Virus record (IMG/VR): IMGVR_UViG_3300048576_000578
Location: 1 to 51,481 of that record
Length of the DNA stretch: 51,481 nt
Strand: one strand, 5' to 3'
Origin: a virus
Taxonomy: Duplodnaviria; Caudoviricetes
In this document: piece by piece, positions 1 through 51,481 of the stretch
How the letters are laid out: each line of letters starts with the position of its first letter
How positions within the stretch are numbered: position 1 is the stretch's first letter
Program-made: the position numbers and the translations under genes
Notes under the pieces: model-generated
What the model was told of the DNA's origin: nothing
The model's input: the letters and a program-made list of their open reading frames with translations, nothing else
Databases searched by the model: none

Positions 1-1035
1 ATGGCTGGTAAAAGAGTTCGTCAGAACGGAACGTGGGAGTATGTTTTTAAGCGCAAAGGCGTGCTGAAAGCCCCCATCTATTTCACCTTCGACTCGGAGG
101 AAGAGGGGGATTGTTATGCCGCTAAGGCAGAGGCTCTTCTTGACCGGGGCATCATTCCTGTTGAGATGCTGGAGGGCGGCGTCCGCACCCTCGGGGAGCT
201 CTGTTCTCTGTACGGCGAGTCCGTGACCATGGTCGATAGCGAGGCCGAGCTTTTGCCCACCATCCAGCGCATGATAGATCGCGTCAGGATCGAAAAACTG
301 ACCTACGCCTGGGTCGAGAGCCTCGTCGCTGATTTGAAGGCCGCTGGGCGCTCCGCAAGCACCATCTCGAAGCGAATTTGTGGCCTCGCCAGGGTCGTCG
401 ACTGGGCTATGCGGCGCAATCTCGTCAGCCTTGAGGCCAACCCGCTGCGCCTGTTGCCCCGTGGCTATTGCGCTACGAAGATTGATAAAAACAAGCTATG
501 GGAAGGTGAGCGCGACCGGCGTCTGGAGCCCGACGAGGAAAAGGCCATCCGCAAGGTGTTGAAAGACCCCTTCGAGCGCCTGCTCTTCGATATGGCCCTT
601 GAGACGGCCATGCGCCTGTCCGAGATGTTCACCCTGCGCTGCGACCAGATCGACCTGAAGGCCAGGACCATCTTTCTCCACAAGACCAAGAACGGCTCCC
701 GGCGCCAAGTCCCGATCACGTCGGTCTTGCTCAAGCTACTGCAAGAACACGACATGACCAAAGAGCACCTGTTCCATGTCTGGTGGAACGGCGACGAGAG
801 CCAGCGCACCATCGTCAGCAAGCGCCTGACTCACCTCTTCGCACGCAGGATCAGGAAGGCCGGGGTGAAGGACTTCCGCTTCCACGACCTTCGTCATGAG
901 GCCACCAGCCGGTTCTATGAGCGCACTCGCTTGACTGACCTGCAGGTTGCCTCGATCACCGGCCACAAGGGCTTCAGGATGCTCCAGCGCTATGCCAACC
1001 TGCGCGGGAGCACCCTTGCTGAATCCCTCTGGTGA
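1..1035 (+). CDS. int: Tyrosine recombinase / phage integrase
   Basis: Catalytic set visible: TAMRLSE (R), KTKNG (K), FHDLRH (HxxR), TGHK (H), RYANL (Y). Confidence 0.93.
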   Translation: MAGKRVRQNGTWEYVFKRKGVLKAPIYFTFDSEEEGDCYAAKAEALLDRGIIPVEMLEGGVRTLGELCSLYGESVTMVDSEAELLPTIQRMIDRVRIEKLTYAWVESLVADLKAAGRSASTISKRICGLARVVDWAMRRNLVSLEANPLRLLPRGYCATKIDKNKLWEGERDRRLEPDEEKAIRKVLKDPFERLLFDMALETAMRLSEMFTLRCDQIDLKARTIFLHKTKNGSRRQVPITSVLLKLLQEHDMTKEHLFHVWWNGDESQRTIVSKRLTHLFARRIRKAGVKDFRFHDLRHEATSRFYERTRLTDLQVASITGHKGFRMLQRYANLRGSTLAESLW

Positions 1036-4000
1036 TCACTCTCCGACCAAACTCTCCATGGCCCTGCCGGCGAGGTTCCCGGCAGGGAGAGCCTTGGCCA
1101 GCTCCACAGCGACCTTGCGATCCTTCAGCGGCTCGAACTCCGTCTCACCACTGAACGGCGAGAGATTCGCCGAGAACTTGATGCCGGGGATCGGGCTGCT
1201 CAGCGTGTTCTGAATCTGATCCCAGAACGGGCCAGCAAGCTTGGCCGGATCGAACTGCGTCACACTCTCCATCCACATCTGAGGCACGCCACCAAGGTTC
1301 GCCTGACCGTAGCCATACTCCAGGTAGCCGTCCAGACCACCCTGCATCCAGTACGGCTCGTCGCCCGGAATCAGCATCTCCTTCACCGCACCGGCAGCGA
1401 TGCTGATGGAGGCGAAGCCAAGGCCTGCGACCAGGGCAGGGCGCAGATTGCCCTGAGCAGCCTGAGCCAAGATGCCCTTCAGCATGACGCTGTGGAAGGC
1501 ATAGGCGAAGTTCTTCAGGTGAGCGAAGGTTGCCATGCGCGGATCGCTCATCCACGTCGCACGCACTGCCGGATTCGAGCTCATGACTGCGTCCTGGACA
1601 AAGCGCTGGATCGCAGCCCGGTTTGCTGCGTCGGTGGTATCCAGGTTGCCGTCCTTGTCGAGCTTGATCGACTTCGGATCAGCACCTTCACCGAAGAGTC
1701 GCTCAAAACGAGCCTGTTCACCGTCCTTCTTAAAGTCGACGCCGTTCTTGGCCCAGTCCATGATGATGCGTTCGCCGACACCGGCTGCCGTGATCCGCAC
1801 CCCGCGGTTCCAGCCCTCCATGCCGATGATGCGGAAGAACTTGTTGTTCACCTCGCGGGCCTTCTCACTCATGTAGACCGAGCTGTAGTTCTGGCCCAGC
1901 GTGTCAAGCATGGCGCCGGCGTCCGAGACACCCCACTCTTCAGCCCGCAGCGTGGCAGCGTCACCACCCTTCTTGCCCATCCATGTGTTGCGCACTTCGC
2001 GCATGCCAGCGGCGAAGGCGTTCCAGGCGTCACCGAGCGTCCCGCCCTGAACAGTGATGCCGATCACGTCGGAGAGGTTCGTGAACAGGGCCAGCGGGAG
2101 CAGGCGCACGTTCTGGTAGGTGTTGATCCAGCTGTTGATGCTGCGCATGCTCTGGCTGATCTCGTTGCCCAGCGTACCCTCCATCGCACGCACGGCGTTG
2201 ATGGCGGGCCGCAGCTTGACCTCTGCTTCCATCATGCTCGCGTTGGCTGCATCCGCTCCGACCGCAGCGCGGTGGAGGTCGGCGCCGACCATGCGCAGCG
2301 TCGGGTACGGCTCAGGGAATGGCACACCTGGGTTGTCCTTCATCCAGGCACCCTTGGCCTTCTTCCACGCCTTGATCGCCGGCTCCAGACCCGCCTTCGC
2401 CTTGTCGACCAGTGCTTGCCCACCCATCTCGCGCAGGAAGGCGGTATCCATCGCATCGGCGATCACCTCCCCACCGTAGCCGAAGCGCTTCTGGTACTCA
2501 GCACGCTTGACCATGGTGCGGGTGTAGCTCGTGACGATCTCGATCAAGTCCTTGGACTTGTACTTGCTGAAGGCCTCCTTGTCGAGCCAGTCGAGCTCGC
2601 GGCGGTTCACCGCAGCAGCCGCCGGCGTGATGCCAAGGCTCCACTCACTCTCCTGGATGTCGACCAGACCCGTGCTGTTCAGGAGCCGGGTGTAGATTTG
2701 CTCGGCGATCATCTCGGGAGTGATGTCGTTCACCTCCGACTTGGCGATGATCTTGCCGGATTCCATGAACTCGTCTTCCGCCCGTGCGATCTCCGCCTTC
2801 GCCGTGGGCGACTCCACCTTCGCGTTCGGGTTCTTCCTCCAGATAGCCAGCTCGGCGTTCGCCTGCTGCGCCATGTAGGCCAGCTGGTCGGCGTGCTTCG
2901 CCAGCAGCGTCGACACGAAGCCGTCGTGGTCCTTGGTGAGCGCTTCAATCGACCAGGACTGCGTGAAGTAGTTCTTGCGTTTCTGCAGCGGCACCCAGCG
3001 CTCGTCGCTCGTCGGGTCAAGCCTGCACACGTCGGACTGGACAGCGTAGTTGTACATCTCGCCGTAGTAGTCGCGGATGTAGTCGACCAGCTTGCTGATC
3101 TTCTGATCAGCCGGGTGCGTCGTACCGCGCTCCAGGTGCTGCAGGGCGATCTCCATGTCCTTGTCGTCGTACTTGCCTTGGGTCAGGAAACGCTCGAAGG
3201 CGTTCAGGCGAGTCTGGGCCTCGCCGTGAGCTGCCTCAAGGAAGCCGCCACGAGCCATGAGGCTCGGGTCACGCGCTTGGTTGCGCATCGACTTACCGGC
3301 CATCTGGTGGAACTTGTCGGCAATCTGCTTCAGCTCGGGGTGATCCCTGTACAAGTTCAGCATCGTCTCACTGGTGACGACGTACTTGCCGAACCCGCGC
3401 CAGAAGCCCTCAGCACGCTGACCAAGCTCGTCGATGGTCTTCTGGTGAGCTTCGGCACTCTTGCGCAGCGCGTCGTAGACCGCGTCCTTCGACTCGGTGT
3501 CAGCCACCGCGCCGCTGGCGAAGTCGCGGAAGAACTTCTCGACCAGGGCGCGATCCTCGGCAGAAGCCTTCTCTGCCAAGCGCTTGTCACGGACACCAGC
3601 GTTGACGAAGGCGTGGAGGTCTTTAAGCACGTTGGCGATCCAGTCCTTGATGGTCTGGAAGAGATTCTTGGTTTCCGGCCCGACGTTGATCATGCCCATG
3701 TCCCAGAACTGGAACAGGAAGGCCGCGGCTTCTTCCGGCTTCTTCAGCTGCTTGACGGCCTTCGGGTGATCGGCCAGGAGCTGCTCCAGCTTGCGCATGA
3801 TGATCGGGTTCGTCGCCACGCGCTCGATGATCTGCGCGACGTTCTCGGCGCCACGGGTGCGCAGCTGAGCGAAGAGCTCGTGCAGCGCCTCGTGGTACTG
3901 CGTGCCGTTCGGTGCAGCAGCGGCCAGCTTGATCCCGTGCGGCGTCCACATCCCAGCCTTACCGCCCAGGTCTGCGACCACTTGCGCGTCGTAGTCCTTG

Positions 4001-7000
4001 CCGAGAATGCGGGCGATGTCCTTCAGAGCCTGCTCGGGATCGAGCTTGGCGTCGGACGTGGTGGATTGCTCAGAGGACTTGGCGCCACCCACTTCACTCA
4101 AGCGATCGCGAATCAGCTCCTGAGCTTCGAAGACGACGTTGCTCTTTGCGTCCGTGTAGTTGTCGAGATCGTTGCGCTGCCAGAAGGGGTTGCTGTTGTC
4201 AGCTGGGAAGAAGGTCTCCAGCGCGTCGGAGGCCTTGCCCAGCTTGTCGAACGGAAGCGACTTGATGTACGCCTGCATGTCCTTCATCGACAGCGAGGCG
4301 ACCTTCATCACCCAGGCGTCTTGCTTGGTCAGATTTCCCGAGTCAGCAGGCCCATCAGCTACTCTTCCGACAACGGTCCTGTCGGTTGTCCGTTCCGATT
4401 TGTTGGAACCAGGTTCGCTTTCCGTTTCGGCCCCGATCCGTCCAGATTCCGAAGCCACTCCGGCTTCTTTTCCTCCGGGGTCAGCTTGCCCTGCTTTTCG
4501 AGAAGTTTCCACCGCATCTCGTTCCACTCGTCTCTTGGCATTCGGCACCTCGCTACGTTGTTTGGAAATCACCGCGTCGATCTGTTCCATATTCTTTTTG
4601 AATCTGGAAACCAGCATTCGCGCAGCGTCAACGTTACCACCAAAATAACCATTGGCGATGGTATGCGGGTAGTCTGACAACTGCTTCTTAAATTCGTTGT
4701 AAGCCCCGTCGAACATTACGACTTCTTCGTTCGACATGGCGCGAACACCTTCGACGAAGGTGGTCATACCTCCGCGCAAAAGCTCAATGAACTTTTGTCG
4801 AGCCTCTTCGCGTCTAGTAGCTTTGCCACCATCCTCTGCACGATCTGGCGTGGCTTTCGTACCAGGAGCGAACTTTTCAGCATCCTTCGGATCAACAGAC
4901 TGGCTGCGACCGATGCGACTCTGCGCGGTGTACTCGGTGCTCGACGACAGCATGTCGCCACGCGCATCACGCTTGATGTACTCAGGGTCGTAGGCGGACA
5001 GGTCATCGGGGCCGACTTGCCCTTCGTCAATCTGATTCCCGCGAGTCGAACCAATCTCCGTGACGAACGGTGCAGACTTCAGCACACCAGATTCCACGAG
5101 CTCGTTCCAGAGGAACACAGACGGCTCATAGTTACGCTTGCCGCCCTCGTCCTTCGCATAAATCGCCTGGACGATCTTTGCGCGAACAGTCTTTTCAACA
5201 GCGCCGTCGAGAAGCTCCTTCAGCTCGTTGCGCATCTCCCACGGCTTCTTTTCACGAACACGGTCGTTACGCCCAGCGTCGAAATCATCAGGATCGAAAT
5301 CGAAAGACAGCGTGCGCTCCGACTGCTCGCGCTCTTGCCTGAGCGCTTCGCCTAGCGTGTAGCGGTTCCCTTCTTTGTCTCTGAACAGGACGAGGTTCTT
5401 GGGCCACTTGCGGATGTCAGCACCATCGAACCACATCGGCGAGCCATCGCGCAGTGTGCCGATCTTCATCGCCTTACCTTCGCCACCGAAGCGGCTATCT
5501 TGGAGGACACTGGTGATACCGTCGCTCAAGAGCTGCAGCATCTGCTGCGCAGTCCCTTCATAGCGCTTACTCGATGCTCCGTTGCTGTCCGAAGCGCGGA
5601 ACATCTTTGCGATGATCATCTGCGTCGAAGTGACGAATGGTCGAGTCCCGACTTTTCCGTCCTTGGTGAACGTGCGGAAGATCAGGGTTCCGGTGTGCGG
5701 GCCGTATTTCGGATCACGAGGGTCGGCGTTCTTCATGTGAACGTCCTTGGCCTCGATCTGCGTCCCGAGCTTTTCCATGCCAATGCGATCGACCGCGAGC
5801 GTGACAATCTTCTGGTTCAGCAAGTTTGCCCGACGCTTAAGGCCGACTTCATAATCGGCCTTCCGCTTCGCGTACTGCTTCATGGCGAATTCAGACACAT
5901 CTTTCGGTTCTGGCGAAAGGCGCTCGAAGGTGGGGAAATACTCATGAACTAGATCGCGAGTGATTTTGTCGCGAGTCTGCTTCGGCAACGACTCAACACT
6001 CTTGCCGCGCTCTGCGGAGACTTTCTCTATCGTGCGATCGACAATGCCGACGTACACTGCCTTGTTCACCGTAGACGCCGCGTCTTTCGCTGTAGCCACA
6101 GCAGCCTTCTTCTCAAGCTCAGCACGCTGCTCAACGTCGCGGATGTCGAAAAACTCATCGTCTTCGAACTTCGGGTAGCTGCGCTTAACTGCCGGATCGG
6201 ATTCATTCACACCGCTCGCCCAGTCGCCGTCGTTCTCGGTGACACCGACCTTCTCGTCTTGGTCGCGGGCTGCAGCGGCCAGCGAGCTGTCGACCTTGAG
6301 GCCCATCTTGTTGTCAGCCTTGTAGAACTTGCTCGGCTGGCGGAAGTGCTTCAGCACCTCCTGGGCATCAACGACCTGGGTCTTGAACCACTTGTAGTCT
6401 TCAGCGCCGAGCTGGCCACCACTCTTGCGCAACTCACGAGCCATGCGCTCGATCATCTTCGGCGACCAGTTCTTCTCGTGCGTGTAGCGGATGGCGCTCT
6501 TCAGGAAGCCAACGTCGCCCTCGTTCGACGAAACGTAGTCGCGCAGCGTCTGGATGACATCGCCAGCGTCGGCGATCTTCCAACCTTCCTTGCGAGCTGC
6601 GGTGACAGCGCTCTCGATCACGCTCGGAGCACGATTGCCCAGCGCCTCGATGAAGGCACGCGGGATGTGAACCGAACCGTCCTCCGTCAGCTTCTTGCCG
6701 AAGTCGCTCTTGATCCAGGCAAACATCTTGGCGCCGAGACCAGCGGCTTCGTCCGAGTCGTCGAAGTAGTGGCTGTAGCGCTTGCCCTCGTTGTCGATCC
6801 AGGCCTTGGCCAGTGCGTCGAGCTCCTTGCCCTCCGGGGTCATCTCCGACGCCTTCGCCCCGCTCGGCACGAAGCTCTCGGAAGCCGCCTCCTGGTCAGA
6901 ACGACGGCTGTTCTGCTGCAGCACCGAGCGGAACTTGTCCCACTCACCGGTGCTCTTGTAAGCCGCAGCAGCTTGGCGCAGGCTCTCTTCACGCGGGCCG

Positions 7001-8163
7001 AAGGTGCGGGGCTTGGAGGACAGAATCTTGTCCGCCCACTTGTCAGCGTACTCGCGCATGCTGGTGCTGACTTCACCGTCGGGCATTTCCTTCGGCACTG
7101 GATCGAAGAAGCGGTCGTCGGCCAAGCCACGCAGAACCTGCTCGATGCTCGGGGTGCCCGCGGAATTGATCTCGTCACGCGCCTGCTTCACACCCTGCTG
7201 CTCGGCACGCTGGTAAATCTTGTCGATCACCTTGCCCAGAGGATCGCGAGCTGTGTCGACGACAGCCGCAGTGCCCTGGCCCAGCTTGTCGCGTGCGGTG
7301 CCGATGGCTGCGCCACCAGCACTCAGCCCGCCGCCTGCGACACCGCCAGCCATGGCGTCGTTGAAGGCGCTGGTGTAGTCGTAGTTCGTCAGCTCGTCGC
7401 CTCGAAGCGCGTTCTGCCCAGTCTGACCGACGAGGTTCTGCAGACCTTCGGTGGCGAACTCTTCCCCAGCGTCCTTGAGGATGGTCTTTCCGAGCATGCG
7501 CTTGCCGACGCCACCGACCGCCATGCGTGCCACGCCCGCAGGCACGATGGCGTCGAGCGCCGCACTCGGGAGCGCGGTCAGCTGCGCCGTGTCGTGAATC
7601 TGCTGCGCCGTGTTCTTCTGGCGGATGGTCGGGTCCATCATCGAGCTGCCGACCGCTTCCTCGTAGGCCATGTCGTAGCCTGGGACGAAGGCACCGCCGG
7701 CACCGAGCAGGGCGCTGGCACGCGCACCGAGCGCCGGGTTCCGAGTCAGCGCACCGACAGCCACACCGGCCAAGTTACCCGCCATGCCGCCGGCAGCTGG
7801 CGCCAGCATGCTACGCAGCCCACCTCCGACCGCGCCACCGAACCAGTTCGCAGCAGAGCCAACGCCGTTGATGTCGGTGAACTCCTGCGTCGTCGGCGCC
7901 CAGGTCTGAGCACGAGCCATGTGGTCCTGCGCACGCTGCTGCAGCGCCTGACTGAGACCGATGTCACCGTTGCGTTCGGCGAGGTTGGCGTCGGCCAGCA
8001 GCTCGCTGGCACGCAGGCCTTCGGCAGTGGAAGTCCAGCCCCGAGAGATCGGGTTGGTGTCCTGGGCCTCCAAGTAGTCCGCCCCGAGACCTTGGTTCGG
8101 GGCGTACTTGGCACTGTCGCGCAGTTGGAGGGGCTGGAGTGAATCGCGTAGGGTGATGGCCAT
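1036..8163 (-). CDS. Very large (2375 aa) internal virion / DNA ejection protein with HExxH zincin-like motif
   Basis: Last and largest gene of a podovirus-like operon; Gly/Ala-rich N-terminus; YHEALHELF motif; stop codon abuts the integrase stop. Confidence 0.65.
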   Translation of the reverse strand: MAITLRDSLQPLQLRDSAKYAPNQGLGADYLEAQDTNPISRGWTSTAEGLRASELLADANLAERNGDIGLSQALQQRAQDHMARAQTWAPTTQEFTDINGVGSAANWFGGAVGGGLRSMLAPAAGGMAGNLAGVAVGALTRNPALGARASALLGAGGAFVPGYDMAYEEAVGSSMMDPTIRQKNTAQQIHDTAQLTALPSAALDAIVPAGVARMAVGGVGKRMLGKTILKDAGEEFATEGLQNLVGQTGQNALRGDELTNYDYTSAFNDAMAGGVAGGGLSAGGAAIGTARDKLGQGTAAVVDTARDPLGKVIDKIYQRAEQQGVKQARDEINSAGTPSIEQVLRGLADDRFFDPVPKEMPDGEVSTSMREYADKWADKILSSKPRTFGPREESLRQAAAAYKSTGEWDKFRSVLQQNSRRSDQEAASESFVPSGAKASEMTPEGKELDALAKAWIDNEGKRYSHYFDDSDEAAGLGAKMFAWIKSDFGKKLTEDGSVHIPRAFIEALGNRAPSVIESAVTAARKEGWKIADAGDVIQTLRDYVSSNEGDVGFLKSAIRYTHEKNWSPKMIERMARELRKSGGQLGAEDYKWFKTQVVDAQEVLKHFRQPSKFYKADNKMGLKVDSSLAAAARDQDEKVGVTENDGDWASGVNESDPAVKRSYPKFEDDEFFDIRDVEQRAELEKKAAVATAKDAASTVNKAVYVGIVDRTIEKVSAERGKSVESLPKQTRDKITRDLVHEYFPTFERLSPEPKDVSEFAMKQYAKRKADYEVGLKRRANLLNQKIVTLAVDRIGMEKLGTQIEAKDVHMKNADPRDPKYGPHTGTLIFRTFTKDGKVGTRPFVTSTQMIIAKMFRASDSNGASSKRYEGTAQQMLQLLSDGITSVLQDSRFGGEGKAMKIGTLRDGSPMWFDGADIRKWPKNLVLFRDKEGNRYTLGEALRQEREQSERTLSFDFDPDDFDAGRNDRVREKKPWEMRNELKELLDGAVEKTVRAKIVQAIYAKDEGGKRNYEPSVFLWNELVESGVLKSAPFVTEIGSTRGNQIDEGQVGPDDLSAYDPEYIKRDARGDMLSSSTEYTAQSRIGRSQSVDPKDAEKFAPGTKATPDRAEDGGKATRREEARQKFIELLRGGMTTFVEGVRAMSNEEVVMFDGAYNEFKKQLSDYPHTIANGYFGGNVDAARMLVSRFKKNMEQIDAVISKQRSEVPNAKRRVERDAVETSRKAGQADPGGKEAGVASESGRIGAETESEPGSNKSERTTDRTVVGRVADGPADSGNLTKQDAWVMKVASLSMKDMQAYIKSLPFDKLGKASDALETFFPADNSNPFWQRNDLDNYTDAKSNVVFEAQELIRDRLSEVGGAKSSEQSTTSDAKLDPEQALKDIARILGKDYDAQVVADLGGKAGMWTPHGIKLAAAAPNGTQYHEALHELFAQLRTRGAENVAQIIERVATNPIIMRKLEQLLADHPKAVKQLKKPEEAAAFLFQFWDMGMINVGPETKNLFQTIKDWIANVLKDLHAFVNAGVRDKRLAEKASAEDRALVEKFFRDFASGAVADTESKDAVYDALRKSAEAHQKTIDELGQRAEGFWRGFGKYVVTSETMLNLYRDHPELKQIADKFHQMAGKSMRNQARDPSLMARGGFLEAAHGEAQTRLNAFERFLTQGKYDDKDMEIALQHLERGTTHPADQKISKLVDYIRDYYGEMYNYAVQSDVCRLDPTSDERWVPLQKRKNYFTQSWSIEALTKDHDGFVSTLLAKHADQLAYMAQQANAELAIWRKNPNAKVESPTAKAEIARAEDEFMESGKIIAKSEVNDITPEMIAEQIYTRLLNSTGLVDIQESEWSLGITPAAAAVNRRELDWLDKEAFSKYKSKDLIEIVTSYTRTMVKRAEYQKRFGYGGEVIADAMDTAFLREMGGQALVDKAKAGLEPAIKAWKKAKGAWMKDNPGVPFPEPYPTLRMVGADLHRAAVGADAANASMMEAEVKLRPAINAVRAMEGTLGNEISQSMRSINSWINTYQNVRLLPLALFTNLSDVIGITVQGGTLGDAWNAFAAGMREVRNTWMGKKGGDAATLRAEEWGVSDAGAMLDTLGQNYSSVYMSEKAREVNNKFFRIIGMEGWNRGVRITAAGVGERIIMDWAKNGVDFKKDGEQARFERLFGEGADPKSIKLDKDGNLDTTDAANRAAIQRFVQDAVMSSNPAVRATWMSDPRMATFAHLKNFAYAFHSVMLKGILAQAAQGNLRPALVAGLGFASISIAAGAVKEMLIPGDEPYWMQGGLDGYLEYGYGQANLGGVPQMWMESVTQFDPAKLAGPFWDQIQNTLSSPIPGIKFSANLSPFSGETEFEPLKDRKVAVELAKALPAGNLAGRAMESLVGE

Positions 8164-8175
8164 TGTGTCTTCCTG

Positions 8176-10389
8176 TTACTTTAGACCGAAGCGGGTCATG
8201 AGTTCTTGCTTGAAAGCAGGGTCTCCGACGCTGTCGACTAGCATGCGCTGCTGGCTCGGCGAGAGGTTCTTCGAAGCCTCGCTGAGAGAGAGCTGGCGAC
8301 CAGTCGCTGGGTCTTGCAGGTAGGAGCCCCAGAGAGCGCCGTCCTGTTTACGCAGACCTTGTGGCATGTCCGAGCCCATGGTGCGTACACCGCGGAACAG
8401 ACTGCCGTCGTCCTTGGCGAAAGCAGCTTGCACACCGAGCTTGTCCATCAAGTCCTTGTAGTAGGCGGCTGAGCCCTCCTTGTAGTCGGACTTGAAATTG
8501 CCAGCGAACGCTTGGAGCTGTGAGTACAGCTTCCCGTTGAACTGACCTTTCTCGTCGGTAGCCTGGGCCTTCAGCATGTCAGCGATGCGCGTGTCCTGAT
8601 CCTTGCGCTGATTGAAGGCGAACTCGCGATCTGCGTTGCCCTGCAGGTTGGCGATCTTGCGATTTTCTTGATCGAACTTCGCCGCTTCGAGTGCGAGCTT
8701 CGCCTGCTCGGCGCCGCGCTTCGAAGCGAGCTCCTGGTTCTGCATGTCGAATGCGACCTTGCGCAGCCCAGCGGCCCGAGCACGCGGGTCAGTGATCTGG
8801 TCGCTGAAGGCGTCGAACTGAGCGCGTTCGGACTGCATCTGGGCCAGCGCCTGCTTGTCCGCGATGCGCTGCGGCGTGATCCAGTTGCCGTAGCCGTCCT
8901 TGGCATAACCGGCAGCAGCGAACTGCTTGTCACGCGCTGCGTCCGCAGCGGCCAGCCCGCCGTCCGTCATGTTCGAGTTGACCACCAGCTGACCTTTGGC
9001 ATCGCGCCCGGTGTAGACCTTGCCGTTCGGCGTGTCGATGGTCTTGTACTCACCAGACACGCCGGCTTGGCGCAGGCCGCGCATGTTCGCGTTGTCGAGC
9101 TCACCACGAGACGCCACGTTGCCGGAGCTGGCCCGAACCTCCTTGCGGTCGTACGACGGGTCGGAGACAGTGGGCGCAGCGGGCTGAGCCGGTGCAGCAG
9201 GCTTGACGATCGGCGTGGCGGTGGCCGCAGCCTGGGCACGCGGGTCGTTCGCCATGTAGTCTGGATGAAGTTGAGCCAGCTTGTCCAGATAGTGGCCCAG
9301 ACCCTTCCCGGTCTTGCTCTGCAGGTACGCATCACCGAGAGCCGCCGCACCGCCGACGATCTGCGCCGGTCCAGAGGGCACAGCCGCCAACGCCTTGAGG
9401 CCACCAGCCACTTGATCAGCCGGGGTTTCACCAGTCGCCATGTCGTAGGCGCCGCTGAGGCCTCCTGCTACGCCGCCTGCGACTCGGGCGACGTTGCCCG
9501 CAGTGCGCAGCCCGCTCTTGACTGCTGCGCCGGCGCGGCCAACGCGACCAGTGGGCTCTGCCGGGACAGCAGGGGGCGCGGTCGGAGTCGGCGCCTCTGG
9601 AGCAACCTGGACGTTGCTGGCAGCAGCCTTGAGCCGGTTCGCCGCAGCGCGAGCACGAACCTCGTCGTCGAGCAGCGGCATGGGGCCAACGAATCCGCCT
9701 TGCGCCAGTCCGCGCAGACCCTTCTTCATCGTCGGACCAACCGGCTCTCCGGTCGAAGCCGCGAGGTACTCCTCCAGGGTCATGCCTGCCTTGGCAGCGA
9801 GTGCTTCGAGCGCAGCGTTCTGCTCCTGGTTCACGATGCGCTCACCAGCGCCGACGCGAATCTCTTCTCCGGTCTCGGCGACACGGGCCGGCACGTTGTC
9901 CACGCCACCCGGCCCTTTGATGAAGCCCTTCTGGTCGACGCCCACGGTGCCACCTTGACGGAAGCCGAACATGGGCTTCTGCTGGTCGAGCGCGGTAGGG
10001 GCAGGCTCTTTCTCGGTCAGGTAGCTGTTGGTGATCTGGCCGATGGCACCAACCCCCTGCGCAGCCATGCCGCCTGCACGGGGCCGATACTTCGCCATGT
10101 CGAAGAGGGACTGCTTCAGCCCGTCCATGTTCTGCAGGGTGTTCTGCATGACGAAGTTGTTCTCGCTCGGCTGACCCTGACCGGCAGGCATGTAGCGCTC
10201 ACCGAAGCCCTTGACCATGTTGCCGAGCTCGGCACCGAGGGCTTGGCGCTCGCCACGGCGGGCGTACTTCATGCGCCCCATCACGTCGTCCATCGCCATG
10301 CGCTCACGGCGCATGAGCTCTTCGGTTTCCTGGCTGGGGTAGAGCTCGCCACCGTTGGCGAAGGCCCGCTTCAGACCGCTCATTTTCAT
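8176..10389 (-). CDS. Probable ejection/internal virion protein (737 aa)
   Basis: Ala/Gly/Gln-rich; FRQGG...GPGGVDNVPA...GERIV motif of the kind seen in ejection and tape-measure proteins; GGAG RBS; lies just before the giant protein. Confidence 0.55.
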   Translation of the reverse strand: MKMSGLKRAFANGGELYPSQETEELMRRERMAMDDVMGRMKYARRGERQALGAELGNMVKGFGERYMPAGQGQPSENNFVMQNTLQNMDGLKQSLFDMAKYRPRAGGMAAQGVGAIGQITNSYLTEKEPAPTALDQQKPMFGFRQGGTVGVDQKGFIKGPGGVDNVPARVAETGEEIRVGAGERIVNQEQNAALEALAAKAGMTLEEYLAASTGEPVGPTMKKGLRGLAQGGFVGPMPLLDDEVRARAAANRLKAAASNVQVAPEAPTPTAPPAVPAEPTGRVGRAGAAVKSGLRTAGNVARVAGGVAGGLSGAYDMATGETPADQVAGGLKALAAVPSGPAQIVGGAAALGDAYLQSKTGKGLGHYLDKLAQLHPDYMANDPRAQAAATATPIVKPAAPAQPAAPTVSDPSYDRKEVRASSGNVASRGELDNANMRGLRQAGVSGEYKTIDTPNGKVYTGRDAKGQLVVNSNMTDGGLAAADAARDKQFAAAGYAKDGYGNWITPQRIADKQALAQMQSERAQFDAFSDQITDPRARAAGLRKVAFDMQNQELASKRGAEQAKLALEAAKFDQENRKIANLQGNADREFAFNQRKDQDTRIADMLKAQATDEKGQFNGKLYSQLQAFAGNFKSDYKEGSAAYYKDLMDKLGVQAAFAKDDGSLFRGVRTMGSDMPQGLRKQDGALWGSYLQDPATGRQLSLSEASKNLSPSQQRMLVDSVGDPAFKQELMTRFGLK

Positions 10390-10409
10390 GGGTAACTCCT
10401 TGGATTTTG

Positions 10410-10425
10410 TCAGATTTTATCAGAG
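10410..10425 (-). promoter_or_regulatory. Segment A promoter-like motif, copy 1 (CTCTGATAAAATCTGA)
   Basis: One of four intergenic copies; contains extended -10 TG-A-TAAAAT, about 20 nt before the ATG at 10389. Confidence 0.6.
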
Positions 10426-10455
10426 AAAAAGGCGCCGTTTCAGGCGCCTTTTTCT
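10424..10455. terminator. Intrinsic terminator, potentially bidirectional
   Basis: Perfect inverted repeat AGAAAAAGGCGCC-gtttca-GGCGCCTTTTTCT directly after the stop at 10459. Confidence 0.85.
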
Positions 10456-10458
10456 GGG

Positions 10459-11487
10459 TTAGTTACCCTCGTAACTCCAGTTGTGGTTGACCGAGCCAGA
10501 GTAGCCGGTGCTGCCGCCAACCGAGGCGTTGAGGTTGTTGTAGAGGGCCGTCGCCATCTGCGCAATCCCCTGTGCATCCGTCATAAGAGCCTTCGCCTTC
10601 TCACCGAGAACGGACATCTTGGCCGCCTGATTCTTGGTGGCAACGTCGAGGTCGGAGGTGGCGTTGAACTGGTCAACACGGGTCTTCAGCTCAGCCGCCG
10701 CGATCTCGGCGCGGTAGAAGTCCGCTGCAGAGCGGATCAGCTCGCTCTGCATGTTCGTGATCTTCACTGCGTCTCCGGGCGAGGTGGCCAGCGTCTGGAT
10801 GTAGCCCAGCGTGGCGGTCATGGCCGACTGACGCAGGCCCAGGAGCTGCTGCACGCTGAACTGCTGGAAGTCCAGAGCGATCTTGGCGAGCGCACGCGCA
10901 GCGCCGGCGATCTCGCCCTGGGCCTTGCGCTCGATCTCGATGATGGCCCCCGCCGCTTGCCCCGGCGGCAGTGGGAAGCCGCGAGAGGCAAACGCACCGA
11001 GCACCGAGGACTTCGCCCGCTCTGCGTCGGAGAGGATGCGGGTGCGCTCGTCCTCGAACACAGCATCACGCACCGCTGCCGGGATACCGGAGTCTTCCGG
11101 GTTGTCCAGCGCATCCTGCAGCCACTCCTGCGCCTTGGCGAAGCCAGCCGACTCGTCGGGGAAGTGAGTGCCAATGAAGACAGTCATGCGAGCAGTCAGC
11201 TCGTCCATCATCTCCTGGTACTGCACCTTGTAGAGCTCGACCGAGTCGTCGACGGTGGCCGGGATGTCGACCGCTGGCGCAGTGACGGTCGGAGCCGTGA
11301 TATTCGCCTGATCGGCAATCTGTGGGGCTTGGTCGATGTCCAGATAGCTGCCGGTGGCGGCGTCGACCTTGGCCGTGTATGCCGAGGACTTGGCGCCGGC
11401 CTCCGTCCAGGTAGCATCGATGACCTGATTGAGCAGTACGAGGGGCGACTCGATGTCACCCGGATCGATGGTTGTTCCAAACGCCAT
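10459..11487 (-). CDS. Putative virion/ejection protein (about 342 aa, helical)
   Basis: ATG at 11487 with GGAGGG RBS; between tail and ejection genes; Ala/Gln-rich. Confidence 0.5.
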   Translation of the reverse strand: MAFGTTIDPGDIESPLVLLNQVIDATWTEAGAKSSAYTAKVDAATGSYLDIDQAPQIADQANITAPTVTAPAVDIPATVDDSVELYKVQYQEMMDELTARMTVFIGTHFPDESAGFAKAQEWLQDALDNPEDSGIPAAVRDAVFEDERTRILSDAERAKSSVLGAFASRGFPLPPGQAAGAIIEIERKAQGEIAGAARALAKIALDFQQFSVQQLLGLRQSAMTATLGYIQTLATSPGDAVKITNMQSELIRSAADFYRAEIAAAELKTRVDQFNATSDLDVATKNQAAKMSVLGEKAKALMTDAQGIAQMATALYNNLNASVGGSTGYSGSVNHNWSYEGN

Positions 11488-11489
11488 TG

Positions 11490-13061
11490 TCAAACCCTCC
11501 TGTTGGATTTTGCAGGGGCGAACTCAACGCTCGCCAGAATGAAGTCACCACCGTTCGAGCCGATCAGCTTGAGGTGGAAGTAGTTGTCTCGCAAACCGAG
11601 CCCCGGATCGACACGATGAGTCGCCAGAGAATCAGCAGAGAATGTCCGAGCAGAATACTCGAAATCGCCCTCCACCGTGCCGATGCTCACGGCAAGTGCT
11701 TCGTCGGACTGCGCACCGAGGTACATCGCCGGCATGCTCTTTTCCTCGCTAGTGCCGAAGTTCTCGAGACCGAAGTCGACCTCATAGGGTGCTGCGGCAG
11801 CCGTATCGATCTCGTAGATGCCATCAGCCTTGGTGGCGTAGCCGGCGTCCCAGGACGTGAAGTCGAAGTCGTCGTAGCGGGTGGCTGCACCAGTCCCGAG
11901 ATTCAAGCACCAGCCGCAGGACACGACACGGTCACGGCCATCGGTCGTGATCAGTGAGGTGACGGCGCGAGCCGGAAGGTCGTCGACATCGACCGAGTCG
12001 ATCATAGGCAGCTCAAGCTCACCGCCGGGGTTCAGGATTGCCACACCCTTCGTCGAGAACCAGCCGCTGATCTTCTTGTCAGGGTGATCGAACTCGGTTC
12101 CAGGAACTGCGCCGAAGCGACCGATCGGCTTCCACACAATCTCCACGCTGTCGAGGTCTCGACCGGCGATGTAGCAGGTCTCGCTGTCAGTGGCCACATA
12201 GATGCCGTCGTGTGCGCCGGCGGCACAAGTGATGTTGCTCGGGAACGTGACGCTGCCCCGCGACGGCAGGTAGTAGCCATAGCGATAGGGCTGGCTGAAG
12301 TAGAGCGTTTTACCGACGACCGAGCAGAGCCTGCCGTTGTGCTCGAAAATGCGCGTGCCAGCCGGAAGCGGAGCTTCGTGTTCGAGGATCGCTGCGCGAC
12401 CTTCGGGGGCTGTCGCAATGTCGAACGTGGCGTCACCGACCTCAAGCGTGGAGTGCAGCAGCGGAACATCGCCGTCGTTGCCGGTGATGTAGACGTTGAT
12501 GTGTGTGGCACCCTCCGGTGCCGCCGGCAGCGTGACACGCACACCGGTCGCTTCGATCAGGGACATCTCCGACAGCGCACCCTCGTGTTCCCCGTCAGAG
12601 AAGGACAGTGCCACGCGGTAGCGACCAGTGCTGAGCGCCCCAGGAATCTCGACCAAGGTCGGAGCACTGGGGGCTGGCAGCGCCCACGGCACGATTGCTC
12701 CACCGGCAGTGCGGCGCAGACCGTCTGTGCCGTTCGAGAAGTAGAGGCGCCCATCTGCAACTGTTGCATAACTCATCGGATTGTTCGTGGACAGCAGGCG
12801 CAGCAGACTGGTCGTCGGATCGGGCAGGTCGATTGCACACAGTGCGCCAGCGATCACCACCATGCCCTGGTGCAGCGAGTGGGCTCCTGCGATCTCGGCA
12901 AAGCGAGTGACACCGACGCGACGAAGCAGCGAACCGTCATTGTCGACATCTACGTTGAGCGCGTCGGCAAGATAGCGACCGCCCTTGTCCTTGTCATAGA
13001 GCGAGGTGGGCGGGCGCCGGTTGTTCACGCCCAAGAACATCGGGTAGCGAGTGGTTTTCAT
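11490..13061 (-). CDS. Putative tail nozzle / stabilisation (tubular protein B-like) protein
   Basis: N-terminal FLGVNN...ALNVDVDNDGSLLRRVG pattern typical of podovirus nozzle proteins; beta-rich; start overlaps upstream stop. Confidence 0.55.
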   Translation of the reverse strand: MKTTRYPMFLGVNNRRPPTSLYDKDKGGRYLADALNVDVDNDGSLLRRVGVTRFAEIAGAHSLHQGMVVIAGALCAIDLPDPTTSLLRLLSTNNPMSYATVADGRLYFSNGTDGLRRTAGGAIVPWALPAPSAPTLVEIPGALSTGRYRVALSFSDGEHEGALSEMSLIEATGVRVTLPAAPEGATHINVYITGNDGDVPLLHSTLEVGDATFDIATAPEGRAAILEHEAPLPAGTRIFEHNGRLCSVVGKTLYFSQPYRYGYYLPSRGSVTFPSNITCAAGAHDGIYVATDSETCYIAGRDLDSVEIVWKPIGRFGAVPGTEFDHPDKKISGWFSTKGVAILNPGGELELPMIDSVDVDDLPARAVTSLITTDGRDRVVSCGWCLNLGTGAATRYDDFDFTSWDAGYATKADGIYEIDTAAAAPYEVDFGLENFGTSEEKSMPAMYLGAQSDEALAVSIGTVEGDFEYSARTFSADSLATHRVDPGLGLRDNYFHLKLIGSNGGDFILASVEFAPAKSNRRV

Positions 13062-15370
13062 CAAATCTTCTCCGTTCTGATTCGCTTCTTCTTCCGATAG
13101 AAAATCGGCGCAACGAAGCGCTTCTGGTATGTGAATCCGGTGGACGTGTCGAGTCCTGGGTCAATCGGCGTAATCGTCCCATCAGCGTTCGCGTGGTAGA
13201 TGCCCATGTCCTCTGCATCAGAGTATCCAGGTGGCGCGTCGGCTGGACAGATGACGAAGTGCTCACCTGACTGGTGTGCCGCCATCAGAAAGTATTCCGG
13301 AAAGGCCTCGCGCACGCCTGCTGAATCTACAACCACTGGCGTGCTAGTGGCCGCGCCCTGTGGATACGAAACAGCGGGACTTACACCAGTCATCGACGGC
13401 TCGCCGATTTGAAACGACTTTCCGGCGAGCCCGCGAAAGTAGTCGCGCGGCCCGGTAATCCAGGCGTTGTGCCGAAGCTCGAAGCTCCAGATGCGTTGCT
13501 CGGAGTAATTTTCTGTGTTAGTTACCGCGTCTTCAATCTCGTCACCGCCGCTTGAAGGCGTGGATGAGTATGAGACTGCAATGCAGTTCAGGGTGACGCT
13601 TTCCCCGTAGATCGGATTCACCGGCGCCGTGACAACCACGGAATGCGAACTCAGCGTGTAGCTTGGCTGTAGGCCACCCGGAAAACTCCATGCGCATCCA
13701 TCAACCGTAGCGGTCGTCGATGTCGAGGTGTAAATCTCGGCTCCGCTCGGCAGGATTAGCCCAGCGGATGCGCTTGATGTCGTGGTGCTTGTCTGGTCGA
13801 TCGCTCCGCTTGCGCCAATCCTCCGCCCAATGTTCGTCTGGTTGAGCCAGCGAAACACTGATGCGTCTTCGGTCAGGCAAACAAAGCCCTCAGTATCTGG
13901 ATGGCCTGACCTGTACGGCAGGCCGCCTCCGCCGTCCATCTGCCCGAGCTGCCCCTTAGAAATCGCCGCCGCCTCTTCCTCTGTGTATGAACCGCCGCCT
14001 TTGTCTGACCAGTCGATCGCCATGATCGTGTCGATGTTCTGCTGGTGTGCGGCCGCCGTGTCGATCGTCTGTATTTCGTAATTCGCCGGCTCGCCGATGC
14101 GCTCTTTGCCAGTAACGGTGCGGCGAAATGCTCCGAACCGCCACAGCTTCTTCAGCGTGTCGCCTGTGTAGTCGATCGCGATACATCTCTTCTCCGACTT
14201 GTACAGGTCGTTATCGAACACCAGCGTCGGAATCTCGTCCCGTAGCTTTGTCGTCCCACCTCCGGGCAGTGGCGAGTAAATAGCATCCGACCCGTCGATC
14301 TGGTTCGGCGTTTCGGTGTAGCCGTAGGCGTCCGCTTCTTCCTCTGCCATCGCCAACCCAGGAACTGAGAACTTGCGGATCACGATACGGCCAGTCGACC
14401 CGACCAGACCAAGCGCGGCGATTTCGGTAGCCGATCCGTTGAACACAGGCGGGTGAGACAAGACGAAGGCAGCGTCGTCGAGTTGAGACGTTGATGCAAT
14501 GATGTCCCAGCCTTCGCAATACGTTCCGTCCGCAGCACGAGCGGCTTGGCCGATGAGCGTGGCTGTCGTGCCGTCAGTCACAAGCGCGATGACGCGCCAC
14601 GCTGGCGGCTTGCCCGCGAACGTGTGCCACACAGCGGCGCTGCATAGTACCCAGCTGCCTTCCTTGCTTGAGTAGTCGACCGTGTTCAGCTGCAACACGC
14701 CGCCGACCTTCTTCTCATAGCGCCAAGTGCCTCCGAGCTGCAGCACCTTCTCGCCGTCCAGATACACCGATGGGAAGCGATCCGCCAGCTTGTTGTAGGA
14801 GTTCGGAGCGTAGTGCGGGCCGTAGAACGGCTCAGCATTATTCGGCTCACCGTCCGGTGTGTATTTGCCACCGCAGCGAGCCGTGCTCCAGGTCACAGTG
14901 ATGTTGTCCGGATCGTCAGCGCCGGCGGACGGGAACCAGTCGATGTTCCCGCGATGGTACGTGCGCAGCTCCTTCGTCTTCAAGAGGTCGAGCTCACCGG
15001 ACGTGATCCAGAGCTCTTTGTGCGGCTTCTCCGGGACACCATACTCGGGCAACAGCTGTGTCCTGTCAGAAGGCGGGCGATAAAAGCCTCCCCATCCAGG
15101 ATTCAGCCCGAGCGACAGGTCGCTGTAGCCGATGACCGGGTAGGCCTGGAAGACGTAGCGGAAGTCGCTGTCGAACGCAGACTCTGGCTTCGTGGTCGTG
15201 AACTGCGGAAACCCGTTGCGGGTTTTCAGCATCGTCTCCGAGCCGTCAGCATTCACGCGGTAACTCTTGCTGATGCCGCCAACGTCGACGCCACTCATCA
15301 TCTGGCGCTCGTTGGCGCGACCGGACGGCGGGCCTACGCGTGTCGGAAGGTTCTTCTTGTCGTCGGACAC
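13061..15370 (-). CDS. Large beta-rich virion protein (about 769 aa), possible receptor-binding/tail component
   Basis: GTG at 15370 directly after the upstream stop; Ser/Thr/Gly-rich; in the tail region; no family recognised. Confidence 0.45.
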   Translation of the reverse strand: MSDDKKNLPTRVGPPSGRANERQMMSGVDVGGISKSYRVNADGSETMLKTRNGFPQFTTTKPESAFDSDFRYVFQAYPVIGYSDLSLGLNPGWGGFYRPPSDRTQLLPEYGVPEKPHKELWITSGELDLLKTKELRTYHRGNIDWFPSAGADDPDNITVTWSTARCGGKYTPDGEPNNAEPFYGPHYAPNSYNKLADRFPSVYLDGEKVLQLGGTWRYEKKVGGVLQLNTVDYSSKEGSWVLCSAAVWHTFAGKPPAWRVIALVTDGTTATLIGQAARAADGTYCEGWDIIASTSQLDDAAFVLSHPPVFNGSATEIAALGLVGSTGRIVIRKFSVPGLAMAEEEADAYGYTETPNQIDGSDAIYSPLPGGGTTKLRDEIPTLVFDNDLYKSEKRCIAIDYTGDTLKKLWRFGAFRRTVTGKERIGEPANYEIQTIDTAAAHQQNIDTIMAIDWSDKGGGSYTEEEAAAISKGQLGQMDGGGGLPYRSGHPDTEGFVCLTEDASVFRWLNQTNIGRRIGASGAIDQTSTTTSSASAGLILPSGAEIYTSTSTTATVDGCAWSFPGGLQPSYTLSSHSVVVTAPVNPIYGESVTLNCIAVSYSSTPSSGGDEIEDAVTNTENYSEQRIWSFELRHNAWITGPRDYFRGLAGKSFQIGEPSMTGVSPAVSYPQGAATSTPVVVDSAGVREAFPEYFLMAAHQSGEHFVICPADAPPGYSDAEDMGIYHANADGTITPIDPGLDTSTGFTYQKRFVAPIFYRKKKRIRTEKI

Positions 15371-15371
15371 A

Positions 15372-15602
15372 TTACGCCTCCGTGCGCAGCTCAAGCGCTC
15401 CAGAAACAGAGGCGGTCGGAACATCCCCTGTGCGGAGCCAGATGCGCGACTTGCAGAACACGAGCTGGGACACAGCGGAGGTCAGACAGAGCTTGCCGGT
15501 GACACGAGCTTCTTCAGGCGTTTCTTCGACCGGACCCAGCCCACCATCTCCGCAGTCGAAGATATCCGGATCGAAAATGTCGAAGTCGAAGACGCCGCTC
15601 AT
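15372..15602 (-). CDS. Hypothetical protein (76 aa; FDFDIFDPDIFD N-terminus)
   Basis: Fills the operon exactly, with TGATG coupling to the upstream gene. Confidence 0.55.
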   Translation of the reverse strand: MSGVFDFDIFDPDIFDCGDGGLGPVEETPEEARVTGKLCLTSAVSQLVFCKSRIWLRTGDVPTASVSGALELRTEA

Positions 15603-16060
15603 CAGGCAGGCTCAATCCCAGAGAAGGCAATCCACATCGCCTGTCCGTATATCGTGGCCGGCGGGTCGGTTGCCACGCCGGAGTCGTTGAGCAGCGAGAT
15701 GCGCGAAACGTATTCGTCGGAATCGGGGAGATACAGGTCATCCGTGACGCTGAAACGCCACCCGCTCGGCAGCGGCGAGTGGGGGATGATCACAAGTTGC
15801 CCGTTGGCGAATCCGTTTGCACAAGCCTCGGCAAACGCATCATGCGCAGTTGTCGGCCCGGTCGTGTTGTAAACGCCAGCAGAAACCCGTGACGCAGATT
15901 CGCCGAAGAATGTCGCGGAACCGGTTCCAATCTGGAATTCCCATGCACCAAGCAGCATGGAAAAGCCAACCCCGAGTTTGTGGTCAGCATTCCACGCTTG
16001 GCCAGAGACCTTACCATCCTTCGGCGTCAGTTCTTGCGCCTGGTAGTCGTGCTTGATCAT
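15602..16060 (-). CDS. Hypothetical virion-associated protein (152 aa)
   Basis: Translationally coupled on both sides within the structural operon. Confidence 0.55.
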   Translation of the reverse strand: MIKHDYQAQELTPKDGKVSGQAWNADHKLGVGFSMLLGAWEFQIGTGSATFFGESASRVSAGVYNTTGPTTAHDAFAEACANGFANGQLVIIPHSPLPSGWRFSVTDDLYLPDSDEYVSRISLLNDSGVATDPPATIYGQAMWIAFSGIEPA

Positions 16061-16461
16061 CAGAGCCTCACGTAGCCTGGCGCCATCTCGACCGGATCGC
16101 CTTCGACGATGCCGAGCGTGGTCAGCTTGGCGAAACCAGAGCCGCCGACGTAGGAAACGTCGGTATCGATCACAACAGTGCCGTCTCCATCCACCCAGCG
16201 AACCCAGCGGCAGATTCCCGTTTCAAGGCCGACAGATGGCTCAACAGCGGAAATCAGCAGGCGGCCGCTGGAATCGGTTGTCCATGAGTCAGGATCAAGT
16301 TCAAGCTCGAATAGCTTGGTCTCGGCGGTAGCGCCAAGGTCGTTTGGCATGGTTCCGGTGTAGCCCATCACCTTCGGCACGCCAGCGCCTTGCGAAAGCG
16401 GCACCTTGAATGCAGCTACAGCACCGGCGGCGCTGGCTTCTGCGTTGATGACGTACTTCAT
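16060..16461 (-). CDS. Virion structural protein (133 aa)
   Basis: YTGTMP...TGICRWVRWVDGDG..VIDTDV pattern common in small phage structural proteins; operon position. Confidence 0.55.
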   Translation of the reverse strand: MKYVINAEASAAGAVAAFKVPLSQGAGVPKVMGYTGTMPNDLGATAETKLFELELDPDSWTTDSSGRLLISAVEPSVGLETGICRWVRWVDGDGTVVIDTDVSYVGGSGFAKLTTLGIVEGDPVEMAPGYVRL

Positions 16462-16463
16462 GG

Positions 16464-17141
16464 TCAGAGACCTCCGTAGGCGACAGTCCGCGGCTTGTTC
16501 TCGTACCGGGACTTCTCGCGCCGCACCATGGCGCAGTATTCGTTGAACATCTGGCCATAGCGCTGCGAGGCCTGGGGATCGAAGGTGTCCGCATCCGGCT
16601 TCAGGTAAGCAAGGCTCGCCATCCAGTAGGACAGGTAGATGTGGTGGATCGGATCGACATCGTCCAAGGTTGCGTCCTTGGTATCGATCCGGCTCAGCGG
16701 GAGGCGCGAGATGTGCAGGTTGACAGTGTCGTCCTCGGTCGGCACCTTGATCCAGCGCACCTTGGCGCGCTCCATGCCGATCACCACGGCCTCGACGCGC
16801 CCTTCGGCGGTCGTCATCCAGTTCGAGCGGCGACCGTAGTCGGAGGACGAGAGGTGGACGTTCTGGTAGTTCAGCAGTTCGAGCTGACGACCGTTCGACG
16901 CCAACGTGGCACCATGGATGGTCAGCACACTCGGGTGGAGCTCGGCGACGGCTTCACCAGCGACGACAGCGACTTCGCACGCCTCGCTGGTGAAGTCAGG
17001 GATGCCGCCCGTGAGACGAGCGAACATCTCGTAAGCTGCGTTCGCATACCCGTACGCCTCGGCGTTCGACCAGAGGAAGGGCGCCTTCACATCGCGGACG
17101 ATGGAAGTGCGCCAGTGCGAAACGAGCTCCGTCGAGTTCAT
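16464..17141 (-). CDS. Head-tail adaptor / tail tubular protein A-like
   Basis: DVKAPFLWSNAE N-terminus and H..L..WMASLAYLKPDADTFD C-terminus typical of podovirus adaptors. Confidence 0.65.
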   Translation of the reverse strand: MNSTELVSHWRTSIVRDVKAPFLWSNAEAYGYANAAYEMFARLTGGIPDFTSEACEVAVVAGEAVAELHPSVLTIHGATLASNGRQLELLNYQNVHLSSSDYGRRSNWMTTAEGRVEAVVIGMERAKVRWIKVPTEDDTVNLHISRLPLSRIDTKDATLDDVDPIHHIYLSYWMASLAYLKPDADTFDPQASQRYGQMFNEYCAMVRREKSRYENKPRTVAYGGL

Positions 17142-17144
17142 GGC

Positions 17145-17519
17145 TTAGGCCTTGCTCGCGTTGTAGGCCTTCCAGGCGGCCACAACTTCGTCGCGGTCGA
17201 CATCGAAGCCGAGAACTGCTTCCATCGACTTGACAGTCGGCGTGCCACCGCCGGTGAAGTCGTCGGAGTTGTTGCGCTCGACGATCAGTTCGATGGCGGC
17301 GCGAAGCTGGGCGTCACGCTCCTTGCCTTCGGGGGCGGAAGCGACCTTCGGATCGACCGGAACCAGGGACGGGGTCTCGTCTTCAACGGCCTCGGCACCG
17401 ATACCGACGACATCCATCACCATGTGATGCGGGACGTTGGTCGGCTTGTCCTTGACGAAAGAGATGACACCCTTCGGGGATCGGAAGGTGAAGTCACGGT
17501 TCAGTTTGAATTGCGGCAT
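17145..17519 (-). CDS. Hypothetical phage protein (124 aa)
   Basis: GAGG RBS; C-terminal DFTGGGTPTV...LGFDVDRDEV..AW small helical domain seen in phage head-region genes. Confidence 0.6.
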   Translation of the reverse strand: MPQFKLNRDFTFRSPKGVISFVKDKPTNVPHHMVMDVVGIGAEAVEDETPSLVPVDPKVASAPEGKERDAQLRAAIELIVERNNSDDFTGGGTPTVKSMEAVLGFDVDRDEVVAAWKAYNASKA

Positions 17520-17547
17520 TTGCAGTACCTCGCGTGGTTAGAGTAAG

Positions 17548-17562
17548 CAGAGTTTATCAGAG
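17548..17562 (-). promoter_or_regulatory. Segment A promoter-like motif, copy 2 (CTCTGATAAACTCTG)
   Basis: Intergenic, upstream of the ATG at 17519; extended -10 TG-A-TAAACT. Confidence 0.6.
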
Positions 17563-17566
17563 AATG

Positions 17567-17995
17567 TCAGGGTTTTTGTACAGGAGGTAGCCCGAGCGAA
17601 GCCTTGAACTTCTCCCACATCGCCATTGCGATAAAGACGACCGCCAGCCATGCCACGCCGCCGAAGACCTTCTTCGCCACGTCAGTGCCGATCTCAGCCC
17701 AGCGCTTGCTGGTCTTGATCAGCTCGTCGTGATGGTCATGATGCCCATGATAGTCGCGGGCACCTTCGTCGTTCTTCGGAAAAGCCCGCTTGATCAGCTC
17801 CACGTCGTTGTGCAGGTGCTGAATGTCAGCCTTCTGCCCGATCATGTCGATATGGATGGCGCCCAGCTTGGCATTCGTGGATTCGAGCTGGGCGACCAGA
17901 TAGCGCCAGAGATCGCCCTCGGCCCCTTGCGGCGTGATCGGCGTGGTTGTGCTCCTGCGGTCCACGCCGTCCCAAGCAGTCTGCGAGTCGCTCAT
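17567..17995 (-). CDS. Lysis-cassette membrane protein (coiled coil, C-terminal TM, N-terminal WDGVDRR)
   Basis: Coupled to Rz by ATGA overlap; hydrophobic segment VFGGVAWLAVVFIAMAMW. Confidence 0.55.
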   Translation of the reverse strand: MSDSQTAWDGVDRRSTTTPITPQGAEGDLWRYLVAQLESTNAKLGAIHIDMIGQKADIQHLHNDVELIKRAFPKNDEGARDYHGHHDHHDELIKTSKRWAEIGTDVAKKVFGGVAWLAVVFIAMAMWEKFKASLGLPPVQKP

Positions 17996-18480
17996 CGCTT
18001 CGGCTCCAGGATGTCGATCAGCGCGTTGAGCTGGTCGCGGCAGGCTCTCCAGCGCCGTCCGTTTTCGATCTGGGTGTCAAGGACTCGGTCTGCAGCAACA
18101 CCGGCTCCTGCGGGCGCACCAGTAGGCTCGGCGGAATCTCGGCTTGCGCTTTGCAGGGCGGCGTCGTGCAGGCTGGCAAAAGCAGGAGTAAAGCGAACAC
18201 CACCGCCAGGGAGGCAGTTCGCGAGCTGATTGTGCTGTTCATCAAGTTTTCTCCGGAGGGTTGTCGCTTTGTCGTTCGCATCGTTCAGCGCAGTCCCGTA
18301 GGCCTGAGCTACCACCGCTGCCCGCTCCGTCTCGGCCTCCACCAGCTTGCTCTGCCGCTGATCCCGCTCCAGCCACTCCGCTCGCTCCAAGTCTTTCCCT
18401 ACGCTGATGCCAGAACCAAAAAGCACGAGGGCTGCTGAGAGTGCGGCGAGTAGTGACCATGGGTTAAGTCCTGGGATCAC
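17992..18480 (-). CDS. Rz-like inner-membrane spanin
   Basis: GTG overlapping the holin stop; N-terminal TM then coiled coil; carries an embedded lipoprotein ORF. Confidence 0.7.
   Translation of the reverse strand: MIPGLNPWSLLAALSAALVLFGSGISVGKDLERAEWLERDQRQSKLVEAETERAAVVAQAYGTALNDANDKATTLRRKLDEQHNQLANCLPGGGVRFTPAFASLHDAALQSASRDSAEPTGAPAGAGVAADRVLDTQIENGRRWRACRDQLNALIDILEPKR
18018..18242 (-). CDS. Rz1-like outer-membrane spanin lipoprotein embedded in Rz
   Basis: Alternative frame within Rz; signal peptide ending in lipobox LLLPAC; Pro-rich mature part. Confidence 0.7.
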   Translation of the reverse strand: MNSTISSRTASLAVVFALLLLLPACTTPPCKAQAEIPPSLLVRPQEPVLLQTESLTPRSKTDGAGEPAATSSTR

Positions 18481-18671
18481 GGCTTGGCCTCGCGCTGACG
18501 GATCAGCCGAGCCAGGATGATCGCAATGGCCATCCACTTGACCCAGCCTTCTGGCATGTAGGTTTGGGCAGCAGGCAGGTATTCGTAGGCCGCGTCGAGC
18601 AGGGCCAGTGCGGCGGCGAGCTGAACGCTGAAAAAGGACCAGGCATTGCGCCAGTCGTCGATGAGCTTCAC
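18477..18671 (-). CDS. Holin
   Basis: 64 aa, KLIDDWRNAW..FSVQ start, two hydrophobic segments and a basic tail; between endolysin and Rz. Confidence 0.75.
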   Translation of the reverse strand: MKLIDDWRNAWSFFSVQLAAALALLDAAYEYLPAAQTYMPEGWVKWMAIAIILARLIRQREAKP

Positions 18672-19048
18672 GGGTAGAACCTCCGATGCAGTTCGAAGTG
18701 TGGGCCGTCCTTCAGGGTCTTCCAATCACCGCCCCAGACGATCGGGACGTTGAGCTGCTGGGCGGCAACCTTCATTGCCGTGGCGATGGTCTTGTACAGC
18801 GGCCAGTCCCAACGCACTTCGCCCCCTACCATGGCACCGAGATCGACGGCATGACCTGTGATGTGCCGGCTGTTCATTGTCTGCGATGCGCCGGCGGCGT
18901 ACAGCTGCGACTGCTTGGCCTTGGTGCGCAGACCTTCGAGGACGCTGAAGTCGATGTCGCTGATCTCGATGGCACGCTGCACCACTTTGACCAAGTCTGG
19001 GTGAACGCCTTGAAGCCGTTCAAGCGACCGCTTTCCGAGTTTGAACAT
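18668..19048 (-). CDS. Endolysin, peptidase M15 family (L-Ala-D-Glu peptidase-like)
   Basis: EGLRT, SRHITGHAVD, WGGDW and DGPHFEL motifs. Confidence 0.9.
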   Translation of the reverse strand: MFKLGKRSLERLQGVHPDLVKVVQRAIEISDIDFSVLEGLRTKAKQSQLYAAGASQTMNSRHITGHAVDLGAMVGGEVRWDWPLYKTIATAMKVAAQQLNVPIVWGGDWKTLKDGPHFELHRRFYP

Positions 19049-19066
19049 CACCAGCACCTCGTTTCG

Positions 19067-19120
19067 AAAAAGGGGAGGTTTCCCTCCACTTCTTAAAAAG
19101 CCCTGAGCCGAAGCCCAGGG
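19067..19120 (-). terminator. Two tandem intrinsic terminators after the capsid genes
   Basis: Minus strand CCCTGGGC-TTCG-GCTCAGGG-CTTTTT, then GGAGG-GAAA-CCTCC-CCTTTTT. Confidence 0.7.
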
Positions 19121-19138
19121 AACACCCCACGCAAGGAG

Positions 19139-19570
19139 TTAGGGATTCACTTCCGTGCCGCGGCCTTCATGGATGTACAGGACGCGCACCGACATCTTGC
19201 CGGCGGTACAGACATCGTCGGAGACGCGGGTAAGGCGCAGCGGGCCGGTGACACGGTAGCCGGTCGGAACCAGCGCGGTACGACCCGCGGCCTTCACGTC
19301 GGTGGAGGCGAGGTAGCGGTTGGCAGAGTCGGCATCGCCGATGGTGATGTCGTAACCGGCGGTGTCGAAGGCGGTGTCGGTCACGACCTCGCCACCGACG
19401 ATCACGGCATCAACCGGCAGGTTGATGATGTCGAAGGCAGCGGAGGCGATGTTGGCCTTGCCGAAGTCGAGCTCGGTGCCGGCGACGGACACCATGGTGT
19501 CGTCGAAGTTGAAGATGAATTCCGCTTCCATGACCGGCTGGGCGGTGCGAGTAGAGATGAGTTTCGTCAT
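19139..19570 (-). CDS. Capsid decoration/cement-like protein
   Basis: 143 aa beta-rich protein directly after the major capsid gene; GGAG RBS. Confidence 0.6.
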   Translation of the reverse strand: MTKLISTRTAQPVMEAEFIFNFDDTMVSVAGTELDFGKANIASAAFDIINLPVDAVIVGGEVVTDTAFDTAGYDITIGDADSANRYLASTDVKAAGRTALVPTGYRVTGPLRLTRVSDDVCTAGKMSVRVLYIHEGRGTEVNP

Positions 19571-19597
19571 TGTGTTTCTCCTGTGAACCAGCGCTGA

Positions 19598-20710
19598 TTA
19601 CTGCGACACAAAGGCGCTGAGGACGCCGTGGTCTTCCAGCGAGCCACCGCTGTACATGGTTTCGAACTGGGGCTTCAGGAAGCCGAGAATCTTGGCGATC
19701 GAGATGCCCTGGGCGTTGCCGTAGTCGAATTCCTTCTCGTTCCACTCGGGGTTGCCAATGTCGGCCATGCCGAGCGCCTGGGCGCCGCAGAACAGCATCT
19801 GGCAACCATCGACCGTGCCGAGCGCACCGAACTTGTTGCCGCTGGTGGCAAGCCGGGTGTTCGGAACGTGACGGAACTCGTGCAGGTAGATGCCGTCGAT
19901 CTTGACCGTACCACCGGTGAAGAGCTTCTCGTTCATGCCCTTGTTCTGGGAATGACGGAGGTTCTGCAGGTAGGTCGGGTCGAGCTTCAGGCGAGCCATG
20001 GCCTGCGGGGTCAGGAAGGCGTGGTAGGTTTCCTCGCCGTCTTCCATGATGCCGCGCATGTGGTTTTCCTTCGCGTAGGCCTTGAGCTGAACGAACAGCT
20101 CCCAGGCCGGCGTGTCGGTCGACTCGACGGTGTTCTGGCCGCCACCGACGACGAAGGTCTTGGTGGTGTTGTTCCAGCGACCGACGCGCTTCGCACTCGG
20201 GGCGACGATGTCGGCGGCAAATTCCAGCTTCGGCAGCTTGGAGCCGACGCGCAGGCGACCATCGGTGTGATAGGTGTAAGCCTTGCCGGCCAGGGTCAGG
20301 AAGGCCAGCTGGTCGATACGGTCGGCCAGCCAGTAGGCCAGCTTGTCGCGGGAGTTTTCGCGGAAGGTGACGATGGACTTCTGATCGGCCATGCGACCTT
20401 CGTTGCGGTTGGCGTTCCGCATCTGGTCGATGGTGATCACGGCGTCCTGCGCGCCGAGCGCTTCTTCGTTGCCTTCCAGGGTCGAATCACCGACGACACC
20501 ATCGCTCTCCATGTCGGTGAGCAGGGTGATGACGGCGCGGGCACCCTTCTCGGTCTTCTTCAGCTCGGTGATGTGCTGGATCATCGAGTTGGCAGACTTG
20601 CCCAGGAACTTGTTGACGAACGACATATTGCGGGCTTGCTTCCAGAAGGAAAGCGACCACGCGGTTTTTTGCTCGCTCGTGAGCAGTGCGAAATTGGTCA
20701 TGTTGGACAT
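19598..20710 (-). CDS. Major capsid protein, DUF4043 / N4-gp56-like family
   Basis: TNFALLTSEQKTAWS, GDSTLEGNEEAL and LFCGAQALGMAD motifs; ATG at 20710 with GGAG RBS; follows portal-scaffold. Confidence 0.88.
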   Translation of the reverse strand: MSNMTNFALLTSEQKTAWSLSFWKQARNMSFVNKFLGKSANSMIQHITELKKTEKGARAVITLLTDMESDGVVGDSTLEGNEEALGAQDAVITIDQMRNANRNEGRMADQKSIVTFRENSRDKLAYWLADRIDQLAFLTLAGKAYTYHTDGRLRVGSKLPKLEFAADIVAPSAKRVGRWNNTTKTFVVGGGQNTVESTDTPAWELFVQLKAYAKENHMRGIMEDGEETYHAFLTPQAMARLKLDPTYLQNLRHSQNKGMNEKLFTGGTVKIDGIYLHEFRHVPNTRLATSGNKFGALGTVDGCQMLFCGAQALGMADIGNPEWNEKEFDYGNAQGISIAKILGFLKPQFETMYSGGSLEDHGVLSAFVSQ

Positions 20711-20770
20711 GAGGTTCTCCAAGTGAAACGATCGAATGGTTCTTGAAGCTCTGACGTGGCTTCTGCGCGG

Positions 20771-20896
20771 TGCCGTGTCGCTGGCAACTTGCGAAACAAA
20801 CGACCTTTCACGAGGACGAATCGGCTGGTTTATGGCTCTCAGCTTGAGCGTTGGCCGTGTCGCTGGCCTTGCGAGGATGGTTGGTTACGCCAACCA
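20771..20896 (-). ncRNA. Putative structured cis-regulatory RNA leader of the capsid gene (hairpin plus two pseudoknot-like repeats)
   Basis: TGGTTGG-CGTAA-CCAACCA hairpin; two copies of TCGC-loop-GCGA-CAC-GGC(C/A) with covarying second stem. Confidence 0.5.
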
Positions 20897-20940
20897 CTCG
20901 GCCCTATTTGAATTCGGGCAAAGCACGAGGTGTGTGCGAT

Positions 20941-20956
20941 TCAGAGGTTATCAGAG
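20941..20956 (-). promoter_or_regulatory. Segment A promoter-like motif, copy 3 (CTCTGATAACCTCTGA)
   Basis: At the head of the about 230-nt capsid leader. Confidence 0.6.
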
Positions 20957-20978
20957 TCCATTGGACTATGCAACCCTG

Positions 20979-21014
20979 TTACTTCTTTTTGCCGCCGCCC
21001 TTCTTGCAACCCAT
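20979..21014 (-). CDS. Putative 11-aa basic micropeptide MGCKKGGGKKK
   Basis: Preceded by near-perfect Shine-Dalgarno AAGGAGGTGATC (9 nt from GGAGG to ATG); below ORF-track cutoff. Confidence 0.55.
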   Translation of the reverse strand: MGCKKGGGKKK

Positions 21015-21047
21015 GCTTGATCACCTCCTTCCCTTGTCGAAATTTTG

Positions 21048-21218
21048 TCAGTCGTCTTCGACCTCTGCTGCAACCACGGCCAGTGCAACAAAACCTTCGT
21101 CGCCGTACTCCTGGACGATCGCAACGATCTTTTCGCGAGCCTCCTGCACCTTGTCACGAGTCTCCTGCGGAACGTCGGAGAGCATGCCCTTCAGGATCAG
21201 CAGCAGCGCGGCGCTCAC
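21048..21218 (-). CDS. Small hypothetical protein (56 aa)
   Basis: GTG overlaps the scaffold stop (GTGA); GC3-rich codons; below ORF-track cutoff. Confidence 0.55.
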   Translation of the reverse strand: MSAALLLILKGMLSDVPQETRDKVQEAREKIVAIVQEYGDEGFVALAVVAAEVEDD

Positions 21219-22219
21219 GACAGATTCCCCATGAGACGAGCCTTGGTGGCTTCAGGAAGGGCGTCGAACTCGTCGACGGTGAGTTTGGTGACATCCGGAA
21301 GCTCCTTGGCGCCGAGCTTGTCAGAGTCGACACCGACCTCCTTGGTCGACGCCGGCTGGGCCTTCTGGGCTTCGATGGCCTTGGTCACGGCCTCTTTCTG
21401 GCGGTCGACCTGTTTGGCGGCAGCGGCCAAGCCCTTGGCGTCTTCTTCCTTCGGAGCCTCCTTCTGTTTGACCAGGAAGCGCTCGGACACCTCCTTGCCG
21501 GCTTTGGTCAGCGCCTGGGACGGAGACATGCCACCTTGAACCAGCGTGCGCTGCTTGGCGAGCACCAGGGAGACGAGGTCTTCGTCGTAGTTCTCGGACT
21601 CGGGATTGAACTCGGGGTGATCCGACTCCATGCGGGCGATGGCCGCTTCCAAGCGGTCGGCTTCGATGGCCTGCGCGGTAGTGGCACGGGCGCGGTTCTC
21701 GGCTTCAGCCGTGGCGATCTGGCGCTCAGCAAGACGAATCTGCTTCATCACCTTGGCCGCCTCGGCAGTCTTGCCGTCCAGCAGCAGCTCCTGGTACTGG
21801 ACCTCCAGCGCTTCGACCTCACCTTCGATGCGCTGAACTTCTTCGTCCTGCTTCTTGCCTGCGGCCTCCTGCAGACGACGCTCCAGCTCCTGCGCACGAC
21901 GCTCGGCAGCTTCGCGGGCTTCGCGCTCCTTGTTCACCGCTTCGTCAAAGCGGGACTTCGGGATACGGACCTCCTTCTCGGCGAAGCGACCGTTCTCGTC
22001 ACGCGGCTGTTCTTCCTTGGCCGGCTCTTCCTTGGCCGGTTCTTCCTTGGCCGGGGCAGTCTTCTCGGGGTTCGCCTCGGCGATCTCCTGTTCGAGCTGC
22101 TCGGTGCTCGGCTCCGGCTCTGCGACAGCCGGCGTCTTCTCGATCTCGTTACCCAGGTCGAGCGACGAGATGTCGAGGTTGTCAATATCCGGCCCTGAGC
22201 CGAGTTCTTCGTAGGACAT
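21215..22219 (-). CDS. Capsid scaffolding protein
   Basis: Acidic coiled-coil protein between portal and capsid; RDENGRF and IPKSRFDE motifs; PAKEE x3. Confidence 0.8.
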   Translation of the reverse strand: MSYEELGSGPDIDNLDISSLDLGNEIEKTPAVAEPEPSTEQLEQEIAEANPEKTAPAKEEPAKEEPAKEEQPRDENGRFAEKEVRIPKSRFDEAVNKEREAREAAERRAQELERRLQEAAGKKQDEEVQRIEGEVEALEVQYQELLLDGKTAEAAKVMKQIRLAERQIATAEAENRARATTAQAIEADRLEAAIARMESDHPEFNPESENYDEDLVSLVLAKQRTLVQGGMSPSQALTKAGKEVSERFLVKQKEAPKEEDAKGLAAAAKQVDRQKEAVTKAIEAQKAQPASTKEVGVDSDKLGAKELPDVTKLTVDEFDALPEATKARLMGNLS

Positions 22220-22222
22220 CAG

Positions 22223-24394
22223 TTACTCCTTCATGGTTTGCGTGGGTTCGGCGGACTCTTCTCGCATCGCTGCGACCCGCTGAGCTTCCGCCTGTTGCTC
22301 AGCTTGCTGCTGGCGAAGCTGCATGTTCTGCGCAGCTTCGGCCTGCTTGATCTGCTGGTTCTGCATGTGCTCTTCGCGCTGCATGTCGAGCTTCATCTGC
22401 ATCTCCTGCATCTTCAGCGCCATCTCCTGACGCATCTTTTCAAGCTCCATGTCCATGCGTTCGCGCTCCATCTGGAGCTCTGCCTGGAGCTTCATCATCT
22501 CGTTGTCGCCACCTTGCGCCTCGTTCGCCTTGATCTGGGCGTCGGCACCCTTCTGCATGGCTTCGGCCTGGGTCTTGCCAACCTTGGCCTCCTTCTCGGC
22601 GACCTCGGCCTGCAGCGCTCGCATCTCAAGCTCGGCCTGGGCCTGAGCTTCGGGCGAGTTCTTGGCATCCTTCATGCCCTTGACGATGTCGGCGCGACGC
22701 AGGAGGCGAGAGTTCTCGACCAGGACTTCGTCCGGAATCGGCAGGCCGAGCTCGCGCAGCGCCTTGGCTTGTTCGAACTGGCTGTCTTCCAGGCTGGCGC
22801 GGTACGGGCTGGAGGTGATAACGATGTCGTACTCGCCGATCGTCAGGTCGTTGGTGATTGCACCGGTATAGGGGTCAACGCCATTCACGACCAGGGTCTC
22901 GGTCTCGTTGGCGAAGTCGTCCTTCGTGATGTTGATGATGCGTTCGTTGGTGTAGAAGGTCTGCACCATGGACAACACGTTGCGGGCCAGAATCCAGTCG
23001 GTGCGCTCCAGGTTGTCGAGCACTTTGGACAGGTTCACCGAGCCGCGCTGCTGCTTGTAGGCGATGGCCTTGGCCGCCACGTCCTCGCGATCGAAGCCTT
23101 GCATCGAGTCGCTGACGTTGGAGATGCTCTTGATCGCCTCTTCAGCCTTGAATGTGACGCGGTCCAGACCGGTTGGCACTTGGTTCGGCTGAATCTTGAC
23201 CGGTGGTTGCGCGTCCTTGCGATACTCGACAACGAGACCGGTCTTGGCGCCCGAGACCTCAAGCTCCTGCAGGCTCATGTTCGTCAGGGAGTCTTCTTCA
23301 ACAATCCAGCCGCTGTTGGCGGTGGTGTTGATGATGTGCAGCTCCTGGCTGGATGCCTTGTTCAGAATCTCCTGCGGAGAGAGAAGGTTTTCGACGATGC
23401 CGACCGTGCGCCCGTAGCGGAAGTATGGGAAGTAGGGCACCACGGTGAAGTGCTGGTAGGGGCTCCACTCGTCGTGCAGTACGACATCGCCGGCGGTGAC
23501 TGTCCAGCGGATGCGCTTGACGAGCTTCTTGGTGACTGCGATCTGTCCGCCGGCGCGTTCGAGGAAGAGGGCGATCTTGTTGCGATCCCAGCTCGACGGG
23601 ATGAGCCGCATGTCTCCGGTGACGACATCGACGAAGTGCTCCGCCTTGCTGATCTTCCGGTACTGGCGATCGAGGACGCGGATGTTGCGCAGAGTCCCCA
23701 GGTCCATGCCGGTGTACGACGCCTCGGTGATGTTGCTGCCGTTGACATCGGCGAAGCTGTCGCGGAACAGGTCGACTGAGTCGTAGCCGTAGCGCAGGTT
23801 CTGGGCGCGGTACTTGAGCTCGTCGGCATCCGCCTCGTTGTAGAGCACGGCGATGTCGTTCGTGCTCATCCACTTGCTGATCGTAACGTCGGCCCATGCA
23901 TCCGGATCGTACTCTTCCGCATCCGGGTCGATGACGACGTTCTTGGAGTTCAGCTGGGTGATGGAGATTTCGCCGAAGACGCTGTCGCTGTAGTCCATGC
24001 GTGCGTCGTAGAAGCCGCGAGAGCGGATGATGCCGTCACAGAACACGTCGGAGCGCACCCAAGGGAGCTGGTTCGCCTGACTGAGCTGCATCCACACCTT
24101 GCTCAGCGCCTCGGCGACCTCTGCCGGGGAGCCGGCAGACGGCCTGAAGAGCACCTCGGTGCGGTTGTAAATCTGCTCGCCCAGGATCGTGCCGATCGTG
24201 CTCAGAATCTTGTTGATCGTCAGAGCGGGGCGGCGCTGGAGGATCAGCGAGTCAAGGTCTTCTTGGCGCCACTGCTGGCCGGCGAAGAAGCGGTCGCATT
24301 TGTCAGCCTTCTGAATGAACTCAAGGTGGGAGCGGTCGCGTGCGTACACGTACCGTTGCCACTGCTCATTCGCGAGGGATTCATTGACTGGCAT
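22223..24394 (-). CDS. Portal protein, P22-like
   Basis: FFAGQQW...RRPALTINKI N-terminus, VIDPDA, long Gln/Met-rich coiled-coil C-terminal barrel. Confidence 0.88.
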   Translation of the reverse strand: MPVNESLANEQWQRYVYARDRSHLEFIQKADKCDRFFAGQQWRQEDLDSLILQRRPALTINKILSTIGTILGEQIYNRTEVLFRPSAGSPAEVAEALSKVWMQLSQANQLPWVRSDVFCDGIIRSRGFYDARMDYSDSVFGEISITQLNSKNVVIDPDAEEYDPDAWADVTISKWMSTNDIAVLYNEADADELKYRAQNLRYGYDSVDLFRDSFADVNGSNITEASYTGMDLGTLRNIRVLDRQYRKISKAEHFVDVVTGDMRLIPSSWDRNKIALFLERAGGQIAVTKKLVKRIRWTVTAGDVVLHDEWSPYQHFTVVPYFPYFRYGRTVGIVENLLSPQEILNKASSQELHIINTTANSGWIVEEDSLTNMSLQELEVSGAKTGLVVEYRKDAQPPVKIQPNQVPTGLDRVTFKAEEAIKSISNVSDSMQGFDREDVAAKAIAYKQQRGSVNLSKVLDNLERTDWILARNVLSMVQTFYTNERIINITKDDFANETETLVVNGVDPYTGAITNDLTIGEYDIVITSSPYRASLEDSQFEQAKALRELGLPIPDEVLVENSRLLRRADIVKGMKDAKNSPEAQAQAELEMRALQAEVAEKEAKVGKTQAEAMQKGADAQIKANEAQGGDNEMMKLQAELQMERERMDMELEKMRQEMALKMQEMQMKLDMQREEHMQNQQIKQAEAAQNMQLRQQQAEQQAEAQRVAAMREESAEPTQTMKE

Positions 24395-24418
24395 GAAGGT
24401 GCTCCAATTCAGATAGCG

Positions 24419-24434
24419 TCAGAGTTTATCAGAG
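24419..24434 (-). promoter_or_regulatory. Segment A promoter-like motif, copy 4 (CTCTGATAAACTCTGA)
   Basis: About 25 nt upstream of the portal ATG; last recognisable segment A sequence. Confidence 0.6.
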
Positions 24435-24512
24435 ATCGACGTATTCGACGACCTGGAGTGCGGCGAGCAATTCGTGCGCAACAGCGTGCGCCAAGGGTGG
24501 CAGGCCAGATAA
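24432..24512 (+). pseudogene. Start-less 3' gene fragment (EIDVFDDLECGEQFVRNSVRQGWQAR*) at the A/B junction
   Basis: Coding-like GC3 codons ending in TAA at 24510-24512; in-frame TAG at 24414 upstream and no start codon ahead of the coding-like stretch. Confidence 0.35.
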
Positions 24513-24608
24513 GGATGAGCCAGGGATTCATGAGCCTAGAATGCCGGCTGGCCTGTCCGTTTTTAGGGAAAACCGGAATGTTTGACGGTGTGGTTTTTAG
24601 TTTCCATG

Positions 24609-24668
24609 CCGGCAGATTGCCGAGATGGGGTGGAAATTTTTAGGGGAAATTTTCCTTAATTATTTCCG
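24609..24668 (-). promoter_or_regulatory. 60-bp repeat, copy 1; putative activator-dependent late promoter
   Basis: 58/60 identical to 33491-33550; contains dyad-like GGAAATTTTTAGGGGAAATTTTCC; followed only by a 14-codon ORF. Confidence 0.6.
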
Positions 24669-24997
24669 CGCAACAGGCTGAGCGCCTCAACCTCGGTCAC
24701 ATCAAGGTCATACAGCGTGGCAATGTGCCGCGCGAACAATGGCCGGCGGTCGTCGTTGGGGTAATGCTTTGCCTGCTCACGATAGGCGGCGACCTCGGCG
24801 GCGAGACGATATCCACGGCTGAATCGGTACGCCAGGCCGTGAAGACCTGCGCTCCACACCCACTGCCAGACGTGGATTTTTTCGTGTTCGAGCAGGCCTT
24901 TGTCGCCCCGGTACGCAGGACGGATCAAAATGAACGGGCCATAGGTTGTCGCGGCGAAGCGTTTTGGGATGAAGCGATCGGTATGAATGGTGATCAC
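24656..24997 (-). CDS. Small HExxH zincin-like protein
   Basis: LLEHEKIHVWQW and downstream EVAAY motif. Confidence 0.65.
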   Translation of the reverse strand: MITIHTDRFIPKRFAATTYGPFILIRPAYRGDKGLLEHEKIHVWQWVWSAGLHGLAYRFSRGYRLAAEVAAYREQAKHYPNDDRRPLFARHIATLYDLDVTEVEALSLLRGNN

Positions 24998-25308
24998 GGT
25001 TTTTTTCCTGCGTCGAGCAACTTGCGCAACTCACCCAACTTCCGGCCAAGATCAGCAATCTGTCCATCCTTTTCCGCGCACAGTTGGCGCATACGATCGG
25101 CGTCCGTGACTGCTGCGATCAGAGCCGCACCTATGATCGGCTCAAGCTCCGCTGCAACGGCTTCAAGCTGCATCGGCGTGGACACAGTGGCTGCGATTAC
25201 CTCGGAGCCCCGGATGACCTCGTTGATCGTCTGGTGATGTGCAGAAATACTCCCGTCTTCATTGTGACGAATCAGGGTTTCATAGGCGCGGTTGCGTTCT
25301 TTGATCAT
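24994..25308 (-). CDS. Putative fibre assembly/chaperone protein
   Basis: Immediately after the fibre gene; C-terminal coiled coil. Confidence 0.45.
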   Translation of the reverse strand: MIKERNRAYETLIRHNEDGSISAHHQTINEVIRGSEVIAATVSTPMQLEAVAAELEPIIGAALIAAVTDADRMRQLCAEKDGQIADLGRKLGELRKLLDAGKKP

Positions 25309-25310
25309 GG

Positions 25311-27044
25311 TCAGCTCACTGGAGTGGTGGTATTGAGGATGCACCAGTTGGTGCCGTTGCTTCGGCACGTCTTTGGTCCGCCGGTTGCGTTAACAACGTC
25401 GATATTGCAGCCAGAGTATGCTGCTGCACTTGGTAGAGTGCTCAACGTGTATTGGCCCCATCGCATCGGGCCAGCGACATCGAGTTTTGCCGACGCGGAT
25501 GGCTGAACGCCGATCCCAGTATTGCCTGCGAGGTAGTTATAAGCGGTACCCGATGCGTCGATGTTACGATGAGCCTCGACAGTGGACGTGAATCCTAGTT
25601 TCAGAGCAGACGCAGCCGCCACATTAGCAGCACCGCCGACTGCACCGATATTCATGCCGAGCAGATTTGTTATCGATCCAGTCAGGCAATACGGCGTTAT
25701 GCTGATCCCGGAGCATGTCGTAGTTACCGGGGTGGCCGAACCAGACGTGTTGTAATGACCAACAGCGAGCGACAACCCTTGCATTGTCGAAAGCGTGCCG
25801 TTGTCGTCATAGCCGAGCGAAACGATGTTTCGCAAAACGGACATTTCGGCGCCCTTGGTGTATCCGCCCTGGGTGAATCCTGACTTCACTGCCGGGTGCA
25901 GCACAAAATTTCCGCCGATTTCGTAGCCGGTGGCGTTCGCTTCGGTCGAAATTTTTAAAGTGGCTCCAATCCCATAAGTTGAATGCCCGCTAACAATTGA
26001 CGCAGTTCTTCCAATTGCCAAGGCTCCGCCACCCGGCGCATTAGCTGCTAAATTGGTTGCTCCAAGTATTGAATTAGTCGATCCAAGTACGCCCAGCGAA
26101 AATGCGGAATTTGAATCTAACGTCGTGAATTTTCCAGTGGATCGCGTCGTATTGCCGATGGCCTTACCGTCAATTGCGGTAATCCCCGCCCACCACGCAG
26201 CCACGGCCTGCCGAACCCGAAGTGATGTCCAGGCCTTGACTGCAGTCGCGGTGCCGGCCTCCGCGTCAGCTTGTGTGATCACGTCGGAAATCTGTGCCTG
26301 GAGCTTGCCGATGGCACCCAGGACAGAGTCCGTAGCAGCCACGACGGTAGCGCTCGCAGTGCTCAGGCCGGCGAGTACGGATGCGCGAACGTCCGTCGCA
26401 AAATCGCGCCACGTCTTGTCGCCGCGCAAATATTGCGCCGAGGTGCCGGCGGAGATAGTCGGCTCTTTGCCATCAACAGCCTCGGTCAGCGTGTCGAGCA
26501 AATCCTTCAGCGCCTTGCCCTGGGCGGCAGATAGCGGCTTGGCGGTGCTGGCATCGGTCAGGACGTTGATGATGTCGGAAACATTGACCTTGCCGGCGCC
26601 GAGCGATTCGAGGCTCGACTGATGCACCTCGACAAAATCAACCACCTCCTGCAGCGTGTCGAGATTGATGTTGTCGCTACTCAGCAGCGTCTGCAGGCCC
26701 TGAATCAGCGCGCGGAGTTTCGCCAGGGTATCGCCGTCAGAGGCCACCCCGGCACGCAGGGTGTCGATTGCGGCGGCCTGGGCTGCGTTTGCCTTGGTGG
26801 TGGCATCTGTGGCGGCTGCGGCGATGGCTGCAGCCTGGGCAGCGCCTGCCTTTGCTGTTGCATCGCTGGCCGCGGCAGATTGAGCCGCGCTGGCCGATCC
26901 AACAGGATCATAGAGCGCGTCGAAATCCGGCTTGTCGGCAACGGCCGACCAGTGCGTCGGCCCGCCAGGCCCGGTCTGGCCGATCTCGACTTGTGTTACC
27001 TGTGGCTCAAGATTGAGTTCGACGATTTCGATCGGATCAGCCAA
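25311..27044 (-). CDS. Fibre-like protein (577 aa)
   Basis: Fibre motifs LDTLQEVVDF, KPLSAAQGKALK, KEPTISAGT..QYLRGDKTW, ATDSVLGAIGKLQAQI; Gly/Ser/Thr-rich, AT-richer distal domain. Confidence 0.75.
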   Translation of the reverse strand: MADPIEIVELNLEPQVTQVEIGQTGPGGPTHWSAVADKPDFDALYDPVGSASAAQSAAASDATAKAGAAQAAAIAAAATDATTKANAAQAAAIDTLRAGVASDGDTLAKLRALIQGLQTLLSSDNINLDTLQEVVDFVEVHQSSLESLGAGKVNVSDIINVLTDASTAKPLSAAQGKALKDLLDTLTEAVDGKEPTISAGTSAQYLRGDKTWRDFATDVRASVLAGLSTASATVVAATDSVLGAIGKLQAQISDVITQADAEAGTATAVKAWTSLRVRQAVAAWWAGITAIDGKAIGNTTRSTGKFTTLDSNSAFSLGVLGSTNSILGATNLAANAPGGGALAIGRTASIVSGHSTYGIGATLKISTEANATGYEIGGNFVLHPAVKSGFTQGGYTKGAEMSVLRNIVSLGYDDNGTLSTMQGLSLAVGHYNTSGSATPVTTTCSGISITPYCLTGSITNLLGMNIGAVGGAANVAAASALKLGFTSTVEAHRNIDASGTAYNYLAGNTGIGVQPSASAKLDVAGPMRWGQYTLSTLPSAAAYSGCNIDVVNATGGPKTCRSNGTNWCILNTTTPVS

Positions 27045-27384
27045 AGGTATTCTCCCGGATGAACCGGACAGCGCCCCGGTAGACCTTGAAGGTCAAGTCC
27101 GCATTTGCGTCCGGGGATACCTCGAGGTCATAAGCCGCGCGCTTTTCCGTAATGTCGACGGTGTCGGTGGCGTAGATGGTGCGGGTGATTTCCCCGGGGC
27201 CGGTCACGGCCAGGCGCCCGTTCGCATTCGTCAGGGCAACCAGCAAGTTTCCGTCGCTGTCACGGATATGCATGGCCAGCGTGGCGCCCGTCAGGTCATA
27301 GGGCTGGCCACCGGAAGTCAGCCGGATGATGTCGCGGTAGTAGCTGCCGACTTCCAGCTCAAGGTCGCGAACGAGCGCCTTCAT
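27037..27384 (-). CDS. Small beta-sandwich fibre-attachment (BppU N-terminal-like) protein
   Basis: PYDLTGATLAMHIR...YDLEV pattern; coupled upstream of the fibre gene. Confidence 0.55.
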   Translation of the reverse strand: MKALVRDLELEVGSYYRDIIRLTSGGQPYDLTGATLAMHIRDSDGNLLVALTNANGRLAVTGPGEITRTIYATDTVDITEKRAAYDLEVSPDANADLTFKVYRGAVRFIRENTFG

Positions 27385-28274
27385 GGTTTCCCCCATGCGG
27401 GACAGTCTGCCTCGAACATGGCGCGTTCTTCGCCGCGGCGCTTGATCAATCCCGGCAGCGGGACGCCGCCGGCGGTGGTCCATTTCATGATCGGCGCACC
27501 AGTGGCGAGCAGCACTTTACCGGTCTGGCGATCAATGATCGGCTTTCTGCGCCAGACGATCGGTTGCCCTGTGGCGCGGTTGATTTGTGGGGAGGCGTTG
27601 AATTCATTGGCAGCGGCGACGCAACGACCCGCATTGACCTCGCGCAGCAGCCGCGATGCACGGAAGTTTCCTTCGCCGACGTTGTCGCGGAACAGGCCAA
27701 GCGCGACGGCCTGGCGCTGGGTGACGGGGGTTTTGACATGCGCGGCAAGCGAGCGGACGACACCGTCGCTCAGCTCCTGCGCCAGCCAGAGCTGGCATTG
27801 TTCGGCGGTAGCGGTCATGCCGGGGAAGACGCCCATGGTACGCCCCTGGCAGATGGTCGGCTTGCCCCAGCCGAGCGACGGATCAGGATAGGCATGATGG
27901 ACGGTCTGTCCGGATGGGCTGATGCTGGTCGGGCCGTTGCCTTCCCAAGTGGCGACGCCGGCCGCCAAAGCAGCGACCAGGCTGGCGACAGACATGCCGG
28001 CGACGAGCTGGCGATTGATGGCGCCACGCTGCCGGCGATCGATCTCTACCGGATCGTCACGCTGGCGGCGATCCACGCCGTCATACCCGTCCACTAGGCA
28101 CCGGCGGTTGATGATCTTGTCCCGCACCAGGACCAGGATCTGCAGCAGGGTGTAGATGAGCGCGGAAATGAGGACCCAGTCGTTGAGCGACAAGCCCATG
28201 AGCTTCTCGACGCCGAGCGCAATCCAGGGCGGCAGGGTTTTGGCGGTGGCGAGCAGTTCGGGCTTTTCGGTCAT
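27381..28274 (-). CDS. Holin-lysozyme (GH24) fusion
   Basis: N-terminal T7-type holin-like GLSLNDWVLISALIYTLLQI; then Ala/Gly-rich SAR-like segment and WEG...AYPD...PTICQG...NVG...GLIKRR lysozyme motifs, all in one frame. Confidence 0.75.
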   Translation of the reverse strand: MTEKPELLATAKTLPPWIALGVEKLMGLSLNDWVLISALIYTLLQILVLVRDKIINRRCLVDGYDGVDRRQRDDPVEIDRRQRGAINRQLVAGMSVASLVAALAAGVATWEGNGPTSISPSGQTVHHAYPDPSLGWGKPTICQGRTMGVFPGMTATAEQCQLWLAQELSDGVVRSLAAHVKTPVTQRQAVALGLFRDNVGEGNFRASRLLREVNAGRCVAAANEFNASPQINRATGQPIVWRRKPIIDRQTGKVLLATGAPIMKWTTAGGVPLPGLIKRRGEERAMFEADCPAWGKP

Positions 28275-28332
28275 GGGCTGGGCCTCGATGGTTTTGGGGA
28301 GACGCGTGCGTCAGTGCACGCGTCTGGACGGG

Positions 28333-28650
28333 TCAGGATTGGTTGCCAGAGGCTTCTGCTTCGGCCTTGGCTTTCGCTTCTGCCTCGGCCTTGGCTTTCG
28401 CTTCTGCCTCGGCCTTGGCTTTCGCTTCTGCTTCGGCCTTGGCTTTCGCTTCTGCCTCGGCCTTGGCTTTCGCTTCTGCCTCGGCCTTGGCTTTCGCCTC
28501 TGCCTCGACATCAACCTTGTTTTCTTTCACGCGCGCAAAGCCGCGAGTCACCAGGGATTTCGCTTCGGCGGAATCCTTGATTTCGATTTCGTCACCGGGT
28601 TTGACGTTGCCTTTCCCGGTGACGAGGGTGATCAATGCGATGAGTTTCAT
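28333..28650 (-). CDS. Small head-region protein (lambda gpFI position) with (EAEAKAKA)6 tail
   Basis: Directly after the major capsid gene; ATG at 28650 with GGAGGG RBS. Confidence 0.6.
28352..28507. repeat. 24-bp coding tandem repeat, about 6.5 copies
   Basis: Unit GCTTCTGC(C/T)TCGGCCTTGGCTTTC. Confidence 0.95.
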
Positions 28651-28664
28651 GATCACCCTCCCGA

Positions 28665-29678
28665 TCAGCGAACGGTCGCGCAGAGCGAGGCGTTCGGGCG
28701 GAACGGGACCATCAGCGGTGCCGACTGCATGAGCAGGTAGCGGACCGCCGGGTCCTTTTCCAGCCAGGACTTCGGGAAGTAGGACATGGCTTCGATGCCG
28801 GCTTCTTCGTCCAGGATCGCGCCAAAGCAGCGGACGCCTTCCAGATCCGCGCTGACCATGACCACGGTGTAGTCCGGCAGGTACGGGGTGAGCGCCTTGG
28901 TGTCCGGGTCTTCGTACCAGTCCGAGTACACCCAGCAGTCGTAGGTACCGATGTTGCCCATGTACTTGGCGCCGGCGCCGCCGATGGTGGAGACCAGCTG
29001 GTCGTCACCACGGAAGCGATCGAGCAGCTTCTGCACCTTGGCCGAGGCGCTGAACAGCTGCCAGGCCTTGACGTCGAAGACCAGCTGGTTGGCAGCGGCG
29101 CCAGAGTGAAGCGCGATTTCGAGCGCCCACTTCTCGACATCGTCCAACGGCTCGACGCCGGATTCTCCCCAACGAGCCGTCAAGGTCAGCGCCTTGGTAA
29201 GGTCGGCATGGCGACCAAAATCCAACTCGACGGTCTCGTACTGTTCGCCGGAAATGGTGGCTTTGCCACGGCGCAGGGCTTCGACGGCCATCAGTTCGAG
29301 GCGGCGGCCGAGCATTTCGATCTGGTCGACCATATCGTTGGCCAACTTAAGCTGCACGCGCTGAGCCGGCGAGATTTCGCCACCGATCCGCTCGCCGATG
29401 GCGCGTTTCATGGCGCCATTCGGATTGAAAACGCGCTTGTCCTTGACATAGGCCGGCTTGAACGTCTTCGTGACAAATCCGTTTCCGGTGACGACCTTGC
29501 CGGCGACGACCGGCGAGACGAACGGGGCGATGCGGCGGCGACCGTTGGCGACGTCGAAGTGGATTTCCTCGGTGGTTTCCAGCTGTTCTTCGCGGAAGAA
29601 GCTGTTGAGGAAGAAGTGGCTCGGCTGCGGCAGCTCGCGGACGACGCGGCGCAGAACTCCGGTGGTAAAGATGTCCAT
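28665..29678 (-). CDS. Major capsid protein, lambda gpE family
   Basis: [29 protein letters not shown] motifs; follows gpD. Confidence 0.93.
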
Positions 29679-29689
29679 GTGAGACTCCC

Positions 29690-30070
29690 TTAGTCGATCA
29701 TGTTGATGATGGTGATGCCCTTGGCGCGCAGACCCTCGGTGATGCTGGCCACAGTGTGGGCGGTGCCGAGCGTGAGTGCCTGGGCAGCAAAGTCGCCACG
29801 GGCATAGGCGAGCGCCTGAGCGTCGGCGCTGGTGGCGTCAACGTCTTGGGCCAGGATCAGGTCCGGCGTCTGGCTACCGTCGCTGGAGGCAGACAAGGAC
29901 TTGACGTACTTTCCCGAGGCAGTGACCTTGCCCAGGACGGTGCCGCGAACCAGCACGCCCTGGCCGCTGACGATGGTGATCTTGCGACCGACGAGCAGAT
30001 GGGCGTTTCCGGCAATGAGGTTGTCCTCGGTGCTGGTGCCGACCGTTTCGAATTTGGCTTTGGTGTCCAT
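29690..30070 (-). CDS. Head decoration protein, lambda gpD family
   Basis: RGTVLGKVTASGKY, DGSQTPDLILAQD, YARGDF motifs. Confidence 0.9.
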   Translation of the reverse strand: MDTKAKFETVGTSTEDNLIAGNAHLLVGRKITIVSGQGVLVRGTVLGKVTASGKYVKSLSASSDGSQTPDLILAQDVDATSADAQALAYARGDFAAQALTLGTAHTVASITEGLRAKGITIINMID

Positions 30071-30082
30071 TTGCGCGGCTCC

Positions 30083-30475
30083 TTACTTGAGATTCAGCGT
30101 GGCGACGATGGACGCGGCGATCGCATCCTCGGTCTCGGCGCCGGCATCCGGCTTGCCTTCCACACCCGACACATCCGGGTTCTTGGTGGCAGCCATGGCG
30201 GCGGCGAAGGGGTTGGCGGCAGCGGCCGGGGCTTGCGTTGCGGCAGGCGCGGCGCCAAGGATGGCGGTGGATTGTTCCACGCTCAGGCCGGTGCTGATGC
30301 AGGTTTGCGCCAGTTCCGGGTTGCCCTTGGCGGCGGGCAGCGCGAGGATGCCGCTGACGCGGGCGGACTCGGCAGCGACGCCAGCGGCATGGCCTTCGGC
30401 GCGTGCTTTGTCCAGGTCGGACTGGGTGATGACGGGCGCGGTGGTTTGACCCGTCGGGTTCTGGGTGCCTTCCAT
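30083..30475 (-). CDS. Nested in-frame scaffold (Nu3-like)
   Basis: Internal ATG at 30475 with AAAAGGAG RBS, as in lambda C/Nu3. Confidence 0.65.
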   Translation of the reverse strand: MEGTQNPTGQTTAPVITQSDLDKARAEGHAAGVAAESARVSGILALPAAKGNPELAQTCISTGLSVEQSTAILGAAPAATQAPAAAANPFAAAMAATKNPDVSGVEGKPDAGAETEDAIAASIVATLNLK

Positions 30476-31429
30476 GTTGATCTCCTTTTGGTTGGCGGTT
30501 GCGGAGTTGCGGGCGGGTTGCCCGACGGGATATAGCCGGGCGCGTTGCCCGGCCAATTCGGAAATGAGTTGATCGGTGGTGCTGATGCGGCTGGCAAGGC
30601 CGGCGTCGACTGCGGCCTGGCCGCGATAGGTCTGCGCCTGCGTCTTGCGCAGGGCTTCAGGCTCGACGCTGAGGGCGGCGGCGGCGGTGTCGATGAACAG
30701 GGCGTAGAGGCTATTGATCTCGGCTTGCCAGTCGGCGCGGACAGCATCCGGCAGCGGCTCGAATTGATTGCCGTCGACTTTGTGGGCGCCAGCGAAGATG
30801 TGCGTGACCTTGATGCCTTCGCTGGCCAGCGCGGCGGAGAGGTCGATATGGCGCATGACGACGCCAATGGAGCCGGCGTAACCAGTGCTGGTGATGGCGA
30901 GTTCGTCTGCGGCGATGGCGGAGAGGTAGCCGGCGCTGGCCGCGACACCGTCGGCAATGGCGACCATGGGCTTTTTGCCCTTGAGGTCAAGCAGGCGGGC
31001 GTGGTGCTCGAAAGCGCCCTGCACTTCACCGCCCGGGGTATCCATGACGCGCAGGATGGCGTGAATATCCGGGTTGGCCATGGCGTCTTCGACGTCGGCG
31101 GTCAGATCGTTGTAGCCCTGCATGAAGCTGCAGTCGGCCATGACGAACTTTGAGCGATGCACCAGGGCGCCGGAGGTGTTGAGCACGGCGACGCCATCAA
31201 TGACCTGGTAACCGCGTTCGGAGCGTTCGCCCCGGCGGGTGCTGAACATTTCAGGCTGCGGCGCGGCGCTGGTGGATTGTGCGGCAGCCAGGGCGGCAAG
31301 GATGGCGGCGGCCTGCTGATCGTTGCCGAACAGGCGCGGGCCGATGCCGGCGATCATGGCATCGAGCTTCTGCGGGTGGATCAGCAGCGGGGTGTTGAAG
31401 ATGCGGGCGAGGATGGCGGGATAGTTCAT
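30083..31429 (-). CDS. S49 family prohead protease (lambda gpC-like) with C-terminal scaffold
   Basis: DTPGGEV, AASAGY, AGSIGV, AGAHKVDGN motifs. Confidence 0.92.
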   Translation of the reverse strand: MNYPAILARIFNTPLLIHPQKLDAMIAGIGPRLFGNDQQAAAILAALAAAQSTSAAPQPEMFSTRRGERSERGYQVIDGVAVLNTSGALVHRSKFVMADCSFMQGYNDLTADVEDAMANPDIHAILRVMDTPGGEVQGAFEHHARLLDLKGKKPMVAIADGVAASAGYLSAIAADELAITSTGYAGSIGVVMRHIDLSAALASEGIKVTHIFAGAHKVDGNQFEPLPDAVRADWQAEINSLYALFIDTAAAALSVEPEALRKTQAQTYRGQAAVDAGLASRISTTDQLISELAGQRARLYPVGQPARNSATANQKEINMEGTQNPTGQTTAPVITQSDLDKARAEGHAAGVAAESARVSGILALPAAKGNPELAQTCISTGLSVEQSTAILGAAPAATQAPAAAANPFAAAMAATKNPDVSGVEGKPDAGAETEDAIAASIVATLNLK

Positions 31430-33255
31430 TACTCATCCTCCCCACCAGGAACGCCAGGATCACCTTCGCTTGTAGGCGTAATGGTGATTGGCCGACGAAC
31501 CCCACCATCAGACTTCCATGAAGATGCAACTGCATCCCCAGCTTGAGGCAAACGCATCATTGATCTCACCGCCGACTCGTCGTCTTCCTGCGGGGTTAAA
31601 ACACCGGCACGAACCGCAATGCCGTACGAGTCAACAAATGTTTTCATATCGATCTCCGTGCCTTCCGATTCGGCATCATCCGAGGCACTTTCTTCGCCGC
31701 CATGCGTCGGCGTCGCGCTGGTGCTCGGCTTATTTGCGTTGCCGCCGAGGGGCGGCAGGCCACGCTCGGCGCGCATAGTCTGCTCGACCTGCTGCTGATC
31801 GAGGACTTCTTCATAGTCTTCGCCCTGCTCAGCGCATTCTTTTTCCATAGTCGAGAGGCCACCGGCGACGCGGAGGATGGCGGCTTGCGCCTCCTTGACT
31901 GGATCGACCCAGCCCTTGCCGCCGAAGATGAAGCGGCAGCGGGTGTAGGCGTAGCGCTGCTGGTAGAAGTTGACGGCTTCGATCTCACCGGCGTTGACGG
32001 CCTCTTCCAGCCACAGCTCATAAATGGGCTTGAGCCAGGTGCTCATCAACCAGCGGCGGCGACCGCTGAAGTAGCGCCAGGCTTCGAGCAATGCGGCGCG
32101 GGCGCTGCTGTAGTTGGTCTTGCTGAAATCCTTGAGCAGCAGCTCATAGGGAATGTTCATGCCGGCGGCGATGTGCCGCAGGACGGCGAGCATGAAGGCC
32201 TCGAAGGCTTGATTCGGGCGGCCTGGCGTGAAGGTACTAACCTTGGCACCAACCGGAAGCGGAATGACGGCGGCGCCTTCGAGCTTTCGGATGCTTTGGG
32301 CTTGCCTGACTGACTGATTCCAGGCGCCGCGCGGATCTTGGCCGAACAGGGCGCCAGCGCTTTCCTGGTCGAGGTCAGATTCGAGGAAGGCGGCGACGAG
32401 CGACGAGGCGACACTGGCCTGCAGCTCATTGCTGCTGTACTTCCCGGCCATGTGAAATTCCTTCATCACAGCGGCCAGGATCGGCTTGCCTCGGCTTTGT
32501 CCGGTGCGTTCCTTGTCGTGCAAATGAATCACGCGGCGACGTCCCCAAGCGGTGAAGGCCGGGACGATTTCCCATTCCTTGACGGCGGCACGGGCGCCAA
32601 ACAGACCGTAGGCGTCGCCGGGGTGACGCTTGAGGAATGCATAGTTGATGGGCGCGCCATCGTCATCGAACTGGATGCCGCCGCGCCAGTCGTCTCGGTG
32701 TTCCAGGTGCGTTGGCGTGCAGAGGCGATCGGCTTCGATCAGCTTGATGCGCGTCGACCAGCGGGCGTCCGGGCGGGGTTTCCAGATCGGCAGGGCGACG
32801 GCATCGCCGTTGGTGAAGGCGCCGGTCAGGGCTTGCAGGGTGAGGCCGAGCAGATCGAGCGTGCGGCCGGCATCGACTTCGCCGGGCATTTCGGCGTAGC
32901 TGCGGAACTTGGCTTCGGCGATGTTTTCCCAGGCCAGCGCCTTGTCACGCGTCCAGCCGAGCAGGCGGTAGTCGGGCGTGGCTGAGAGCTTTAGGACGCT
33001 ACCGACGATGTTGTCGCGCAGGGTCTGCAGCCCGCCGGCGACAAGGCCGTTGTTGCGCGACAGGTCCCGGCTGCGGGACATGAGGGTTTCGAGATCCGGC
33101 AGCAGGTCGGCATCCGCACTGGCAGCGATGGGGTTCCAGCCCTGCAGGGCGAGGTCGGAACCGCTGGCGGCATGGTGCGAGACGGCGGAAGCGCCGGCCG
33201 GGCCTTGATGGGCGGCGGCGAGGCGGGCGGGATGGCGGCGGCTGCGGCGTGCCAT
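31429..33255 (-). CDS. Portal protein, lambda family, with C-terminal extension
   Basis: SRSRDLSRNN, GQSRGKP, DFSKTNYSSARAALLE, WVDPVKE motifs. Confidence 0.93.
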   Translation of the reverse strand: MARRSRRHPARLAAAHQGPAGASAVSHHAASGSDLALQGWNPIAASADADLLPDLETLMSRSRDLSRNNGLVAGGLQTLRDNIVGSVLKLSATPDYRLLGWTRDKALAWENIAEAKFRSYAEMPGEVDAGRTLDLLGLTLQALTGAFTNGDAVALPIWKPRPDARWSTRIKLIEADRLCTPTHLEHRDDWRGGIQFDDDGAPINYAFLKRHPGDAYGLFGARAAVKEWEIVPAFTAWGRRRVIHLHDKERTGQSRGKPILAAVMKEFHMAGKYSSNELQASVASSLVAAFLESDLDQESAGALFGQDPRGAWNQSVRQAQSIRKLEGAAVIPLPVGAKVSTFTPGRPNQAFEAFMLAVLRHIAAGMNIPYELLLKDFSKTNYSSARAALLEAWRYFSGRRRWLMSTWLKPIYELWLEEAVNAGEIEAVNFYQQRYAYTRCRFIFGGKGWVDPVKEAQAAILRVAGGLSTMEKECAEQGEDYEEVLDQQQVEQTMRAERGLPPLGGNANKPSTSATPTHGGEESASDDAESEGTEIDMKTFVDSYGIAVRAGVLTPQEDDESAVRSMMRLPQAGDAVASSWKSDGGVRRPITITPTSEGDPGVPGGEDE

Positions 33256-33257
33256 CG

Positions 33258-33488
33258 TTACACCAGGTAGATTGGGCCGCGCTGGTTGCGCCCTGCCCGT
33301 CTGTCGATTTCGCCGGTGACTTCGTCCAGCGAGGCGCGCAGTTCCTTGACGGCGGCCGGGTCGTACTGGATGCGCTTGTCTGCCCAGCCCTGAGCAGACG
33401 GACCGGTCAGACGGTCATTGAGCGCGGTCGTGAATTTGTCTCGGAGCTCGACAAGTTGCGAATCGGTGAGGTGGCTGTACGTTCCCAT
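33258..33488 (-). CDS. Head completion protein, gpW-like
   Basis: 76 aa gene immediately upstream of the portal; RIQY...ELR and RGPI motifs. Confidence 0.75.
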   Translation of the reverse strand: MGTYSHLTDSQLVELRDKFTTALNDRLTGPSAQGWADKRIQYDPAAVKELRASLDEVTGEIDRRAGRNQRGPIYLV

Positions 33489-33490
33489 GA

Positions 33491-33550
33491 CCGGCAGATT
33501 GCCGGGATGGGGCGGAAATTTTTAGGGGAAATTTTCCTTAATTATTTCCG
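33491..33550 (-). promoter_or_regulatory. 60-bp repeat, copy 2; putative late promoter of the head operon
   Basis: 58/60 identical to 24609-24668; ends 2 nt before the gpW ATG. Confidence 0.65.
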
Positions 33551-33897
33551 GCTGGAATCATGGCTGCCCACTGGCTGCGCTGGGTTTCCGAATCTTCGCG
33601 GTCGGCCAGCCAGGCCGCGTAGGCTGGCCCGTCGAAGCCGACGAGCCGGAGCCGGCCGGGGAATTCGGCGAGAAGCGCGGCGCAGACGGATTGCTGCGGG
33701 CGCCAGAGCACCGGTTCTCGACCTGGCAGGCTGGCCCAGTCATCGAGCGAGTCATACCAGACCAGCGCGATATCGTCATCAGCCGGGGCGGACGCTATCT
33801 GTTTGACCGCCGCGTCTATTGCGGACTGACGCCATTCGGCCAGGCGGGTGATGCGCTGAGACACATCGGGCGGCACGGCAAATTCGCCGGCTTCCAT
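33538..33897 (-). pseudogene. Aca2/YdiL (DUF1870)-like protein lacking its N-terminal HTH
   Basis: EAG..AVPPDV, LVWYDSLDDW, WRPQQSVCAALLAE resemble Aca2 (WESG..PVPDDV, FYRTLDDY, WRLTQAVAATLFAE, from memory); ORF begins where the HTH ends. Confidence 0.7.
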
Positions 33898-33920
33898 ACT
33901 TCCTATTTCGGAAGTTGCAA
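33898..33920 (-). promoter_or_regulatory. Remnant promoter/operator: -35 TTGCAA plus palindrome ACTTCC-N6-GGAAGT, no intact -10
   Basis: Same AATCCTTG context as the promoter at 35595; fused directly to the truncated aca2-like ORF. Confidence 0.45.
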
Positions 33921-33995
33921 GGATTTTTTCATGTTTTTTTGGTGAGCGGGGTGCCGCCGCACTGATGGATAGCGTAGCCAGCTTTTGGCGACCGG

Positions 33996-34023
33996 AAAGA
34001 AAAAGCCCGCGCTTGGCGGGCTT
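33996..34023 (-). terminator. Intrinsic terminator closing the acr operon
   Basis: AAGCCCGC-CAAGC-GCGGGCTT-TTTCTTT on the minus strand, overlapping the last repeat. Confidence 0.85.
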
Positions 34024-34182
34024 GCTGCCTATCCGGCAGTGATTTCAAAGCTATATCTATTTTTACTAAGCTGCCTGTCCGGCAGTTTTCGAACTCACCA
34101 CGATACCTTTTCTGAGCTGCCTATCCGGCAGTTATTGCTTTCGCGTAATTACTTTTACTAAGCTGCTTATCCAGCAGTTCGG
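34017..34182 (-). CRISPR. Non-canonical mini-array of four type I-F-like repeats with three 18-nt spacers (candidate RNA anti-CRISPR / crRNA-mimic array)
   Basis: Hairpin cores at 34025, 34071, 34117, 34163 (46-bp period). Minus-strand units CCGAA-CTGCTGGATAAGCAG-CTTAGTAA, AATAA-CTGCCGGATAGGCAG-CTCAGAAA, GAAAA-CTGCCGGACAGGCAG-CTTAGTAA, AATCA-CTGCCGGATAGGCAG-CAAGCCCG, versus I-F consensus GTTCA-CTGCC-N5-GGCAG-CT(T/A)AGAAA. Confidence 0.85.
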
Positions 34183-34196
34183 CAATTACACATTCA

Positions 34197-34523
34197 TCAA
34201 GCATTAAAGTCAACGTAGCGTCGAGCGGCCGCGCCGCGCACATCGTCCGGATAGCGATTCTGGTGCATCCAGTCGTGGAATTCATTCGCAATTCGTCGGT
34301 ATTCACGAACATCATCCGCGCGGATCACCCCGCCTGTTTTGAGCAAGCGAAGACACGCCGAAATATGGGCCTTGTCGGCTTCTGTCGGGGAAATGACTAC
34401 CGGCGCTTGAGGCTCCGGTGTGGCAACAACAGTGGGCGCAGAAAGCCGGCGCTGGTACTCATTCATTGCCGCCGAAATCAGCTTCGAGAGATCAGCGGTC
34501 GAGAGTTTTTCAAGTTCGATCAT
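34197..34523 (-). CDS. Hypothetical 108-aa protein, candidate anti-CRISPR/anti-defence
   Basis: ATGA-coupled to the acrIF24-like gene; directly upstream of the repeat array. Confidence 0.6.
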   Translation of the reverse strand: MIELEKLSTADLSKLISAAMNEYQRRLSAPTVVATPEPQAPVVISPTEADKAHISACLRLLKTGGVIRADDVREYRRIANEFHDWMHQNRYPDDVRGAAARRYVDFNA

Positions 34524-35173
34524 TTTTTTACCCCGAGCTTTTTCAGCAGCAGATGCCATGCCGAAAAGCTGATGTTCTGTCGCGTTCTGGCGCCGTCCGC
34601 CGCCGTGTATTTGCGGAAATTCTGAGCTGTCATGCCGACTAGGCCGGCAGCCTTTGCGCCGCTGATGCCGGTAAATGATCCTTCGCAAACGATATGCCGA
34701 AGCTCCCAGCTTGTTGGCGCACGCCACAGTTCCGGATCTTCTGTCACGACTTCACCAGGCAGCAGGTTTTTTACCCAGCATAGCGGCGCGGCGCTGTTCA
34801 TTGACCTCGCGATCGCGTATTCGTCGATAGATACTGGCATCGAATACAGTCGGTTCTCGCTCTGTAGCCAGAATTCGGCGCGATCATCAATCAGGCCGGC
34901 GGTCATTCCGTCGACAATCGAACTTTCGCAAACAAAACCGGCGATCCGCTCACCGTTTTGAAGCAGGTTGATTGTGTGCAGCTCTGTCTTGCTGCGCAGA
35001 TCATTACGCAAGCGGGCGAAACAATCCCCCAGCGACTCGGCGACTTCGTGCCGCGTGTTTCCTTCGACATCGATATTAATGGCCAGTGTCTTCAGGCCGT
35101 AGCTGATATCAGCTTTGCCGCCGGATCTTGGACGGACCTCGAAAGGCCCGACCATGAAGTTTTCTTTCAGCAT
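34520..35173 (-). CDS. acrIF24: AcrIF24-like type I-F anti-CRISPR with C-terminal HTH (Acr-Aca fusion)
   Basis: VGPFEVRP, DDRAEFWL, PVSIDEY and LLPGEV...WRAPTSWELRH.VCEGSFTGISGA...NFRKYTA...RQNISFSAWHLLL..LGVK match P. aeruginosa prophage AcrIF24 as recalled. Confidence 0.88.
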   Translation of the reverse strand: MLKENFMVGPFEVRPRSGGKADISYGLKTLAINIDVEGNTRHEVAESLGDCFARLRNDLRSKTELHTINLLQNGERIAGFVCESSIVDGMTAGLIDDRAEFWLQSENRLYSMPVSIDEYAIARSMNSAAPLCWVKNLLPGEVVTEDPELWRAPTSWELRHIVCEGSFTGISGAKAAGLVGMTAQNFRKYTAADGARTRQNISFSAWHLLLKKLGVKK

Positions 35174-35187
35174 GATCGGGGTTCCTT

Positions 35188-35514
35188 TTATTTTCCGGCG
35201 TTGGACATAAATTCTTCTTCGCTGACGCCGTAAGCTACAGCGAAGGCGGCGCGTGCGGTGGCGTACTTAGCGAGGATCGCGGTGGCGATTGCGAAGCGCT
35301 GCTTGCTGGTCGTTTTTGCATAACGATTGTTGCGGTTGCCGCGGATGGTTGCTGCAATGCTGGCGGCTTTTTCGTCGCCGAGCGTATCGACGATCTTCAG
35401 GACGGTGCTGTCGTCGGCGTAGGATTCGAGAACGTAGCGCTGAGCTTGTTCGCCATTGAATTGATTTTCAGCCCGGACGACTGCGTCGGCAGCGAATTCG
35501 ATGTGCATTGTCAT
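35188..35514 (-). CDS. Hypothetical 108-aa protein, candidate anti-CRISPR
   Basis: First gene behind the operator-controlled promoter; AGGAG RBS; directly upstream of the acrIF24-like gene. Confidence 0.65.
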   Translation of the reverse strand: MTMHIEFAADAVVRAENQFNGEQAQRYVLESYADDSTVLKIVDTLGDEKAASIAATIRGNRNNRYAKTTSKQRFAIATAILAKYATARAAFAVAYGVSEEEFMSNAGK

Positions 35515-35566
35515 GATCTTCTCCTGAGAGGTACAGCGCTAGCGGGATTGCTGTGCTGATGGGTTT

Positions 35567-35595
35567 ATAATAGCGCGATTCGCGCTATATATCAA
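35567..35595 (-). promoter_or_regulatory. acr promoter TTGATA-17-TATTAT with operator palindrome ATAGCGCGA-N-TCGCGCTAT
   Basis: Perfect 9-1-9 inverted repeat at 35570-35588 lying between and overlapping the -35/-10 boxes. Confidence 0.85.
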
Positions 35596-35618
35596 GGATT
35601 ATTTGCAAGTTTATTGCA

Positions 35619-35906
35619 TTATTTTTCGAACAGAATTTGCCTGATCCGCCGAGGCGTCCGGTCAAAAAACTTTGCCAGTTCGTCAATGTTGTCTCCCGTG
35701 AAACGGCGTCTGACTTCAGCGGCCAACTGGGATGCGCTCATCGCCCGCTTGCGGGTGTATTCAACCCGCCCGGCGATACGCAGGCGGATGCGGTCGGCGA
35801 CGTAGCGCGGCTGGTCGTCGAGCGGGATGTTGGCGATGCGCGCCTGGCGCATTTCTTCCTCGACCACGGAGGGGATGTCGTCATCGGTGCGGGCAGTGTC
35901 GGTCAT
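35619..35906 (-). CDS. Mor/C-family transcription activator-like protein
   Basis: C-terminal FTGDNIDELAKFFDRTPRRIRQIL HTH; follows the terminase. Confidence 0.75.
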   Translation of the reverse strand: MTDTARTDDDIPSVVEEEMRQARIANIPLDDQPRYVADRIRLRIAGRVEYTRKRAMSASQLAAEVRRRFTGDNIDELAKFFDRTPRRIRQILFEK

Positions 35907-35910
35907 GGTG

Positions 35911-37977
35911 TCAGCTCATCGGGATGGGCGCGAAGAGGGAGTCGTCGTCGGTTGATTCGACGGCGGGCGGTATCGGTGCGGGTGCAGACGTCTGGACGGG
36001 CGTCAGGGCTGGCGCTTCGTCATCCGTCTGGCGGGTCGGCAGCAGGGGCGGCTGGGTGAACAGGTTGGGCTCAAGCGCCTTTTCCCACATCGCCCAGGTG
36101 CTGGCCGGGGTGTTGTGCAGGCCAAGGATCTGTTCGAGCAGCATAGTGATGACGGTGCAGTCGAGCACTTCGTTGCGGATGCCGCTGGGGCATACCCAGC
36201 GCTCTGCCCAGCCATGCGCCATGCGGACGCGGATGCGGTGCTCAGCGGTGAGTTGGTCGAAAAATTCCGGCGGCAGGTTGCGGTTCAGGTGGATATAACC
36301 GGGCCCGGGGCGCTTGACCTGGTCGAGCTGGCCATGCAGCGCATCCTTGGCGGTGTCGGTACAGATGCGCCAAAGCTTGACGCCGCGCTTGAGGGTCCGG
36401 CCGCTGGCGTTGACGTCGACCCAGGTCGGCTTCATTTTGATCGGCGCGCCCAGGGCGCCATCGCCCTTGGTGGCGTAGACCTTGAGGTGCGAGCGTTCCC
36501 GGCAGTAGTTATAGGCCTGGTGCGTCCAGTTGGTGCCGCCTGTGTCGATTCCGGTGGCGGAAATGGGAATGTCGTGACCGTTGACGTGGCGGTAGGTAGT
36601 GCGGATGAGCGGGTCGAGCTTTTCGGCCCACTCGGTCTGCTGCGCCGGGTTGCCATAGATGACGCGGTAGTCGATCGGCCAGCGCTCGCCATCGCGGCCA
36701 ATGGCCCATGCGACGGCTTCCCAGCGGTCGGCTTGGGTATCGATGCCGAGCAGCACCTTGCAGGCGCCGGCCGGGACGATCTGCAGGGGGATGTCGAGAT
36801 CCGTCTTGGCGCGCTCTCGCAGGACGCTGGCGTCGGTGTGGTCGTATTCCTCCTCCCAGACATCGGCCAGGGTCTCGTTCTTGAAGCCCTGCATCGGGCC
36901 GGGGTCGCCCTTCTTCTGCGACTTTCTCGCCTCGAGGAATTCGCGCACGATGTCCGGCCAGGTGCGCTGCGGGCTGTAGGCGGTCCAGGCGCGAACGAAC
37001 GCGACATGCCGCGGCGGCTTGCGGCGGTTGCCATCGCCATCGGTCCAGACCTTGGCGAGGTGGTCATAGACAAATCCTCCGCAGCGACTGACCCACTGAC
37101 CCTGCTCCCAGATAACGAGGTAGTCCGCCTGGCGGATGGATTCTCGGCAGTGCGGGCAGACGTGCCGGACGGTCGACGGGGCAGCATCGTCCCATTTGAA
37201 CCCGTGGGCAACATCGGCGCCGCCCCAGAGCAGCGGATGCTGCGCGCTGCAGTGCGGACAGGGAATGTTGTATTCCATGACCGCTTCGGCGTTTTCGACG
37301 CGGCGGCGGACATGGCTGGTCAGCTTGTGCCGGAGCGTCGTGCCAAGGATCACCTTGGGGAATGGCGCGCCCTCAAGGCGACCGATCGCGCCAGTGACCG
37401 GGTCAATGGTCTTCTCAACAACCTGATCCATGGCGTCGACTTCGTCCAGGATCGCGGTGGCGATGGTAATCCGGCGGAAGCTGCGCGCGGCCTTGGCGCC
37501 GAGGTAGTGCTGCACCGAGCCGCGGAAGCGCTTGAACTTGATCGTGTCGTCATCGCGGCCGAGGCGCCGCACGGGATCGAGCGCCTTGCAGATGTCGAAC
37601 GATGGCGTGATTTCCGACTTGACGAAGCTGTCGCGGTCGTCGTCGGTCGGCTGCCAGATGCCCAGCTTGCGCCGGCGGTGCCGGGCCTCATACTCGGCAA
37701 AGCCGACGATGGTTTTAGTGTAGCCAACCCGCTTTGCCTTCTCCACATCGACTTCGAAGATCTCGTCGTTGGAGAAGGCATCCATCCACCCGATCTGGAA
37801 CGGCCACGGCACGAACAGCCCGCGCTGGTGGCTCGATTCCTCGTCCAGCTCGAAATTCTCCGCCGCCCAGATGCTGTAGGGCACGGGCGGATCGGCGCGC
37901 AGCGGCGCCAGACCTGCTTCAATGGCCTTGCGGATCGCGGCGCGGGTTTCGGGCGGGAGGGCGAGGTTAAGTGTCAT
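35911..37977 (-). CDS. terL: Terminase large subunit, GpA family
   Basis: KAKRVGYTK Walker A, AILDEVD Walker B, CPHC x2, GIDTQ, GIDTGG, RNEVLDC motifs. Confidence 0.95.
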   Translation of the reverse strand: MTLNLALPPETRAAIRKAIEAGLAPLRADPPVPYSIWAAENFELDEESSHQRGLFVPWPFQIGWMDAFSNDEIFEVDVEKAKRVGYTKTIVGFAEYEARHRRRKLGIWQPTDDDRDSFVKSEITPSFDICKALDPVRRLGRDDDTIKFKRFRGSVQHYLGAKAARSFRRITIATAILDEVDAMDQVVEKTIDPVTGAIGRLEGAPFPKVILGTTLRHKLTSHVRRRVENAEAVMEYNIPCPHCSAQHPLLWGGADVAHGFKWDDAAPSTVRHVCPHCRESIRQADYLVIWEQGQWVSRCGGFVYDHLAKVWTDGDGNRRKPPRHVAFVRAWTAYSPQRTWPDIVREFLEARKSQKKGDPGPMQGFKNETLADVWEEEYDHTDASVLRERAKTDLDIPLQIVPAGACKVLLGIDTQADRWEAVAWAIGRDGERWPIDYRVIYGNPAQQTEWAEKLDPLIRTTYRHVNGHDIPISATGIDTGGTNWTHQAYNYCRERSHLKVYATKGDGALGAPIKMKPTWVDVNASGRTLKRGVKLWRICTDTAKDALHGQLDQVKRPGPGYIHLNRNLPPEFFDQLTAEHRIRVRMAHGWAERWVCPSGIRNEVLDCTVITMLLEQILGLHNTPASTWAMWEKALEPNLFTQPPLLPTRQTDDEAPALTPVQTSAPAPIPPAVESTDDDSLFAPIPMS

Positions 37978-37980
37978 GAG

Positions 37981-38223
37981 CTATGAACGAACCTTCGTCA
38001 AACAGTTAAGGCATTGACGCGCATGACTCAGAAACAGCAATGTGGCTTCCTGGCTATAGTTACCGTGCTTCCTAACGCTGTCGATCAGGTTGTCCAGAAT
38101 TTCCGTAGCTTCGGATGCTTCTTCGATCGCCGCGCGCAATTGCTCGTTTTCAGCAAGCACCTGCTCGTGGTCATAGGTCAGGACAAAGCTCTCGGTCATT
38201 TCCTTTAGGGTTGGTTCTGCCAC
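37981..38223 (-). CDS. Hypothetical protein (80 aa)
   Basis: AGGAG RBS; inserted between terS and terL. Confidence 0.5.
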   Translation of the reverse strand: MAEPTLKEMTESFVLTYDHEQVLAENEQLRAAIEEASEATEILDNLIDSVRKHGNYSQEATLLFLSHARQCLNCLTKVRS

Positions 38224-38249
38224 TTGTTTCTCCTAAAAAATCGCGCATT

Positions 38250-38468
38250 TCAGCGCCCTGCCCTCTTCTTCGCTGCCTGAAGGTCTTCATAATCACGCCG
38301 GCAGTCCGCATCGCAGAAGTTCACGCCCTCCGGCAATTCGGCGTCGCAATAATGGCAGCAGCCGATCCACGGCAACCGCTTTTCAACCGCCTGGGCTGCC
38401 GAGGCGATCGCGTTGGCGACCAGCTGGTCCTGCAGCGCCTGGGCTTGTTCGAGGTAGTGTTCGTCCAT
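38250..38468 (-). CDS. Small Zn-finger protein, TraR/DksA-like architecture
   Basis: N-terminal helix then CHYC...FCDADC..DYE. Confidence 0.6.
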   Translation of the reverse strand: MDEHYLEQAQALQDQLVANAIASAAQAVEKRLPWIGCCHYCDAELPEGVNFCDADCRRDYEDLQAAKKRAGR

Positions 38469-38469
38469 A

Positions 38470-39162
38470 TCAGTAATCCTCTTCGGTCGTAATGGGCTCG
38501 GCTTCTTCCTGGATGTCGCCCGGGTCCAGCGCGTCGGCGATCAGCGAGGCGGTCTTTCTGACCATTTCGTTGCGCGCCCTGGCCAACTCGCCCATCAGCA
38601 GATCGCGGACGGCCTGCGGCAGGTCCGGGCAGACGCGGGCGATGCCGGCCGGGATCTGGTCCAGGTGATCGACCACCGCCTGCGAGGCGCTGGCCATGAC
38701 ATCGGTCAGCGCCTCAATCGGCGCATAGGTACCGCGCGCCACTTCGTTCTTGATCGATTGCCCGATCCGCTGCTCGCGCGCCAGCAGCGCCCGCTCGGTC
38801 GGCAGATCGATGTCGCCCTGTGCCGACCTGCCGGCCGCTTCTTCGCGCAGCTTGCGCAGGTAGCGCACGCGGATCTCGGCCAGCGGCACCGTCTTGTGAT
38901 CGAGGCCGAACTCGGTCAGCAGCTCCCGCAGGCGACGGTCGCTGATGTCCAGGTGCGCAGCAATCTCGGCCTGCGTCGGCGCCCGCTCGACCCGCCCTGC
39001 CTCACTCCGTAGGAAGCGCACATAGGCGATCACCAGCGGGCCGAGGTTGTAGGAATTGCGATCGACGCGCGGGATCACCCCGCGCCCGACGAGCTTGGTC
39101 AGCTCATCTGGCGTCAGGTCGAGCAACCTGGCGGCAGCGTCGTGCGGGATGGTTCCGGACAT
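38470..39162 (-). CDS. terS: Terminase small subunit, Nu1-like, with two HTH-like repeats
   Basis: TQAEIAAHLDISDRRLREL HTH and ERALLAREQ...KNEVARG coiled coil; upstream of GpA. Confidence 0.8.
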   Translation of the reverse strand: MSGTIPHDAAARLLDLTPDELTKLVGRGVIPRVDRNSYNLGPLVIAYVRFLRSEAGRVERAPTQAEIAAHLDISDRRLRELLTEFGLDHKTVPLAEIRVRYLRKLREEAAGRSAQGDIDLPTERALLAREQRIGQSIKNEVARGTYAPIEALTDVMASASQAVVDHLDQIPAGIARVCPDLPQAVRDLLMGELARARNEMVRKTASLIADALDPGDIQEEAEPITTEEDY

Positions 39163-39182
39163 TGTTCAGCGCTCCCAGTCGA

Positions 39183-40037
39183 TCACTTCGCCGGCTTTTT
39201 CTTGCCAGCGCCGTCGAAACGGGCCGCCGCACGCTCGGCAGCCTTGGCTGCAGCTTCCGTCGCGGCCTTGGCAATCGCCGCCGTCCGGGCCGCGCAGCGA
39301 TCCATGCGCTCGACTTCGGCAAGCACCAGGGCAATGCCCTTGATCAGGCTTCTCCGGGGCGTCGAAGGCTTCCACCATTCAGGGGCAAACGGCCAGCACT
39401 CCGGCAATCCGACATCCACGGTATGGGCGGCGGCGAAGTAGCAAGCTGCTGCGTTGATCAGTTCGCCGTTGGCGTACTTGTCGTCATGCGCCGGCGCCCA
39501 GCCCTCGACGTTGATCTGCCGTTCGCGCTCGGCGATGGCATCGTCGATCGCCGCAATGCCGCGGCGACGCTTCACCGCCGGCGCCGAGGACTCGGCGGGC
39601 GCAGCGGAACCGGCGTCATCGACCAGGGCCGCAGCCAGGGCCTCGGTCGAGATCCCGAACTGCGCCAGGTCAAAGCCGGCATCGCTGACCAGCGCCAGCT
39701 GCGCATTGCGGATCGCGTCGTCGTACTCGCCGGCGCGGCCGAGGTCGTTATCGATGATGATGTAGGCGCGCTTCTGCGCATCGGTCAGCCCGACACGCCG
39801 CATGCACGGCACCGCCGGCAACCCCATCCGGATCGCGGCAAGCCGCCGGCCGTGACCAGCCAGCACCACGTTGTCCTCGTCGATCACGATCACACCGTTG
39901 AAGCCGAACTGCTCGAAGCTGGCCACAAGCTGCGTAACCTGAGCATCCCCGTGGGTCATGCTGTTATCCGGATGCGGCTTGAGCGCGTTCGGATCGATCA
40001 GCTCATTGCGTTCAATGATTTCATGTTCAGTAGTCAA
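39183..40037 (-). CDS. ParB/Srx N-terminal domain protein fused to a conserved phage helical domain
   Basis: LKPHPDN, SFEQFGF, LAGHGRRLAA; C-terminal AERERQ..EGW...HDD....EL..AAACY...WP...WWKP. Confidence 0.75.
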   Translation of the reverse strand: MTTEHEIIERNELIDPNALKPHPDNSMTHGDAQVTQLVASFEQFGFNGVIVIDEDNVVLAGHGRRLAAIRMGLPAVPCMRRVGLTDAQKRAYIIIDNDLGRAGEYDDAIRNAQLALVSDAGFDLAQFGISTEALAAALVDDAGSAAPAESSAPAVKRRRGIAAIDDAIAERERQINVEGWAPAHDDKYANGELINAAACYFAAAHTVDVGLPECWPFAPEWWKPSTPRRSLIKGIALVLAEVERMDRCAARTAAIAKAATEAAAKAAERAAARFDGAGKKKPAK

Positions 40038-40073
40038 AACCGGAACCCCCTTAGTGAAGTTGAAAAACAGTCT

Positions 40074-40121
40074 GAAAACGCGCCTCTACGTACCCGTGTG
40101 CTTGGGGCCCCGGGAGGACCC
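40074..40121 (-). other. Putative lambda-like cos site (cosQ GGGTCCT; candidate 12-nt cohesive end GGTACGTAGAGG at 40083-40094)
   Basis: GGGTCCT-20nt-[12-mer]-CGCGTTTTC parallels lambda GGGTCCT...ACG[GGGCGGCGACCT]CGCGGGTTTTC; upstream of the packaging genes. Confidence 0.55.
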
Positions 40122-40445
40122 GCTGGGCTGGCTGGATGGTCCGGCCTGGCTGGTCTGTCCACCGATCGCCGACTTGAACCGCTCGGCCGCCCGCTGTTCC
40201 TCGATGCGCAGCTCGATGCAGCGGTTGATCGGTGCGCAGACCAAACGGTAAGCCGTGACCCATGCGGCAAGGTCAGCCAGCCAGCGCGCCCAGGTCATGA
40301 TCTGGGTCGGTTCATTTGTGGCAATGGCTGCCTTGATCGCGCCGCCAACCTCGGCGTAGTCCTGCTCGGTCCATTGGCCGGACTGGATGCGGTCTTCACC
40401 AACCAGGACGAAATCCGCACGCATCTTGTCGATGATGGCTTTCAT
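40086..40445 (-). CDS. Hypothetical protein (119 aa)
   Basis: AAAGGAG RBS before the ATG at 40445. Confidence 0.6.
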   Translation of the reverse strand: MKAIIDKMRADFVLVGEDRIQSGQWTEQDYAEVGGAIKAAIATNEPTQIMTWARWLADLAAWVTAYRLVCAPINRCIELRIEEQRAAERFKSAIGGQTSQAGPSSQPSGSSRGPKHTGT

Positions 40446-40458
40446 GCTTGCTCCTTTC

Positions 40459-40719
40459 CTTCCACACCTTGGCGAGGTATGGCAGAGGTGTGGACGTTAA
40501 AAACCCTTGAGCTGTGGCCCTCTTCCATACCTTCCATACCTTCCATACTGAAAAAATAGCTGTGCACACGCGTGTACACGCACGCGGGCGCCCGCGCCCG
40601 CCCACTCGCACACGGGTGCGCGCCGTCGGTATGGAAGGTATGGAAGGTATGGAACAGCCTTGCAGCACAAGGCTTTTCGGCTTCCATACCTTTTGAAAGG
40701 TATGGAACAGGTATGGAAG
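40459..40719. repeat. Iteron-like 9-bp repeats (CTTCCATAC/GTATGGAAG), probable replication origin
   Basis: Three direct copies at 40522-40548, three inverted at 40629-40655, further copies at 40459, 40477, 40488, 40681, 40700, 40711; immediately after primase-VapE. Confidence 0.75.
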
Positions 40720-40727
40720 ATTGGTGG

Positions 40728-43262
40728 TCAGAAAGGCGCACGACGACTCCCTTCTTGGCCGGCTTGATCCGGGGTCCCGCTATCGGCCGACAGCGTACTT
40801 TCTGTGGTCGCCTTGGCCTGGTCGTCCGCGCCATCATGTTTCGGCGGTTCGTACCAGAAGCGGGTCATCCCGTTTCGTTTCTCAAACTTCCTGCAGCCCA
40901 GCTTGCGCAAGGCCCAGCCGATGCGCGTCTGCACATCACGCGTCATCTTGCTGGCGTCCATCTTCAGCCCATCAACCATTGCCGTGTATGCAGAGAATGG
41001 CGATACCTGCTTGTAGACCCAGTCATGCAGGCCATCGACCAGGCTGTCTGGCATTTCTCGCGCCAGCTGCTCAGGGTCGAAGAGAAGCTTCTGCTCTTCC
41101 GGCGTTGGATGGAAGCGATGGCCTTCGCGCCAGTAGTGCAGCGCTTCGGCAAATAGCTGGTCGCGGTCGGCGATCAGCGCCTCGACATCGATGTTGCCGA
41201 CCATCACCGGCCAGAAGCGACGGCCGCCGGTCGGGTCTTTGTTCCACTCCCAATCGTTCGTCGTTCCGGCAAAGACAACGCGGCGTGGCAGGCTGATATT
41301 GCGGCGCCCGTAGTGCGGGCGGAATTCATCGAAGCGGCGGGTCAGGAAGGACTTCTGCCGCTTTTCTTCTGAGCGAGCGATGGCGCCCATTTCGGAGATT
41401 TCGTACAGCAGCTTGCCCTGCAGGGCGACCATGGCGTCCTTGTTCTGCAGGTCAAGGTCGGTGTCGCCAAACCACTGCTGCGGAACGAGGTGCCGCAGCG
41501 CGGTGGATTTTCGCTTGCCCTGCTCGCCCTCGAGCACCAGGCAGTAATCGAACTGACCGCCGGGCCGCATCGCGCGATCAACAATGCCCATGATGAACCA
41601 GGCGCCGCAGCGCTTGAGGTATTCGGCCTGTTCTGGCGATTTCGGCCCGACACCAAGATATCGAAGCAGCCAGCCACCAATCCGCTTTTCCTGATCCCAT
41701 GACAGGGAATTCAGCCAGTCCTGCACCGGGTTGAACGAATGAACGCGGCTCAGGGATTCGACGGCCTCAAGGACCAGCGGCGAACCGGGCGCGAAGTCAT
41801 AGCGCCTGGTCATCCACATGGCGGTTTGCGTGTCGTCCTGGTCGTCCCACTCGCCGACCTTGCCGGTGGCGTACGGTGGCGGCTTGAGCTTGACGACACG
41901 CTGCGCATGCTCGTCGTAAGCGATCACGCCCTGCCATCGCCAGTCATTGGCCAGGACGTCATAGACGTTTGCGGCGCAGGCCGAAATGCGGCCCTTGTCG
42001 GTGCGGTGCAGCAGCTTGTACCAGGCCACCCCTGACCCGTCATCAGACGGCGGCGGCGCATCGCTGGCCGGTGGCCCTGGCGGTGCAGGCGGCGGTGCCT
42101 CGCCGGCGGCTTCCGGGTCTTCCGGCGCCCAAGGCTTGGCCCGCTCGTCGATCCAGGCCAGCAGCGCTTCGCCGCGCAGGCCTTCCTCGACAGCATCAGC
42201 AATATCCCATCCGTCCGGCTTCTCGCCAGGCGCCGGGATCTCGACATTGAGCAGGTCGCAGCCCAGTGCATGCAGCGCTTCGCGCGCCTTGCGCATGGCC
42301 TTGACGCCGGGCTGATCCTCTTCGGGCAGCAGCGGCTGCGCCAGGGGATCGGCGCCGGCCTCGATCTCAGCCTTGGTCAGCTTTTTGCGCTTGGCGTCAC
42401 AGTCTGCCCAGGTAGCCACACGGCGCCCAGCCAGCTGCGTAAGACTAGCCTTGGCCAGTGCGTTGCCACCACCCGGCCAGGTCAGTGTGATGTAGCGATC
42501 CGGCGGCAGTTCTGCTGCGCCGGCATCGACGCACTTCTCGCCCTCGACCAGGAGCACAGTGGCGTTCGGGTAGGCATCGAGCTTCTGCAGCCCGTACAGC
42601 GGGCGCGGCTCAGGCCATTGCTTGTTGCACCACTTCTGCACAGGCTTGATGCTGTGGCGGGCAAAAGTCCAGGGGACGATATCCTTGTCGCCATCGCTCT
42701 TGGTGTAGCGATCGACGTAGCCCAGCAGCTCGCCACTACGCGACAGGTAAGTCCATCGGCGATCCGGGATGCCGCGCCATTCATGCGCCGCACGAACTTC
42801 TGGCGCGCCTTCCGGCACTGGCGTGATGACGATCCACTCGCCCTTGTCGTCCTTGTCACCAGCTGGCGCAGCCTTCGGTTGCTCGGCAGGCTTAGGCGCT
42901 GGCTTGGCTGCAGCAGGCTTGGCCGGCCTTCCCTTGCCCTTTTCCAAGAGCGGAACAGCATCCGGCATGTTGAATTCGATCGACAGGTCTTTCGCTGCCT
43001 GGACGAGATCACCGTTGGTAAACAGATAGGCGTAGAGCGATATCAAATCCCCGCCATAGACATCATCGGTAGCGAAATCGCCCCATTTGCCCGTAATGGT
43101 GCAAACAGAGAACGATCCATTGTGGTCATCCGCTCGCATCGGATTGAGCGCGAGATACTCCTTCCCGGCAGCCTTTTTCCCGCCCGGTAACCATCTTGGC
43201 AACAGCGAATCGACGCTATCGAGCGCTGCCTTGGCGATGCGCGACCACTCAATATCAGCCAT
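40728..43262 (-). CDS. Primase (Toprim)-VapE helicase fusion replication protein
   Basis: LLVEGEKC, WADCD, GWDIAD Toprim motifs; GEQGKRKS Walker A; FAGTTN, DPTGGRRFWP VapE motifs. Confidence 0.9.
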   Translation of the reverse strand: MADIEWSRIAKAALDSVDSLLPRWLPGGKKAAGKEYLALNPMRADDHNGSFSVCTITGKWGDFATDDVYGGDLISLYAYLFTNGDLVQAAKDLSIEFNMPDAVPLLEKGKGRPAKPAAAKPAPKPAEQPKAAPAGDKDDKGEWIVITPVPEGAPEVRAAHEWRGIPDRRWTYLSRSGELLGYVDRYTKSDGDKDIVPWTFARHSIKPVQKWCNKQWPEPRPLYGLQKLDAYPNATVLLVEGEKCVDAGAAELPPDRYITLTWPGGGNALAKASLTQLAGRRVATWADCDAKRKKLTKAEIEAGADPLAQPLLPEEDQPGVKAMRKAREALHALGCDLLNVEIPAPGEKPDGWDIADAVEEGLRGEALLAWIDERAKPWAPEDPEAAGEAPPPAPPGPPASDAPPPSDDGSGVAWYKLLHRTDKGRISACAANVYDVLANDWRWQGVIAYDEHAQRVVKLKPPPYATGKVGEWDDQDDTQTAMWMTRRYDFAPGSPLVLEAVESLSRVHSFNPVQDWLNSLSWDQEKRIGGWLLRYLGVGPKSPEQAEYLKRCGAWFIMGIVDRAMRPGGQFDYCLVLEGEQGKRKSTALRHLVPQQWFGDTDLDLQNKDAMVALQGKLLYEISEMGAIARSEEKRQKSFLTRRFDEFRPHYGRRNISLPRRVVFAGTTNDWEWNKDPTGGRRFWPVMVGNIDVEALIADRDQLFAEALHYWREGHRFHPTPEEQKLLFDPEQLAREMPDSLVDGLHDWVYKQVSPFSAYTAMVDGLKMDASKMTRDVQTRIGWALRKLGCRKFEKRNGMTRFWYEPPKHDGADDQAKATTESTLSADSGTPDQAGQEGSRRAPF

Positions 43263-43728
43263 GCAACCTCGCCAGCATCACCGCTGCCGCATCGATCAGG
43301 CGCAGCAGCTCGGTTTGTCGCGCCTGCCGCTCGGCGGCGAGGATCTCGTGTTGCGCGAAGGCCTGCAGGTTGTAGAGCACCGGGCGGATCGCGATGGCGA
43401 GGTTTTCCGCCGCCTGCTCGCGGGTCACCGCGAACTGCGAATGCATCGGCGTTGGCAGGGTGACGTGGCCAGATATCTCACCCAGCGCATGCGCGATCCG
43501 GCGCGAGCGCGTGTATTCCAGCGTTTCCAGGAACGTCAGCAGGGACGGACCAGCGCCATAGTGCGCCGGGTTGAACTGCCCCCAGGTGTTCTCGACGTGC
43601 CGATCCAACATGCGCCAGATTTCAGAGCCGCCACCAGGCCACTCCCGGAGCGTTGCCTGACAGGCAATGAAGAGCGGCCGATACCGGATCTTCAGTTTTT
43701 CGTAGGAGTCGGCATGAACTGATGACAT
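43255..43728 (-). CDS. CII-like phage regulatory protein
   Basis: WPGG...FNP...IAHAL...G pattern; between cro and the replication gene. Confidence 0.5.
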   Translation of the reverse strand: MSSVHADSYEKLKIRYRPLFIACQATLREWPGGGSEIWRMLDRHVENTWGQFNPAHYGAGPSLLTFLETLEYTRSRRIAHALGEISGHVTLPTPMHSQFAVTREQAAENLAIAIRPVLYNLQAFAQHEILAAERQARQTELLRLIDAAAVMLARLHG

Positions 43729-43812
43729 AAGAATCTACCGCCCGGATATGGGATTGATGACGACGCCGGCTGACGACAATGGCGCCATCGAACAACAGCA
43801 GGAGACATCCGC

Positions 43813-44091
43813 ATGACAACCACCCGAGAACGACTTACCAGCCTTGAAGCAGCGCACCGAGAGTTGCTCGCCAGAACGTTGGCGCTTGAGGCGGTATGCC
43901 TTGCCCTGCTGCCGACCGTCTGCCAGGCCGATGTGGCGACCACCGCGATACTGCGTGCCGCCGAGGCCGCCCTTGGCGAAGCGCTCAAGGCGGAAGGCAG
44001 CGATGCGGAATTCGTCGCGCAGACCCTGCGCTGGTTCCAGCAAATGCGCGGCGACGCACTTCTTCCGGAGCGTGGTGCGCTGTGTCATTGA
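43813..44091 (+). CDS. Hypothetical protein, antisense to the cro operon
   Basis: AGGAG RBS; helical 92 aa. Confidence 0.55.
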   Translation: MTTTRERLTSLEAAHRELLARTLALEAVCLALLPTVCQADVATTAILRAAEAALGEALKAEGSDAEFVAQTLRWFQQMRGDALLPERGALCH

Positions 44092-44178
44092 CTCGCCCGA
44101 TCCGAAGAAAGGCGGCCCGATCCAGTGTGATAGATTGCGGATTCCACTCGCATCAACCTATTACGAAAGGACCGGACC

Positions 44179-44463
44179 ATGAACGATTTCGAATCGAACC
44201 TGAAGTCATGCGTGTTCTTCCAGCAGCTCATTGCCGAACTCGAAGCAGAACGGCAACAATTGCTCGAAGGCGCGAAACAGGCCATAGCAATTGTTGCGAC
44301 AGCCAGCGCCAGGCAGCTCGACGCGGACGTGTTTGCTCAAAACCTGGAGCGCATGGAAGCGCTGTTTTCTCGGCAAGCGCCGAACGAAGCTCGCTCAGAA
44401 ATTCTGGATTACGCAATAGGCCTGGTGCGGAACTCCGGGAAACCGGCAAGCCAACCTCACTGA
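44179..44463 (+). CDS. Hypothetical protein, antisense to the cro operon
   Basis: Leader CGAAAGGACCGGACCATGA shared with the next gene. Confidence 0.6.
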   Translation: MNDFESNLKSCVFFQQLIAELEAERQQLLEGAKQAIAIVATASARQLDADVFAQNLERMEALFSRQAPNEARSEILDYAIGLVRNSGKPASQPH

Positions 44464-44631
44464 GCAAATCGTCAAGCCATTTCCGCACTTGCCGCTGTAG
44501 ATGCGGAGATCGCGCTGCGTCAGATGCCAGCCATGCGCGGATTCTCGGCACGCCATCCCAAGCGGGAATGTCCTGGAAAACGGGTTTCATATTACGCAAC
44601 CTCCTGCATCAAATTGCGAAAGGACCGGACC

Positions 44632-44928
44632 ATGAGCGGTCTGAAACACGTTGCTGGTCTCGCCTGGTTTCGTTTGGCGGATTACGAAGCTGCGCGAGCC
44701 ATCATGGCGGACGGTCACGTCTTGCCGAAGACCTACACCGAATGGCGTATCAAAGCCGAGCAAAACGAGAAGAAAGCGCAGCGCCAGGGGTTCATCACAG
44801 TCCGCGCCTACATCGAGCCGGACCAATTCCCCGCCTGGTGCGGCGCCAGAGGCCTGGATGTCGACGCCAAGGCACGCCAGCTTTTCGCCATGACGGTTGC
44901 GGACGAGACGGACAACAGCTTGAACTGA
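44632..44928 (+). CDS. Hypothetical protein (98 aa), antisense to the cro operon
   Basis: Same 19-nt leader; WF...DY...D...LP.TY.EW and F.AWC pattern. Confidence 0.65.
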   Translation: MSGLKHVAGLAWFRLADYEAARAIMADGHVLPKTYTEWRIKAEQNEKKAQRQGFITVRAYIEPDQFPAWCGARGLDVDAKARQLFAMTVADETDNSLN

Positions 44929-44930
44929 CA

Positions 44931-45146
44931 TCAAGCGGCCTCCTGCTCTTTGTTGCCGCCTCGCTCGACATCGATCTGCTCACGCAGGGCCAGCAACGAT
45001 TGGTAAAGCCGTCCTCGGCAGTCTTCCGACTTCCCGTTGCGAAGACGCCAGATAGTTGGTTGCGAGCAACTCACTCGACGCGCGATTTCAGCGTCGCTCA
45101 GACCCCCGGCGTACAACTGGTTAACGATGGCTTTTGCGGTATCCAT
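44931..45146 (-). CDS. cro: Cro-like HTH regulator
   Basis: GLSDAEIARRVSCSQPTIWRLRNG; divergent from the repressor. Confidence 0.8.
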   Translation of the reverse strand: MDTAKAIVNQLYAGGLSDAEIARRVSCSQPTIWRLRNGKSEDCRGRLYQSLLALREQIDVERGGNKEQEAA

Positions 45147-45152
45147 GCACGC

Positions 45153-45182
45153 AGTCTATACGCGAACGAATAGCTATGTCAA
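45153..45182 (-). promoter_or_regulatory. PR-like promoter/operator TTGACA-18-TAGACT
   Basis: Near-identical to 46421-46450. Confidence 0.75.
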
Positions 45183-45236
45183 TGCACGAATGCATGGATG
45201 CTTTGCTGGAGATATACGTCAGTGAATAATCAAAAT

Positions 45237-45680
45237 ATGAACAACGCAGACGACCCTATCGCCAAGACGATCGCCGATGCGCTCGACCAGGCGCTATCGA
45301 AGGCGGACAGCGGAAAGCGTATGTCTCAATCGGCTCTTTCCCGACTGTCTAAAGTCCCTCAGCCGACCATAAGCAGAGCGCTTTCCGCATTTTCAGTGCC
45401 GGAAATCGACACGATAATCAAGCTATGCGCTGTAATCGGTGACGAGTGGATCTTGTCCACCGGGCTTCCAGGCATTGGAGAAATGCTCGGGACCAGCCAA
45501 AAAACGCCAGCAAGCTTGGCTGCCAAAGAAGACAAGGCGCCCTACAACCATCCGTACCTTGCCCGTGACCAGGACGAACGAGATTTACTCGATACCTGGC
45601 GATCTCGTGATGAGCAGCAGGAAGCCATGTTTCGGACGTTGATGGCAATGTCGGCGAAAATCGACAAAACCGGAACTTAG
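45237..45680 (+). CDS. CI-like XRE repressor without a recognisable S24 peptidase domain
   Basis: MSQSALSRLSKVPQPTISRAL HTH; divergent from cro. Confidence 0.75.
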   Translation: MNNADDPIAKTIADALDQALSKADSGKRMSQSALSRLSKVPQPTISRALSAFSVPEIDTIIKLCAVIGDEWILSTGLPGIGEMLGTSQKTPASLAAKEDKAPYNHPYLARDQDERDLLDTWRSRDEQQEAMFRTLMAMSAKIDKTGT

Positions 45681-45756
45681 ACGGCCCCCACCATAAGCTG
45701 TATGCCATCCGAAAACATGATAACGTTGTTTTCCTGAATAATTTCGAGGCGCCAGG

Positions 45757-46101
45757 ATGAGCAATCAGGTCATGAAGCATTGCAAGGTTTGTGGCGAGGT
45801 GACGATGCATGTTCAACCAGCCACATCGCACCTGCTCCACCTTTTTCTCAGCGTGATGACCGCGGGGCTTTGGATCGTTATCTGGTTTTTTGTTGCCCAA
45901 AGCAACGCATCGCAATCTCAGTGCTCACAGTGTGGAAGTACGCGAGGTCTATTTGGAACGACCCGGAGCGCCGGCTATTCCAAGGCAAATTACGATAAAC
46001 CAACACCGGAAACACACGTCAAATGCCCCGACTGCGCTGAGCTTGTTCGCCGCGAAGCCCGCGTCTGCAAACACTGCGGCTGCAGGCTGATACCGCAATG
46101 A
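45757..46101 (+). CDS. Membrane protein with several Zn-ribbon motifs (immunity-region accessory)
   Basis: CKVC, hydrophobic HLFLSVMTAGLWIVIWF, CSQC, CPDC...CKHC. Confidence 0.7.
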   Translation: MSNQVMKHCKVCGEVTMHVQPATSHLLHLFLSVMTAGLWIVIWFFVAQSNASQSQCSQCGSTRGLFGTTRSAGYSKANYDKPTPETHVKCPDCAELVRREARVCKHCGCRLIPQ

Positions 46102-46424
46102 CCATGGAACAATCCAAATACGCCATTCGCGCCGCCACTGAGCAGCGCTTGATGACCAAAGCCACATTAACCCTTTTGGGCATTTGCACCGGGCTCGTAG
46201 CGGACGGGAAACTGAGCGACGAAGAAATCCGGTTTCTGTCGAACTGGATGCTGGATAACCGCGAAGTCATTGATCATTTCCGAATCCGCCTGGACGGCGT
46301 GCATCCTGGCGCAACGCCGCCGGAAATAACCAGAAACCCTCGTATCAACTGCTCAAGGCCGCCGATGAACACAATTCGGCGCACGGCGCATATTATCGCG
46401 CGCAACTATACATTCGCGTATTGA
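46098..46424 (+). pseudogene. Probably truncated TerB-like/BRCT-domain phage protein (N-terminal part only)
   Basis: LLGICTGLVADGKLSDEEIRFLSNW motif, then the frame loses coding character and runs into the PL region. Confidence 0.45.
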
Positions 46425-46450
46425 CACAGCTATTCGTTGGCGTATAGTTT
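46421..46450 (+). promoter_or_regulatory. PL-like promoter/operator TTGACA-18-TAGTTT driving the early operon
   Basis: TTGACACAGCTATTCGTTGGCGTATAG versus PR TTGACATAGCTATTCGTTCGCGTATAG. Confidence 0.78.
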
Positions 46451-46489
46451 CCGACATGGACGCATCACGCGTCGATATCGGAGACCGAA

Positions 46490-46885
46490 ATGCCCGACAA
46501 GATCATCACCCCGGACAGCCAACTGCGCCGCATCCAGCGCCGGCTGGAAGCGCTCGAGCTTGAGCACCTTCGCCGCTTTGCCAGCCAGCAGGCGGAACGG
46601 ATCGAGGCGCTGGAAGAACGCATCGAGGCACTCACTGATGACGTGATCGCTGCCGACCGTCAAAGCGAATTCTGGCGAGAATCCTGTTTCGACTTGACCC
46701 AAGAGATCGGCAGCGAAGCTGAGGTTGGGATGACCCAGGACGGCCAGATTGGCCTGGTCGACCGCCGCGACTCCCTGATCCGCCGCATCGCCGCCATGAC
46801 GCCGGAAGCCGGCGAAATCGGCCCCGGCATGCTGGCGATGATCGTCAGCGAGGCGCGCGAACTGATCCCGACGCTGGGGCGCTGA
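46490..46885 (+). CDS. Early hypothetical protein (coiled coil)
   Basis: GGAG RBS; first gene after PL. Confidence 0.65.
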   Translation: MPDKIITPDSQLRRIQRRLEALELEHLRRFASQQAERIEALEERIEALTDDVIAADRQSEFWRESCFDLTQEIGSEAEVGMTQDGQIGLVDRRDSLIRRIAAMTPEAGEIGPGMLAMIVSEARELIPTLGR

Positions 46886-46886
46886 A

Positions 46887-47084
46887 ATGGCCACCGCCCG
46901 CAACCCCATCCAGGTCATCAAGGAAGCGAAGCAGATTGCCCAGGACCACGGCTGCTTCGTCGCCGAGAAGGGCGGTGAATTCCTGGTCTATCGGAAGACC
47001 TTCGACCGCAACGTCTTCGTCGGCAAGTGCAAGGCGCCGGAGCGCCTGCGCTCGCTGGTCTGCCGCGTTACTGGGTTCCGCTGA
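46887..47084 (+). CDS. Early hypothetical protein (65 aa)
   Basis: Tightly packed in the operon; GC3-rich codons. Confidence 0.6.
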   Translation: MATARNPIQVIKEAKQIAQDHGCFVAEKGGEFLVYRKTFDRNVFVGKCKAPERLRSLVCRVTGFR

Positions 47085-47415
47085 GCATGTGGTACGCGAT
47101 CTCCAACCAGGATAAGCGCGTCATTGCCATGGCAAACGGCATGTGCCGCTGCAGCGTGCTTGCGCAATGGGCCATGCCATGGGGCACGGCGCCAGAAGGC
47201 GAAACAGCCCCCTATTTCCTCACCACTCGCCCTGGTTTTTTCCGGGCGGTTTTCCCCATCCATCCCGTTAAGGAGTAGTCCATGCGTCTGCACTTATCCG
47301 CCCTGCGCGTCCATCTGGCTCACTGCGCAGCCTATCCGTCCGTCCGCCGCCAGTTCGGCCTGACGTTTTCGCGTACCGGCGTGCCGGGCATTGCCGCAGT
47401 GCCGGGTGGTGCGCA

Positions 47416-47652
47416 ATGACCCGCCGCCGCATCACCCGCTTCATCGCTCGCCTGCTGGCGTACTGGCGGATGCGTTCGATCGAGATCGAGCTGGAGGGCA
47501 AGCTGGAACGCCTGGCCGAAACGCCGGACCCGATTGCCCGCATCGCCCAGAAGGAACGCATCCAGACCCTGCGCGAGCGCCTGAGCCAGGCCCGCAGCGA
47601 CTATCTGTCGCTCTTCCCGCCCGGCGAACGGATGACCTGGAGCAATGCATGA
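47416..47652 (+). CDS. Early hypothetical protein (78 aa)
   Basis: ATGA-coupled to the next gene. Confidence 0.55.
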   Translation: MTRRRITRFIARLLAYWRMRSIEIELEGKLERLAETPDPIARIAQKERIQTLRERLSQARSDYLSLFPPGERMTWSNA

Positions 47653-48035
47653 GCGCCGCTGACGATCATCGCCTGTCGCCGCAGGGCGCGCTGCTCGGCC
47701 TGCCGATGCTGCGCATGAAGAGCGTGCGCATTGCGGATTCGTTCGAGCGCCTGGCGGTGGAAATCCGCTTGCTGCAGGCGAACCTCGACGCCGCACTGGA
47801 TGCGCTATCGCCCCACGGCGCGGCGGCGCTTGATGACTCGGCATTCCGCACCGTCGTCCATGTGCCGCTTGACCCGCTCGAATTCCGGCAGGCCGAGCTG
47901 GCGATCGAAGCGATGCAGGAGGCTGACCCCGACAAAAGCCTCGACGAGTGCGTACAGGAGGTTTTTCTGCGCGGACTCGCCAGTTACGACCCTAGCCACT
48001 GCCTGCGCATGGCCGCAGAAGAGGAGCATTTCTGA
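47649..48035 (+). CDS. Early hypothetical protein
   Basis: ATG at 47649 overlaps the upstream stop; TGATG coupling downstream. Confidence 0.55.
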   Translation: MSAADDHRLSPQGALLGLPMLRMKSVRIADSFERLAVEIRLLQANLDAALDALSPHGAAALDDSAFRTVVHVPLDPLEFRQAELAIEAMQEADPDKSLDECVQEVFLRGLASYDPSHCLRMAAEEEHF

Positions 48036-48859
48036 TGAGCACGCCGAAATCCCCCGAGAACATGACCGAGAAGGTCCTGGACTGGTTTGAACGCAACCCC
48101 ACCGCGAAGACGCGCTGCGGCCCGTTGAGCAAGGCCTTGAAAGCTGACGCCGGACACCTCGCCACGACCCTGAACAACCTCGCTACGCGAGGCCAACTCG
48201 GCCGGGTGCGGGTCAAGGTCGGTAAGGACGAAGGCGGCACCGGCGGCGAGCAGTGGGAATACTTCATGCCCACCGGCGGATTCATCGCACCCGCGCCGAA
48301 GCCCTACCAGCCGCCCAAGGCATTCCGCCGCGATACGTCGCCTGTCGCTGCAGCGCCGGCCGCACCGGCAGCTACTCAGGTCGCCTCCCAGATCGAAGCA
48401 GCTACCAGCGCCACCCATGAAGAGCTGGCGGCTGCCAGGGCAGAAGCTGACACCATCAAGGTGGACATGGCGCAGAAGCTCGCCGACTGCACGGCTCAGC
48501 TGCAGGCTGCAGAGCAGCAGCGTGACGCCCATTTCGACACCGCCCAGGAATACAAGTCGCAGCTCGATATCGCCGAGCGTGCGGTTGAAGCCTGGATCGG
48601 GCTGGCGCGCGACTTCGGGTGCGAAACGCTGGCCGAACTGCGCGAAAAACTCAACACCAAGAGCAACGCGCCGGCAGCCGCTCCCATTGGCTATCTTGTC
48701 CGCGTCCCCAAGCGCAAGCCCCGCCTCCTGACCAAGCAGGAAACCGCGATCGCCTGCGCCAAGGCAGCCGCGAAAGCGGTCGGCCGCGCCGATGTTCTGG
48801 CGCTTGTGCCGGCTGGAACCGCTCGCCGCCGGGCGGCTGTAAACGTCGAATTCAACTAG
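48035..48859 (+). CDS. Early hypothetical protein (wHTH-like N-terminus, coiled coil)
   Basis: GAGGAG RBS; coupled start. Confidence 0.6.
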   Translation: MSTPKSPENMTEKVLDWFERNPTAKTRCGPLSKALKADAGHLATTLNNLATRGQLGRVRVKVGKDEGGTGGEQWEYFMPTGGFIAPAPKPYQPPKAFRRDTSPVAAAPAAPAATQVASQIEAATSATHEELAAARAEADTIKVDMAQKLADCTAQLQAAEQQRDAHFDTAQEYKSQLDIAERAVEAWIGLARDFGCETLAELREKLNTKSNAPAAAPIGYLVRVPKRKPRLLTKQETAIACAKAAAKAVGRADVLALVPAGTARRRAAVNVEFN

Positions 48860-48888
48860 CCATTATCAACGCTCAAAAGGAGCAAACC

Positions 48889-49245
48889 ATGCAGCTTCAA
48901 CTTCCCCCGCTCGCCGCTGAAGAGATCTACATCGGCGCCATCGGCGATGCCGCCGGCAATCTGCACCACGTCATCCTGCTGCCCGGCGACAACGACGACG
49001 CCACCTGGGAAGCCCAGATGGAATGGGCAAAGAGTATCGGCGGCGACCTGCCGAACCGCATCGAGCAGGCCATGCTGTGGGCCAACCACCGCAACCAATT
49101 CCAAAAGGACTGGTACTGGAGCAACGAGACGCACCACTCCGAGTCCGGCTGGGCCTGGTATCAGCGCTTCAGCGACGGCTTCCAGCACGACGGCTACCGC
49201 AGCAACGAGCTGCGCGCTCGTGCCGTCCGCAGATTGCCCATTTAA
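48889..49245 (+). CDS. DGR target protein 1 (118 aa; DUF1566/CLec-like fold)
   Basis: AAAAGGAG RBS; W...W...GGDLPNRIE, WYWS, AWYQ.F..G, RARAVRR motifs; carries VR1. Confidence 0.9.
   Translation: MQLQLPPLAAEEIYIGAIGDAAGNLHHVILLPGDNDDATWEAQMEWAKSIGGDLPNRIEQAMLWANHRNQFQKDWYWSNETHHSESGWAWYQRFSDGFQHDGYRSNELRARAVRRLPI
49138..49236 (+). repeat. DGR variable repeat VR1
   Basis: 99 bp; 12 mismatches to the TR, all at TR adenines. Confidence 0.97.
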
Positions 49246-49269
49246 CCATTCATCCATTTCGAGGCCGTC

Positions 49270-49743
49270 ATGACCACCATCACGCTTGATTTGATCAAGG
49301 CCGAGCATGCCAAGCTGGCCGACCTGATCGCCGCCTTCGAGAAGCAACAGGAACCGTCCGCGCTCTACTTCCCGGAGGTCACCATCAAACTCGCGCCAGG
49401 CGAGCACTACGCCGGAATCGTGCTCGGCAAGGATGGCGAGGCGAGCCATCACCTGGTGCTGCTTCCCGGCCAGGCCGACGACATCACCTGGGAAAACGCC
49501 ATGGACTGGGCCGGCAGGCAGGGTGGCGAATTCGTCGCCAGCTTGCCCACCCGCCGCGAGCAGTCGCTGCTCTATGCCAACCTCAAGGAAGAATTCGAGG
49601 ATCGCGCCTACTGGTCCTGCGAGGCTCACGATTCCGAGTCCGGCTGGGCCTGGTATCAGCGCTGCAACTACGGCCGCCAGCTCACCAGCTACCGCACCAC
49701 CGAGCTGCGCGCTCGTGCCGTCCGCAGATTGGTCATTGAGTAA
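49270..49743 (+). CDS. DGR target protein 2 (157 aa; DUF1566/CLec-like fold)
   Basis: Paralogue of target 1 (LLPG..DD.TWE..M.WA, LPTRREQ, YWS, RARAVRR); carries VR2. Confidence 0.9.
   Translation: MTTITLDLIKAEHAKLADLIAAFEKQQEPSALYFPEVTIKLAPGEHYAGIVLGKDGEASHHLVLLPGQADDITWENAMDWAGRQGGEFVASLPTRREQSLLYANLKEEFEDRAYWSCEAHDSESGWAWYQRCNYGRQLTSYRTTELRARAVRRLVIE
49633..49731 (+). repeat. DGR variable repeat VR2
   Basis: 99 bp; 13 mismatches to the TR, 12 at adenines and one T>G. Confidence 0.97.
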
Positions 49744-49761
49744 TTTAGTCATTTAGTTAGC

Positions 49762-50136
49762 ATGGCCACCCATACCCATCTTCCCATCTACAAGGTCGCC
49801 TATGACCTGCTCGATGTCGTCACGAGTCTCGTCAAGAACATGCAGCGGGACTTCAAGCGCTCCATCGGGGAGAAGATCAGCACCGAGTGCATCGAAATCA
49901 CGGTGCTGATCTTTCGGGCTAATGTTGCCCAGGACAAGGCGACTCACCTGCTGGAGCTGATCGAGCGCCTGCAGGTCGCCGAACTGATGCTGCGCCTGTC
50001 CATGGACAAGCGCCTCATTTCCAAGGCGGCCTACGCCAAGGCGATTGAACTCACCACCAGCATCGGTAAGCAGGCAAACGGGTGGCGCCGCGCCGCACAT
50101 CGCCCGCTTCATGGAGGTCACGGCCGCCATGACTGA
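49762..50136 (+). CDS. avd: DGR accessory variability determinant (Avd, four-helix bundle)
   Basis: LPIYKVAYDL...IGEKI...IGKQANGW; between the targets and the TR. Confidence 0.88.
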   Translation: MATHTHLPIYKVAYDLLDVVTSLVKNMQRDFKRSIGEKISTECIEITVLIFRANVAQDKATHLLELIERLQVAELMLRLSMDKRLISKAAYAKAIELTTSIGKQANGWRRAAHRPLHGGHGRHD

Positions 50137-50277
50137 GCGATCTTTCAATCTGGTCGTGCCGCTGGCTCACGAGGCCACCGCCATGCGCACCACGGATACC
50201 GCCGGCAGCGCGCCGGGCCGGTCCGGCGCAGTTTCCCGGCTGAACGCTCGGCCGGGCGACGTAGAAAGCACGATTGA

Positions 50278-50376
50278 TCCGAGTCCGGCTGGGCCTGGTA
50301 TCAGAACTTCAACAACGGCAACCAGAACAACAACAACCGCAACAACGAGCTGCGCGCTCGTGCCGTCCGCAGATTG
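50278..50376 (+). ncRNA. DGR template repeat TR
   Basis: 99 bp with ten AAC codons in the VR reading frame; upstream GC-rich hairpins at about 50208-50256. Confidence 0.96.
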
Positions 50377-51481
50377 GAGCGCACCCGCTGATTTCACCTT
50401 CCAGGAACTGGCCCAGGCCTACTTCGACTGCCGCCGCACCAAGCGCAATAGCGCCAGCGCGCTGGCCTTCGAAGAGCGCCTGGAGCAGAACCTGCGCAAC
50501 CTTTATGACGAAATGCATGCCGGCAGCTACAAGCCCGGCCGCAGCATATGCTTCGTCATCACCCGCCCGAAGGCCCGCGAGGTCTGGGCGGCCACTTTCC
50601 GCGACCGGATCGTGCATCACCTGCTGCACAACCGGATCGCGCCCAGGTTCTACGCCCGCTTCATCGCCGATAGCTGCGCCTGTATCCCTGGACGCGGCAC
50701 CCTGTACGCCGCCAACCGGCTGGAATCCAAGGTTCGCAGCATCACCCAGAACTGGCGCCGGCCGGCGTACTACCTCAAATGCGACCTCGCTAACTTCTTC
50801 GTCGCGATCGACAAGCGCATTGTCCGCGGACTGCTCGCCAAGCAGATCTCGGAACCCTACTGGATGGCGCTGGCCGAAACGATCCTGTTCCACGACCCGC
50901 GCCAGGACTTCGAATACCGTGGCGACCCAGCCCTGCTGCAGCGCGTCCCGCAGCACAAGCGACTGAGCAGCCAGCCGGCACATTGCGGCCTGCCGATCGG
51001 CAACCTCAGCAGCCAGTTTTTTGCCAACGTCTATCTCGATGTGCTCGACCAGTACGTCAAGCACGGCCTGCGCTGCCGGCATTACATCCGTTACGTCGAC
51101 GACTTCGTACTGCTGCACGAATCGCCGCAATGGCTCAACGACGCCAGGATCAAGATCGACAGCCTGCTGCAAGAAAAGCTGGCGGCGCGCCTCAACCCCA
51201 AGAAAACCATCCTGCAGCCCATCGAGCGCGGCATTGATTTCGCCGGCCAGGTGATCAAGCCATGGCGCCGCACGCTGCGCCGCAGAACGTTCAATGAAGC
51301 CATCAGCCGAATTCGCGCCACGGCGGCCGCCAATCTGTTCGAGACGGCAAACAGCTACTTCGGCCTGCTGCGCCAGGCAACACACAGCCACCACGACCGC
51401 ACCTGCCTGAGCAATGAACTGCGCAAACGCGGCCACAGCATCAAATCCGACCTGACCAAGACCTACCGGAGCCCGTCATGA
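50360..51481 (+). CDS. DGR reverse transcriptase (start uncertain: GTG 50360, or ATG 50129/50183)
   Basis: FRDRIVH, LKCDLANFF, GLPIGNLSSQFFANVYL (DGR-type SQ), YIRYVDDF, GIDFAG motifs. Confidence 0.95.
   Translation: MPSADWSAPADFTFQELAQAYFDCRRTKRNSASALAFEERLEQNLRNLYDEMHAGSYKPGRSICFVITRPKAREVWAATFRDRIVHHLLHNRIAPRFYARFIADSCACIPGRGTLYAANRLESKVRSITQNWRRPAYYLKCDLANFFVAIDKRIVRGLLAKQISEPYWMALAETILFHDPRQDFEYRGDPALLQRVPQHKRLSSQPAHCGLPIGNLSSQFFANVYLDVLDQYVKHGLRCRHYIRYVDDFVLLHESPQWLNDARIKIDSLLQEKLAARLNPKKTILQPIERGIDFAGQVIKPWRRTLRRRTFNEAISRIRATAAANLFETANSYFGLLRQATHSHHDRTCLSNELRKRGHSIKSDLTKTYRSPS

Follow-up and report, generated by a model that had tools for sequence, protein, structure and literature searches.

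The systems closest to the locus analyzed here are the CracrIF guides of Liu et al. (bioRxiv 10.1101/2024.10.29.618823), the only literature found that joins AcrIF24 with Cracr. As set out in the text of that preprint, 221 acrIF24-linked CracrIF candidates, 76 of them multi-spacer, span 8 beta- and gammaproteobacterial genera, and the underlying AcrIF24 tree draws on IMG/VR. Their spacers measure 17–21 nt, compared with 23–27 nt in host guides, and CracrIF1 is 46 nt long. Repression by these short guides is directed at cas or creT promoters and withstands AcrIF24, to which susceptibility increases above 22 nt; a 21-nt guide is found mainly with four Csy3 subunits. AcrIF24 alone sets off CreT2 arrest, which is rescued by CracrIF2.

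A second phage-borne element, RacrIF1, is described as a solitary I-F repeat mimic without a 5′ handle, which forms a Cas6f–Cas7f filament that contains neither Cas5f nor Cas8f (PMC10651486). On the host side, the toxin CreT of Acinetobacter WCHA45 has a start-codon hairpin that is reported to be essential, with a 4:12 pair required for toxicity (PMC10097628).

An array of type I-F hairpins behind acrIF24

The window, by which we mean the whole 51,481-nt stretch of viral DNA that was analyzed, carries on its minus strand an array of four type I-F hairpins, each with a 5-bp stem and a 5-nt loop (plus-strand starts 34025, 34071, 34117, and 34163). Read on the minus strand, the hairpins follow CTGCC-GGA(T/C)A-GGCAG, and they are spaced at 46, 46, and 46 bp. 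Three pairs of hairpins 40–64 nt apart are present in the window; not a single such pair arose when it was shuffled 200 times by dinucleotide blocks. Repeat 1 (34155..34182) starts 14 nt past the stop codon of the upstream gene (stop at 34197) and has a T-A swap in its stem, as do several host creA first repeats; it is identical to the array repeat of G489, an Azonexus-genus genome, at 21 of 28 positions. It is followed by spacer 1 (34137..34154), repeat 2 (34109..34136), spacer 2 (34091..34108), repeat 3 (34063..34090), which has the GGACA loop variant also seen in hosts, and spacer 3 (34045..34062). All three spacers are 18 nt long, and the 8-nt 5′ handles of units 1–3 are, in order, CTTAGTAA, CTCAGAAA, and CTTAGTAA. 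Repeat 4 (34025..34044) consists of the hairpin half only, which would serve the last guide as its 3′ handle; it has no 5′ handle of its own and leads straight into a predicted intrinsic terminator (33996..34023; stem 34023–34003 plus a U-run, z −3.7).

This anatomy bears out an earlier note on this DNA, which had described four hairpins at an exact 46-bp period on the strand of the operon, a compensatory T-A pair (here located in the first minus-strand hairpin), 18-nt spacers with near-canonical 5′ handles, and a position about 15 nt behind the last operon gene, closed by a terminator. The absence of cas genes, also claimed there, holds for csy3, csy4, and cas1, none of which was detected in this provirus record (estimated to be 83% complete). 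In an Rfam search of the window, no family covered the array.

The acrIF24 gene (34520..35173, minus strand; 217 aa) lies ~340 nt upstream of the array on the same strand, and its product matches PDB 7ELM chain U over residues 22–217 (phmmer, E 1.4e-49). A 108-aa gene on either side completes the minus-strand operon. The first (35188..35514) has 9 homologs and no Pfam, PHROG, PDB, or Atlas match. In L023, one of the two closest relatives of this locus, its slot is filled by another gene; as judged from sequence, such an exchange fits what is expected of an Acr slot, and the gene is a candidate Acr. The second (34197..34523) has 11 homologs and no family above threshold, and a similar gene sits at the same place in L023 and in the other close relative, L022. 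An integrase-SAM assignment for the 108-aa genes was rejected, as the Atlas matches (0.90–0.92) covered just 61–90 of 256 features. Since the homologs of both genes are close ones only, the label “anti-CRISPR operon” given in the earlier note depends on a single Acr: AcrIF24 is present, while no other operon gene encodes a recognizable one. On one side, the cassette is bordered by a Mor-like gene, itself preceded by the large terminase, and on the other by the adaptor and portal genes. A small gene in the head region (28333–28656) contains a tandem AKAEAE-type repeat.

A consensus scan predicted a sigma-70 promoter for the operon at 35567..35595 on the minus strand (TTGATA-17-TATTAT, 10 of 12 consensus matches). 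An 8-bp inverted repeat (35570..35588) starts within the −35/−10 interval, reaches into the −10 box, and is a predicted AcrIF24 operator; compared by eye, each half-site agrees at 6 of 7 positions with the IR23-24 operator probe bound by AcrIF24 in P. aeruginosa (PMC9001735). On the 3′ side of the terminator, and probably outside the array transcript, lies a truncated Aca2-like ORF (33538..33897, minus strand) that lacks the first ~36 profile positions (PF08965 positions 37–112, E 8e-10). A full-length Aca2-like copy is found upstream of the operon in L022. Within 33538–33935, the truncated gene is closely preceded by a short inverted repeat and the hexamer TTGCAA, perhaps a promoter fused to it by a deletion.

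The array follows the last gene and precedes the terminator, and the consensus scan revealed no separate promoter for it; this could suggest a cis element or remnant, in which a Cas6f cut at the 3′ end of the mRNA tunes acr expression or senses Csy and the spacers are irrelevant. However, a single hairpin would do for this purpose, and the operon already contains a predicted AcrIF24 operator. As such a role would also leave the host-guide match, the target match, and the spacer conservation presented below unexplained, we regard it as improbable.

Probable host guide template and promoter target of spacer 1

From the family, 401 candidate host genomes were sampled, and from the genus 129, with each species represented once; a repeated draw from the family gave the first 400 again. 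In a screen with 712 distinct host spacers, those of Azonexus sp. R2A61, which carries a full I-F locus, matched the phage at 32/32, 29/29, and 31/32 positions with CC flanks; a weaker match (26/28, from G324) lies in the terminase. Most of the host-spacer matches fall in a reverse-transcriptase/Avd cassette of the phage, which weakens the host assignment, because this retroelement cassette may move between phages. The region involved (48800–51481) encodes a reverse transcriptase, an Avd-like gene, an Rfam RT-15 RNA, and an Lcl-like gene, contains a segment repeated at 49204, 49701, and 50344, and is likely a diversity-generating retroelement.

Comparison of the repeats with those of host I-F arrays, which the earlier note had proposed, also pointed to Azonexus. 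Phage and host repeats are identical at 19–25 of 28 positions, and repeat 2 equals the G489 repeat throughout positions 5–28 (24/24). Array loops in this genus are GGATA or GGACA, and both variants are present in the phage array. The supposed decay of the GTTC part of the repeat calls for a correction: the repeat of the likely host itself starts with CGTCA or CTTCA instead of GTTCA. From these sequence comparisons, we consider Azonexus the likely, though not proven, host of the phage.

A csy1 gene scored above the cut-off in 11 of the 129 genus genomes, and at two of these 11 csy1 loci (G001 and G489) csy1 is immediately preceded by a two-repeat guide gene encoded on the other strand. The spacers of these creA-like guides are 24 nt (G001) and 27 nt (G489) long. 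Spacer 1 appears to be a shortened mimic of the G489 guide, as it is equal to it at 16 of 18 nt, with mismatches at positions 6 and 12 only. These two positions are reported to be unpaired with the target in Csy (bioRxiv 10.64898/2026.06.02.729485). Similarity of spacer 1 to the host guide reaches 9 nt only when unpaired position 6 is skipped. Position 18 is presumably unpaired too, by the same 6-nt period, which leaves 15 pairing positions in an 18-nt spacer.

In a search of 107 overlapping cas-locus stretches (80,372 CC sites), spacer 1 matched a CC-flanked site in locus L171 at 14 of 15 pairing positions, a score reached by 2 of 1,000 shuffled spacers. The single pairing mismatch is at position 9, where contiguous PAM-proximal pairing stops, and it is common to the G489 host guide. 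Across the whole G489 genome, only the target site and the guide gene were within 2 mismatches of spacer 1, with 0 hits for a reversed control. Read by eye, the PAM of the target abuts a TTGACT (−35) hexamer, with a TAACCT box downstream. The predicted target is a creT-like promoter. A prophage of Azonexus sp. R2A61, the L023 relative, independently gave a comparable result, with its spacer 4 matching the site of its own host at 13 of 15 pairing positions with a perfect seed (4 of 1,000 shuffles; 16 of 1,000 when total matches alone are counted). In this strain, the four-spacer prophage array (L023, 3997–4200) and a matching host cassette (L098, 11240–11400) form a natural test pair within a single genome. 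The search of host cas promoters with a CC PAM, as the earlier note had advised, was productive for spacer 1, while spacers 2 and 3 gave no significant target. Judging from these matches, spacer 1 likely redirects the host CRISPR complex to silence a predicted toxin promoter.

The predicted toxin lies in the gap between cas3 and csy1, where the target promoter is followed by a 15-codon mini-ORF, with a hairpin and then a strong SD ahead of it and a GC-rich hairpin behind it, and finally by csy1; the SD and mini-ORF are downstream of the CreA target and divergent from creA. As far as WCHA45 CreTA is described in PMC10097628, the G001 and G489 cassettes share with it a two-repeat guide gene in divergent orientation, a target flanked by CC, and an SD with a mini-ORF, and codon 3 (AGC) and codon 5 (CAT) are common to both. 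The Azonexus-genus mini-ORF is set apart by its 15 codons, by TTA TTA at codons 8–9, and by forming 4 of the 5 start-hairpin pairs. A creA-like gene was present in 15 of 16 loci examined, 12 of the 15 having a mini-ORF with rare codons at or beside positions 8–9, in a set where L236 nearly duplicates L104 and where L096 comes from Comamonas and needs a CTG start. A creA-like gene with an SD and a WCHA45-CreT-related mini-ORF is found upstream of csy1 in L097, L171, L119, L104, L106, L111, L116, L122, L123, L128, L236, and L096.

All five pairs of the start-codon hairpin are complete in 7 of 11 loci checked; in both Azonexus-genus copies (G001 and G489), 4 of 5 pairs are formed and the missing one is the 4:12 pair that WCHA45 CreT needs for toxicity, so that the csy operon could be what the promoter drives instead. 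By sequence, the RNA behind the promoter is likely, but not surely, a CreT-type toxin, the alternative being a promoter that mainly feeds the csy genes. Either target fits the Cracr definition.

Codons 8–9 exchange among rare codons (TTA TTA, AGA AGA, TTA ATA, and AGA TTA); at this place, AGA AGG, AGA AGA, or AGA AGT is found in the Acinetobacter entries. In the long ORFs of these loci, no codons are rarer than TTA (1.3 per 1,000) and AGA (1.8 per 1,000). One could tentatively propose that the array disarms a WCHA45-type RNA toxin widespread in the Azonexus family, in which the rare codons 8–9 form a stalling or tRNA-trapping element, but we find this combined proposal doubtful. The account of WCHA45 CreT in PMC10097628 names sensitivity to synonymous changes for codons 2, 3, and 5 only, which counts against a role for codons 8–9, and a stalling or tRNA-trapping role is not flagged there for this toxin family. 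The only literature found on rare codons of CreT/CreA in type I-F was the P. aeruginosa CreTA preprint (bioRxiv 10.64898/2026.06.02.729485). If the proposal is true, phage guides against a WCHA45-type toxin would have their first demonstrated case here, and spacers 2 and 3 may aim at guard promoters new to science.

Spacer conservation and proposed mechanism

For the two other spacers, the same 107 overlapping cas-locus stretches gave best matches of 11/15 for spacer 2 (984 of 1,000 shuffles as good) and 12/15 with a broken seed for spacer 3 (144 of 1,000). Matches of spacer 2 over 8 PAM-proximal positions in cas loci were rejected, as they fall in GC-rich, apparently coding sequence and are at chance level. 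The spacer 3 site, in G134, overlaps the creA target of that host on the other strand; as its seed fails at position 8 and 144 of 1,000 shuffles equal it, it was kept as a lead only. Whole-genome patterns for spacers 2 and 3 in the 129 genomes gave scattered matches in 82 and 84 genomes, and the reversed control produced many matches as well. Self-targeting within the phage was discarded, with a best score of 10/15 per spacer, taken as chance. Spacers 2 and 3 likely address other cassette variants in related hosts.

That two spacers have no matched target, in a repeat–spacer layout with handles, would also be seen in an ordinary mini-array that steers Cas2-3 to cleave a rival phage or plasmid. 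However, the spacers are 18 nt long, compared with 32 nt in host I-F arrays, and the sole target identified, in the cas-locus stretches, is a promoter of the host that is matched in part, making such a role extremely unlikely. Canonical I-F arrays combine identical 28-nt repeats with 32-nt spacers, which gives host arrays a 60-bp period; at 46 bp, the phage array is not one of these.

An AcrIF24 profile built from 33 sequences, together with one direct search, yielded 73 acrIF24 loci. In line with a further suggestion of the earlier note, the neighborhoods of these loci were searched for similar arrays with a pattern of our own, and I-F repeat mimics were found near 49 of the 73, a redundant set in which several loci are the same contig. 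The closest relatives are L022 (77% identity, two spacers) and L023 (82%, four spacers), and between them these prophages contain counterparts of all three window spacers: spacer 2 matches L023 spacer 3 at 14 of 18 positions, and spacer 3 matches spacers in L022 (14/18) and L023 (13/18). When viral contigs were scanned for a handle together with a seed, the contig of L022 was the only one to yield a further array. Further short-spacer I-F arrays were noted in L239 (G353), L049, L012, and L009; among them are arrays of four or five units and arrays whose spacers are near-duplicates.

The spacers are shared by phages with different portal families (phrog_21 versus phrog_68, with L023 differing from the window). 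Between phages, four spacer pairs, selected by eye and not independent of one another, show 14 changes in all, 8 of them at position 6, 12, or 18 (binomial p 0.0007). Such natural variation at unpaired positions supports base-pairing, a line of support that needs no experiment.

This pattern bears on the possibility that the array is a decoy, whose RNAs only soak up Cas6f and Csy subunits and whose resemblance to a host guide is a relic of creA capture. Capture from creA is plausible because repeat 1 has the stem swap of creA first repeats. The target search was negative for two of the three spacers, and non-targeting crRNAs are reported to lower interference (PMC10651486). However, a decoy gives no reason for the enrichment of changes at unpaired positions, nor for spacers kept across phages of different portal families, and the 5′ handle is retained, contrary to RacrIF1. 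We therefore consider a pure decoy unlikely. The earlier note had left the choice between decoys and cleavage-free repression; repression is favored, given that spacer 1 copies a creA-like guide, that its promoter target is flanked by a PAM, and that changes concentrate at unpaired positions.

Rather, we propose, with a probability of roughly 0.8, that this is a CracrIF array whose 46-nt guides repress host promoters without cutting, guide 1 keeping a CreT-type toxin silent. The array would be transcribed together with acrIF24, and host Cas6f would cut at each stem base to release three guides of 8 + 18 + 20 = 46 nt. The release of three such mini-crRNAs alongside a protein Acr, as the earlier note had foreseen, is likely right. 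The guides would load short Csy complexes with fewer Csy3 subunits, which would bind the CC-flanked site and occlude RNA polymerase without cleavage. Going by the results of Liu et al. (bioRxiv 10.1101/2024.10.29.618823) as presented in the preprint, a complex with an 18-nt spacer should remain unbound by AcrIF24. AcrIF24 would disable both the 32-nt immune guides and the 24–27-nt antitoxin guide of the host, whereas the phage guide would persist because its short complex evades AcrIF24; it would then take over repression of the toxin, and abortive infection would be prevented. As a likely by-product, the guides would also compete for Csy subunits.

Comparison with described guide RNAs and toxins

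The array fits the CracrIF class as described by Liu et al. (bioRxiv 10.1101/2024.10.29.618823) and would not be a new kind of element. It is carried by a mobile element and is not part of a CRISPR-Cas locus, is linked to acrIF24, and has a multi-spacer layout without cas genes. Its handle-flanked spacers, at 18 nt compared with 24 and 27 nt in the host guides, fall in the 17–21-nt range, and the predicted product is 46 nt. Spacer 1 resembles a longer host CreA/CreR and has a CC-flanked promoter target in an I-F locus. The novelty that the earlier note had seen in a multi-unit acrIF24 array does not stand, as the preprint describes and tests such arrays; this one may already be among its tabulated candidates. 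The surprise is modest because the concept has been described.

What is new concerns one guide, for which a host template, a target, and a candidate toxin family were found. Together, they provide a clean case of the Cracr model outside Pseudomonas, which could be used to test the spacer-length rule for AcrIF24 escape at 18 nt within an array, and they extend the Acinetobacter CreT family to Betaproteobacteria through a candidate toxin. Compared with the cases presented by Liu et al., the likely host is Azonexus, a name absent from the main text of the preprint; a creT promoter of the WCHA45 type is predicted as the target, instead of that of the proline-codon CreT1/2 of P. aeruginosa; an extra 108-aa gene separates acrIF24 from the array; and our analysis is one of sequence. 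Relative to the host CreTA systems, as described for WCHA45 and for CreTA1/2 of P. aeruginosa (bioRxiv 10.64898/2026.06.02.729485), the phage carries a shortened guide and no toxin.

Like RacrIF1, as characterized in PMC10651486, the array is carried by a phage, mimics I-F repeats in the setting of acr genes, and is a predicted Cas6f substrate. The “Racr” label suggested by the earlier note is nevertheless wrong, because RacrIF1 acts by lacking the 5′ handle, which these units keep. Unlike the solitary RacrIF1, the phage units are arrayed in four repeats, with handles on all three units and a spacer that has a target.
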